Origin: a virus
Direction: 5' to 3' (one strand)
Virus genome (UHGV): UHGV-1732480
DNA length: 21,195 nt
Part shown: positions 1 to 21,195 of the stretch, piece by piece
How the letters are laid out: every line of letters starts with the position of its first letter
How positions within the stretch are numbered: position 1 is the first letter of the stretch
Program-made: the position numbers and the translations under genes
The notes under the pieces: generated by a model
The model's database searches: none
What the model was told of the DNA's origin: nothing
What the model saw: only the letters and a program-made list of their open reading frames with translations

Positions 1-2604
<2,604 letters not shown>

Positions 2605-2608
2605 CTTT

Positions 2609-3289
2609 TTACCCCTGCCGCCCGATAACCACGACCTTTCCGCCCCCGCCTTCATCACGGGTGCTGATGTCCTGGGATATACGGCGGGAGCCAACCAGCA
2701 TTTCCCCGTAAGGCACCGGCATCGGGTTCCCCTGGGCAATCATGTTATCCAGTGAGGAAAAGTACGTGTTCTGTCTGCCGTTATCCGTTGCGCGGTAATC
2801 CGGTGTTTTTGCCTTCGGGGCCAGCATCTGGGCCACTCCGCCCAGTATCATGCTGGCACCCAGTGAAAACAGCATCGTGGTGGCAGAAAAACCACCGGCA
2901 CTCAGGGCTGTACCCCATAACGCCATCGAGCCTCCGGCCGTGAAGAAAGAGCCCACGATGGCTGCCGCCCCCAGCACAATCTGCAGTCCACCCTTTCCGG
3001 CCCCGGCCAGTCGCGGCACAATGTGGATGACCGTTCCCTCACCCAGCTGTTCGTGAAGACGGGCATACACCGCCTCCGGTGCCGTGTCATCACCGGCAAT
3101 ACGTATCTGGTACCAGCCTTCGTTCATCTGACGGCGAAAGCCCGGCATCTGCATCGACAGGGCGCGAATGGCTTCCGCTGCCGTGTTCACATACAGGCTG
3201 AGGCGGCGGCCAAATCGTTGCAAATCCCCGTGAAGGCAGATGCGTGCCAGTGGCGGTGACGCCAGACAGAATGCGTTCGTCGTTGCCAT
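2609..3289 (-). CDS. I: Tail assembly protein I
   Basis: 226-aa ORF; MATTNAFCLASPPLARICLHGDLQRFGRR... and C-terminal FSLGASMILGGVAQMLAPKA match recalled lambda gpI; overlaps K 3' end as in lambda. Confidence 0.9.
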   Translation of the reverse strand: MATTNAFCLASPPLARICLHGDLQRFGRRLSLYVNTAAEAIRALSMQMPGFRRQMNEGWYQIRIAGDDTAPEAVYARLHEQLGEGTVIHIVPRLAGAGKGGLQIVLGAAAIVGSFFTAGGSMALWGTALSAGGFSATTMLFSLGASMILGGVAQMLAPKAKTPDYRATDNGRQNTYFSSLDNMIAQGNPMPVPYGEMLVGSRRISQDISTRDEGGGGKVVVIGRQG

Positions 3290-3930
3290 TTTTCGGAATA
3301 CCTCTCCCGTTTACTCAGTTGTTCAGGCAGATGGTGAAGCAGCTCACCGTTGCCGCAGTAAATGGCGGCATGGTTCGGTACCGAAGCACCAAAGCAGCAC
3401 AGCAGAATATCGCCCGCCTGTGCAGAGGACAGGGGCACCCGGTAAAAGCCGGTGACCGCCATATTGTCCAGGTAAAGGTTCTGACCGTTGCGCCACCAGT
3501 CATCCTCGCGATGAAAATCCGGCATTTCAGTCCCCGCCAGATGGTATGCATCCCGGAACAGGGTGTAACAGTCCGTCACCCCGTGCTCAAAGCGCCGTCC
3601 CGTCAGGTGCGGCACGCAGCGGAATTTGTGAATGTCACCCCGGCAGACCAGCCACCAGGGCAGGGCACTCTTTATCTGCAGCCGCCGGTCCGCCTCGCTC
3701 AGCCAGGGCAGACCACCGGGATGACTGTGGACCAGCGCCACAATCTCCCCCTGCATCTCTGCCCGCAGCCAGTCTTCCGGTGCGATACGAAAATACGCCT
3801 CCGGCTCCGCGGAAATATTCACACAAGGGATATACCGCTCCCCCTCCGGCGTGCTTATCACGAAGCCGCACGACTCCGCAGGCGCACACCGCCGGGCATG
3901 CGCCAGAATCGCTGATTCAGTCTGTGTCAT
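3187..3930 (-). CDS. K: Tail tip assembly protein K (NlpC/P60 plus JAB/MPN-like)
   Basis: ORF-track frame contains MTQTESAILAHARRCAPAESCGFV...HSHPGG...; start set at the internal ATG (3930) that aligns with lambda gpK. The longer 334-aa version overlaps L and is rejected. Confidence 0.88.
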   Translation of the reverse strand: MTQTESAILAHARRCAPAESCGFVISTPEGERYIPCVNISAEPEAYFRIAPEDWLRAEMQGEIVALVHSHPGGLPWLSEADRRLQIKSALPWWLVCRGDIHKFRCVPHLTGRRFEHGVTDCYTLFRDAYHLAGTEMPDFHREDDWWRNGQNLYLDNMAVTGFYRVPLSSAQAGDILLCCFGASVPNHAAIYCGNGELLHHLPEQLSKRERYSEKWQRRTHSVWRHRHWHASAFTGICNDLAAASACM

Positions 3931-3940
3931 AAACCGGGAT

Positions 3941-4639
3941 TTACTGCGAAAGTTTGTTAATGGAAAGGAAACCGCCAAAATTAGCCACCATGCCGCGCAT
4001 CTCACACCCGCGCATGCACTTGCTGCATCTGTCCTTACGGATATCCGTGGTGGGGTTGTCGAACTCATCCGCCACCGCAGGACCGTTATACCCGCATTCA
4101 TCTCCCCGGTAATCCCACATACAGGTGTTCGCCAGCATGATGCGACCGGGAAACAGCGCCCCGTCCGTCTCGGTCGGTGTGGCCAGCACAAACGAGGCCG
4201 TCATGGCTGTCAGCTGCGACATCTGCTCCACCACCCAGCGGTCACTCAGCTCCTGCTCCGGGTCCGCCTCCGGATTGCCCGCAACGAAATTCACCGCATC
4301 CAGAAAACGGGCATACACCCGGCGGCGGACCACCGTGGCCCCCACCAGACTCTGCAGGTCTTCCGCCATCCCGGTGACCAGACCGAACAGATTGGACACC
4401 GTCAGCGACGGTCTGGCACTGCTGCCCCGGCCGTTCATCTCAAAGCCGCTGCCGTCAATCGGGTATGCCTCATACTTACGCCCCTGCCAGGTGACCGGCT
4501 CCCCTTTTTCATTCAGCTCATTACAGAAAAAATACCGCTCACCACCCTGTACCGTCAGGTCGATTTCCCAGAGTACCACCCGCGGTGACTGCTCTGACTT
4601 AACCGACTCGTTCAGACTTTCTTCGCGAATATCCTGCAT
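3941..4639 (-). CDS. L: Tail tip protein L
   Basis: 232-aa ORF MQDIREESLNESVKSEQSPRVVLWEIDLT...GGFLSINKLSQ, near-colinear with recalled lambda gpL. Confidence 0.92.
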   Translation of the reverse strand: MQDIREESLNESVKSEQSPRVVLWEIDLTVQGGERYFFCNELNEKGEPVTWQGRKYEAYPIDGSGFEMNGRGSSARPSLTVSNLFGLVTGMAEDLQSLVGATVVRRRVYARFLDAVNFVAGNPEADPEQELSDRWVVEQMSQLTAMTASFVLATPTETDGALFPGRIMLANTCMWDYRGDECGYNGPAVADEFDNPTTDIRKDRCSKCMRGCEMRGMVANFGGFLSINKLSQ

Positions 4640-4968
4640 CAGTTCACCACCTGCTTAAACTCCGCGCTGAACTCAACGCGCAACATCCCGACCCGCGCAG
4701 ACCACCCGGCACAGGTCACCTTTATCTGCCGGTATGCATAGGGTGGCTTCCACAAAAATGCCTTCCAGCCACCGTGCTCTGCCAGGAACGCTTCCAGATG
4801 CCGGGCCTCCTCCCGGGTCACGGAAAGCGTCACCCTGTATGTTTTCAGGTCAGCATTCAGCCCTGCCGCCATACGCTGTGAGTACCCGTCACCAAAACGC
4901 ACTTCACGCACCGATGGCTGCGAGTTCACCTCCATATCCGGCTTCACTTTCCAGCGAAAGGTTTTCAT
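4639..4968 (-). CDS. M: Tail tip protein M
   Basis: 109-aa ORF between H and L, the size and position of lambda gpM. Confidence 0.88.
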   Translation of the reverse strand: MKTFRWKVKPDMEVNSQPSVREVRFGDGYSQRMAAGLNADLKTYRVTLSVTREEARHLEAFLAEHGGWKAFLWKPPYAYRQIKVTCAGWSARVGMLRVEFSAEFKQVVN

Positions 4969-7538
4969 CCACCGCTCCCTGATAACATACCGCCATCACG
5001 CAACTGCAGCCGGAGTTCATCCTGTGCCCCCTTGCGGGCCATCTCATACACCGCTTTCATCAGCTGCGGCCCTGCCCGCCCGTTGGGGCCGTCGTTCTGA
5101 ATCACCACGTGATTGTTCTGATTAAAATTAATGCCTTCAGCCCGCCGCATCTGCGCCGGACTTCCGGCACCGCCCACATAACCACCTTCCGCATAGCCCC
5201 GCATCAGGCGGTACAGGTTGCCGACACCAATCCGGCTGGTAGCCTCCTTCGTGAAGACAAACTCCCCGCGATGAACAATCCCCGCAGGTTCATATTTACC
5301 CCCCGTCCCCGTAAATCCCCCGGTCGCGAAATGGAAGTTCGCCGCCGCAGCCTGAATGGCCGTCCCCGTGGAGGCAGACGCACCACCACCGAAAGCACCG
5401 CCAATGGCGCTGCCGATACTCCCGACTATCCCCACCATCGCCTGCTTCAGAAAAATCTCTGTCAGCATGGACAGCACAGAACGGGTGAAACCACGCCAGT
5501 TCTGTTCGCTGCCGGTCAGCATCGCTGCCATATTCTGTGCAATACCGTCAAAGGTCTGCGTGGCCGCGTTTTTAACCTGCGAAAAACTGTCCGTCGCACT
5601 TTCCGCCCACTCGCCCCAGCCGGACTTCATCCCGGCCATCCAGCTTCCACGAAGCTGCTCCTCCGCAGACCAGGTGTTCTTCAGTGCAGATGTGGCCTTC
5701 GCCAGCGCAGCCGGATTATCACCGTACACCTCACGAAGGCGCTGCTCTTCCGACTCCCGCTGCGCCTGACGGTCGGTGAGTCCGCGGGCTTTTGCGCTGA
5801 TTGCCGCCTGCTTCGCGCTCTGCTGCTGTTCAAACCGCGCCGCCTGCTGTGCCAGCTCATTCAGCCGTTTCTGGTGTTCAATCTTGTCGCCCAGCTCAGC
5901 CAGCTGGCGTTTGTACTCCAGCGTTTCTTTCTCATGGGCCAGCAGGGATTTTTCCTGCTCAGATAACTGCCGTTTCGTGGCGGCCTCTTTCAGGACCACA
6001 TACTGATTTTCCGCTTCCCATAAATCCCGGCGCTGCTGGCTGATTTTCTCATTCACACCGCTGTGTTTTTCCAGCGTCCTGAGCTCGGTTTCAAGCGCCA
6101 GCATGGCTGCATGCGCCCGGTCTTCCTGGCGCTCACCGGCAGACACCTTCACACCTGACGGCTTTTTCAGCGTCGATTCATAATCCTTTTTTGCCGACGC
6201 CATCAGCGTGTTGTAATCCGCCTGCAGGATTTTTCCGTCTTTCAGGGCCTTATTCAGCTCTTTCTGACGGGCGGTATATTTATCCAGCGGCGTCTGCAGG
6301 CGCTCATACGCCTTCTGCGCCTCTCCGGTATACTTCAGCTGTGACGCCTCACGCTCAGCCCGGTCCCTTGCCGCCAGTTCACCGGCTTTTTCCATATCCG
6401 ACTGCAGCGTGGCCGCTGCCAGACCCAGACGGGCATTTTCCCGGTCATCCCATGCCCCCTGAAGGTTCGCACGAAAAGAGGAGGTCTTTCCCCGGCGCTG
6501 GCTCCGGCTCTGGTACCACTGCCATTTTTTATCCGCCTCATCAAATGCCTTCTGCGCACTGGCGAGCATATCCGCTGAGGATTCAGGACGACCGATATCC
6601 AGAATGGCATCCCACATCGATTTGAATGCCTTCCCTGTTTTATCCGCCCAGGTCTCCAGTGTTCCCATGTTTTCTTTCAGGCGACGGGTCTGCTCATCAA
6701 AGCCTTTCGTGGCGATATCGTTCGCCGCCTGCAATGCCCCGGCCTCGTCTCCGGAACGCTGCAGCTGTGCAACATACGCAATCTGCTCTGCCGTCACGTT
6801 ACGGAACTGGCGCGCCATCGCCATCAGTCCCGACGTCGGGTCAGTGGTCAGCTTCCCGAAGGCTTCAGCGACTTTATCCACCTCCACACCGGATGCAGAC
6901 GCAAAACGCGCGACACTCTGGTTGATGGCATCAAACTGTTCACCACCACGCACACCGGCATTCATCAGGGCTGCCAGTGACTCTCTCGCCTGGTTAAACG
7001 TCAGCCCTGCTGCCTGCCCGGCTCTTGAGAGAGTCAGCATACGATCGGCAGTCAGTCCGGACTGATTACCGGAAAGAACCAGGGTTTTATTAAACGCTGA
7101 AAGCGTGGAATCTCCCTGGTACCAGGCGTACACCAGCGCACCTGTCGCCACCGCCAGCGAGGTGACCCCGACCATCGGCAGGGTGATCGCACCGGCGAGC
7201 CCCCTGAACATGGGGATCATCCCGCCGAAGGAGTCCTTCACCTGACCGCCCTGTTGCAGCAGGATCAGCCAGGGATTCTGACCACCGGCAAGCTGCGTGG
7301 CGATATCCGTAAACTGTGCGGGCAGGGTTCGCATGGCCGCTTTATACTGCCCGACGGAAATCCCGGCTTTTTGTGCAGCCAGCGCCTGGCGGCTCAGGCC
7401 CTGTTCAACAGCACTGGCGGTTTTTCTGGCGTCGGTATCCAGACCTGAAAAATGACGCCTTACCCGGCTCATCTGCTCATCGAAACGGACAGCATCCAGA
7501 CTCAGGTCAATAACAAGATCACCAACCGGCTGGGACAT
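4965..7538 (-). CDS. H: Tail tape measure protein H
   Basis: 857-aa ORF MSQPVGDLVIDLSLDAVRFDEQMSRVRRHFSG... matches recalled lambda gpH along its length. Confidence 0.93.
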   Translation of the reverse strand: MSQPVGDLVIDLSLDAVRFDEQMSRVRRHFSGLDTDARKTASAVEQGLSRQALAAQKAGISVGQYKAAMRTLPAQFTDIATQLAGGQNPWLILLQQGGQVKDSFGGMIPMFRGLAGAITLPMVGVTSLAVATGALVYAWYQGDSTLSAFNKTLVLSGNQSGLTADRMLTLSRAGQAAGLTFNQARESLAALMNAGVRGGEQFDAINQSVARFASASGVEVDKVAEAFGKLTTDPTSGLMAMARQFRNVTAEQIAYVAQLQRSGDEAGALQAANDIATKGFDEQTRRLKENMGTLETWADKTGKAFKSMWDAILDIGRPESSADMLASAQKAFDEADKKWQWYQSRSQRRGKTSSFRANLQGAWDDRENARLGLAAATLQSDMEKAGELAARDRAEREASQLKYTGEAQKAYERLQTPLDKYTARQKELNKALKDGKILQADYNTLMASAKKDYESTLKKPSGVKVSAGERQEDRAHAAMLALETELRTLEKHSGVNEKISQQRRDLWEAENQYVVLKEAATKRQLSEQEKSLLAHEKETLEYKRQLAELGDKIEHQKRLNELAQQAARFEQQQSAKQAAISAKARGLTDRQAQRESEEQRLREVYGDNPAALAKATSALKNTWSAEEQLRGSWMAGMKSGWGEWAESATDSFSQVKNAATQTFDGIAQNMAAMLTGSEQNWRGFTRSVLSMLTEIFLKQAMVGIVGSIGSAIGGAFGGGASASTGTAIQAAAANFHFATGGFTGTGGKYEPAGIVHRGEFVFTKEATSRIGVGNLYRLMRGYAEGGYVGGAGSPAQMRRAEGINFNQNNHVVIQNDGPNGRAGPQLMKAVYEMARKGAQDELRLQLRDGGMLSGSGG

Positions 7539-7983
7539 ATCTCACACCTCCCGGAATCCCCGCTGAAGCCATCATTAATGCGGCATCATCCACCATGACA
7601 TCCGCCACATCCGCAGACGATAAAATATCGCGCCCTCCGTCCCCACCGAACCGGACGCCTCCGGCAAGTCCTGCCGCTTTCTGCATCAGCATTTTGTCCT
7701 CATCCGGCCTCTCCACCTGCTCTTCCTCATGCCGGGGGACAAGCAGACTGAAATCAGAGGGATGCATATCCGGATCGCAAAAAAACAGGCTGAGTACAGC
7801 GTACGTCAGCCCGGAAAAATGCATATCCAGCTGGGTATCCTGAAAATAATGCGTGCGGTAAAAACGGTGCCAGTCGGCATATTCGGTGGATGTCATCCCG
7901 GCAAGCATGGCGCGCCAGTCGGGTCTCCCCATCTCACGCGCCAGTCTGAGGGCAAAGTTCAGCTCGCCGTCAAAGACTTTCCC
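7519..7983 (-). CDS. T: T portion of the G-T tail assembly chaperone, made by -1 frameshift from G
   Basis: The -1 frame after the slippery site reads ...LNFALRLAREMGRPDWRAMLAGMTSTEYADWHRFY..., matching recalled lambda gpT. There is no independent start context. Confidence 0.8.
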   Translation of the reverse strand, partial: GKVFDGELNFALRLAREMGRPDWRAMLAGMTSTEYADWHRFYRTHYFQDTQLDMHFSGLTYAVLSLFFCDPDMHPSDFSLLVPRHEEEQVERPDEDKMLMQKAAGLAGGVRFGGDGGRDILSSADVADVMVDDAALMMASAGIPGGVRYVPAGW

Positions 7984-8390
7984 GCAGAAAAATCATCATC
8001 AGTCAGCGTGTTATTTTTCGCCACTTCAGTAATATCAGTATCCGGACGAACAGCTTCGATCATCCCGGACAGGCACAACACCACGTCTTCCGCCCGGGCA
8101 ATGGCATCGGCAGGCCAGGTGGTGAGCACTTCCTGCTCTATCTTCATCACGGCCTCATTCATTGACGGTGACTGCGTTTTCTGTGGATGGTTATGCCACA
8201 GAGACATCGCCACCAGAAACGCGCCGGTTCTGACGAGATCTTCCACGCTTACCTGCAGGTTGCCGCAGGATTCTGCCTGTTCTGCACGCCGTTTCAGGAG
8301 GGCAAGATGCTCGATACGCTGCAGCGCAGACAATTCGGAAAGCGTGACAGACACACCGTTATATTCAAATTGTTCTGTTTTCAGAAACAT
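7959..8390 (-). CDS. G: Tail assembly chaperone G
   Basis: 143-aa ORF MFLKTEQFEYNGVSVTLSELSALQRIEHLALLKRRAEQAES... matches recalled lambda gpG. Confidence 0.92.
   Translation of the reverse strand: MFLKTEQFEYNGVSVTLSELSALQRIEHLALLKRRAEQAESCGNLQVSVEDLVRTGAFLVAMSLWHNHPQKTQSPSMNEAVMKIEQEVLTTWPADAIARAEDVVLCLSGMIEAVRPDTDITEVAKNNTLTDDDFSAGKSLTAS
7977..7983 (-). other. Programmed -1 ribosomal frameshift slippery heptamer GGGAAAG (minus strand) at the 3' end of G
   Basis: Plus-strand CTTTCCC at 7977-7983; same heptamer and position as in lambda G/GT. Confidence 0.8.
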
Positions 8391-8403
8391 GTATTACCTC
8401 CGT

Positions 8404-9156
8404 TTACCCTGCAGCGCCCGCTTCAGTAACGGTGACTTCAGCCACTGCGGCGAACTGACCATTTCCGCTCACCACAGGGATCTGCACCTTACCTGTCGCC
8501 ACGCCGTTTACCGTAATTGTCATATCTTTCACACTAATGGTGGCTTTCGACGGATCGGCGGAAACCGCTCTGAACGTCTTGTCGGTTGCACTTTCCGGCT
8601 CAAAAGAAACCGTCAGGGTGGTTGTTTTCCCTTTTGCCACCGTACCGGATGTCGGCGTCACCTTAATCGCACTGACCGGCGTAATTTTGCTGCGTTCTTC
8701 CGCTACAGAAGGTTTACCCACGTTAGTGACCTTCACCGTGCGGGTGATCACTTCTTTCGCCGTCACGGCCTTACCGATACTGCTGACCCAGCCACGAAAC
8801 ACATCCACCGTGCCATTCGGAAAACGGATTTTATAGGCCCGGACATCGCCGCTTTCAAACCAGCCTATAAGCCCTTTCTGGCCTTCCTCTCCCGGTTTCC
8901 AGGCCAGCGTAAAACTGGTATCACCTGCAGATTTCTGCCCCTGCCCGGTCGCGGTCCAGTCCGCGTCTTCATCATCCAGGTAGTTATCATCGTAGGATTC
9001 TGCCGTCATCTCGCCCGGCGTCAGATCCTTCACCTTAGCCAGTCGCTGCCAGTCATCGTCTGACAACGGGTTTGCATAAGCATCACCCTTGCCGTTGTAA
9101 ACCCACAGAGTGGTACCGGCACCTTTTACCGGCTCAAGGGGATTTGGTGTTGCCAT
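8404..9156 (-). CDS. V: Major tail tube protein V (C-terminal Ig-like domain)
   Basis: 250-aa ORF ...[41 protein letters not shown]... matches recalled lambda gpV. Confidence 0.93.
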
Positions 9157-9163
9157 ATCGTCC

Positions 9164-9559
9164 TCACATCTCGTATGTAATGGAATAAGTCAGATCTGCA
9201 GAACTCCATAACGCCATATCGTCATCACGACGATACTCATAGCCCTGCGTAACCATCGTGGTAATCAGTCCTGCCAGTGCCGGGATCGCGGTCATCGCCG
9301 GGTAAATCCGGCTTTCCATCCACTGATCGAGCTCTGAATCCGGTACCTGTGCCGGTAAAAACACCTCAATATGCAGTGTGGCCCGCCAGGTATCTGCATC
9401 CAGCTCTTCACCGGTATACTCTGCATCCGTCAGATAAACCGCGATCGCAGGAAAATCCTCTTCGTCAAAAACAACGGGGCGACCATCAAACAGCGTCGCC
9501 CCGTGTTCATGCTGCTCGAGTGCATCCAGCACTGCGGCACGAATGTCAGTGTGTTTCAT
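9164..9559 (-). CDS. U: Tail terminator protein U
   Basis: 131-aa [36 protein letters not shown]... matches recalled lambda gpU. Confidence 0.92.
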
Positions 9560-10089
9560 CGTTTTATCGCAATCCTCAGTTGTTGTTTCAGCGCGTATGC
9601 CAGTTCTTTAGGCAGGCGTTCACGCCGGATACGGTCAACATTCTCATCAAATGCCTGTTTCAGTGGGGCCGCCATCGGGATTTTCACCACATCAATGGGG
9701 TAACGGTTTTTCCCGGCCACACGCTGCATGACATGCCAGCGACCATTTTTTAATCGCTGAATAAATGCCCGCTGATACCGATGCTGACCGGCTTTAAGTA
9801 TGCTGTTCGGGCGACGCCCCAGCATCCTGATCCCCAGCTTAATCACAGGGAGATCACCGCGGTTAACGATAATTCTGGCATTCGGATTTCTGACCGTCGC
9901 CCGTTTCAGTCTGGACCGTTCCTTAACCAGTTTCCGGCGAACCTTTGTCTCCCGGGCAACCTGTGATGAAGACTGATTAATCGCCGTTGTGGCCACGCGG
10001 TTAATGGCCATTGCTGAAGCCGCCGGAATGGCGTTTTTACGAACCCGGCTCAGATTGTCAATCGCCTGATCAAGCCCTTTTATCGCCAT
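9556..10089 (-). CDS. Z: Tail completion protein Z
   Basis: 177-aa ORF MAIKGLDQAIDNLSRVRKNAIPAASAMAINRVA... matches recalled lambda gpZ; ATGA overlap with U. Confidence 0.9.
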   Translation of the reverse strand: MAIKGLDQAIDNLSRVRKNAIPAASAMAINRVATTAINQSSSQVARETKVRRKLVKERSRLKRATVRNPNARIIVNRGDLPVIKLGIRMLGRRPNSILKAGQHRYQRAFIQRLKNGRWHVMQRVAGKNRYPIDVVKIPMAAPLKQAFDENVDRIRRERLPKELAYALKQQLRIAIKR

Positions 10090-10104
10090 AATTTCACCCT
10101 GCGT

Positions 10105-10458
10105 TTATCGTCGCCGGTTAACTGCGGGTGGTTGACCACGGTTGAGCCAGAGATAACAGCTGCCCCCGTCATCCGGAGAAACACGATCCACCCAGAATAT
10201 CTCACCATTAATGGTCAGCGTGTCACCACGCCGCACGGCACGAACCGTATCCGTCCGCACAAATAATGACGGGCTGCTTCCTTCAATACGGACCCCGCCA
10301 CCGGCAAACCCCAGCGACTCCGGATCGTCAAAAACCCCCTGAACTTCGCTGCCACACTGTGCCCCCGAGGTGAACTGCGCACAGAGCCCCATCACTTCAA
10401 CGATCGTACTGTCTACCCCGGCGAGGGCAGCATCAAAGGCATTCTGAAAATCACGCAT
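10105..10458 (-). CDS. FII: Head-tail connector protein FII
   Basis: 117-aa ORF ending ...WVDRVSPDDGGSCYLWLNRGQPPAVNRRR, near-identical to the recalled lambda gpFII C-terminus. Confidence 0.92.
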   Translation of the reverse strand: MRDFQNAFDAALAGVDSTIVEVMGLCAQFTSGAQCGSEVQGVFDDPESLGFAGGGVRIEGSSPSLFVRTDTVRAVRRGDTLTINGEIFWVDRVSPDDGGSCYLWLNRGQPPAVNRRR

Positions 10459-10834
10459 ATTCAGCCGTTCCGTGCTGTATCATGGCCGTTGCCAGTGATG
10501 ATGGCACCAGAACACGCATACCCCGTAACGCCAGCTCAACGGGACGACCTGTCTCCGGGCAATACCCCATTACTTGCAGGCACTTCCGTACCCGGACGGC
10601 TTTAACATCATCCGGAGCATCCGTGTTGTTCAACTGCTCACCATCGTCTGTGTGATTTTGATCAGCCCCGCTCTCATCAGAGTGCATAATGCCCTCCGGG
10701 GAAACAGCAAGCTCCTCTTCCCACTCAGACACACGTTGAGCAATATCCGCAGCACTCCCCGACATATCCGCCTCGCGCCCCAGCAGGCCAGCCAGTTGAC
10801 GAAGACGATTCAGATTTTCTTCTTTTGTTGCCAT
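10451..10834 (-). CDS. FI: DNA-packaging / head-completion protein FI-like
   Basis: Position between E and FII. Start set at the ATG (10834) preceded by AGGAGG rather than the upstream ORF-track start. Sequence is divergent from lambda FI, so the assignment is positional. Confidence 0.7.
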   Translation of the reverse strand: MATKEENLNRLRQLAGLLGREADMSGSAADIAQRVSEWEEELAVSPEGIMHSDESGADQNHTDDGEQLNNTDAPDDVKAVRVRKCLQVMGYCPETGRPVELALRGMRVLVPSSLATAMIQHGTAEYA

Positions 10835-10885
10835 CTCAGCCTCCTGTGAAAAAAGACACGGGGGCATTTCGCCCCCGCTCACGGA

Positions 10886-11914
10886 TTATTTCACCTGTAC
10901 CACCACAAACTCATCCGGATCCGGCAGCACCATCAGCGGTGCGGACTGCGTCATGGTGAATTCACAGGACGGATCGCCCACGGTCAGCCAGTGTTTCGGG
11001 TAACGGGAAGAAGCCACCACTCCTTCAGACAACGCCTGTGCATCCTTAATGGCACCATAGCAACGAATCCCCTCTGCCGCCGTATTCCCCAGCACCAGCA
11101 TGCCCTCCGGCAGATAACGTTTTTCGGTACCGTCCTCTGCCACATAAGACGTTTTCGCCACCACAATGGCCAGATCGCCGTAATACCCCTTGAAGGACAC
11201 CACTGCGCCCAGATCTTTCACTGCCGTTTCGAGTTGTGAATTTGAGCCGCGACGGGTATCCAGTTTTTCGCGGAACAGCTTAAAGCCATTCAGCAGACGC
11301 CAGACCGTACCGTCCATAATGGCGATATTCACAAGGCCGCTGGCCTGATCGCAGTAGAGGTCAATATCATGCGTCGGATCAAACGTATCACGGTCCTGCT
11401 CAGACCATTTTTTACCGTCAGCCTGCTCAATGTTATTTCCTTCAGAGCGCCCGAAATCCACCTCGACAGTATCAAACTGATCCCCTTCCATGGTGTATTT
11501 GCCATACAGCACGGCATTCACCGCCTGCATTTCTTCCACCTGGACAATGGCGTGCTCTTCCTGTTTGAGGTTATCGGTAATGATACGCAGACGACGGTAG
11601 GCCGGGTCGTTCAGCTGAGCCGGATCTTCACCAGGAAGGCGCTCAACCGCCTGCTGGTAATTAAATTCGTGTTTGGGCTTGACGTAGCCCGGACGTAACA
11701 CGCGGGTTTCACCACCGCGATGGCGAAGCACTTTTCCTTCAACGATCGGGGAGACATAGGCCGCCACCGGCGTTTTTCCGGTAATTTTGTCCAGCATCAC
11801 CTCTTCGGTGTGGAAATTCACCGTACGGCGGAAAAACAGCTCCAGAAACAGCGCACGGAATTTCACTTTTTGTTCGGTATAACCGAGTAACTGGCGGGTC
11901 GTAAACAATCCCAT
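10886..11914 (-). CDS. E: Major capsid protein E
   Basis: 342-aa ORF ...LRPGYVKPKHEF...RGSNSQLETAVKDLG...MVLPDPDEFVVVQVK matches recalled lambda gpE. Confidence 0.93.
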   Translation of the reverse strand: MGLFTTRQLLGYTEQKVKFRALFLELFFRRTVNFHTEEVMLDKITGKTPVAAYVSPIVEGKVLRHRGGETRVLRPGYVKPKHEFNYQQAVERLPGEDPAQLNDPAYRRLRIITDNLKQEEHAIVQVEEMQAVNAVLYGKYTMEGDQFDTVEVDFGRSEGNNIEQADGKKWSEQDRDTFDPTHDIDLYCDQASGLVNIAIMDGTVWRLLNGFKLFREKLDTRRGSNSQLETAVKDLGAVVSFKGYYGDLAIVVAKTSYVAEDGTEKRYLPEGMLVLGNTAAEGIRCYGAIKDAQALSEGVVASSRYPKHWLTVGDPSCEFTMTQSAPLMVLPDPDEFVVVQVK

Positions 11915-11971
11915 AAATCAGTTCCTTTCATTCAGAAATCAGTCAGGCCGCCATGGTGGCCTGATAACGTG

Positions 11972-12319
11972 TTACGGCAGAGCCGCGTGACTCAGGGCTG
12001 TGCCGGCAAAGGCATTTGCCTTTTTGTGTTCATCCACACTGTCAGGCCAGCGGATTGCCTCCGTCGCAAAGGTCCCCGACTTGTAATAGGTCAGCACCGT
12101 CTCTGTGCCTTCAAGCGGCAGTACCAGTATGCCAACCGCACTACCGGCTTTCTGTCCATCCCAGACCACCAGTTTCCCGGTGGCTTCATCCAGCATCAGG
12201 GGCGTCAGAGCCGGTGTTGCAGAAGAAATCCCGCTGCTGCCTGTGGCGGTATGAGCCGGATCATTACCGGCAAAAATACGTACTTCCGCACGCTGTTCAG
12301 TGATGGTTTTCGTCACCAT
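11972..12319 (-). CDS. D: Head decoration protein D
   Basis: 115-aa ORF with NDPAHTATGSSGIS...TPLMLDEATGKLVVWDG...YKSGTF matches recalled lambda gpD. Confidence 0.9.
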   Translation of the reverse strand: MVTKTITEQRAEVRIFAGNDPAHTATGSSGISSATPALTPLMLDEATGKLVVWDGQKAGSAVGILVLPLEGTETVLTYYKSGTFATEAIRWPDSVDEHKKANAFAGTALSHAALP

Positions 12320-12355
12320 TTTGTTAAAACCTCATATTGATGGTCAGCACTGACT

Positions 12356-13861
12356 TCATGGCATGGCCATGAGCATTTTCACGTCCGCATCACCGTCTGC
12401 TGACGTCTGTGACACGCCACCCCGCACCGCTGCCGGTGAATGATTCGCCATGAAATGTTCAAACAAGGCGGTTGTGGATGCAGAGACCGGTTCGGCCTTA
12501 CCTGATCCCGCAGCCAGCACAGCCCGGGCGTTCTCCACGGTCATTCCCGGGCAGGCCGCCAGTTTTTCAGCCTGCGCTTCTGCCCCTTTTGCCTCATCCA
12601 GGGCCATGATCTGATCACGAAGTGAGGGCCCGGCATTCGCCTGCGGTGAGGCAGCCAGGATCGGGCGGGCTTTTTCCACCGTCATCTCCGGCATCGCCGC
12701 CAGCGTTGCCGCCAGTTGTTCACGACCTTTCGCTTCTTCACACGCCATAATGCGATCGGCTTCACTCTGCGCGGATGCCACCGGCTGCTGTGGTGCCGCC
12801 GCGGCCAGAATCGCCCGGGCCTGTTCAATGCTCATGCCCTGTTGTCCTGCCAGCATCGTGGCAAGCTGTTCACGTCCTTTCGCTTCCTGACACGTCAGGA
12901 TCCCCATCACTCGCTGGTTCTCCTGCGCGGCAGCTTCCGTTGCAGTTAATTGCGGCATAGTGCCTCCTGTATCATGAGTGTTCAGCGCCGCAGCCATCAC
13001 GCTGATGGCATCCGACGCATTGATTAATTCATCCGCCAGTCCGGCCTTAATAGCGGACTGACCTTCAAAAACGGCAGCCTCTGTCCCCGTGACAGCTTCC
13101 ACAGACAGCCCCGTATACATCGCCACTTTTTCGGCAAACATCCGGTGCGCCGCATCAACCCGCTGCTGCATGTCCTGACGCACCTCTGCCGGTAAGGCTT
13201 CAAACTGATTGCCATCCACCTTGTGCGCCCCGGCATAAATCAGCGTGATATCCACCCCGGCCTGCGCCAGATGACCGGCATAGCTGACATGGCTCATCAT
13301 CACGCCAATGGAGCCGATACGGGATGTCTGGGTAACCAGCCGTCGGGAGCAGGCCGACGCCAGCAGCATGGCTGCAGAACAGGCCGTGTCATTGCACAGT
13401 GCCCAGACCGGCTTCTGCTGACGGAGGCGGTAAATCATGTCAGCGCAGTCAAACGCGCCGGCGGCCTGCCCGCCCGGACTGTCAATGTCCAGCAGTACGC
13501 CCCGCACCTGGCTATCTGCCATTGCCTGCTGAAGACAGGCGACAATGCCGTCATAGCCTGTCATTCCGGAAAATGGCCGCATACCGCCCAGCCGGTGCAC
13601 CAGCGTGCCGGTCACCGGCAGTACAGCAATACCGTTCACCACCCGGTAAACACGGGCCGGTCGTTTACCTCCGGCCATGTACTCGTCCGTTTCAGCCAGC
13701 ATTCCGGGAGCATCAAGCTGTACCTGCTGTTGTGGTACCGAAAGACTTGCTGCCCCCATCTCGCGCCCGAGCGCGCAAAAGAAAACCCGCGCATAGGCGG
13801 GCTCCAGAAGCAGCGGTTCATTGAATGCTGCGGCAATAATGTGTGAAAGATTACGTCTCAC
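12356..13861 (-). CDS. C: Head maturation protease C (S49/ClpP-like) with in-frame scaffold (Nu3-like) C-terminal region
   Basis: 501-aa ORF (GTG start) ...AAFNEPLLLEPAYARVFFCAL... matches recalled lambda gpC. The C-terminal third carries three tandem copies of an approximately 35-50 aa motif. Confidence 0.88.
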   Translation of the reverse strand: MRRNLSHIIAAAFNEPLLLEPAYARVFFCALGREMGAASLSVPQQQVQLDAPGMLAETDEYMAGGKRPARVYRVVNGIAVLPVTGTLVHRLGGMRPFSGMTGYDGIVACLQQAMADSQVRGVLLDIDSPGGQAAGAFDCADMIYRLRQQKPVWALCNDTACSAAMLLASACSRRLVTQTSRIGSIGVMMSHVSYAGHLAQAGVDITLIYAGAHKVDGNQFEALPAEVRQDMQQRVDAAHRMFAEKVAMYTGLSVEAVTGTEAAVFEGQSAIKAGLADELINASDAISVMAAALNTHDTGGTMPQLTATEAAAQENQRVMGILTCQEAKGREQLATMLAGQQGMSIEQARAILAAAAPQQPVASAQSEADRIMACEEAKGREQLAATLAAMPEMTVEKARPILAASPQANAGPSLRDQIMALDEAKGAEAQAEKLAACPGMTVENARAVLAAGSGKAEPVSASTTALFEHFMANHSPAAVRGGVSQTSADGDADVKMLMAMP

Positions 13862-15443
13862 GTGGTGTTGTCTCCTCTTCCGGCCTGCGACTCTCCGCTA
13901 TCTGCTGCTGATACGCCTGCGCTATCCACACCGGACGTGAGAGTCCGGCTTTTTCCCGCTCTGCAGATTCCCTGACCTGCTGGCGGAAAATGTCCTGATA
14001 ATCCTCGCCCATCAGCGCCAGCTCTTTCTCATACGTGCTCAGTCCGGCCTCAATGCGCATCACTGATTCCTGAACCTCCTTGAGCCCGTCAATGGCCATT
14101 CTTCCGGCTCCAATCCACTCAGCCCGTGACCAGGCTGATCGCGCCTGATAAAAATTAAAACGTGCCCGTGGCGGACGAATAATCCCCCGAAGAAGTGCCT
14201 CTTCCAGCCAGCAGGAAAACATCTGCGTGGCCAGCCGGGACGCAATAAATTTTCGCCGCCCCATAAAATAGCGCCACGACTCATTGGCGGATGCGCGGGC
14301 ACTTGAATAACTGACCTTCGAGTAATCACGGGACAACTGTTCGTAGGAAACGCCAAGACCGGCGGCGATATACCGCAGCAGCGCCTGTTCAAGCGCCGAA
14401 AATCCATTGTCTGAATCCTGCGCGGTCTGAAGTTTCAGATCATCACCGGGGAAAAGGTGCGGAATTTTGACACCGCCCAGCGTCACGCTATTCGTGTCAT
14501 ACCAGGTGGAGAACTTATCCAGAATATTAATAAGCGGATTATCCTTCTGCCCCTGCGGCGCACCGGCGATATATTCAAAGGCCTTTTCGGTATCAAGGTC
14601 ACTTTCAATCGTCGCTGCATACATCGCCTTCACTATGGCCGACTGAAGCTGTGTTGCCTGCAGGGAATCGAGCATCTTCAGCCGTTCCATTACGCTGTAA
14701 AACTGATTGGCTCCACGGGTCTGCCCGTCCTCCACCGGCTCGAAAATATGCAGCATGGCCGGACGCCCGGTGGGAAGTTCACGCGGGATCCGTTCCCATC
14801 GTCCACTCCCGGAGAACGGAAAATCATCCTCACAGATATGGTACGCAACGGCACGACCATATCGATCGACCTCCACACCGGCCCGCAGAAAACGGTTCCC
14901 CATACCGTGTCCTGGCGTGTCCACCCGTTTCGGACTCACGGCTTTAAAACGCGTACGAAACAGTTGCGTGCTCTCCGTATCCCAGACCGGCTGCACAAAG
15001 ATTTCGCCGTTAAACGCATGAACGCCCACACCTTCACGGATAAATTCCGTAAACGTGCGTTTCCCTTCCACGTCGATCTCGCCAAACATCCCTTCGGCGT
15101 ATTCCGACCAGGCCGCCTCCACCTCATCGACAAAACTTTTTGCCGCAGTCTCCCGCATCCCCAGCCAGCGCCAGTTCGGACGGTAGCTGATCAGAAACAT
15201 ATGCCCGACAATATGATCCTTATGCAGGGCCACCGCATTAGCCGCTATCCCGTTATTGCGCACCAGATCATCTGCCCGGGCATTCCCCAGACGCAACGCA
15301 GGCAGCAGGGCTGCATCGGCACTCTGCGCCGGTGGCAACCACTCCGCCATTTGCCCGCCAAATCCTGCGCCGCCCCCGTTGTAGCTGAGACTCTCACGAA
15401 GCGGAACGCCGTTCACATCAATCAGGACAGGCGTTCGTTTCAT
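13851..15443 (-). CDS. B: Portal protein B
   Basis: 530-aa ORF ...FEPVEDGQTRGANQFYSVMERLKMLDSLQATQLQSAIVKAMYAATIESDLD... matches recalled lambda gpB. Confidence 0.93.
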   Translation of the reverse strand: MKRTPVLIDVNGVPLRESLSYNGGGAGFGGQMAEWLPPAQSADAALLPALRLGNARADDLVRNNGIAANAVALHKDHIVGHMFLISYRPNWRWLGMRETAAKSFVDEVEAAWSEYAEGMFGEIDVEGKRTFTEFIREGVGVHAFNGEIFVQPVWDTESTQLFRTRFKAVSPKRVDTPGHGMGNRFLRAGVEVDRYGRAVAYHICEDDFPFSGSGRWERIPRELPTGRPAMLHIFEPVEDGQTRGANQFYSVMERLKMLDSLQATQLQSAIVKAMYAATIESDLDTEKAFEYIAGAPQGQKDNPLINILDKFSTWYDTNSVTLGGVKIPHLFPGDDLKLQTAQDSDNGFSALEQALLRYIAAGLGVSYEQLSRDYSKVSYSSARASANESWRYFMGRRKFIASRLATQMFSCWLEEALLRGIIRPPRARFNFYQARSAWSRAEWIGAGRMAIDGLKEVQESVMRIEAGLSTYEKELALMGEDYQDIFRQQVRESAEREKAGLSRPVWIAQAYQQQIAESRRPEEETTPRET

Positions 15444-15646
15444 AACCTCACTCCCAGCGGACGACGGCGACGTCGGGTTGTCCCCAGTACCGACTCCGCA
15501 TCATTGATCGCCCGGTTAAGCTCATCCAGAGAAGCCTCCGTATATTCAATTCTGCGACCATCTTTCTGGACAGACACCACCCGTTTACCGGTTAATAAAT
15601 CAAGGCGCGCCTGACGCAGCGCCTGCAGTTCAGCGACTGTAACCAT
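15440..15646 (-). CDS. W: Head-tail joining protein W
   Basis: 68-aa ORF MVTVAELQALRQARLDLLTGKRVVSVQKDGRRIEYTEASL... matches recalled lambda gpW. Confidence 0.9.
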   Translation of the reverse strand: MVTVAELQALRQARLDLLTGKRVVSVQKDGRRIEYTEASLDELNRAINDAESVLGTTRRRRRPLGVRL

Positions 15647-17481
15647 TCACTCCTCCGGACAGCTTCGCTGCCAGTTCTTTAAGGGTTGGCCGGGTCGTCT
15701 CTTCTTCCCGGGATTTTGCCAGTACAGCCAGATCAAGCTGCCAGCGTTGCACGGACACACGTAATGCCGCATAGGCATACACCAGGCAGTCCAGCGCTTC
15801 GTTACGCCGCTTTTTGTTATCCCACAGCAGACGCATCTTTCCTTTTTCCCACTTCTCCACAAGCTCTTCCGCGACCAGTTGCTGCGCCTCTGTCTGCGAA
15901 AAAATCTCCGGATCATCAGGAAAACGGATGGCATACGACGTGGCTTCATCCGCAGGAGTGGGATCGGCTTTCATACGGGCATAGAGAATTTCTTTTGCGG
16001 TGTCCGTCCCCACTTCACACAGATACACGCCCCGCTGATTGCGGGTTTTCGGCATGGTGATCACCGGCTTGCCATAGACAGATGCGCCTTTTACCGGCAG
16101 CACCCGGAAAACACCGTGTTTTTTTGACCTCTGATAGACAATTTCACCATCGATCCCCCCGGTGTCCCAGCAGACACGGGAAATGGTCATTTCGGTTCCG
16201 TCTGCATGGCAGTATTTTTTGTTGATCGCCGCATCCACACGTAACAGCGTCTCTTCCTCATCGGGACGGCCCATAATGATGATTTTATCCACCAGAAAAG
16301 CTTCCTCTCCCGGTGCCCATCCCCAGACATACATCTCAAAACGGTTTCGCTGCGAGTCAATGCCCGCCGTCAGATAAACCACCCGGGCTGGCACCGCCGC
16401 CGTGTAATGCACGACCTTATCCATCAGTACCTGGTGATCGAGTTTTTCGCCCACGGCCTCTTCCCAGGTCTCGCCCAGCGTGGTGTTCACAAAGGTTTTC
16501 AGGCCGTTGGGATCTTTCAGTGCATCCAGCCAGTCATAGACTATCTGTACCCAGGTGGTGAACGGACTGTACGCCGTCCAGATATGGAACGTGATGGAGC
16601 GCGGCGGCGGAATTTCATTATCCGCGGCGCTGAAAAACGTCAGACCGTCACGGGTCCACATCCCCGTGTTTTCACAGATCCTTACACCGCAGATTTCGCG
16701 TACACCGCTCTTGTAAGCACGCCATGCACTTCCGCAGATACTGCGCCTCCCCACAGTGCGGGCAGGGCACATAGAAACGCATGAAATGCGCCGACTCGTT
16801 GGCCGCTTTTTCGATCTGGCAGGTGCCTTTGATTTTAGGCGTCGAGCCGCGAATGGATTTGGGCCATACAGAGCCCTCAATACGTTTATCCCCAAGCAGG
16901 GTTGGCGACCCCTCTTTTTCGACATCCGGTTCGAACGAGGAAAGTTCGTCATAGCAGACCACGTCCACGGATTTTTCACGGTAGTTTTTAGCGGCAGCCC
17001 CGCCCAGGCACCAGAAGCCCACGCCCGATGAAAAACGTTTCAGCGTGAGGGTATTATCACGATGTTTACGCCCAAACCACGGTGCAAGATCGAGTAAAAC
17101 CGGCACATCCCTGATCGTGGGTTCCACATGAGATTTCATAAAATCTTCAGCAGCAGAATCCGTGGGCTGGAAAAGAAGGCTGTTGCGTGATTTATGCTCA
17201 ATAAAATAAGCCTCCACTCCCAGCAACATCTTTGTATAACCAACACGGGCAGATTTAATCAGATTAACAGTGCGGATCCGGTCATTCCCCATGCTGTTCA
17301 TGATGGCAACCTGAAACGGCAGTGTTTCCCACCGCCCCGGGGTGTAAGATGACTCTTTCGGAAGGTAATAATGTCGATCTGCCCACTGAACTGTCGTCAG
17401 AGGGACAGGAATTTTTAGCGCAAGGAGGCCGGTTGCTATCGCTCCTGCAGAATTAGCCGCCCTCAGTTCGTCTGAAATCAT
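15630..17481 (-). pseudogene. A: Terminase large subunit A, split between two reading frames (frameshift in about 16681-16734)
   Basis: ORF 16672..17523 carries the lambda gpA-like N-terminal part (…WADRHYYLPKES…RWETLPFQ…PCPHCGEAQYL) and ends in a stop. ORF 15630..16979, in another frame, carries the C-terminal part (ICENTGMWTRDG…ALDCLVYAYAALR). Start set at ATG 17481 (MISDEL…). Confidence 0.75.
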
Positions 17482-18001
17482 CAATCCACCTGCGCACATT
17501 CTCACCGGCTTCAGAAGCCACATCGGATGCTTTCGCGATTTCAGTTTTCACAGCATCAAGATGTACGGGTGATATATCAGGGTATTTACGCTGCAGTGTC
17601 TGAGGGACACGGACAAGGATCCCTGATATATTCTGTGCCACTCGCTGAAAGATGTAGGTAAATAACTCCGTCTCGAGGACAAGGCCTTCCTCACGAGCAT
17701 TTTTCAGCTCCTGTGCATCGGCCTGTGCCTTCGTCAGTCGGTAACGTTCGTAATCAATGGTGCAGGGCTGAAGGTCTGATTCGCTGGCAGCCCTCAAATC
17801 CTCGATCTCTTTACGGAGTTTTTCGTTTTCAATATCAGCTTCCCTCTGCGCATACCACTGAATGGCAGCAGTTGTATCAAAAACTGATTCAGTCCCTTTC
17901 CCTCCACCAGAAACTAGTGGTAACCCCTGACTCTGCCAGGCGGTGATGGTCCTGACATCAACGCCAAAAATATCGGCCAGTTTTTTCTTATTGACGTTCA
18001 T
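17453..18001 (-). CDS. Nu1: Terminase small subunit Nu1
   Basis: 182-aa [39 protein letters not shown]... matches recalled lambda Nu1; 3' end overlaps A start as in lambda. Confidence 0.93.
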
Positions 18002-18190
18002 ACACTCCCCCGGGAACCAGAAAGGATCTGAAAATGGCGTTTTCTAACAAAAACAGCCTTTGTCAGATCCTTTTATATTTTTAAAATTCTATTGATAATC
18101 AATCAGTTAAAAAGAAGAAGAACGGATCTGATTTTTCCCTAAAAATTTTCATAAATAGCGAAAACCCGCGAGGTCGCCGCCCCGTAACCG
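18002..18190 (-). other. cos: cos site: cosB (18002-18164), cosN with the lambda 12-nt cohesive-end sequence (18171-18182), and cosQ-side flank
   Basis: Plus strand CATAAATAGCGAAAACCCGCGAGGTCGCCGCCC is the reverse complement of the lambda left end GGGCGGCGACCTCGCGGGTTTTCGCTATTTATG, sitting immediately upstream of Nu1. Confidence 0.9.
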
Positions 18191-18388
18191 GTCGGATCGC
18201 CGGAAAGGACCCACGAAATGATAATTATTATCATCTATATAAGGTTTATCACAACATGTGTGTACGCCATCAAACCACGAGAAATAATCAATTATGACGC
18301 AGGTATCGTATTAATTGATCTGCGTCAAATTAACGTAAAAGCAACTTCAGATAATACAAATCAGCAACACTGAATATGGGGAAACATT

Positions 18389-18574
18389 ATGTCATCAAAG
18401 AACAGAACCCGCAGAACAACAACCCGCAACATCCGATTTCCAAACCAGATGATTGAACAAATTAACATCGCTCTTGATCTGAAAGGTTCAGGAAACTTTT
18501 CAGCGTGGGTTATTGAAGCCTGCAGAAGAAGGCTGTCAACAGAGAGTTCGGGTATGAATTACATAATTAAGTAA
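18389..18574 (+). CDS. Small (61 aa) predicted ribbon-helix-helix-like DNA-binding protein, unknown role
   Basis: ORF with GGGGAA 6 nt upstream of ATG. Basic N-terminal arm, then beta-strand-like RNIRFPNQ, helix, G-x-S/N turn (KGSGNFS), helix: an RHH-like pattern. Opposite strand to the late genes, in the AT-rich island. Confidence 0.5.
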   Translation: MSSKNRTRRTTTRNIRFPNQMIEQINIALDLKGSGNFSAWVIEACRRRLSTESSGMNYIIK

Positions 18575-18706
18575 CATGGTGTTCACAGAACACGCAGTTA
18601 CCGGACACATCAGTTTTCCATTCGCTCCCTGGCAGTACAGGCTTCCCCTCTGACGGGATAGCCTGAAAAAATAACACAGAAAATTATTTGTTATAATTAA
18701 TATAAC

Positions 18707-18847
18707 TTACTCAAAAAAAAGCGACGAGAAAATCAGCATCAACGAACAATAAGCGCCAATACGTGATAACAAATGGCAGCCATATTTATCTGCAGTATAA
18801 GCAATGGACAGGATAACCACTCCAGAAACCGTCAGCATAAAATCCAT
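18707..18847 (-). CDS. Small (46 aa) hydrophobic ORF, possible small membrane protein
   Basis: My translation MDFMLTVSGVVILSIAYTADKYGCHLLSRIGAYCSLMLIFSSLFFE; GGGGAAG 6 nt upstream of ATG; AT-rich context where chance ORFs are less common. Below the ORF-track cutoff. Confidence 0.3.
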   Translation of the reverse strand: MDFMLTVSGVVILSIAYTADKYGCHLLSRIGAYCSLMLIFSSLFFE

Positions 18848-19197
18848 TTGAACTTCCCCGGACAAAATCGACTCATCTAAAGATTTACAGCTCTTTTTAT
18901 TATCAATATGTTAAAAGTAAAATAAACAGATGTTCAATAACACGAATACAAAAACGTGCTGAAATTCAATGAATCCATTTCTGTGTCATCAATTAATAGT
19001 GATAAACATCCGGCTTCTTCCACCATCGCACCGGACAGGCGACTATGAGGGGACAACGCCGCGCTCCGTTAACGCGGTAAACCCCGGTGTGTGTCGTTTT
19101 TGATTATCCCCGCACACTCGCGCAGAGGAGTCTCCCTGTCGGGCTGCGGTCTCTGTTAATGCGGGGATACGGCGACAATACCGCGCATCAGCAAAAC

Positions 19198-19671
19198 CTA
19201 TTTCAGGCACTGAGTGCGGATATAGTCCTGCGCCCCTTCCAGCTGCTTCTGCATCAGCATCAACCGTTCTCTGAGAGTGAAATAATCCCGTTCAGCGGTG
19301 TCTGCCAGTTGGGGGCCGGTTGCATTATCCACGCGGGCGGTGCCGGTGGCTTCACGCACGGGACCTGGACAGGTGGCGTTGATACGCAGGCGCTTACGAC
19401 CAGCGGCAACGTCAGCGCGAAGAGTTTCATTTTCAGCTCTCGCATCGGCTAATTCCCTCGAGTATTTTGCATCGAGCGCAGCAACATCGCGCTGGCGCAC
19501 CTGCATATCAGTAATGGTTGCGTTCGCCAGCTTCAGTTCACTGGCTTTGTTATCGCGCTGCGCTTTGTAGGTAATCGCGTTATCACGGTAATGGTCTGTT
19601 GCCATCCACAGCGCTCCACAGGCCACCAGCAGAATAACGATAAACGCGGAAAGCATTCGGTTTATGTTCAC
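19198..19671 (-). CDS. Rz: i-spanin Rz
   Basis: 157-aa ORF with N-terminal TM and ...[45 protein letters not shown]... matching recalled lambda Rz. Confidence 0.9.
19260..19445 (-). CDS. Rz1: o-spanin Rz1 (lipoprotein), embedded in the +1 frame of Rz
   Basis: 61-aa [23 protein letters not shown]... with lipobox VSAC and proline-rich [11 protein letters not shown], matching recalled lambda Rz1. Confidence 0.85.
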
Positions 19672-19799
19672 CCCAGCAGCCCCGACGAAGACAACATCAT
19701 CCAGGCCATGGAAAGAAAAAGAGCAACCAGCATTAGTGAAAATGAAATGCCGACAATTACACAGAGGATCTTCGCCAGCGTTATGAGTTTGTCTGACAT
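19668..19799 (-). CDS. Small (43 aa) single-pass membrane protein, unknown function
   Basis: ATG at 19799 preceded by AAGGGAGGA; protein [43 protein letters not shown]; its stop overlaps the GTG start of Rz (GTGA), suggesting translational coupling. Confidence 0.5.
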
Positions 19800-19813
19800 G
19801 CTTAATCCTCCCT

Positions 19814-19996
19814 TCACGATTTCAACGCAATGACCAGTTTTGCCAGCCCATACAGCATCGGGGACACAGCAACACCGACCGCCACCCACTTAATGGCAAA
19901 AGCCAGTGCTCTGCTGATGTCATCAGTTACAGGCGCTTTCAGTTCAAGGCCGTTTTTCATAGTCAACCTCAACAGAATTCGTTTATACTTTTCCAT
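19814..19996 (-). CDS. Small (about 60 aa) protein with charged N-terminus and C-terminal hydrophobic segment, unknown function
   Basis: [60 protein letters not shown]; AGGGAG upstream. Start uncertain (GTG 20029, ATG 19996 or ATG 19960). Its 3' end holds the SD of the downstream 43-aa ORF. Confidence 0.4.
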
Positions 19997-20030
19997 GTTC
20001 TCCCTTGCCTTATCCAAGGTCAGAAACACA

Positions 20031-20070
20031 AAACCCCGCTTGCAGCCAACAAACGGGGTTTTTACTTTTA
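20031..20070. terminator. Hairpin with flanking A- and T-tracts (CCCCG...CGGGG stem); intrinsic-terminator-like in both orientations, downstream of R
   Basis: Plus strand AAACCCCGCTTGCAGCCAACAAACGGGGTTTTTACTTTT; on the minus strand the stem is followed by TTTTGTGTTT. Confidence 0.45.
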
Positions 20071-20152
20071 TTCACTTAGGTTTTGCCAGTTCTCAGGATT
20101 TCGTGTTATCCGTCCGCATTAGCCAACGTCATTTTTCAACAAAATATTCTGC

Positions 20153-20686
20153 TTATTTGTCAATTCCCCAGCACGCCAGCGCGCTCTCCTGGTCACGCCG
20201 TGAGACCTGTCCATAGCAGTTATTTGAACGAATACGGCAGTCTCTGCCACCGTCCTTAATCCACCAGCGAATCGCCTCACATGCTCCCCTGCGATCGCCA
20301 GCATTAATTCGTCTGTAAAACGTCGACGGGAAACACTTACCGGGACCAATGTTGTACGGACAGAATGACGCGATCCCCGCTTTCTGGGGTTCGGTCAATG
20401 GCACTTTGATGTTTTTCTCCACCCATGCCAGCGCCTTATCACGCTCAATGGCGTTAACCCGGTCGCATTTTTCCTTCGACAACTTCATGCCCGGAACGAC
20501 AGGTTTGCCATCCACCAGGATGGCACCGCGGCAGATGGTCCAGATACCCGCGCCATCACGGTATGCCGTGGTGTGGTTACCTTCCTTTTCATCCAGAAAC
20601 TGGTCGAGAATGTCAGGCGCAGGCGCACCAGCGGCAATCAGCGCCAGAACGGCAGCCGACAGGCCGTATCTGATTTTTGCGTTCAT
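20153..20686 (-). CDS. R: Endolysin R, T4-lysozyme-like (GH24) with N-terminal SAR (signal-anchor-release) domain
   Basis: 177-aa ORF MNAKIRYGLSAAVLALIAAGAPAP...EGNHTTAYRDGAGIWTICRG... The hydrophobic, Gly/Ala-rich N-terminus is typical of SAR endolysins; resembles the lysozyme of Qin/933W-type prophages as I recall it. Confidence 0.9.
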   Translation of the reverse strand: MNAKIRYGLSAAVLALIAAGAPAPDILDQFLDEKEGNHTTAYRDGAGIWTICRGAILVDGKPVVPGMKLSKEKCDRVNAIERDKALAWVEKNIKVPLTEPQKAGIASFCPYNIGPGKCFPSTFYRRINAGDRRGACEAIRWWIKDGGRDCRIRSNNCYGQVSRRDQESALACWGIDK

Positions 20687-20791
20687 GGATATTTATCAGG
20701 ATTTATCGGTTTCTGAGCCCTGGATATGTTTATCAGTTCCAGCCTGTTGCCTCAGGCTGCTAACAGGTCAATACAATCATGAGGATTATTT

Positions 20792-21064
20792 ATGGACAAT
20801 AACACCATTTCTCTACAGGAGTTGCTCGACAGCATTTCCAGGCTTCGGGAAGACGTGAATACCCTTACCGTCGCCTTCTCATATCTGGCATTCTCAATTC
20901 CAAGGGAACAGATGCAATCAACGCTGGCATCAATCCAGTTTGAATCATGCAATCCCAAATGGTCTCAGGAACAACAAGACTCTTTCAGGCGGCTTGCTGT
21001 ATTACTGGATGAAAAATATGCTGGTAAAATTACCATTTCGGCGGACTCTTCAGAGAACCCGTAA
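20792..21064 (+). CDS. Hypothetical 90-aa protein, divergent from R
   Basis: ORF with GAGGA 7 nt upstream of ATG; weak hairpin plus T-run downstream (about 21098-21125); no TM segment; no homolog recognised. Confidence 0.4.
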   Translation: MDNNTISLQELLDSISRLREDVNTLTVAFSYLAFSIPREQMQSTLASIQFESCNPKWSQEQQDSFRRLAVLLDEKYAGKITISADSSENP

Positions 21065-21195
21065 TTATTCCCGGTAGTTTTCCTCTGTAGGTTATCAACA
21101 CATCCTGCGCCTCTAAAATTACGGGGCGCTTTTCCGGCGACTGCTCATCCCCTTCACATAACCCGGCAGCAACATCCAGGAAGACCTGTCTGATG

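What the first reader, a model, noticed from the sequence alone, without database searches (positions are those of the whole stretch)
16672..16979. Large terminase gene A is split by a frameshift
The lambda gpA-like N-terminal and C-terminal halves are in different reading frames and overlap across 16672-16979. The N-terminal frame ends in a stop shortly after the CPHCGEAQYL motif, and the C-terminal frame becomes A-like from about ICENTGMWTRDG. My hand comparison places the shift in about 16681-16734. If it is real, the prophage cannot package its own DNA even though cos, Nu1 and all head and tail genes look intact, which would make it a cryptic or helper-dependent element. It could also be a sequencing or assembly indel.
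Basis: partly seen in the sequence, partly recalled or inferred. Interest (0 to 1): 0.45.

Follow-up and report, generated by a model that had tools for sequence, protein, structure and literature searches.

The report
Terminase gene broken by foreign DNA patch
The DNA-packaging (large terminase) gene of this E. coli prophage really is split, not by a simple frameshift but because 130 bases were replaced by 53 bases that match a housekeeping gene of the gut bacterium Phocaeicola plebeius; the gene is dead, and the patch is either a rare natural capture of foreign DNA or a chimeric sequence artefact.

Summary
Observation confirmed.

It is not a point frameshift. Compared with intact phage-21/lambda-type terminase genes, 130 bp (codons 250-293) are replaced by 53 bp (net -77).

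The filler has no match in 5,426 complete E. coli genomes, phages, plasmids or IMG/VR. It is 54/54 identical to purC (SAICAR synthetase) of Phocaeicola plebeius, in the type strain and 27 other genome/gut-metagenome contigs.

The rest of the window is a natural mosaic of known prophage alleles, nearly identical to a prophage of E. coli DLI.6n. All close natural alleles are intact at this site. The lesion appears in no other public assembly or protein set.

Junction microhomology is not significant, and no shared k-mer could let an assembler cross. The gene is non-functional as written and is not a programmed frameshift. A second private lesion, a -1 frameshift at codon 3-4 of tail gene J, contradicts "all tail genes intact".

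Origin of the patch is unresolved: in-vivo capture of foreign DNA (~0.45), library/assembly chimera (~0.33), in-silico splice (~0.12). An ordinary kind of thing (prophage pseudogene) with an unusual lesion.

The parts
16672..17481 (-). N-terminal fragment of the terminase large-subunit pseudogene. It is 269 aa from the canonical MISDEL start (the ORF extends to an upstream ATG at 17523). It keeps Walker A KSARVGYT (res 76-83), Walker B VVCYDE (174-179) and CPHC (240-243). It then reads 20 out-of-context codons through the filler and stops at 16672-16674.
   Evidence: (GpA_ATPase E=1e-46)
16682..16734 (-). 53-bp filler that replaces 130 bp (CDS nt 748-877, codons 250-293) of the intact gene; net -77 bp.
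16683..16736 (-). 54-bp stretch 100% identical to Phocaeicola plebeius purC (SAICAR synthetase). It is in sense orientation and in purC's own frame relative to the downstream terminase frame. TG at 16735-16736 is shared with the E. coli sequence (2-bp overlap). Base 16682 (A in gene sense) is an orphan nucleotide templated by neither parent.
   Evidence: (SAICAR_synt E=1.6e-71)
15630..16661 (-). C-terminal fragment of the terminase pseudogene: 343 aa from MWTRDG (= residues 300-642 of the intact protein, identical). The frame stays open upstream to 16979. There is no properly spaced Shine-Dalgarno (GGGG abuts the ATG).
   Evidence: (GpA_nuclease E=2e-71)
16745..16774 (-). Three SNPs relative to the DLI.6n allele (16745, 16759, 16774). 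They form a short patch of a different natural terminase allele. 12 intact IMG/VR prophages carry all three, and E. coli M15 carries two.
17453..18001 (-). Terminase small subunit (Nu1-like, 182 aa), intact and identical to WP_001102142.1 of DLI.6n.
18171..18182 (-). cosN core GGGCGGCGACCT, intact.
2258..2265 (-). Start of tail-tip gene J (ATG at 2265..2263). The T-run 2258-2260 is T3 where every relative has T4, giving a -1 frameshift after codon 3 and a stop after 22 aa. This is a second, independent inactivating lesion in the same prophage.

Best explanation
Shown. The gene is a phage-21/lambda gpA-type large terminase turned into a pseudogene by one discrete lesion. 130 bp of coding sequence (codons 250-293) were replaced by 53 bp. 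The lost codons include the CEHHGC half of a CPHC...CEHHGC cysteine motif between the ATPase and nuclease domains. The inserted sequence is a fragment of the chromosomal purC gene of Phocaeicola plebeius, a human-gut Bacteroidales species. The net -77 bp puts the nuclease half out of frame.

Inferred. The two fragments cannot form a working terminase. The Nu1-binding/ATPase part and the cos-cutting nuclease/prohead-binding part are uncoupled, 44 residues are missing, and the C-fragment lacks a usable ribosome-binding site. The prophage therefore cannot cut cos or package its own DNA. With the additional gpJ frameshift it cannot build an infectious tail either, unless a co-resident lambdoid prophage supplies both proteins in trans.

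Most likely origin (inferred, about 0.45). A real in-vivo illegitimate-recombination event in a gut E. coli. A break or single-strand gap in the prophage lost about 130 bp and was sealed with a short captured piece of P. plebeius DNA. This would be end-joining with filler DNA, or an SPDIR-like microindel. The lesion was then tolerated because the prophage is dispensable and already decaying.
For: - Geometry. Both junctions lie in the same gene, in the same orientation, 130 bp apart, with perfect flanks on each side. This is what repair of one local break produces and what random ligation of fragments does not.
- Donor identity. 54/54 identity to P. plebeius purC in 28 loci including type strain DSM 17135; other Bacteroidales differ at 4-10 positions.
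- Shared habitat. Donor contigs and the closest E. coli relatives are mostly from the human gut.
- No assembler route. The longest k-mer shared between the two regions is 12 nt and lies away from the junctions; junction overlaps are 2 and 0 nt.
- Natural backbone. All four TMP SNPs are synonymous and occur in natural alleles. The three flank SNPs occur together in 12 intact prophages.
- Signs of decay. There is a second private inactivating lesion in gpJ. The same terminase is independently broken elsewhere, by IS3 in M15, L071, L076 and L077 and by a GATC duplication in L081.
- Precedent. Replacement of short segments by heterologous, even foreign, DNA is documented experimentally as SPDIR (10.1101/2023.11.22.568220).
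Against: - The lesion is private. It is absent from 5,426 complete E. coli genomes, 50,697 phage records, 72,556 plasmids, IMG/VR, GTDB representatives, JGI/ENA metagenome contigs and about 15 billion proteins. There is no independent replicate.
- E. coli is not readily transformable, and inter-phylum capture of a 54-bp chromosomal fragment is expected to be extremely rare. SPDIR runs at 1e-13 to 1e-12 per locus in wild-type A. baylyi.
- Both SPDIR and E. coli alternative end-joining rely on microhomology. Here it is not significant: exact-run test left p=0.93, right p=0.04; gapped test sum p=0.19. One orphan base sits at the right joint.
- The window's own source record could not be found, so sample type and read support are unknown.
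Confidence: 0.45

Rival explanations
1. Wet-lab or assembly chimera. The organism's terminase gene is intact. The 53-bp patch entered the sequence through a chimeric molecule or read (for example polymerase template switching in an amplified, mixed gut-sample library) or through consensus or polishing in a low-coverage mixed sample containing E. coli and abundant P. plebeius.
For: - The filler comes from a common, often abundant gut commensal, exactly what contaminates or co-occurs in stool-derived libraries.
- The lesion occurs in no other assembly or protein set.
- The backbone is a mosaic of sub-read-length patches of other natural prophage alleles (TMP 5139-5241; terminase 16745-16774), as expected from strain-mixed consensus.
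- A private homopolymer -1 in gpJ is a typical sequencing-error type.
- Inter-genome misjoins are the commonest metagenome misassembly (PMC9661791).
Against: - Graph assemblers cross between genomes at shared k-mers. Here the overlaps are 2 and 0 nt, and the longest shared k-mer nearby is 12 nt.
- Known inter-genome misassemblies switch genome and stay there. They do not insert 54 bp and return to the same gene, same strand, 130 bp downstream.
- Random ligation chimeras would not return to the same locus.
- Only one homopolymer error in 21 kb, and all TMP SNPs are synonymous natural variants, so the sequence is not generally error-ridden.
Confidence: 0.33
2. In-silico splice. The window is a natural prophage sequence in which 130 bp were replaced with 53 bp taken from another record, by a data-handling error or a deliberate edit.
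For: - A replace-segment operation trivially gives same-locus, same-strand geometry with no microhomology and arbitrary lengths.
- The window's own source could not be found in any collection, although every other part of it has near-identical public relatives.
Against: - There is no positive evidence.
- The backbone carries its own natural private combination of alleles, so it is not simply a copy of DLI.6n.
- Donor and recipient share a habitat, which a random splice would not require.
Confidence: 0.12
3. Simple sequencing or assembly indel (1-2 bases) in an otherwise intact gene.
For: The two halves are in different frames. A homopolymer -1 does occur elsewhere in the window, in gpJ.
Against: The alignment shows 130 bp missing and 53 unrelated bp present. 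Restoring the frame would still leave 44 codons lost and 17-18 foreign codons.
Confidence: 0.01
4. Programmed translational frameshift or a functional two-piece terminase.
For: The overlap of the two ORFs is long (308 nt), which superficially resembles recoding arrangements.
Against: - No homologue shares the arrangement. About 1,900 E. coli genomes, 21 phages and 12 IMG/VR alleles with the same flank SNPs all have one ORF.
- The junction is foreign purC sequence.
- 44 conserved codons are missing.
- The C-fragment has no spaced Shine-Dalgarno.
Confidence: 0.01
5. Natural mosaic joint. The 53 bp would be the homologous region of a very divergent terminase allele acquired by recombination between lambdoid phages.
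For: Lambdoid terminase genes are mosaic, and a short patch of another allele lies directly next to the filler. In the N-fragment frame the filler even reads C-x2-C (CMAC) after CPHC.
Against: - The filler is 54/54 identical to a Bacteroidales purC gene.
- It has no match in any phage, IMG/VR contig or E. coli genome.
- It is out of frame with the downstream half.
Confidence: 0.02

Closest known systems
Phage 21 gp2 / lambda gpA large terminase subunit (Pfam GpA_ATPase PF05876 + GpA_nuclease PF20454); intact orthologue WP_001348272.1 (642 aa) in E. coli DLI.6n and 118UI
   Same: Flanks are 99.6-100% identical at the DNA level, with the same domain order. Walker A and B, the nuclease domain, the overlapping Nu1 gene upstream, the W and portal genes downstream, and cosN are all in place.
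   Different: Codons 250-293 are replaced by 53 foreign bases, so the reading frame is broken. This is a pseudogene of the family, not a functional member.
Other inactivated copies of the same terminase in E. coli prophages: IS3-family insertion in strain M15 (NZ_CP185789.1, annotated 'incomplete') and in L071/L076/L077; GATC duplication in Logan contig ERR14375821_39586
   Same: The same gene in the same prophage family was independently knocked out while head and tail genes remain. This is ordinary prophage decay.
   Different: Those lesions have familiar causes (IS insertion, 4-bp tandem duplication). Here the lesion is a deletion plus a filler of inter-phylum origin.
SPDIR (short-patch double illegitimate recombination) microindels, Harms et al. 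2016, as summarised in bioRxiv 10.1101/2023.11.22.568220
   Same: A short chromosomal stretch is replaced by a short heterologous stretch whose donor can be identified. Extragenomic foreign DNA can be the template. The patch size is within the reported 3 to ~100 bp range (53 bp inserted).
   Different: SPDIR joints lie in microhomologies or extended microhomologies. Here neither exact nor gapped microhomology exceeds chance. The deleted tract (130 bp) is longer than typical. SPDIR has been demonstrated in naturally transformable Acinetobacter baylyi, not E. coli.
E. coli alternative end-joining (Chayot et al. 2010, as cited in PMC4872102)
   Same: A RecA-independent repair of a chromosomal break that deletes sequence around the break.
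   Different: A-EJ is described as joining at microhomologies and giving deletions, often large. Capture of a foreign filler with an orphan nucleotide is not its described signature, and microhomology here is at chance level.
Inter-genome translocation misassembly in metagenome assemblies (metaMIC, PMC9661791)
   Same: Sequence from two unrelated genomes of one habitat is joined in one contig.
   Different: There is no shared repeat or k-mer at the breakpoints. The contig returns to the original genome after only 54 bp, at the same locus and strand.

Membership tests
gpA-type large terminase (lambda A / phage 21 gene 2) | N-terminal GpA_ATPase domain with Walker A and Walker B | tested here: met
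   Pfam PF05876 E=1e-46 on the 269-aa fragment; KSARVGYT at 76-83 and VVCYDE at 174-179.
gpA-type large terminase (lambda A / phage 21 gene 2) | C-terminal GpA_nuclease domain | tested here: met
   Pfam PF20454 E=2e-71. The 343-aa fragment is identical to residues 300-642 of WP_001348272.1.
gpA-type large terminase (lambda A / phage 21 gene 2) | Both domains in one continuous polypeptide of about 640 aa | tested here: not met
   Two ORFs in different frames. Codons 250-293 are replaced, net -77 nt. All relatives have a single 642-656-aa product.
Programmed ribosomal frameshift | The two-frame arrangement is conserved in homologues | tested here: not met
   None of 1,943 E. coli records, 21 phage records or 12 allele-matched IMG/VR contigs has it.
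Programmed ribosomal frameshift | Frames differ by +/-1 with no loss of coding sequence at the shift site | tested here: not met
   130 nt lost and 53 foreign nt gained.
SPDIR microindel | A short recipient segment is replaced by a short heterologous segment with an identifiable donor | tested here: met
   53 nt replace 130 nt; the donor is P. plebeius purC, 54/54.
SPDIR microindel | Both crossover joints lie in microhomologies or extended microhomologies | tested here: inconclusive
   Left joint: 2-bp overlap (p=0.93). Right joint: a 6-nt GCGGTG match nearby (p=0.04) but out of register, with an orphan A. Gapped test sum p=0.19.
SPDIR microindel | The event arose in vivo at a replication fork from single-stranded donor DNA | not testable with these tools
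   Requires reads, a culture or experiments.
E. coli alternative end-joining product | A deletion joined at microhomology | tested here: inconclusive
   A deletion is present, but a filler is inserted and microhomology is at chance level.
Assembler inter-genome chimera | Breakpoints lie at sequence shared by the two genomes (at least k-mer length) | tested here: not met
   Junction overlaps are 2 and 0 nt. The longest shared substring within +/-0.5 kb versus 8 kb of the donor locus is 12 nt, away from the joints.
Assembler inter-genome chimera | Anomalous read coverage or pairing at the breakpoints | not testable with these tools
   No reads are available and the source record was not found.

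The most novel reading that the evidence does not exclude
A gut E. coli repaired a break or gap in a resident prophage by capturing a 54-bp fragment of chromosomal DNA from Phocaeicola plebeius, a member of a different phylum. That would leave a natural, datable footprint of inter-phylum uptake of 'micro' DNA by illegitimate recombination in the intestine. It would be a wild example of the heterologous microindel (SPDIR / filler-capture) class, in a species not considered naturally transformable.
Probability: 0.4. Interest if true: 0.6.

Novelty: new member of a known kind. Interest (0 to 1): 0.3.

Why it matters
As a prophage feature this is routine. Lambdoid prophages in E. coli commonly lose terminase function, and this one is simply defective. 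It has two independent knock-outs (terminase and gpJ) and at best depends on co-resident helper prophages.

The only unusual point is the nature of the lesion. If read data confirm it, it is direct sequence evidence that very short fragments of DNA from an unrelated gut commensal can be written into an E. coli chromosome without homology. That process has been demonstrated experimentally only in Acinetobacter, and it is nearly invisible to standard HGT detection.

If the lesion is an artefact, it is a useful warning. Chimeras of only about 50 bp can sit inside otherwise perfect contigs and create false pseudogenes.

Tried and rejected
1. Intragenomic template for the filler (template switch or quasi-palindrome). 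There is no k>=11 match in the window, and local alignment to the 27-kb DLI.6n locus on both strands scores within the shuffle range. Rejected.
2. Filler from another E. coli, phage or plasmid sequence. No match in E. coli genomes at E<=10, phage records, IMG/VR or enterobacterial plasmids. Rejected.
3. The three SNPs beside the filler as error-prone repair scars or donor-templated changes. They are a natural allele, found in 12 intact IMG/VR prophages and partly in M15 and L075. Rejected.
4. Finding the window's own source record. I tried exact-protein look-ups of the N-fragment with three alternative starts, the C-fragment, portal and tape-measure proteins, plus eight junction-spanning gene calls. 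The source was not found, so sample type remains unknown.
5. Recurrence of the chimeric peptide tail in 5.8 billion protein clusters. The only hit is an ordinary partial terminase without the tail.
6. Significant junction microhomology. Not found with either the exact-run or the gapped statistic.
7. A solved structure to assign a role to the deleted 44 residues. No PDB relative by sequence. Structure prediction was not run, as it would not change the verdict.
8. Reading Chayot et al. 2010 directly. The paper is not held, so it is cited only through PMC4872102.
Full report
**1. The observation**

On the minus strand, the ORF listing finds a 283-aa ORF at 16672..17523 and a 449-aa ORF at 15630..16979. 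The first ends ...CPHCGEAQYLRKCMACLQERCTRNLRCKDL*. The second becomes terminase-like from ...ICENTGMWTRDG. They overlap over 16672-16979 in different frames, exactly as described.

Pfam assigns the first to GpA_ATPase (E=1e-46) and the second to GpA_nuclease (E=2e-71). Upstream is an intact Nu1-type small subunit (17453..18001). Downstream are gpW and the portal gene.

**2. What the break is**

Megablast of the gene against phage records and complete E. coli genomes gave hits in two pieces. Each covered 93-97% of the query and spanned 77 more bases in the subject.

I aligned the window to the intact genes of E. coli 118UI and phage 21 and ran exact diffs. The intact gene has 130 bp here (AAATTTGGCGATGAATCC...AACGGGCGGT). 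The window instead has 53 unrelated bp at 16682-16734 (sense strand: CGGAAGTGCATGGCGTGCTTACAAGAGCGGTGTACGCGAAATCTGCGGTGTAA).

In the 642-aa reference protein the lost stretch is CDS nt 748-877, codons 250-293 (KFGDESTPFGLKWEKDSPESVFYLCEHHGCVIHQSELDQSNGRW). This includes the second cysteine pair of a CPHC...CEHHGC motif. The net change is -77 nt, hence the frame change.

**3. Background of the window**

The whole 21,195-bp window matches a prophage of E. coli DLI.6n (NZ_CP103974.1) at 100.0% in two pieces. A base-by-base comparison leaves only these differences:
- a 1-bp deletion at 2261;
- SNPs at 5139, 5175, 5217, 5241, 8202 and 10940;
- the terminase lesion with three adjacent SNPs (16745, 16759, 16774);
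- nothing at all in 16775-21195.

The four tape-measure SNPs are all synonymous. They are absent from 4,280 copies in complete E. coli genomes. They do occur in natural prophage alleles in IMG/VR: 79 contigs carry the 5139+5175 pair, and L095 carries all four plus 8202.

The three SNPs next to the lesion occur together in 12 IMG/VR prophage contigs, all of which have the normal 130-bp segment. E. coli M15 and L075 share two of them and are also intact at this site. At every other discriminating site, up- and downstream, the window follows the DLI.6n type.

So the backbone is an ordinary mosaic of natural alleles, and the lesion is one discrete event superimposed on it.

**4. Origin of the filler**

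The filler has no counterpart elsewhere in the window or in the 27-kb DLI.6n locus above shuffle background. It also has none in complete E. coli genomes even at E<=10, in phage records, in IMG/VR or in enterobacterial plasmids.

A 26-mer from its centre hit 11 GTDB representative genomes and 45 metagenome contigs. All were Bacteroidales or human-gut sequences, and all had the same non-E. coli flanks. Extending the match gives 54 consecutive identical bases (window 16683-16736) in 28 of the 56 loci, including Phocaeicola plebeius DSM 17135. Other Bacteroidales species differ at 4-10 of the 54 positions.

The donor ORF is a 315-aa SAICAR synthetase (purC; Pfam E=1.6e-71). It is independently annotated as phosphoribosylaminoimidazolesuccinocarboxamide synthase in related Bacteroidales records. 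The fragment lies in sense orientation and, relative to the downstream terminase frame, in purC's own frame. That is why the C-terminal ORF reads ...ICGSAWRAYKSGVREICGV....

**5. The junctions**

At the left junction the E. coli and P. plebeius sequences share only TG. At the right junction the P. plebeius identity ends at ...GGTGTA, followed by one base (A) templated by neither parent, then E. coli GGATCTG... A GCGGTG hexamer occurs near the joint in both parents but is out of register.

I compared these junctions with random donor/recipient pairings:

| Test | Left | Right | Combined |
|---|---|---|---|
| Longest exact shared run | p=0.93 | p=0.04 | p=0.08 |
| Gapped local alignment | p=0.66 | p=0.12 | p=0.19 |

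The joints are therefore essentially non-homologous. The longest substring shared by the terminase region and 8 kb of the donor locus is 12 nt, away from the joints.

**6. Is the lesion seen anywhere else?**

No.
- The best E. coli genome hits all carry the intact segment.
- Exact look-ups of the N-fragment with three possible starts found nothing.
- The 343-aa C-fragment is on record only in short contig-edge pieces, or in L081, which has a different lesion (GATC to GATCGATC).
- A search of 5.8 billion protein clusters with the chimeric tail found only an ordinary partial terminase without the tail.
- Eight alternative gene calls across the joints are absent from about 15 billion proteins.

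The window's own source record was not found in any collection. Sample type and read support are therefore unknown.

**7. Functional reading**

This section is inference from established knowledge of lambda-type terminases.
- The N-fragment keeps Walker A and B but then runs into 20 nonsense codons and a stop.
- The C-fragment equals residues 300-642. Its only start (ATG 16661) has GGGG abutting it rather than a spaced Shine-Dalgarno.
- ATPase/Nu1-binding and nuclease/prohead-binding functions are uncoupled, and 44 residues are missing.
- The gene should be null. cos cutting and packaging would then need a terminase supplied in trans.

Trans-supply is plausible, because genomes with this terminase type carry a median of two copies.

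A programmed frameshift is excluded. The arrangement is not conserved, sequence is lost, and the junction is foreign.

The prophage also carries a private -1 frameshift in gpJ. The T-run at 2258-2260 is T3, while all 2,106 copies in E. coli genomes have T4. The reading frame stops after 22 aa. cosN (18171-18182) and Nu1 are intact.

Independent inactivation of this same terminase is common in the family. There are IS3-family insertions in M15, L071, L076 and L077, and a GATC duplication in L081.

**8. How the lesion arose**

Three explanations survive.

(a) In-vivo illegitimate recombination in a gut E. coli (about 0.45). A local break or gap lost about 130 bp and was sealed with a captured P. 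plebeius fragment.
- For: the same-locus, same-strand geometry; the perfect flanks; the shared habitat; the decaying-prophage context. [quoted passage not shown]
- Against: both SPDIR and E. coli alternative end-joining use microhomology, which is not evident here. E. coli is poorly transformable. There is no replicate.

(b) A library or assembly chimera from a mixed gut sample (about 0.33).
- For: the commensal donor, the privacy of the lesion, the strain-mosaic backbone, and a homopolymer error-like lesion elsewhere. Inter-genome misjoins are frequent in metagenome assemblies (PMC9661791).
- Against: no shared k-mer exists to cross on. Typical chimeras do not return to the same locus after 54 bp.

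(c) An in-silico splice (about 0.12).
- For: it explains the geometry and the lack of microhomology trivially.
- Against: it has no positive support.

A simple indel, a programmed frameshift and a divergent natural terminase allele are rejected.

**9. Comparison with known things and novelty**

The object is a pseudogene of the gpA/gp2 large-terminase family. It meets the domain criteria and fails the single-polypeptide criterion. As a prophage-decay event it is ordinary.

The lesion type works like a heterologous microindel or filler-DNA capture. Formal SPDIR membership is inconclusive, because the microhomology criterion is not met above chance. I rate it a new (private) member of a known kind.

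Interest is low to moderate (0.3). It would rise to about 0.6 if read data show the P. plebeius patch is real, since that would be a natural footprint of inter-phylum micro-DNA acquisition by E. coli in the gut.

Read mapping or a single PCR across 16600-16850 (251 versus 328 bp) would settle the question.

Noticed in passing
window 2258-2265 (gpJ start, minus strand): The T-run is T3 where DLI.6n and all 2,106 copies in complete E. coli genomes have T4. This gives a -1 frameshift after codon 3 of tail-tip gene J (MGK...), a stop after 22 aa, and the next in-frame ATG at about codon 31. It is a private second inactivating lesion, or a homopolymer sequencing error.
   Followed up: partly
window 5139-5241 (tape-measure gene 4965..7538, minus): Four synonymous SNPs lie within 103 bp. 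They are absent from 4,280 copies in complete E. coli genomes but present in natural alleles in IMG/VR (79 contigs share 5139+5175; L095 shares all four plus 8202). This is a short gene-conversion tract or a strain-mosaic consensus.
   Followed up: partly
L081 about 1500-1560 (Logan ERR14375821_39586): The same terminase gene is split 285 aa + 343 aa by a GATC to GATCGATC tandem duplication inside the segment that is deleted in the window. This is an independent knock-out of the same gene.
   Followed up: no
L060 2380-3201 (E. coli M15, NZ_CP185789.1); also L071, L076, L077: IS3-family transposase insertions truncate the same terminase large-subunit gene in several otherwise complete copies of this prophage family. 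Loss of terminase is recurrent.
   Followed up: no
window 16661-16662; L082-L090: Eight independent Logan contigs begin exactly at the ATG at 16661, next to a G/T polymorphism at 16662 that distinguishes two common terminase alleles. Co-resident prophage alleles apparently branch assembly graphs here.
   Followed up: no
H102-H104 (PLSDB records NZ_OY725925.1, NZ_OY725812.1, OY726012.1): 160-250-kb 'non-mobilizable plasmids' of Bacteroides finegoldii, Parabacteroides distasonis and Phocaeicola massiliensis carry the housekeeping gene purC. They are probably chromosome fragments filed as plasmids.
   Followed up: no
window 18000-18215 (minus strand): The cosN core and adjacent bases are conserved with phage 21. 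The region between cosN and the Nu1 start (the cosB sites) is only about 60-70% alike, suggesting a different cosB/Nu1 specificity from phage 21 itself.
   Followed up: no

What the first reader, a model, noticed from the sequence alone, without database searches (positions are those of the whole stretch)
18190..19197. AT-rich accessory island between cos and Rz with a small RHH-like ORF and convergent small hydrophobic ORF
The stretch from about 18220 to 19020 is visibly much more AT-rich than the flanking structural genes, suggesting horizontally acquired cargo at the position where lambda carries bor. It contains a 61-aa plus-strand ORF with an RHH-like pattern (18389-18574) and a convergent 46-aa hydrophobic ORF on the minus strand (18707-18847) with its own SD and ~250 bp of AT-rich upstream DNA. 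A perfect 15-bp palindrome TGATAATTATTATCA (18219-18233) lies upstream of the RHH ORF and could be an operator. An RHH regulator next to a small membrane peptide resembles antitoxin/toxin or regulator/effector arrangements, but the convergent layout is not a classical type II TA locus. An Ile-rich 51-codon ORF (18218-18373) directly upstream of the RHH ORF may be spurious.
Basis: partly seen in the sequence, partly recalled or inferred. Interest (0 to 1): 0.55.

Follow-up and report, generated by a model that had tools for sequence, protein, structure and literature searches.

The report
Lambda cos-flank gene plus small moron
This stretch is the ordinary right end of a lambda-like E. coli prophage: a widely conserved small gene of unknown function (YlcI/YnfO, DUF3950) and a Fur-box-like palindrome beside the packaging site, plus a separate 495-bp AT-rich insert that carries a 46-residue membrane peptide gene.

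Summary

- **Unit 1, 18136-18543.** This is lambda's own right end at about 89% identity. It holds cosN, cosQ, the palindrome, a conserved leader and the 61-aa gene. That gene is Pfam DUF3950 (YlcI/YnfO), is under clear purifying selection, and occurs at 9564 places in 77% of complete E. coli genomes. This part is backbone, not cargo.
- **Unit 2, about 18544-19038.** This is a discrete indel that is missing precisely in another prophage. G+C is 0.37, and it occurs in 734 of 5426 genomes. Its 46-aa ORF is an E. coli-only orphan. The ORF is probably real (pN/pS 0.35; other five frames 0.59-1.59) and is predicted to form a two-helix hairpin. It lies on the late-transcript strand, in the slot where lambda carries ybcW, ybcV and bor.

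An RHH fold for the 61-aa protein is plausible but not shown. The palindrome travels with lambda-type cos, not with DUF3950. It equals the Fur 7-1-7 consensus, and a published Fur ChIP-exo peak lies on its counterpart in CFT073. The two genes are not an obligate pair, so a toxin-antitoxin reading is not supported. The 51-codon ORF is spurious.

The parts
17453..18001 (-). Terminase small subunit (Nu1/NohD-like). This is the first gene after cos on the late strand.
   Evidence: ORF. PGAP calls it 'terminase small subunit' in the 100% identical locus of E. coli 118UI.
18171..18182 (.). cosN cohesive-end sequence AGGTCGCCGCCC, the reverse complement of lambda's 12-nt end.
   Evidence: The lambda record J02459 ends at window 18183. 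The sequence is invariant in lambda, DLP12, SHP24, N15 and phage 21. String checked.
18202..18212 (.). cosQ (GGAAAGGACCC), the packaging-termination site.
   Evidence: Invariant block in A4. In the phage 21 record the same block is annotated 'R4 ... recognition for terminal cos cleavage'.
18218..18234 (.). 17-bp palindrome ATGATAAT-T-ATTATCAT. Its core TGATAATnATTATCA equals the Fur-box 7-1-7 consensus. Best reading: a host Fur-binding site attached to lambda-type cos.
   Evidence: An exact 7-1-7 is present in lambda, DLP12, SHP24 and 118UI. N15 and phage 21 keep it with 2 mismatches each; in N15 the two outermost bases have changed together, so that pair stays complementary. A Fur ChIP-exo peak in CFT073 at 1424699-1424711 overlaps the homologous site.
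18250..18388 (+). Conserved non-coding leader upstream of the DUF3950 gene. It contains inverted repeats at 18287-18319 and 18295-18327.
   Evidence: Only 14 variable columns among window, lambda, DLP12 and SHP24, with no third-position bias (6/5/3). Repeats found.
18218..18373 (+). 51-codon Ile-rich ORF. Not a gene.
   Evidence: A 7-bp indel separates the ATG and Ile-rich start from the rest in lambda, DLP12 and SHP24. There is no codon-position bias. The PHROG hit only shows that others have annotated the same ORF.
18389..18574 (+). ylcI/ynfO-family gene (DUF3950, 61 aa). A small basic protein, probably an RHH-type DNA binder. It is transcribed against the late strand.
   Evidence: Pfam PF13132 at 67.5 bits (cut-off 25) and NCBIfam NF041551 at 35.2 bits (cut-off 30). 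Against lambda, the first 50 codons have 14 synonymous and 4 non-synonymous codon changes, with 18 of 23 substitutions at the third position. AF2 gives helices at 19-32 and 37-55. The tail after about residue 52 is variable.
18544..19038 (.). AT-rich moron-like cassette of about 495 bp. Its left junction lies inside the 3' end of the DUF3950 gene.
   Evidence: Absent precisely in E. coli contig RDUX01000037 (L007), where 18543 joins directly to about 19039. G+C is 0.374 against 0.591 for the neighbouring spacer. Present in 734 of 5426 E. coli genomes.
18707..18847 (-). 46-aa hydrophobic two-helix peptide gene. It equals ECs_1538 of Sakai prophage Sp6 and WP_000347013.1. Orphan.
   Evidence: Annotated as 'hypothetical protein'. 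Only near-identical E. coli homologues exist. pN/pS is 0.35 against the 80%-identical SHP24 variant, compared with 0.59-1.59 in the other five frames; simulation gives 0.15%. GRAVY is 1.11. AF2 predicts helices 2-22 and 24-44. The GGGGAA Shine-Dalgarno is conserved.
18885..18964 (-). Conserved block upstream of the 46-aa ORF. Candidate own promoter, with a -10-like GATAAT at 18899-18904 on the minus strand.
   Evidence: Identity to the divergent SHP24 variant is 77-93% here, against 57-67% in the 3' flank 18575-18694. The strict promoter scan did not call a minus-strand site here, so the hexamer assignment is my own reading.
19039..19197 (.). GC-rich conserved spacer between the cassette and the Rz stop codon.
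   Evidence: About 98% identical (3 mismatches) between the window and L007 over roughly 19040-19188; the last ~9 bp before the Rz stop are not alignable. G+C is 0.591.
19198..19671 (-). Rz-like i-spanin with embedded Rz1 (19260-19445). This is the end of the lysis cassette.
   Evidence: ORFs. Annotated 'lysis protein'.

Best explanation
The interval is the right-arm end of a lambda-type prophage, read in reverse orientation. It consists of two independent modules.

**Module A (18136-18543) is conserved backbone shared with phage lambda itself.** It contains cosN, cosQ, a 17-bp palindrome, a conserved leader of about 140 bp and a ylcI/ynfO-family gene.
- The gene encodes a small basic protein. 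It is most likely a ribbon-helix-helix type DNA-binding dimer. The proposed parts are a basic N-terminal arm, a strand around TRNIRFP, and two helices. This is inferred.
- The gene is transcribed against the late transcript, so it is probably made in the lysogen.
- The palindrome is most likely a binding site for the host iron regulator Fur, not for the phage protein. In that case leftward transcription starting next to cos, here into the DUF3950 gene, would be iron-responsive. This is inferred by analogy with CFT073.

**Module B (about 18544-19038) is a moron-like cassette in the variable slot where lambda has ybcW, ybcV and bor.**
- It encodes a 46-residue membrane hairpin with two hydrophobic helices joined by a short loop carrying K, H and R.
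- The gene lies on the late strand. It would therefore be transcribed with Rz and terminase during lytic growth, and possibly from its own conserved upstream block in the lysogen.
- Its most likely role is as a small inner-membrane accessory protein, in lysogenic conversion, superinfection exclusion or lysis modulation. The specific role is not shown.

The two genes are neighbours through mosaic recombination. They are not a functional pair.
For: **Module A is backbone**
- 89% identity to lambda across 18136-18540.
- The same order Rz-bor-ybcV-ybcW-ylcI-cos-nohD is seen in lambda and in K-12 DLP12.
- The DUF3950 core occurs at 9564 places in 4184 of 5426 genomes.
- The gene is real: family hits above the curated cut-offs and 14 synonymous against 4 non-synonymous codon changes.

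**RHH-like signals for the 61-aa protein**
- AF2 predicts helix-loop-helix after a disordered basic arm.
- hhalign places NIRFP on Arc's NLRWP, in register.
- PHROG HicB-like family at E 0.012.
- Two of the three Foldseek hits are, from my own knowledge, RHH-family proteins (HP0222, AtaR2), though neither is significant.

**Palindrome as a Fur site linked to cos**
- Exact 7-1-7 in five loci with lambda-type cos.
- Retained in N15 and phage 21 exactly up to the point where homology ends.
- Absent from HNH/Terminase_2 prophages that still have DUF3950.
- A CFT073 Fur ChIP-exo peak lies on the homologous site, and the flanking genes are up 2.1-2.3 log2 in the fur deletion.

**Module B is a cassette**
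- Clean indel with distinct G+C.
- Found in 734 genomes.

**The 46-aa ORF is probably coding**
- pN/pS test and simulation.
- Only synonymous changes in the Sakai and EH1910 variants.
- Conserved Shine-Dalgarno and predicted helical hairpin.

**Late transcription crosses this slot**
- Same strand as Rz and terminase.
- In lambda, CRISPRi on lambdap79, the last annotated gene before cos, scores as essential although the gene is dispensable. I read this as a polar effect on late transcription across cos. The paper proposes polarity only for the nin genes.
Against: - Fur binding was not measured on this sequence. The same study lists no Fur peak under the gene names nohD/nohB, ylcI, ybcW or ynfO in K-12, despite DLP12's perfect motif (a coordinate search, also found none, but it used approximate coordinates for MG1655 only).
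- In W3110, ylcI and ynfO counts go down in the fur deletion, not up. The counts are very low, 2-7 against 0.
- Conservation of the palindrome in all lambda-type cos regions could instead reflect a packaging role.
- The coding test for the 46-aa ORF rests on essentially one divergent variant, and the simulation used a uniform substitution model.
- No sigma-70 site passing the scan, and no clear terminator, flanks the 46-aa ORF.
- No expression data were found for it.
Confidence: 0.6

Rival explanations
1. The 61-aa RHH protein binds the palindrome as its operator and regulates or neutralises the convergent 46-aa membrane peptide, as a regulator/effector or antitoxin/toxin pair.
For: - The 61-aa protein has an RHH-like pattern.
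- The palindrome lies upstream of its gene.
- The small hydrophobic peptide resembles membrane toxins.
- The cassette is always found next to a DUF3950 gene, because its left junction lies inside that gene.
Against: - The DUF3950 core is at 9564 places, the cassette at 788. Lambda, DLP12 and L007 have the gene without the peptide.
- The palindrome is missing from DUF3950 loci with HNH/Terminase_2 packaging. It is present next to cosQ in N15 and phage 21, where the downstream sequence is different.
- The palindrome is 155 bp from the ATG.
- The genes are convergent, not an operon.
- PADLOC gives no hit.
Confidence: 0.08
2. The 46-aa ORF is not translated. The cassette would then be non-coding, for example a regulatory or sRNA-bearing moron, or simply AT-rich recombination debris that annotation pipelines fill with an ORF.
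For: - It is an orphan with no homologue outside E. coli prophages and no family in any library.
- Frameshifted variants exist (P0002, P0004, P0008, P0010).
- The block upstream of the ORF is conserved at least as well as the ORF.
- Prophage late regions are known to hold sRNAs.
Against: - pN/pS is 0.35 in this frame only, and the ORF stays open across 25 substitutions.
- The Shine-Dalgarno is conserved.
- Changes in the Sakai variant are synonymous only.
- There is no Rfam match, and the predicted RNA fold is unremarkable (z = -0.93).
Confidence: 0.17
3. The 46-aa peptide is a type I toxin controlled by an antisense RNA. That RNA could be read-through of the convergent DUF3950 transcript or a separate sRNA.
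For: - Its size and hydrophobicity are typical of membrane-active type I toxins.
- No convincing terminator lies between the DUF3950 stop codon (18574) and the ORF's 3' end (18707). Convergent read-through is therefore possible.
Against: - No promoter-like site antisense to the ORF was found. The only plus-strand site, at 18884-18912, points away from it.
- There is no Rfam family and no stable structure.
- Two helices rather than the usual single one.
- The gene lies in the late operon, where a toxin would be made anyway.
Confidence: 0.08
4. The palindrome is a packaging element, an accessory part of cosQ and the termination signal of lambda-type cos. Its likeness to a Fur box would then be incidental.
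For: - It lies 6 bp from cosQ.
- It is kept in every lambda-type cos compared here, including N15 and phage 21, and homology stops right after it.
- It is absent from prophages with another packaging type.
- In N15 the two outermost bases have changed together, so that pair stays complementary.
- No Fur peak is listed at DLP12 in K-12.
Against: - A Fur ChIP-exo peak lies exactly on the CFT073 counterpart, with derepression of the flanking genes in the fur deletion.
- The match to TGATAATnATTATCA is 15 of 15.
- The cos papers I could read describe cos as cosQ, cosN and cosB only. The primary cosQ papers were not available.
- The two roles are not mutually exclusive.
Confidence: 0.25

Closest known systems
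Right end of phage lambda and the DLP12/Qin cryptic prophages of E. coli K-12 (Rz - bor - ybcV - ybcW - ylcI/ynfO - cos - Nu1/nohD)
   Same: Same order and orientation of Rz, the DUF3950 gene, the palindrome, cosQ, cosN and the small terminase gene. Identity to lambda is 87-89% over 18136-18540.
   Different: bor, ybcV and ybcW are replaced by a 495-bp cassette with an unrelated 46-aa ORF. The C-terminal tail of the DUF3950 protein differs from about residue 52 onward.
Morons of lambdoid phages, in the sense of Hendrix and colleagues. Examples are lambda bor and lom and HK97 gene 15 (definition from general knowledge).
   Same: A discrete extra segment between conserved genes. Its composition differs clearly from its neighbours. 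It holds a single small gene, is present in some relatives and cleanly absent in others.
   Different: A flanking promoter and terminator could not be shown. The gene is on the late strand, unlike bor. Function and expression are unknown.
Ribbon-helix-helix repressors (Arc, Mnt, CopG, HicB C-terminal domain, AtaR)
   Same: Small size, a basic N-terminal arm, an N-I-R-F-P strand-like motif aligned to Arc's N-L-R-W-P, and two helices joined by a G-x-G-N-x-S turn. Weak PHROG HicB-like and Foldseek HP0222/AtaR2 hits.
   Different: No statistically significant sequence or fold match. No operator has been identified. There is no partner toxin.
Fur boxes of E. coli: the 19-bp consensus read as overlapping 7-1-7 units TGATAATnATTATCA (Baichoo and Helmann 2002, from memory)
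   Same: 15 of 15 match at 18219-18233. Fur occupies the homologous site in CFT073 under iron-replete conditions.
   Different: It is a single 7-1-7 unit rather than the overlapping pair of the classical box. It lies beside a phage packaging site. It is not reported as bound in K-12 DLP12.
lambdap79 (ybcW-like), the last annotated lambda gene
   Same: A small gene on the late strand, immediately before cos and convergent with the DUF3950 gene. This is the slot that the 46-aa ORF occupies here.
   Different: Unrelated sequence. By my reading of its sequence, lambdap79/YbcW is a soluble-type 68-aa protein. It is reported as the trigger of the Vulcan NADase defence. Nothing of that kind is known for the 46-aa peptide.

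Membership tests
YlcI/YnfO family (Pfam DUF3950, NCBIfam NF041551) | Profile match above the curated cut-off | tested here: met
   PF13132 at 67.5 bits against a cut-off of 25, E 9e-19. NF041551 at 35.2 bits against 30. phrog_949 at E 9e-32.
YlcI/YnfO family (Pfam DUF3950, NCBIfam NF041551) | Position next to cos or the small terminase gene of a lambdoid prophage, on the strand opposite to late genes | tested here: met
   Same arrangement in lambda, DLP12, SHP24, 118UI, EH1910 and L007.
Ribbon-helix-helix (RHH, Arc/MetJ-like) DNA-binding proteins | Beta-strand, helix, helix fold forming an intertwined dimer | tested here: inconclusive
Ribbon-helix-helix (RHH, Arc/MetJ-like) DNA-binding proteins | Significant sequence or profile similarity to a recognised RHH family | tested here: not met
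   No Pfam RHH family for any of 19 members, even at E 10. The PDB profile search found nothing relevant. hhalign against Arc gave E 0.014 and probability 3%. PHROG HicB-like gave E 0.012.
Ribbon-helix-helix (RHH, Arc/MetJ-like) DNA-binding proteins | Sequence-specific binding to a repeated operator | not testable with these tools
   Needs EMSA or footprinting. Candidate repeats are at 18287-18327.
Moron (lambdoid accessory cassette) | Discrete segment present or absent between conserved flanking sequences | tested here: met
   L007 joins window 18543 directly to about 19039, with roughly 98% identity to the window for about 150 bp to the right of the junction.
Moron (lambdoid accessory cassette) | Nucleotide composition distinct from the neighbours | tested here: met
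   G+C is 0.374, against 0.591 for the spacer and 0.551 for Rz. The conserved cos flank on the other side is equally AT-rich.
Moron (lambdoid accessory cassette) | Own promoter upstream and terminator downstream; expressed in the lysogen | tested here: inconclusive
   No minus-strand sigma-70 site passes the scan at 18848-19038. The only downstream terminator-like site is weak, at 18593-18579. A conserved upstream block at 18885-18964 hints at a promoter. Expression cannot be tested here.
Type II toxin-antitoxin locus | Two adjacent co-transcribed genes that co-occur | tested here: not met
   The genes are convergent. DUF3950 is at 9564 places, the cassette at 788. No PADLOC hit.
Type I toxin-antitoxin locus | Small hydrophobic toxin plus an overlapping antisense RNA with its own promoter | tested here: inconclusive
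   The peptide is hydrophobic. No antisense promoter, no Rfam family and no unusual RNA fold were found.
Fur-binding site (Fur box) | Match to the 7-1-7 inverted repeat TGATAATnATTATCA | tested here: met
   Exact match at 18219-18233. Exact also in lambda, DLP12, SHP24 and 118UI. The consensus itself is from my own knowledge.
Fur-binding site (Fur box) | Occupied by Fur in vivo, with iron- or Fur-dependent expression of neighbouring genes | tested here: inconclusive
   The published CFT073 ChIP-exo peak P53 lies on the homologous site, and C_RS07340 and C_RS07370 are up in the fur deletion. No peak is listed at DLP12 in MG1655 or W3110, and ylcI/ynfO counts there are too low to judge. Nothing has been measured on this prophage.

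The most novel reading that the evidence does not exclude
Lambda-type cos regions, including lambda's own, carry a previously unremarked host Fur box 6 bp from cosQ. It would make the first leftward gene beside cos an iron-responsive, lysogen-expressed unit. In most E. coli lambdoid prophages that gene is the DUF3950 protein, an RHH-type regulator present in up to 12 copies per genome. Its targets could lie in the prophage (cos or late region) or in the host. The variable slot behind it, filled here by the 46-aa membrane peptide, would be cargo riding on this unit.
Probability: 0.2. Interest if true: 0.55.

Novelty: new member of a known kind. Interest (0 to 1): 0.3.

Why it matters
The immediate value is corrective. 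What looks like one AT-rich island is a conserved lambda backbone segment plus one small swappable cassette, so it should not be counted as a new regulator/toxin system.

Two modest points are worth keeping.
- **The DUF3950 (YlcI/YnfO) gene.** It is one of the most widespread prophage genes in E. coli, found in 77% of complete genomes and in up to 12 copies. It is present in phage lambda itself, yet no function has been assigned. An RHH-type DNA-binding role is cheap to test.
- **The palindrome beside cosQ.** It matches the Fur box perfectly and lies under a published Fur ChIP-exo peak in CFT073. This suggests iron control of the cos-adjacent lysogenic-conversion slot of lambda-like phages, which the papers I could read do not discuss.

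The 46-aa peptide (ECs_1538 in O157 Sakai) adds one more small-membrane-protein candidate in pathogenic E. coli prophages.

Tried and rejected
**Searches and tests that found nothing**
- Rfam scan of 17800-19400 at E up to 1: only chance-level hits.
- PADLOC for both proteins: nothing.
- Pfam, PHROGs and NCBIfam for the 46-aa peptide: nothing.
- Exhaustive HMMER search of 1.84 billion representatives with the 46-aa peptide: only itself plus repetitive low-complexity hits.
- tblastn of the peptide against plasmids gave nothing. Against phages it hit only two near-identical E. coli records.
- RNA fold of the presumed 46-aa mRNA: z = -0.93, unremarkable.
- Literature on DUF3950, YnfO, YlcI and ECs1538: no functional study found.
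- The primary cosQ papers were not available. I therefore could not check whether the palindrome was ever mutated.

**Ideas considered and dropped**
- The HnrS and anti-sRNA families of EHEC prophages. The reported HnrS copies are in Sakai prophages Sp9, Sp10 and Sp12 (late genes); the anti-sRNAs sit just 3' of PR'. Neither is reported for this cos-Rz slot or for Sp6.
- lambdap79 as the DUF3950 gene. It is the ybcW-like gene instead: it is the last annotated lambda gene, and it is lost by recombination with Qin, which keeps ynfO.
- The 51-aa ORF as a gene.
- A conserved promoter on the late strand overlapping the palindrome (scan hits at 18254-18224). The 7-bp indel destroys the spacing in lambda.
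Full report
**1. What the window is**

The window is part of a lambda-like E. coli prophage, read in the opposite orientation to the standard lambda map. The interval 18000-19250 is 100% identical to chromosomal prophages of many E. coli strains, for example 118UI. In those strains PGAP annotates, in window order:
- terminase small subunit (-)
- YlcI/YnfO family protein (+)
- a 46-aa hypothetical protein (-)
- a lysis protein, Rz (-)

The lambda record J02459 ends at window position 18183. Its cohesive-end sequence is at 18171-18182 and cosQ at 18206-18212.

**2. Check of the observation**

All three ORFs are at the stated coordinates.

The palindrome TGATAATTATTATCA is at 18219-18233. With the flanking A/T it is a 17-bp palindrome. 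It is unique in the window, against 0.04 expected even with two mismatches allowed.

G+C values (profile):

| Segment | G+C |
|---|---|
| 18183-18388 | 0.374 |
| 18389-18543 | 0.432 |
| 18544-19038 | 0.374 |
| 19039-19197 | 0.591 |
| Rz | 0.551 |
| whole window | 0.551 |

The AT-rich tract already includes cosB and cosN (0.376). It is wider than described.

**3. The interval is two modules, not one island**

*Cos-proximal part.* Aligning 18130-18600 with lambda gives 89% column identity up to about 18540. This covers cosN, cosQ, the palindrome, the leader and the first 50 or so codons of the 61-aa ORF. Lambda and K-12 DLP12 have the order Rz - bor - ybcV - ybcW - ylcI-like gene - cos - Nu1/nohD. 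This part is lambdoid backbone.

*Cos-distal part.* An E. coli contig with a related prophage (L007) joins window 18543 directly to about 19039. It is about 98% identical to the window for the next 150 bp or so. Hence 18544-19038 is a discrete cassette of about 495 bp.
- Its left junction lies inside the 3' end of the DUF3950 gene. This explains why proteins of this family share residues 1-52 and then diverge.
- The cassette is in 734 of 5426 complete E. coli genomes. It is at least 95% identical in all but one of them. Carriers include O157:H7 Sakai prophage Sp6, where the ORF is ECs_1538.
- The conserved DUF3950 core is at 9564 places in 4184 genomes.

**4. The 61-aa gene**

It belongs to Pfam DUF3950 and NCBIfam YlcI_YnfO_N, above both curated cut-offs. 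Against lambda, the first 50 codons show 14 synonymous and 4 non-synonymous codon differences. Eighteen of 23 substitutions fall at third positions. It is a real, constrained gene.

I found no functional study of it.

The RHH idea is reasonable but unproven.
- For: AlphaFold2 with 19 sequences gives pLDDT 70.5, a disordered basic N-terminus, and helices 19-32 and 37-55. That is what an RHH monomer would look like without its partner strand. hhalign puts TRNIRFPNQMIEQ on Arc's QFNLRWPREVLDL, in register. A PHROG HicB-like family hits at E 0.012. Two of the three Foldseek hits (HP0222, AtaR2) are, from my own knowledge, RHH-family proteins.

I put the RHH fold at about 0.6.

**5. The palindrome**

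An exact TGATAATnATTATCA is present in lambda, DLP12, SHP24 and 118UI. N15 has CGATAATAGTTATCG, where the two outermost bases have changed together and that pair stays complementary. Phage 21 has CGAGAATAATTATCA. In both, similarity to the window stops right after the palindrome.

Prophages with an HNH gene and a Terminase_2-type small terminase keep the DUF3950 gene but lack the palindrome. The palindrome therefore belongs to lambda-type cos, not to the DUF3950 gene. That argues against it being this protein's operator.

From my own knowledge, TGATAATnATTATCA is the 7-1-7 reading of the Fur box. The supplementary data of the E. coli Fur pan-regulon study (PMC10164565) support this.
- They list a ChIP-exo peak in CFT073 at 1424699-1424711 under iron-replete conditions. 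It is intergenic and next to a nohD-like operon.
- In NC_004431.1 this peak overlaps TGATAATTATTCTCG, which is 6 bp from cosQ and about 225 bp upstream of the small terminase gene. That is the same geometry as here.
- Genes on both sides (C_RS07340, C_RS07370) are up 2.1-2.3 log2 in the fur deletion.

The evidence is not uniform.
- No peak is listed at the DLP12 site in MG1655 or W3110.
- ylcI and ynfO counts in W3110 fall rather than rise in the fur deletion, from very low levels.
- A packaging role is a live alternative, and it is compatible with Fur binding. I could not read the primary cosQ papers.

**6. The leader and the 51-codon ORF**

The segment 18250-18388 is very well conserved among window, lambda, DLP12 and SHP24. 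There are 14 variable columns, spread 6/5/3 over codon positions. In the other three sequences a 7-bp indel cuts the ATG and Ile-rich start off from the rest of the frame. The ORF is not a gene.

The conservation suggests a regulatory leader. It contains inverted repeats at 18287-18327.

**7. The 46-aa ORF**

It has no family and no homologue outside E. coli prophages.

The one divergent variant (SHP24, about 80% identical) keeps a 45-codon ORF.
- pS is 0.37 and pN 0.13, so pN/pS is 0.35. The other five frames give 0.59-1.59.
- Only 0.15% of random-substitution simulations keep the frame open with a ratio that low.
- The two differences in the Sakai and EH1910 variants are synonymous.
- The GGGGAA Shine-Dalgarno is kept.

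Identity to SHP24 differs by region:

| Region | Identity to SHP24 |
|---|---|
| ORF | 70-87% |
| Block 18885-18964 upstream of the ORF | 77-93% |
| 3' flank 18575-18694 | 57-67% |

I take the ORF as probably coding, at about 0.8.

The product is very hydrophobic (GRAVY 1.11). It is predicted to form two helices, 2-22 and 24-44 (pLDDT 72), around a short loop carrying K, H and R.

It is on the same strand as Rz and terminase. The late transcript, which in lambda runs from Rz across cos into Nu1, would therefore include it. In lambda, CRISPRi on the dispensable last gene before cos (lambdap79) scores as essential. I read that as a polar effect on late transcription across cos; the paper itself invokes polarity only for the nin genes.

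A promoter of its own is possible, given the conserved upstream block with a GATAAT. The scan does not call one, and no convincing terminator follows the ORF.

**8. How the parts relate**

The two genes are convergent. They occur independently in the great majority of prophages, and the junction between them is a recombination joint. A toxin-antitoxin or regulator/effector unit is therefore unlikely.

The slot between the DUF3950 gene and Rz is a variable cargo site.
- Lambda and DLP12 carry ybcW, ybcV and bor.
- L007 carries nothing.
- This prophage carries the 46-aa cassette.
- Sakai Sp6 carries the cassette plus another small ORF.

In lambda the late-strand gene in this slot, lambdap79 (ybcW-like), was recently reported as the trigger of the Vulcan NADase defence. 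This shows that small genes at this position can matter. It says nothing directly about the 46-aa peptide.

**9. Verdict**

- The 61-aa gene is a known and very common family of unknown function, present in lambda itself.
- The cassette is a new but ordinary member of the moron class.
- The most interesting by-product is the Fur-box-like palindrome beside cosQ, conserved from lambda to N15 and lying under a published Fur peak in CFT073.

Overall interest is low to moderate.

Noticed in passing
window 18218-18234; L011 (CFT073 NC_004431.1) 1495-1509; L008 (K-12 DLP12) 4595-4609: The palindrome beside cosQ is a perfect Fur 7-1-7 box. It is conserved in lambda, DLP12, N15 and phage 21. A published CFT073 Fur ChIP-exo peak lies exactly on its counterpart, with flanking genes derepressed in the fur deletion. 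No peak is listed for K-12 DLP12.
   Followed up: partly
window about 16681-16735 (inside the large terminase gene, 15630-17523, minus strand): Relative to the otherwise 99.8% identical prophage of E. coli 118UI, the window lacks about 77 bp. This splits the large terminase gene into two overlapping ORFs of 283 and 449 aa. The prophage may be packaging-defective, or this may be an assembly error.
   Followed up: partly
window 19039-19197: A GC-rich (0.59) spacer between the cassette and the Rz stop codon is about 98% conserved in a prophage that lacks the cassette. It holds short ORFs on both strands, for example 19043-19210 (-) at 55 aa. In L007 the DUF3950 reading frame runs into it. Function unknown.
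   Followed up: no
window 18287-18327: Two nested inverted repeats, ATCAATTATGACG/CGTATTAATTGAT and TGACGCAG/CTGCGTCA, lie in the strongly conserved leader of the DUF3950 gene. They are candidates for an operator or an RNA hairpin.
   Followed up: no
window 18540-18574 and alignment A2: DUF3950 proteins share residues 1-52 and then carry many unrelated C-terminal tails. The recombination joint of the variable slot lies inside the gene, so each cargo swap rewrites the tail.
   Followed up: partly
L011 (CFT073) 1145-1465 (-) and 455-781 (+); L010 (phage 21) 480-533: In CFT073 and phage 21 the gene next to the Fur-box-like site is not DUF3950. It is a small ORF whose N-terminus (MKIRNILAISLATSSFSCLA...) looks like a signal peptide (by eye). 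A 'TonB family protein' gene lies about 0.6 kb further along in CFT073. This may be an iron-related moron.
   Followed up: no
window 18021-18073: A 23-nt inverted repeat, 83% complementary with a 7-nt gap, lies between the small terminase start codon and cosB.
   Followed up: no
lambda (L004 3137-3343, minus strand in window orientation): The ybcW-like lambdap79 occupies the same slot and strand as the 46-aa ORF. A 2026 preprint reports it as the activator of the Vulcan NADase defence. Escape phages lose it by recombination with the Qin prophage.
   Followed up: partly

Follow-up and report, generated by a model that had tools for sequence, protein, structure and literature searches.

Organization of the lysis region

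We analyzed a 21,195-nt stretch of viral DNA (UHGV-1732480, hereafter the window), focusing on the 403-nt region (19668..20070) between the endolysin gene R and the spanin gene Rz. Two small genes, named here orfA and orfB, share this region with a terminator-like hairpin, and the flanking genes belong to a lysis cassette (Table 1).

Table 1. Features of the lysis region, in window coordinates
Feature	Position	Strand	Details
Rz, i-spanin	19198..19671	-	PF03245, E 5e-50; start GTG 19671 or ATG 19656
Rz1, o-spanin lipoprotein	19260..19445	-	PF06085, E 1.3e-20; embedded in Rz, +1 frame
orfB, 43 aa	19668..19799	-	ATG 19799, stop ends 19668; phrog_4906
orfA, 60 aa	19814..19996	-	ATG 19996, stop ends 19814; phrog_1115
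Predicted antisense sigma-70-like promoter	19960..19989	+	Within orfA codons 3-13; TAGTCA, 18 nt, TATACT
Predicted cis-antisense RNA, ~75 nt	19997..20072	+	Spans orfA SD and leader; ends at hairpin U-run
Two-way terminator-like hairpin	20020..20066 (20062..20030 on - strand)	both	A-run, GC-rich 14-bp stem, T-run
R, GH24 endolysin (SAR type)	20153..20686	-	PF00959, E 3e-24
Antisense 90-aa ORF	20792..21064	+	phrog_2411, E 1.1e-58; annotated WP_000369850.1
ydfR, 3' part (DUF1327)	21030..21195	-	Exact match to locus L001, 4556-4721; gene cut by window end

The R protein is homologous to PDB entries 3hde/3hdf and to RrrD (4zpu), and its sequence reads an E-x8-D-x5-T motif. The N-terminus (YGLSAAVLALIAAGAPAP) is weakly hydrophobic and Ala/Gly-rich, as would be expected of a SAR endolysin, and the Rz gene carries an Rz1 in the +1 frame, as in phage-21-type cassettes. 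Judged from these features and from the holin gene described below, the core of the locus is a canonical phage-21-type cassette made up of an S21 pinholin, the SAR endolysin R, and Rz/Rz1.

A first-pass annotation of this DNA had seen no holin upstream of R and a divergent plus-strand ORF in its place. That ORF of 90 aa is indeed located upstream of R, overlapping the 3' end of ydfR by 35 nt, but the holin gene lies further upstream. The window and Escherichia coli 118UI are 99.9% identical over 4.5 kb (4 mismatches in 4461 nt), and extending the comparison past the window end, as had been suggested, located the S gene in 118UI. It encodes a 71-aa P21-type holin (PF04971, E 9e-33) at 184-399 nt beyond the window end, equivalent to window positions 21379-21594. 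The protein is a conventional dual-start member of the S21 family with a charged C-terminus (sequence end KIREDRRKAARGE); a class II holin of this family is thus found upstream of the endolysin in 118UI, outside the window itself. Between the 118UI holin and R are ydfR, whose full-length product matches PF07041 (E 4.5e-42), and the antisense 90-aa ORF, which is missing in three relatives (L087, L088, and L097) and is an insertion between ydfR and R. The holin appeared to be missing because the window ends inside ydfR, with the holin gene just beyond, and the 'no holin' reading is an artefact of where the window stops.

Properties of the two small genes

The earlier description of two ORFs of about 60 and 43 aa, each with a hydrophobic segment, agrees with what we found. 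OrfA has a single segment of moderate hydrophobicity in its C-terminal part (highest Kyte-Doolittle value over 19 residues, 1.88), while OrfB is a very hydrophobic single-helix peptide (maximum 2.89) whose residues 11-43 are uncharged. Each protein therefore offers one transmembrane segment, as holins do. The C-termini (...ALKS in OrfA and ...SSSGLLG in OrfB) are without the hydrophilic, highly charged tail of holins, a lack that had already been pointed out for both. In an AlphaFold structure model of OrfA (pLDDT 76), a loop connects two helices, the second of them long (residues 23-59). As modeled, the N-terminal helix is basic and amphipathic, and the long C-terminal one is a transmembrane helix; small-xxx-small motifs are present in the helix.

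The start of orfA is preceded by the SD sequence AAGGGAG. A second in-frame start, Met13, lies 12 codons downstream of Met1; it is preceded by an SD of its own (GAGG) and is the start in many gene calls, and the extension between the two contains four basic residues. The SD of orfB (AGGGAGG), called strong in the first-pass annotation, begins right after the orfA stop codon, with 14 nt separating this stop from the orfB ATG.

Searches of both peptides for holin families and others gave no match in Pfam or NCBIfam, and PADLOC was likewise empty, as all three were for related small peptides; PHROGs returned function-unknown families only (phrog_1115 for orfA and phrog_4906 for orfB), none of them in the lysis category. 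orfA and orfB are uncharacterized membrane-peptide genes that belong to no named family. When orfA was compared with a Salmonella copy, pN/pS was 0.23 (binomial p 2e-6), and orfB compared with its most diverged copy gave 0.37 (p 0.002), with constraint in both halves. In other orfB pairs the ratio was as high as 0.7-0.96. By these substitution patterns, orfA and orfB are both genuine genes under purifying selection. The loci retrieved with orfA as the query are near-identical and all carry an intact orfA, a set from which no rate of orfA disruption is to be read. For orfB, about 10 of 87 loci are frameshifted, its length stays within 43-44 aa, and conservation is strong in the N-terminal half. 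OrfB was also considered as a relative of the orfA family (profile-profile comparison probability 3%; the two were treated as unrelated) and as a duplicate of the N-terminal transmembrane segment of Rz, to which the similarity by eye was too weak.

orfB and the start of Rz

The first-pass annotation had the orfB stop overlapping the Rz start codon, which is true if Rz begins at GTG 19671, where the TGA of orfB overlaps it (GTGA), and is not if Rz begins at the RefSeq start, ATG 19656. In related alleles, Rz begins at an ATG (MNRVLC...) that reads ATA in the window allele. The 3' end of orfB, GGGGTGA, would supply either an SD or the start for Rz, and in all junction types an SD-like 3' end adjoins the Rz start. 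At one locus (L024), a methylase gene stands between orfB and Rz, so a coupling role of orfB is not obligatory; there and at L004, orfB is retained even though it no longer abuts Rz. The gene was found in E. coli only. It is annotated in strain Sakai as ECs_1966, ECs_5730, and ECs_5732, locus tags of which we found no mention in the literature.

The hairpin, the leader, and a predicted antisense RNA

The hairpin reported after R was found 90 nt past the R stop codon, where it delimits the orfA cassette on its 5' side. Every orfA-family gene examined, in all genomic contexts, has a hairpin of this type upstream; at a single locus, in a tail-fibre context (L104), hairpins flank the gene on both sides. 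A scan for consensus sigma-70 sites detected no promoter-like sequence between R and orfA, and in several contexts of the family there is no room for a promoter between the hairpin and the start codon.

The opposite strand reads differently. Synonymous sites are frozen in orfA codons 3-5 and 11-13, where they form a sigma-70-like site aimed at the hairpin, and the invariant codons sit exactly below its -10 and -35 hexamers. Among 11 diverged homologues, synonymous changes are nearly absent from the codons underlying the two hexamers, whereas those of the spacer do vary; codon pairs encoding the same residue differ in 18% of cases in codons 3-16 and in 50% in codons 17-38. A -10-like hexamer occurs at the equivalent ORF position in unrelated cassettes of the D and E types. 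The frozen sites, the promoter-like site, and the hairpin together predict an antisense RNA of ~75 nt, as in type I toxin-antitoxin systems. Its predicted fold is at -20 kcal/mol (z -3.3), and a matching architecture was predicted at 11 homologous loci. RNAalifold, applied to 11 leader and hairpin sequences too much alike to be informative on the structure, gave 2 pairs with compensatory changes. An mRNA structure, or the internal start Met13 with its GAGG, might instead account for the frozen synonymous sites.

At a permissive threshold, Rfam contained no family matching the leader or the antisense RNA; a weak, terminator-driven match to the rimP-leader on the antisense strand, seen in the window and in a Salmonella locus (L089), was discarded. 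Candidates for the predicted RNA were also sought among the EcOnc sRNAs, which bind Hfq in EHEC Sakai (Tree 2014, Table S2). None was reported at R-Rz junctions in three Sakai prophages, all of which carry ant and orfB and not orfA. Downstream of Rz is a YlcI/YnfO-like gene, and EcOnc10 and EcOnc11 lie next to its 3' end or on it; EcOnc33 and EcOnc51 are near nanS-p and the holin gene. The Pas sRNAs, found beside the holin/lysozyme operon and typically between esterase and holin genes, occupy a position other than that of orfA.

Distribution of the orfA family and contents of the R/Rz junction

Members of the orfA family were found in prophages of Escherichia, Salmonella, Klebsiella, Serratia, Yersinia, and Enterobacter (Enterobacterales). 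Some follow endolysin genes of four types (GH24, GH108, GH19, and PG_binding_1), and others are located after an antirepressor gene, after tail-fibre assembly genes, within baseplate operons, or, in a P2-like prophage, between tail-fibre and sheath genes. Many end in ...RWW-stop, encoded by CGN TGG TGG TGA (UGGUGGUGA). orfA is a copy of a portable cassette consisting of the two-way terminator hairpin, a conserved leader, and the small protein. Within baseplate operons, such a terminator is hard to square with downstream expression unless those phages antiterminate.

The holins encoded beside orfA-family genes fall into five families (PF04971, PF16080, PF05106, and PF16931+PF05449), and the copies in tail modules have no holin nearby. 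A partnership with one holin family, as an antiholin would have, was not seen for orfA; five holin families and such varied contexts argue against this role.

In the window, 481 nt separate R from Rz (496 nt to the ATG start), and this interval holds the hairpin and the two small genes. In K-12 Qin and DLP12, where R overlaps Rz, neither orfA nor orfB is present, so both lie between genes that are adjacent in relatives, as morons do. The first-pass annotation had named two findings that would jointly undo its reading, a holin beyond the window and lack of conservation of the ORFs in related prophages; the first was made, and the syntenic R-Rz comparison showed the ORFs to be conserved in related prophages, though lacking in Qin and DLP12. 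Of 5426 complete E. coli genomes, 2164 (about 40%) carry part of the 403-nt region and 1038 carry 80% of it or more. With A and B denoting the orfA and orfB types, the junctions contained A+B, A+C, A+B+A'+C, D+B+A'+C, ant+B, ant+D+B, E alone, or A+B+methylase. The R/Rz junction is a mosaic insertion hot spot that also takes up antirepressor and methyltransferase genes. A literature search for the R-orfA-orfB-Rz arrangement and for PhiR12 phages found nothing relevant.

Interpretation of the locus

We regard orfA and orfB as genes for small inner-membrane peptides that are neither holin nor antiholin. With moderate confidence, we propose that the locus is a canonical phage-21-type cassette with inserted cargo and that the two peptides would be late-expressed accessory membrane proteins. 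The cargo would comprise ydfR, the antisense ORF, orfA, and orfB, the last two lodged at the R/Rz junction. The upstream terminator would hold orfA silent in the lysogen, probably aided by the predicted antisense RNA that starts within codons 3-13 and ends at the hairpin, and OrfA would be made only on Q-antiterminated late read-through, simultaneously with the lysis proteins. The RWW-stop ending may double as a ribosome-binding site for the next gene, which would allow the cassette to sit in an operon without silencing downstream genes. In the Stx-type phages of E. coli, orfB would make up the 5' portion of the Rz module. Ribosomes translating it would finish at the ribosome-binding site or start codon of Rz (in the window, at the GTGA overlap), and this coupling would restore the one that the R-Rz overlap gives in phages free of insertions. 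Both peptides are predicted to enter the inner membrane, where, as dispensable accessory factors that perturb it, they would adjust when lysis occurs or how efficient it is; in pinholin/SAR systems, lysis depends on membrane potential. The prophage toxin HokW offers a precedent.

A stronger version of this role is tentative: the orfA family might be the toxin of an unrecognized, operon-dwelling cassette resembling type I toxin-antitoxin systems, unlocked by Q, whose product depolarizes the membrane and thereby sets off pinholin/SAR lysis. In such a design, the two-way terminator would also end an antisense RNA of ~75 nt begun within the first 13 codons of the toxin, and the RWW-stop 3' end would restart translation at the gene that follows. 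In lambdoid and Stx phages, only Q antitermination would unlock it. If true, the cassette would affect when lysis takes place and, in Stx phages, the release of toxin.

That orfA is instead an ordinary type I toxin under a cis-antisense RNA, serving prophage maintenance (through death of cells from which the prophage is lost) or abortive infection against other phages, and sitting in the lysis region only incidentally, we find unlikely. Its length of 60 aa and hydrophobic segment would place OrfA at the size of type I toxins (hydrophobic membrane proteins under about 60 aa), the combination of a small hydrophobic protein, an antisense promoter-like site, and a terminator is conserved in 13 lineages, and the gene is mobile across unrelated contexts. 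Type I systems of prophages are already known (PMC8621323; PMC2887945). Set against this, the toxin-mRNA promoter was not found and in several contexts has no space, and the orfA-family gene is always co-oriented with a late operon; the antisense RNA is a prediction and the toxicity putative.

Superinfection exclusion by membrane proteins is exemplified by HK97 gp15 and T4 Imm. A classical moron serving such exclusion or lysogenic conversion, expressed from the prophage and encoding small inner-membrane proteins that keep out the DNA of other phages or alter the envelope, would suit the sites occupied by the family (the prophage end after tail-fibre genes, the P2-like tail-fibre/sheath gap, and the R/Rz junction beside ant or methylase), the fast, mosaic turnover of peptide types, and the L104 gene with its two hairpins. 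It is nonetheless rather improbable, as no promoter of its own was detected, PADLOC gave no match, and the sense-direction terminator upstream in every context argues for silence in the lysogen. The broader suggestion of the first-pass annotation, an unrelated membrane-peptide moron, broadly holds for orfA insofar as it is a mobile, conserved cassette at an insertion hot spot.

For orfB, and possibly for the short C and E peptides, it is doubtful that the protein is non-functional and the gene an open uORF delivering ribosomes to Rz, with hydrophobicity merely tolerated. The SD-like 3' end, which in every allele adjoins or overlies the start of Rz, the frameshifted copies, the pN/pS near 1 in some comparisons, and the restriction to E. 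coli would fit such a uORF, but the constraint on both halves in the deepest comparison, the fixed length with its conserved N-terminal half, and the retention of orfB away from Rz at L004 and L024 argue for a functional peptide. Last, a relocated holin/antiholin pair that triggers or delays release of the SAR endolysin, as first suggested, is very improbable: membrane peptides within a lysis cassette and a Met1/Met13 dual-start motif with its four basic residues, GAGG, and small-xxx-small helix would suit one, but a bona fide S21 holin lies upstream, neither peptide matches a holin family or has a charged C-terminus, and the orfA family accompanies five holin families, occurs outside lysis cassettes, and is absent from the functional relatives Qin and DLP12.

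Lysis timing in Stx phages governs both the phage burst and the release of Shiga toxin. In the Stx phages examined, orfB lies within the lysis region and is mostly unannotated. If the peptides modulate the pinholin/SAR system, which is sensitive to membrane potential, they would add unstudied accessory factors to lysis; should the predicted antisense RNA exist, orfA would represent a new family of antisense-controlled prophage membrane toxins with an unusual in-operon design. Either way, the R/Rz junction is a cargo site, and a holin missing at a window edge should not be taken as biology.

Comparison with known systems

Closest to the core are the phage 21 lysis cassette (S21 pinholin, R21 SAR endolysin, Rz/Rz1) and the copies of it in K-12, Qin (essQ-ydfR-rrrQ-rzpQ/rzoQ) and DLP12 (essD-rrrD-rzpD/rzoD), which have the same holin family (PF04971), endolysin family, and embedded Rz/Rz1; Qin also shares the order S-ydfR-R. 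Unlike the window, with its 481/496 nt between R and Rz and an antisense ORF between ydfR and R, Qin and DLP12 have the R stop overlapping the Rz start. Stx phages (VT2-Sakai; Sakai Sp10, Sp11, and Sp12) follow the order S, R, ant, small ORF, Rz. Their small ORF, unannotated in most phage records, is the same orfB (80-89% nucleotide identity), directly upstream of Rz, and homology to the window starts at the first base of its ATG; upstream of it, the antirepressor gene ant takes the place of the orfA cassette, and its stop codon is overlapped by orfB.

Among lambdoid morons are lambda bor/lom and HK97 gp15. Morons are defined as extra genes between genes that are adjacent in relatives (PMC2629481), and orfA and orfB resemble them in being inserted between neighbors, probably dispensable, mosaic, and present at several recognized insertion sites. 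A classical moron has a promoter upstream and a terminator downstream, whereas here no promoter was found, the terminator is upstream, and the 3' end is suited to translational coupling.

With hok/sok, hokW/sokW (Sp5), and zorO/orzO, the orfA locus has in common a small, hydrophobic, prophage-borne membrane peptide, and the predicted cis-antisense RNA of 70-110 nt would likewise cover the ribosome-binding site and stop at a terminator. It differs in that OrfA has no sequence similarity to known toxin families, a toxin promoter is lacking, the RNA is predicted, and the toxicity is putative. The P22 sar RNA is a short antisense RNA transcribed from the 5' end of a cargo gene in the late operon, where its promoter lies, and it pairs with that gene's ribosome-binding site. 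It targets an antirepressor, whereas the RNA predicted here would target a membrane peptide; control of ant expression by sar is described in PMC2629481. HokW, a type I toxin encoded by a prophage, is reported to assist lysis and phage release of Sp5 (PMC8621323).

Lysis cassette and holin

As judged from sequence homology, the core of the lysis region is a standard cassette of pinholin, SAR endolysin and spanins. The stretch from R (endolysin) to Rz (spanin), 1151 nt, has 100% identical copies in many complete E. coli genomes, and strain 118UI shows 4 differences from the window in 4461 nt. On the side upstream of R, the 118UI annotation gives a class II holin first, then YdfR, a hypothetical protein in antisense and the lysozyme. 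The holin (71 aa, Met at codons 1 and 4, charged tail KIREDRRKAARGE) matches PF04971 (P21 holin S; E 9e-33), and its gene occupies window-equivalent positions 21379-21594, that is, 184-399 nt beyond the window end; PhiR12_1, a deposited phage genome, is laid out in the same way. The apparent lack of a holin is therefore an artefact of the window edge. The first-pass annotation was largely right in its observations, with an accurate physical description of the region, and wrong in its headline inference of an atypical cassette without a holin. Homologues of R include RrrD and the endolysins of the solved structures 3hde/3hdf; the N-terminus of R is Ala/Gly-rich and weakly hydrophobic.

Features of the lysis region in the window
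Feature	Position	Strand	Remarks
ydfR (DUF1327)	21195..21030	-	3' part only, truncated by window end
90-aa ORF	20792..21064	+	phrog_2411
R	20686..20153	-	PF00959
Hairpin	20062..20030	-	A-run 5', T-run 3'
orfA	ATG 19996, stop ends 19814	-	60 aa
orfB	ATG 19799, stop ends 19668	-	43 aa
Rz	GTG 19671 or ATG 19656, to 19198	-	PF03245
Rz1	19445..19260	-	PF06085; embedded in Rz

The two small membrane-peptide genes are preceded by the Shine-Dalgarno (SD) sequences AAGGGAG (orfA) and AGGGAGG (orfB), the latter beginning immediately past the orfA stop codon. Beyond Rz, a YlcI/YnfO-family gene (plus strand) is followed by Nu1 and the terminase large-subunit gene.

Several further features were noted. The 90-aa ORF, antisense between ydfR and R with a 35-nt overlap of the ydfR 3' end, is present in 118UI, strain 602354 and PhiR12_1 and absent in other relatives, in which about 50 nt separate ydfR and R; the ORF resembles a moron in opposite orientation, and a candidate TTGCCT/TACAAT promoter was seen upstream of it by eye only. 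A further two-way terminator-like hairpin, AAACCCCGGTATCAGCAGATACCGGGGTTTT, lies at 2369-2399. In the terminase large-subunit gene (minus strand), 53 nt at 16682-16734 replace 130 nt of 118UI; with this net loss of 77 nt, the gene is split between two frames (ORFs 16672..17523 and 15630..16979), which may mean either a packaging-defective copy of the prophage or an assembly error at this place. In Sakai Sp10/Sp12, the peak of the Hfq-bound sRNA EcOnc10 overlaps the 3' end of a YlcI/YnfO-like gene downstream of Rz, and EcOnc11 (Sakai) lies between Rz and that gene in the gene's orientation. These positions suggest an sRNA derived from a 3' end, possibly present in the window as well, where the homologue is at 18389-18574 (+).

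Coding constraint on orfA and orfB

In 17 distinct nucleotide versions of orfA, variable sites show a 9/3/16 split over the codon positions; compared with the window, pN/pS was 0.05-0.36, and the Salmonella copy gave pS 0.53 and pN 0.12 (p 2e-6). orfB is under weaker constraint (variable sites 22/17/28; pN/pS 0.3-0.96), with pN/pS 0.37 (p 0.002) in the deepest comparison, constraint in both halves and a constant length of 43-44 aa; frameshifted copies occurred in about 10 of 87 loci. RefSeq labels both as 'hypothetical protein', neither matched Pfam, NCBIfam or PADLOC, and they fall into PHROG 1115 (orfA) and PHROG 4906 (orfB), both of unknown function. The Sakai locus tags of orfB had no mention in the literature searched.

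Distribution of the orfA family

Two successive profile searches, the first against 1.84 billion representative proteins and the second against a named collection, recovered orfA relatives in Escherichia, Salmonella, Klebsiella, Serratia, Yersinia and Enterobacter, all 'hypothetical'; the existence of the family is thus not new. Peptide C, another small peptide of the R/Rz junction, is a truncated member, and orfB has no detectable relation to the family (hhalign probability 3%). Members lie between endolysin and Rz, where the enzyme is of type GH24, GH108 or GH19 and the holins are PF04971, PF16080, PF05106 or PF16931+PF05449; 3' of an antirepressor gene; beside Rz in what remains of a Yersinia prophage; as the last gene, 3' of a tail-fibre assembly gene; in Klebsiella and Serratia baseplate operons, between the spike and a gp25-like gene; and in a P2-like prophage (L113, L114, 1530-3065), between tail-fibre assembly and sheath genes. 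The order in the latter is a 280-aa PG_binding_1 protein, hairpin, orfA-family gene and two small lipoproteins; together these could form an additional, accessory set of lysis-like genes. A Salmonella locus (L089, 740-2201) carries three tandem STnc100 sRNA copies (RF02076, E 2e-13 to 2e-17) between a Q-like antiterminator and the holin.

Every family member examined has, 10-90 nt upstream, a hairpin composed of an A-run, CCCCG, a variable loop, CGGGG and a T-run, kept in L104 and L115 even with an operon terminator just upstream. The junction peptides D and E have unrelated N-termini and the same hairpin, and E also shares much of the leader. Positions 37860-37929 of the Actinobacillus pleuropneumoniae phage vB_Apl-pPE4, whose host is far outside Enterobacterales, match the hairpin and flanks (70 nt, 80.6% identity); this may reflect mere terminator-like sequence.

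Many family members end in ...RWW-stop (CGN TGG TGG TGA), 1-13 nt from the next gene, and orfB ends in GGGGTGA; in all junction types, the small-ORF 3' end is the SD region of Rz. At 19656-19671, the ATG AAC CGT that starts Rz in related alleles (MNRVLC...) reads ATA AAC CGA, which leaves two starts for Rz: the GTG that overlaps the orfB stop and, five codons further downstream, an ATG. RefSeq places the start at the latter, with which the sole basic residue before the Rz membrane helix, retained only in the GTG-start product, is lost.

The R/Rz junction as a cargo site

In a comparison of 56 distinct interval versions, the R/Rz junction proved to be a cargo site. With orfA and orfB as A and B and ant as an antirepressor gene, its contents were A+B (the window), A+C (C = MSAELIRAMAFAIRIVAIAVLVWAIRWW), A+B+A'+C, D+B+A'+C (O104:H4), ant+B (VT2-Sakai; Sakai Sp10, Sp11, Sp12), ant+D+B, E alone, and A+B+DNA methyltransferase. 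The earlier fallback reading, a membrane-peptide moron, was broadly borne out, orfA being a conserved, mobile cassette. Homology of Stx phages to the window sets in at the orfB ATG, with its first base (query position 272), and the records of these phages mostly leave orfB without annotation.

Individual loci show rearrangements. In E. coli O104:H4 (L004, 2496-3060), the order is peptide D, orfB, the C-terminal two-thirds of orfA, peptide C and Rz; the GGGGTGA end of orfB is fused to the orfA part, again with a GTGA stop/start overlap, and the orfB 3' end seems to be a portable junction. In L024 and L036, orfB and Rz are separated by an inserted gene for a 311-aa DNA methyltransferase (interval positions 499-1434), and only a '..WW-stop' remnant of peptide C is left before Rz. 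In E. coli SA31-1 (L085, 678-2900), the lysis cassette is a different one: PF16931 and PF05449 holins and a GH108 endolysin precede orfA and orfB homologues, and in place of an Rz homologue, a 51-aa lipoprotein (lipobox LVGC) comes after orfB, along with a soluble ORF of 69 aa.

A predicted antisense RNA at orfA

The promoter scan gave TAGTCA, 18 nt and TATACT on the plus strand within orfA (19960-19989), a signal that, on its own, does not exceed what chance would give. Among 11 diverged homologues, essentially zero synonymous change was found under the -10 (AAG TAT AAA) and -35 (TTG ACT ATG), whereas spacer and downstream codons were variable. Same-residue codon pairs differed in 18% of cases in codons 3-16 versus 50% in codons 17-38, and the Tyr codon was TAT in all 13 lineages seen. 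Homologues with other residues retain -35-like hexamers at 16-18 nt (TTGGCC, TTTACC, TAGACA, TGGTCA), and D/E cassettes have TAAAAT at the equal ORF position (nt 8-13). These frozen sites could instead stem from an internal start at Met13 (GAGG SD) or from mRNA structure. An antisense transcript from the predicted promoter would begin near the orfA start codon, run across the SD and leader, and end at the hairpin, whose U-run is better on the antisense (plus) strand. The predicted RNA (~75 nt, plus strand 19997-20072) folds into two stem-loops (-20 kcal/mol, z -3.3) and matches no Rfam family. RNAalifold, applied to 11 closely similar leader and hairpin sequences, gave 2 pairs with compensatory change; the published EHEC Hfq-sRNA list is uninformative here, as the Sakai prophages examined carry ant+orfB without orfA.

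Proposed role of the small peptides

In the model of the orfA protein, a loop joins a basic amphipathic helix at residues 2-14 to a helix of 37 residues; the membrane segment of the protein is unusually conserved (AFAIKW.AVG...SP.LYG.A.L..A.KS). Since the promoter scan showed no consensus sigma-70 promoter between R and orfA and every context examined has a terminator upstream of the gene, this terminator probably keeps orfA silent in the lysogen; the protein would probably be made only on read-through by Q-modified polymerase, alongside the lysis proteins. We infer that orfA and orfB are dispensable, membrane-active accessory factors that modulate lysis, and that orfB also links its translation to that of Rz. 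A precedent for lysis-modulating membrane peptides is HokW, a prophage toxin reported to aid the release of Sp5 (PMC8621323).

Three main rivals were weighed against accessory modulation of lysis: a type I addiction or abortive-infection module; an exclusion moron, which would be expressed in the lysogen; and, for orfB, a coupling ORF without protein function. An orfA/orfB holin/antiholin pair is the least likely reading, and the indifference of orfA to holin and endolysin type, with copies also outside lysis cassettes, argues against a dedicated antiholin role for it.

Relation to known systems

The literature searched did not contain the constant link between hairpin and orfA family, the operon-compatible cassette design, the antisense-promoter signal in orfA, or the conserved, mostly unannotated orfB of Stx-phage lysis regions. 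The order essQ-ydfR-rrrQ of K-12 Qin is common to the locus type of the window; however, R overlaps Rz in Qin and in DLP12, unlike in the window. The layout predicted at orfA, where the antisense RNA itself is predicted only, is that of a type I toxin-antitoxin locus, and it also resembles P22 sar/ant.

Follow-up and report, generated by a model that had tools for sequence, protein, structure and literature searches.

A moron-like opposite-strand gene between ydfR and the lysozyme gene in a P21/Qin-type lysis cassette

Lambdoid phages carry morons, extra genes exemplified by bor and lom of lambda and by the additional genes of HK97 and HK022. A described counterpart of the lysis cassette considered here is the essQ-ydfR-rrrQ-rzpQ cluster of the Qin prophage of Escherichia coli K-12, in which the ydfR stop codon overlaps the rrrQ ATG and the opposite strand carries no gene. 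The window analysed here, i.e. the whole stretch of 21,195 nucleotides from the viral genome UHGV-1732480, ends within a cassette that is related to Qin. The holin gene, the ydfR N-domain and the lysozyme gene R are homologous, with 81-83% DNA identity (83% between R and rrrQ), whereas homology between K-12 and the window breaks at 20696 and 21169, so that 472 bp of the window (20697-21168) stand in place of 92 bp of K-12. The C-terminal tail of YdfR also differs from that of K-12, the protein having 114 aa here and 103 aa in K-12. The features to which we refer below are as follows, in window coordinates.

20153-20686, minus strand: R, an rrrQ-type phage lysozyme gene (PF00959 Phage_lysozyme, E = 3e-24; RefSeq 'rrrQ lysozyme')
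20687-20743, no strand assigned: 5' region of R with three TTTATCRG repeats (CYGATAAA on the late strand), common to cassettes without the 90-aa gene
20702-20730, plus strand: candidate promoter P1, with -35 element TTTATC at 20702-20707, a 17-nt spacer and -10 element TATGTT at 20725-20730; predicted start near 20737
20740-20759, plus strand: hairpin with a 7-bp stem (CAGCCTG at 20740-20746, CAGGCTG at 20753-20759) and a 6-nt loop, at the predicted 5' end of the 90-aa mRNA
20744-21035, no strand assigned: about 292 bp of DNA specific to cassettes with the 90-aa gene, from an alignment with locus L163 (ydfR-116 type)
20747-20777, plus strand: alternative candidate promoter P2 (TTGCCT, 19-nt spacer, TACAAT)
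20792-21064, plus strand: the 90-aa gene (phrog_2411, WP_000369850.1, 'Ybl58'), with ATG at 20792 and TAA at 21062-21064
21030-21195, minus strand: 3' end of ydfR (DUF1327), its last 54 codons and the stop codon; the gene continues to about 21374
21107-21133, plus strand: hairpin of GCGCCTC (21107-21113), a 9-nt loop and GGGGCGC (21123-21129), followed by TTTT (21130-21133); a possible terminator inside ydfR
Equivalent to 21379-21594, minus strand: the holin gene (PF04971), with its start about 185 bp past the window

Gene order across the window edge

The last 596 bases of the window (20600-21195) match many complete E. coli chromosomes with 100% identity; there, RefSeq annotates, in succession, a 'hypothetical protein', a 'YdfR family protein' and a 'lysozyme'. 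Extending the sequence beyond 21195 through such identical genomes, a check proposed by an earlier sequence-only reading of this DNA, leads on the late strand to ydfR, then to the holin gene and, further upstream, to Q. At locus L001, the late strand carries a Q-type antitermination gene, two tRNAs, a few small genes, the holin gene, ydfR, the lysozyme gene, Rz and the terminase genes, in that order, with iraM also located upstream of the holin gene together with Q and the two tRNAs; the Q-type gene is about 2.4 kb further upstream than holin and ydfR. The 90-aa ORF lies between ydfR and rrrQ on the other strand, and only ydfR separates it from the holin gene. The L001 holin is of the P21-type class II (PF04971 'P21 holin S', E = 9e-33), and the complete order holin-ydfR-ORF-R is found in 129 of the 162 fetched loci. 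The region belongs to a lambdoid lysis cassette of the P21/Qin type, with the holin gene, ydfR, R and Rz/Rz1 on the minus strand, and forms its upstream part.

The sequence-only reading had described the 90-aa ORF as standing where the holin is expected, and R as having no adjacent upstream late gene. Neither description is supported, as a P21-type holin gene is found past the edge and both holin and ydfR precede R on the same strand; a holin and an upstream late gene only seemed to be lacking because the window ends where it does. The idea that the 90-aa ORF is itself the holin or antiholin of the cassette in an unusual orientation, for which only its position near R speaks, is refuted here: the protein has no membrane-spanning hydrophobic segment and no holin family match in Pfam or PHROGs, and the bona fide P21-type holin is encoded two genes upstream.

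R is the first late gene downstream of the insert. Because holin and ydfR precede it on its own strand and Q lies upstream, R will presumably be reached by ordinary Q-dependent late read-through, judging from the gene order and from the established knowledge of lambdoid late operons. Transcription would start at the late promoter downstream of Q and proceed through the holin gene, ydfR and the antisense strand of the 90-aa gene into R; nothing terminator-like was seen on the minus strand in the region. As counter-evidence, the sequence-only reading had named a canonical arrangement from Q to S in which the plus-strand ORF is left untranslated. The arrangement is present, but the ORF shows no sign of being untranslated, as detailed in the following.

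Coding evidence for the two overlapping frames

The plus-strand ORF, oriented away from R as originally reported, is preceded by a Shine-Dalgarno sequence, GAGGA at 20781-20785, located 6 nt before the ATG. We found 62 homologues of its product, and the fetched loci contain 21 distinct DNA alleles. The ATG is kept and a frame of 83-90 codons is open in all 21 alleles, down to 58% identity in the Citrobacter copy, and the Shine-Dalgarno sequence and the length of the gene are likewise conserved. Compared with the window allele, dN/dS in the 90-aa frame ranges from 0.09 to 0.38, with dS between 0.27 and >1 (Nei-Gojobori). Pooled pN/pS is 0.35 in this frame versus 0.96-1.45 in unrelated frames, and variable sites at codon positions 1, 2 and 3 number 49, 38 and 77, respectively. 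The antisense frame that has the same wobble positions as the 90-aa gene shows a mirrored ratio of 0.41. A 68-aa antisense ORF at 20752-20958 was considered as a further gene and rejected as a shadow frame, with stop codons in 16 of the 21 alleles. Judged by these substitution patterns, the 90-aa ORF is a real, selected and conserved protein gene and not an annotation artefact.

This evidence bears on a reading in which the ORF is untranslated and the region has the role of an antisense transcript, or else of a transcriptional buffer before R. Any plus-strand transcript would indeed be able to pair along its whole length with the late mRNA between ydfR and R. We nevertheless find this reading barely credible, given the purifying selection seen in the protein frame when alleles with saturated synonymous sites are compared, the conservation of start codon, ribosome-binding site and length, and the existence of protein-level homologues with 30-40% identity in other genera, with no late operon running against them.

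The minus-strand frame, which had been suspected to represent a gene entering from outside and ending at about 21030, is the 3' end of ydfR. Its TAA lies at 21030-21032, resulting in a 35-nt overlap with the 90-aa ORF. PF07041 scores 26.3 bits on the 54-aa fragment inside the window (cut-off 25) and 145 bits on the full 114-aa protein of L001. The homology and HMM searches that the sequence-only reading had recommended for both products thus gave different outcomes: the minus-strand frame is DUF1327/YdfR, a known protein of the kind that had been named as counter-evidence, while the 90-aa protein matches only phrog_2411. The question of which of the two overlapping ORFs is real was a misplaced either/or, since each has its own coding signature; on this evidence, both are real.

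The signature of ydfR is clearest at its end. An I-T-G-S-L-x-x-P core in the last dozen codons is kept across very different sequences, and the third positions within it vary (ACG/ACT/ACC, GGT/GGG/GGC, TCT/TCC/TCA/TCG, CTG/TTG/TTA and CCG/CCT/CCA). As the codons of the motif vary synonymously, it is selected as a peptide, and because this stretch lies beyond the plus-strand stop codon in distant loci, only minus-strand translation explains the pattern. Within E. coli, ydfR codons 69-102 show little divergence (pS 0.14, pN 0.09, ratio 0.63). The YdfR tail is predicted to be disordered by AF2, in a poor model (pLDDT 50) that was too poor for a fold search. We also considered the tail as a part of the insert and rejected this, the tail being common to YdfR variants of 116, 176 and 183 aa. 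[quoted passage not shown]

The insert, its contexts and its candidate expression signals

The DNA specific to cassettes with the 90-aa gene has a GC content of 0.44, compared with 0.55 for R, for Rz and for the whole window. Among 5426 complete E. coli genomes, 1207, or about one fifth, carry the gene, which has neither an assigned function nor a literature. It is absent from the K-12 Qin cassette and from ydfR-116 cassettes; in the latter, which encode the very common 116-aa YdfR variant, R follows after 63 nt without any opposite-strand gene. Cassettes of the ydfR-176 type carry a different opposite-strand gene of 86 aa (phrog_2572) with a strong terminator in the same slot. The space between ydfR and R is a site where different small opposite-strand genes are exchanged.

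Carriers of the 90-aa gene include ST131 strains and Stx-converting prophages. In BL21, the gene is located in the Rac prophage, at L086 it lies beside Stx genes, at L087 it adjoins unrelated lysis genes, and at L089 and L090 it occurs without the ydfR N-domain. A Citrobacter relative is found upstream of genes for a lambda-S-type holin, a CHAP endolysin and Rz/Rz1, and a relative in IMG/VR contigs (L100) lies between the tail genes M and L. Wherever it occurs in a phage, the family member and the late genes are on opposite strands. A metagenome scan yielded mostly E. coli-type loci and one new context (L161), whereas scans of viral contigs with six distant homologues (P0072, P0074, P0065, P0063, P0077 and P0073) found nothing. 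Two marks of a moron are seen in these data, namely presence in some and absence from other related cassettes between the same flanking genes, and a base composition unlike that of the neighbouring phage genes. From these comparisons, the 90-aa gene seems to behave like a moron-type autonomous extra gene, placed on the opposite strand between ydfR and R.

All sequence features in the sequence-only reading proved to be present, within 1 nt or less of the positions it gave, including the 105-bp spacer between R and the ORF (20687-20791) and the 7-bp-stem hairpin within it. Of the spacer, 20687-20743 belongs to the 5' region of R, because it is shared with cassettes that lack the ORF; the same R-upstream sequence is found in the ORF-less cassette L163 and in L166. 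Both copies of the direct repeat reported 5' of R were recovered (ATTTATCAG at 20691-20699 and ATTTATCGG at 20701-20709), and a third copy at 20728-20736 had been overlooked. TTTATCRG occurs four times in the window versus 0.86 times expected, with three copies within 45 nt; one repeat copy is missing in allele L090.

A standard promoter scan reported none in the spacer, and both candidates are weak by consensus. In an approximate sigma-70 weight-matrix scan, P1 ranks 50th and P2 8th among 211,640 placements. However, P2 has a long spacer of 19 nt, a start about 7 nt past its -10 element would lie within the Shine-Dalgarno sequence, and its conservation is limited to the E. coli alleles. The E. 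coli alleles, Citrobacter L003, L099/L100 and the sequence in front of the 86-aa gene of L166 retain a -10-like TATGTT or TATTGT; the equivalent place reads CATAAT in Serratia and CAGGTT in the ORF-less L163. Within 20687-20791, there is no LexA box (CTG-N10-CAG) upstream of the E. coli gene, and Rfam returned only a sub-threshold rimP-leader match, elsewhere than in this region.

The hairpin downstream of P1 folds, in a 51-nt stretch, with -14.9 kcal/mol (z = -2.4; 4 of 200 shuffles were as good). Every distant member has a 5' hairpin 9-12 nt downstream of the -10-like element, and the stems differ in sequence yet still pair: besides CAGCCTG/CAGGCTG, we found CGTCAGTG/CACTGGCG, CGTCAGCG/CGCTGGTG, CATCCATGT/GCATGGATG, CGCCAGTGT/GCACTGGCG and TTTTCT/AGAAAA. 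In the hairpins of L003 and L099, G-T pairs permit pairing on the plus strand only. Several E. coli alleles have a degraded version of the hairpin. Together, the covarying hairpin and the -10-like element suggest an mRNA that starts with a stem-loop.

At the other end of the gene, the weak hairpin with a T-run that had been noticed 3' of the ORF is found at 21107-21133. It is conserved across alleles, with a T-G pair replaced by T-A in L092. A terminator scan made no call at this position, the loop being longer than 8 nt, and when the 86-nt stretch is folded, the minimum-energy structure is a different one. As an insert-specific terminator it was rejected: the sequence is unchanged in the ORF-less L163, where it encodes EKRPVILEAQ of YdfR.

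The 90-aa protein, its possible partners and comparison with known systems

The match of the 90-aa protein to phrog_2411, a family without known function, covers residues 1-90 on profile positions 1-90 (E = 1.1e-58). The protein is hydrophilic, of about 10 kDa with a pI of 4.5, and its maximum 19-residue hydropathy of 0.75 indicates no transmembrane segment. AF2, run with 22 sequences, places helices at residues 8-34, 38-52 and 59-77 and predicts disorder from residue 79 onwards (pLDDT 75). This describes a soluble, acidic protein made of three helices and ending in a disordered tail. No match to it was obtained in Pfam, NCBIfam or PADLOC; PADLOC also gave nothing for three distant homologues or for YdfR, and only a marginal match for homologue P0077 (13.6 bits, E = 0.005). 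Searches of PDB and viral folds returned generic helical matches only. Nor does the locus resemble a toxin-antitoxin system, as the genes are convergent and not co-transcribed and no toxin or antitoxin family was matched. We found no literature on ybl58, WP_000369850, WP_000370546, phrog_2411 or phrog_2572, and nothing specific on morons in lysis cassettes.

When 1.8 billion representatives were searched exhaustively with a profile, 20 proteins were recovered; a wider word-seeded profile search gave 94, many of them about 92 aa long. Relatives of this length occur in Serratia species, Yersinia aleksiciae, Sodalis, Chania and Acerihabitans, and the distant homologues of 81-97 aa share the motif. 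The Serratia homologue is chromosomal: in the conserved gene order pyrC-dinI-X-bssS-solA it takes the place between dinI and bssS, shares the strand of its neighbours, follows dinI's own terminator and has no convergent partner. Sodalis ligni has a chromosomal copy outside any phage, again without a convergent partner. Because the chromosomal homologues in Serratia work without a phage partner, we favour a host-directed role, in host physiology or stress, over a role in lysis. The most probable mode of action of the 90-aa product is binding to another protein inside the host cytoplasm; it would serve neither in lysis nor as a nucleic-acid binder.

A regulator of lysis, which would for example inhibit the pinholin or the secreted endolysin, or set the timing of lysis, would fit the location of most copies between ydfR and R and that of the Citrobacter copy directly upstream of a different holin/endolysin type. 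We judge it highly unlikely, however: being on the opposite strand, the gene is not co-expressed with the lysis genes; its product lacks a membrane segment; family members are also found between tail genes (L100) and on the Serratia chromosome, with no lysis genes nearby; and closely related cassettes work without the 90-aa gene.

An alternative that we consider unlikely is a functional pair, in which the acidic 90-aa protein binds the disordered C-terminal I-T-G-S-L-K-x-P-P motif of YdfR-type proteins. It would neutralise protein made by leaky late transcription until antisense late transcription silences the 90-aa gene. In four independent phage contexts, a family member converges on an ORF of the late strand that ends in this shared motif (YdfR in E. 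coli and ORFs of 238 aa in Citrobacter L003, 77 aa in L161 and 85 aa in L099/L100), and the N-terminal parts of these partner ORFs are unrelated. The synonymous variation of the serine, glycine and leucine codons of the motif (TCT/TCC/TCA/TCG, GGT/GGG/GGC and CTG/TTG/TTA), the predicted disorder of the YdfR tail and the insertion of both genes together between M and L in L100 agree with a pair, and the binding of RNase E by K-12 YdfR makes a regulator of YdfR plausible (PMC13232886). However, the K-12 YdfR that binds RNase E has no such tail, and its binding is through residues 1-72. The homologues in Serratia and Sodalis lack a convergent partner, the same YdfR tail is found in the very common 116-aa variants without an opposite-strand gene, the tail frame of L090 and L091 has no evident start codon, and the profile similarity between partner proteins is weak and confined to 14-27 residues. 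Co-inheritance could also reflect mere adjacency within one mobile DNA segment. Considering the partner-less Serratia genes and the tail-bearing YdfR-116 without the gene, we favour travel on one DNA segment over interaction.

Two observations stand beside this comparison. L091 likewise has a family member in convergent orientation to a late-strand ORF with this motif at its end, and the four phage contexts that adjoin such an ORF run counter to a purely independent moron. A joint scenario, which we regard as quite unlikely, would combine both aspects: a stress-linked Enterobacterales family has repeatedly been captured by phages together with a peptide module, and the two products interact, switching YdfR-type activity. 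If this were true, a family of small cytoplasmic proteins, chromosomal beside the SOS gene dinI in Serratia, would be accompanied in phages by a late-strand I-T-G-S-L-K-x-P-P module that fuses onto whichever late protein is upstream, and the choice of strand would switch RNase E-binding YdfR-type proteins between lysogeny and lytic growth.

Our preferred explanation, to which we assign a probability of roughly 0.68, is that the 90-aa gene is an autonomous opposite-strand moron in an ordinary lysis cassette, encoding a soluble protein-binding factor that is expressed from its own promoter while the late operon is silent. Of this, the gene order, the coding constraint on both ORFs, the presence/absence polymorphism, the base composition and the conserved 5' architecture are shown. 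For promoter use, expression timing and mode of action, we infer the following hypothetical sequence of events, in which (i) the 90-aa gene would be transcribed from its own weak sigma-70-type promoter, most likely the candidate TTTATC-17-TATGTT; (ii) the mRNA leader would begin with the stem-loop, followed by the good Shine-Dalgarno sequence; (iii) transcription may end at a hairpin/T-run terminator borrowed from the ydfR sequence; (iv) since the gene faces the late operon, it would be active while that operon is off, for example in a lysogen; and (v) after induction, convergent late transcription would shut the gene off. As a selected protein gene with a conserved expression unit and with Serratia relatives beside dinI, it is a reasonable target for a small functional study.

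Compared with the morons of lambdoid phages, the 90-aa gene is similar in its variable presence between conserved late genes and its lower GC content, and its orientation is independent of the late operon, as is that of lambda bor; its candidate promoter-like and terminator-like signals may be a further resemblance. It differs in that its predicted product is cytoplasmic and acidic instead of being a membrane protein or lipoprotein, and in that the gene and the 3' end of the late gene beside it overlap by 35 nt. The 86-aa phrog_2572 gene of L166 occupies the same ydfR-R slot on the same opposite strand and also overlaps the 3' end of ydfR; its cassette shares the first ~50 nt upstream of R and the TATGTT element, followed by a hairpin, while its terminator, with eight T, is much stronger. 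The 86-aa protein was considered as a homologue of the 90-aa protein but is not supported as one, with no significant similarity (hhalign E = 0.11). The Serratia gene between dinI and bssS (P0272 and relatives, ~92 aa) differs from the E. coli copy in that it is outside any prophage, on the same strand as its neighbours and without a convergent partner, and in that a possible LexA-type box, CTGAATGCTTTAACAG, precedes its Shine-Dalgarno sequence, whereas the E. coli copy has none. Its protein is nevertheless homologous (profile E = 2e-22), and its 5' region contains a comparable -10 element followed by a hairpin, as in the E. coli copy.

The 3' end of ydfR and the adjoining slot

YdfR variants of 104, 114, 116, 176 and 183 aa, compared through the family proteins P0133, P0149, P0153 and P0221, have residues 1 to about 112 in common and part directly after a G-S-L-K-T-P-P motif, with the 104-aa form departing earlier, at approximately residue 82. 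Since the variants are shared up to this point and diverge beyond it, the 3' end of ydfR is, as judged from the sequence comparison, a recombination junction joining alternative downstream modules. In cassettes with the 176-aa variant, the slot between ydfR and R is occupied not by the 90-aa gene but by a different opposite-strand gene:

L166 (a cassette of this type) 2979-3239, minus strand of the locus: 86-aa gene, phrog_2572

GCCGC...GCGGC and then eight T form the strong terminator of this gene, whose 5' region contains the same TATGTT and hairpin as that of the 90-aa gene.

The surroundings of the lysozyme gene R

No Shine-Dalgarno sequence for R was evident in the window at 20687-20743 (minus strand); in its place, three CYGATAAA repeats precede the R start, and these are kept both with and without the 90-aa gene. 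A role in translation initiation and a function as a binding site are both possibilities for the repeats. On the other side of R, the stop codon overlaps the Rz start in related cassettes, whereas in the window the two genes are non-adjacent, separated by about 480 bp (19672-20152), with the following features in this region:

20062-20030, minus strand: strong terminator-like hairpin of 14 pairs, between R and Rz
19814-20029, minus strand: 71-aa ORF, phrog_1115, between R and Rz
19668-19889: another small ORF, which includes a hydrophobic stretch

The interval looks like a second insertion within the lysis cassette.

The terminase large-subunit region

Elsewhere in the window, the terminase large-subunit region (15630-17523, minus strand) consists of two overlapping ORFs in different frames:

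15630-16979, minus strand: ORF of 449 aa
16672-17523, minus strand: ORF of 283 aa

This arrangement suggests a frameshift, and the prophage may therefore be defective. In L001, the related E. coli genome locus, the same gene is broken by an IS66 element.

The 90-aa gene in Stx-converting prophages and in Serratia

The 90-aa gene is also found in Stx-converting prophages, namely locus L086 (4580-5820) and phage record OQ243220.1 (match H28). In L086, the genes for Shiga-toxin subunits A and B lie immediately upstream of the holin, and the R beside the 90-aa gene is replaced by an IS66 element. A chromosomal homologue in Serratia, located in the dinI-bssS interval, has CTGAATGCTTTAACAG directly 5' of its Shine-Dalgarno sequence (L170, 4973-4988), a CTG-N10-CAG arrangement that resembles a LexA box; the adjoining Serratia dinI has the textbook box CTGTATAAATATCCAG. 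Unlike the Serratia homologue, the E. coli prophage copy of the 90-aa gene is without such a LexA-box-like site.
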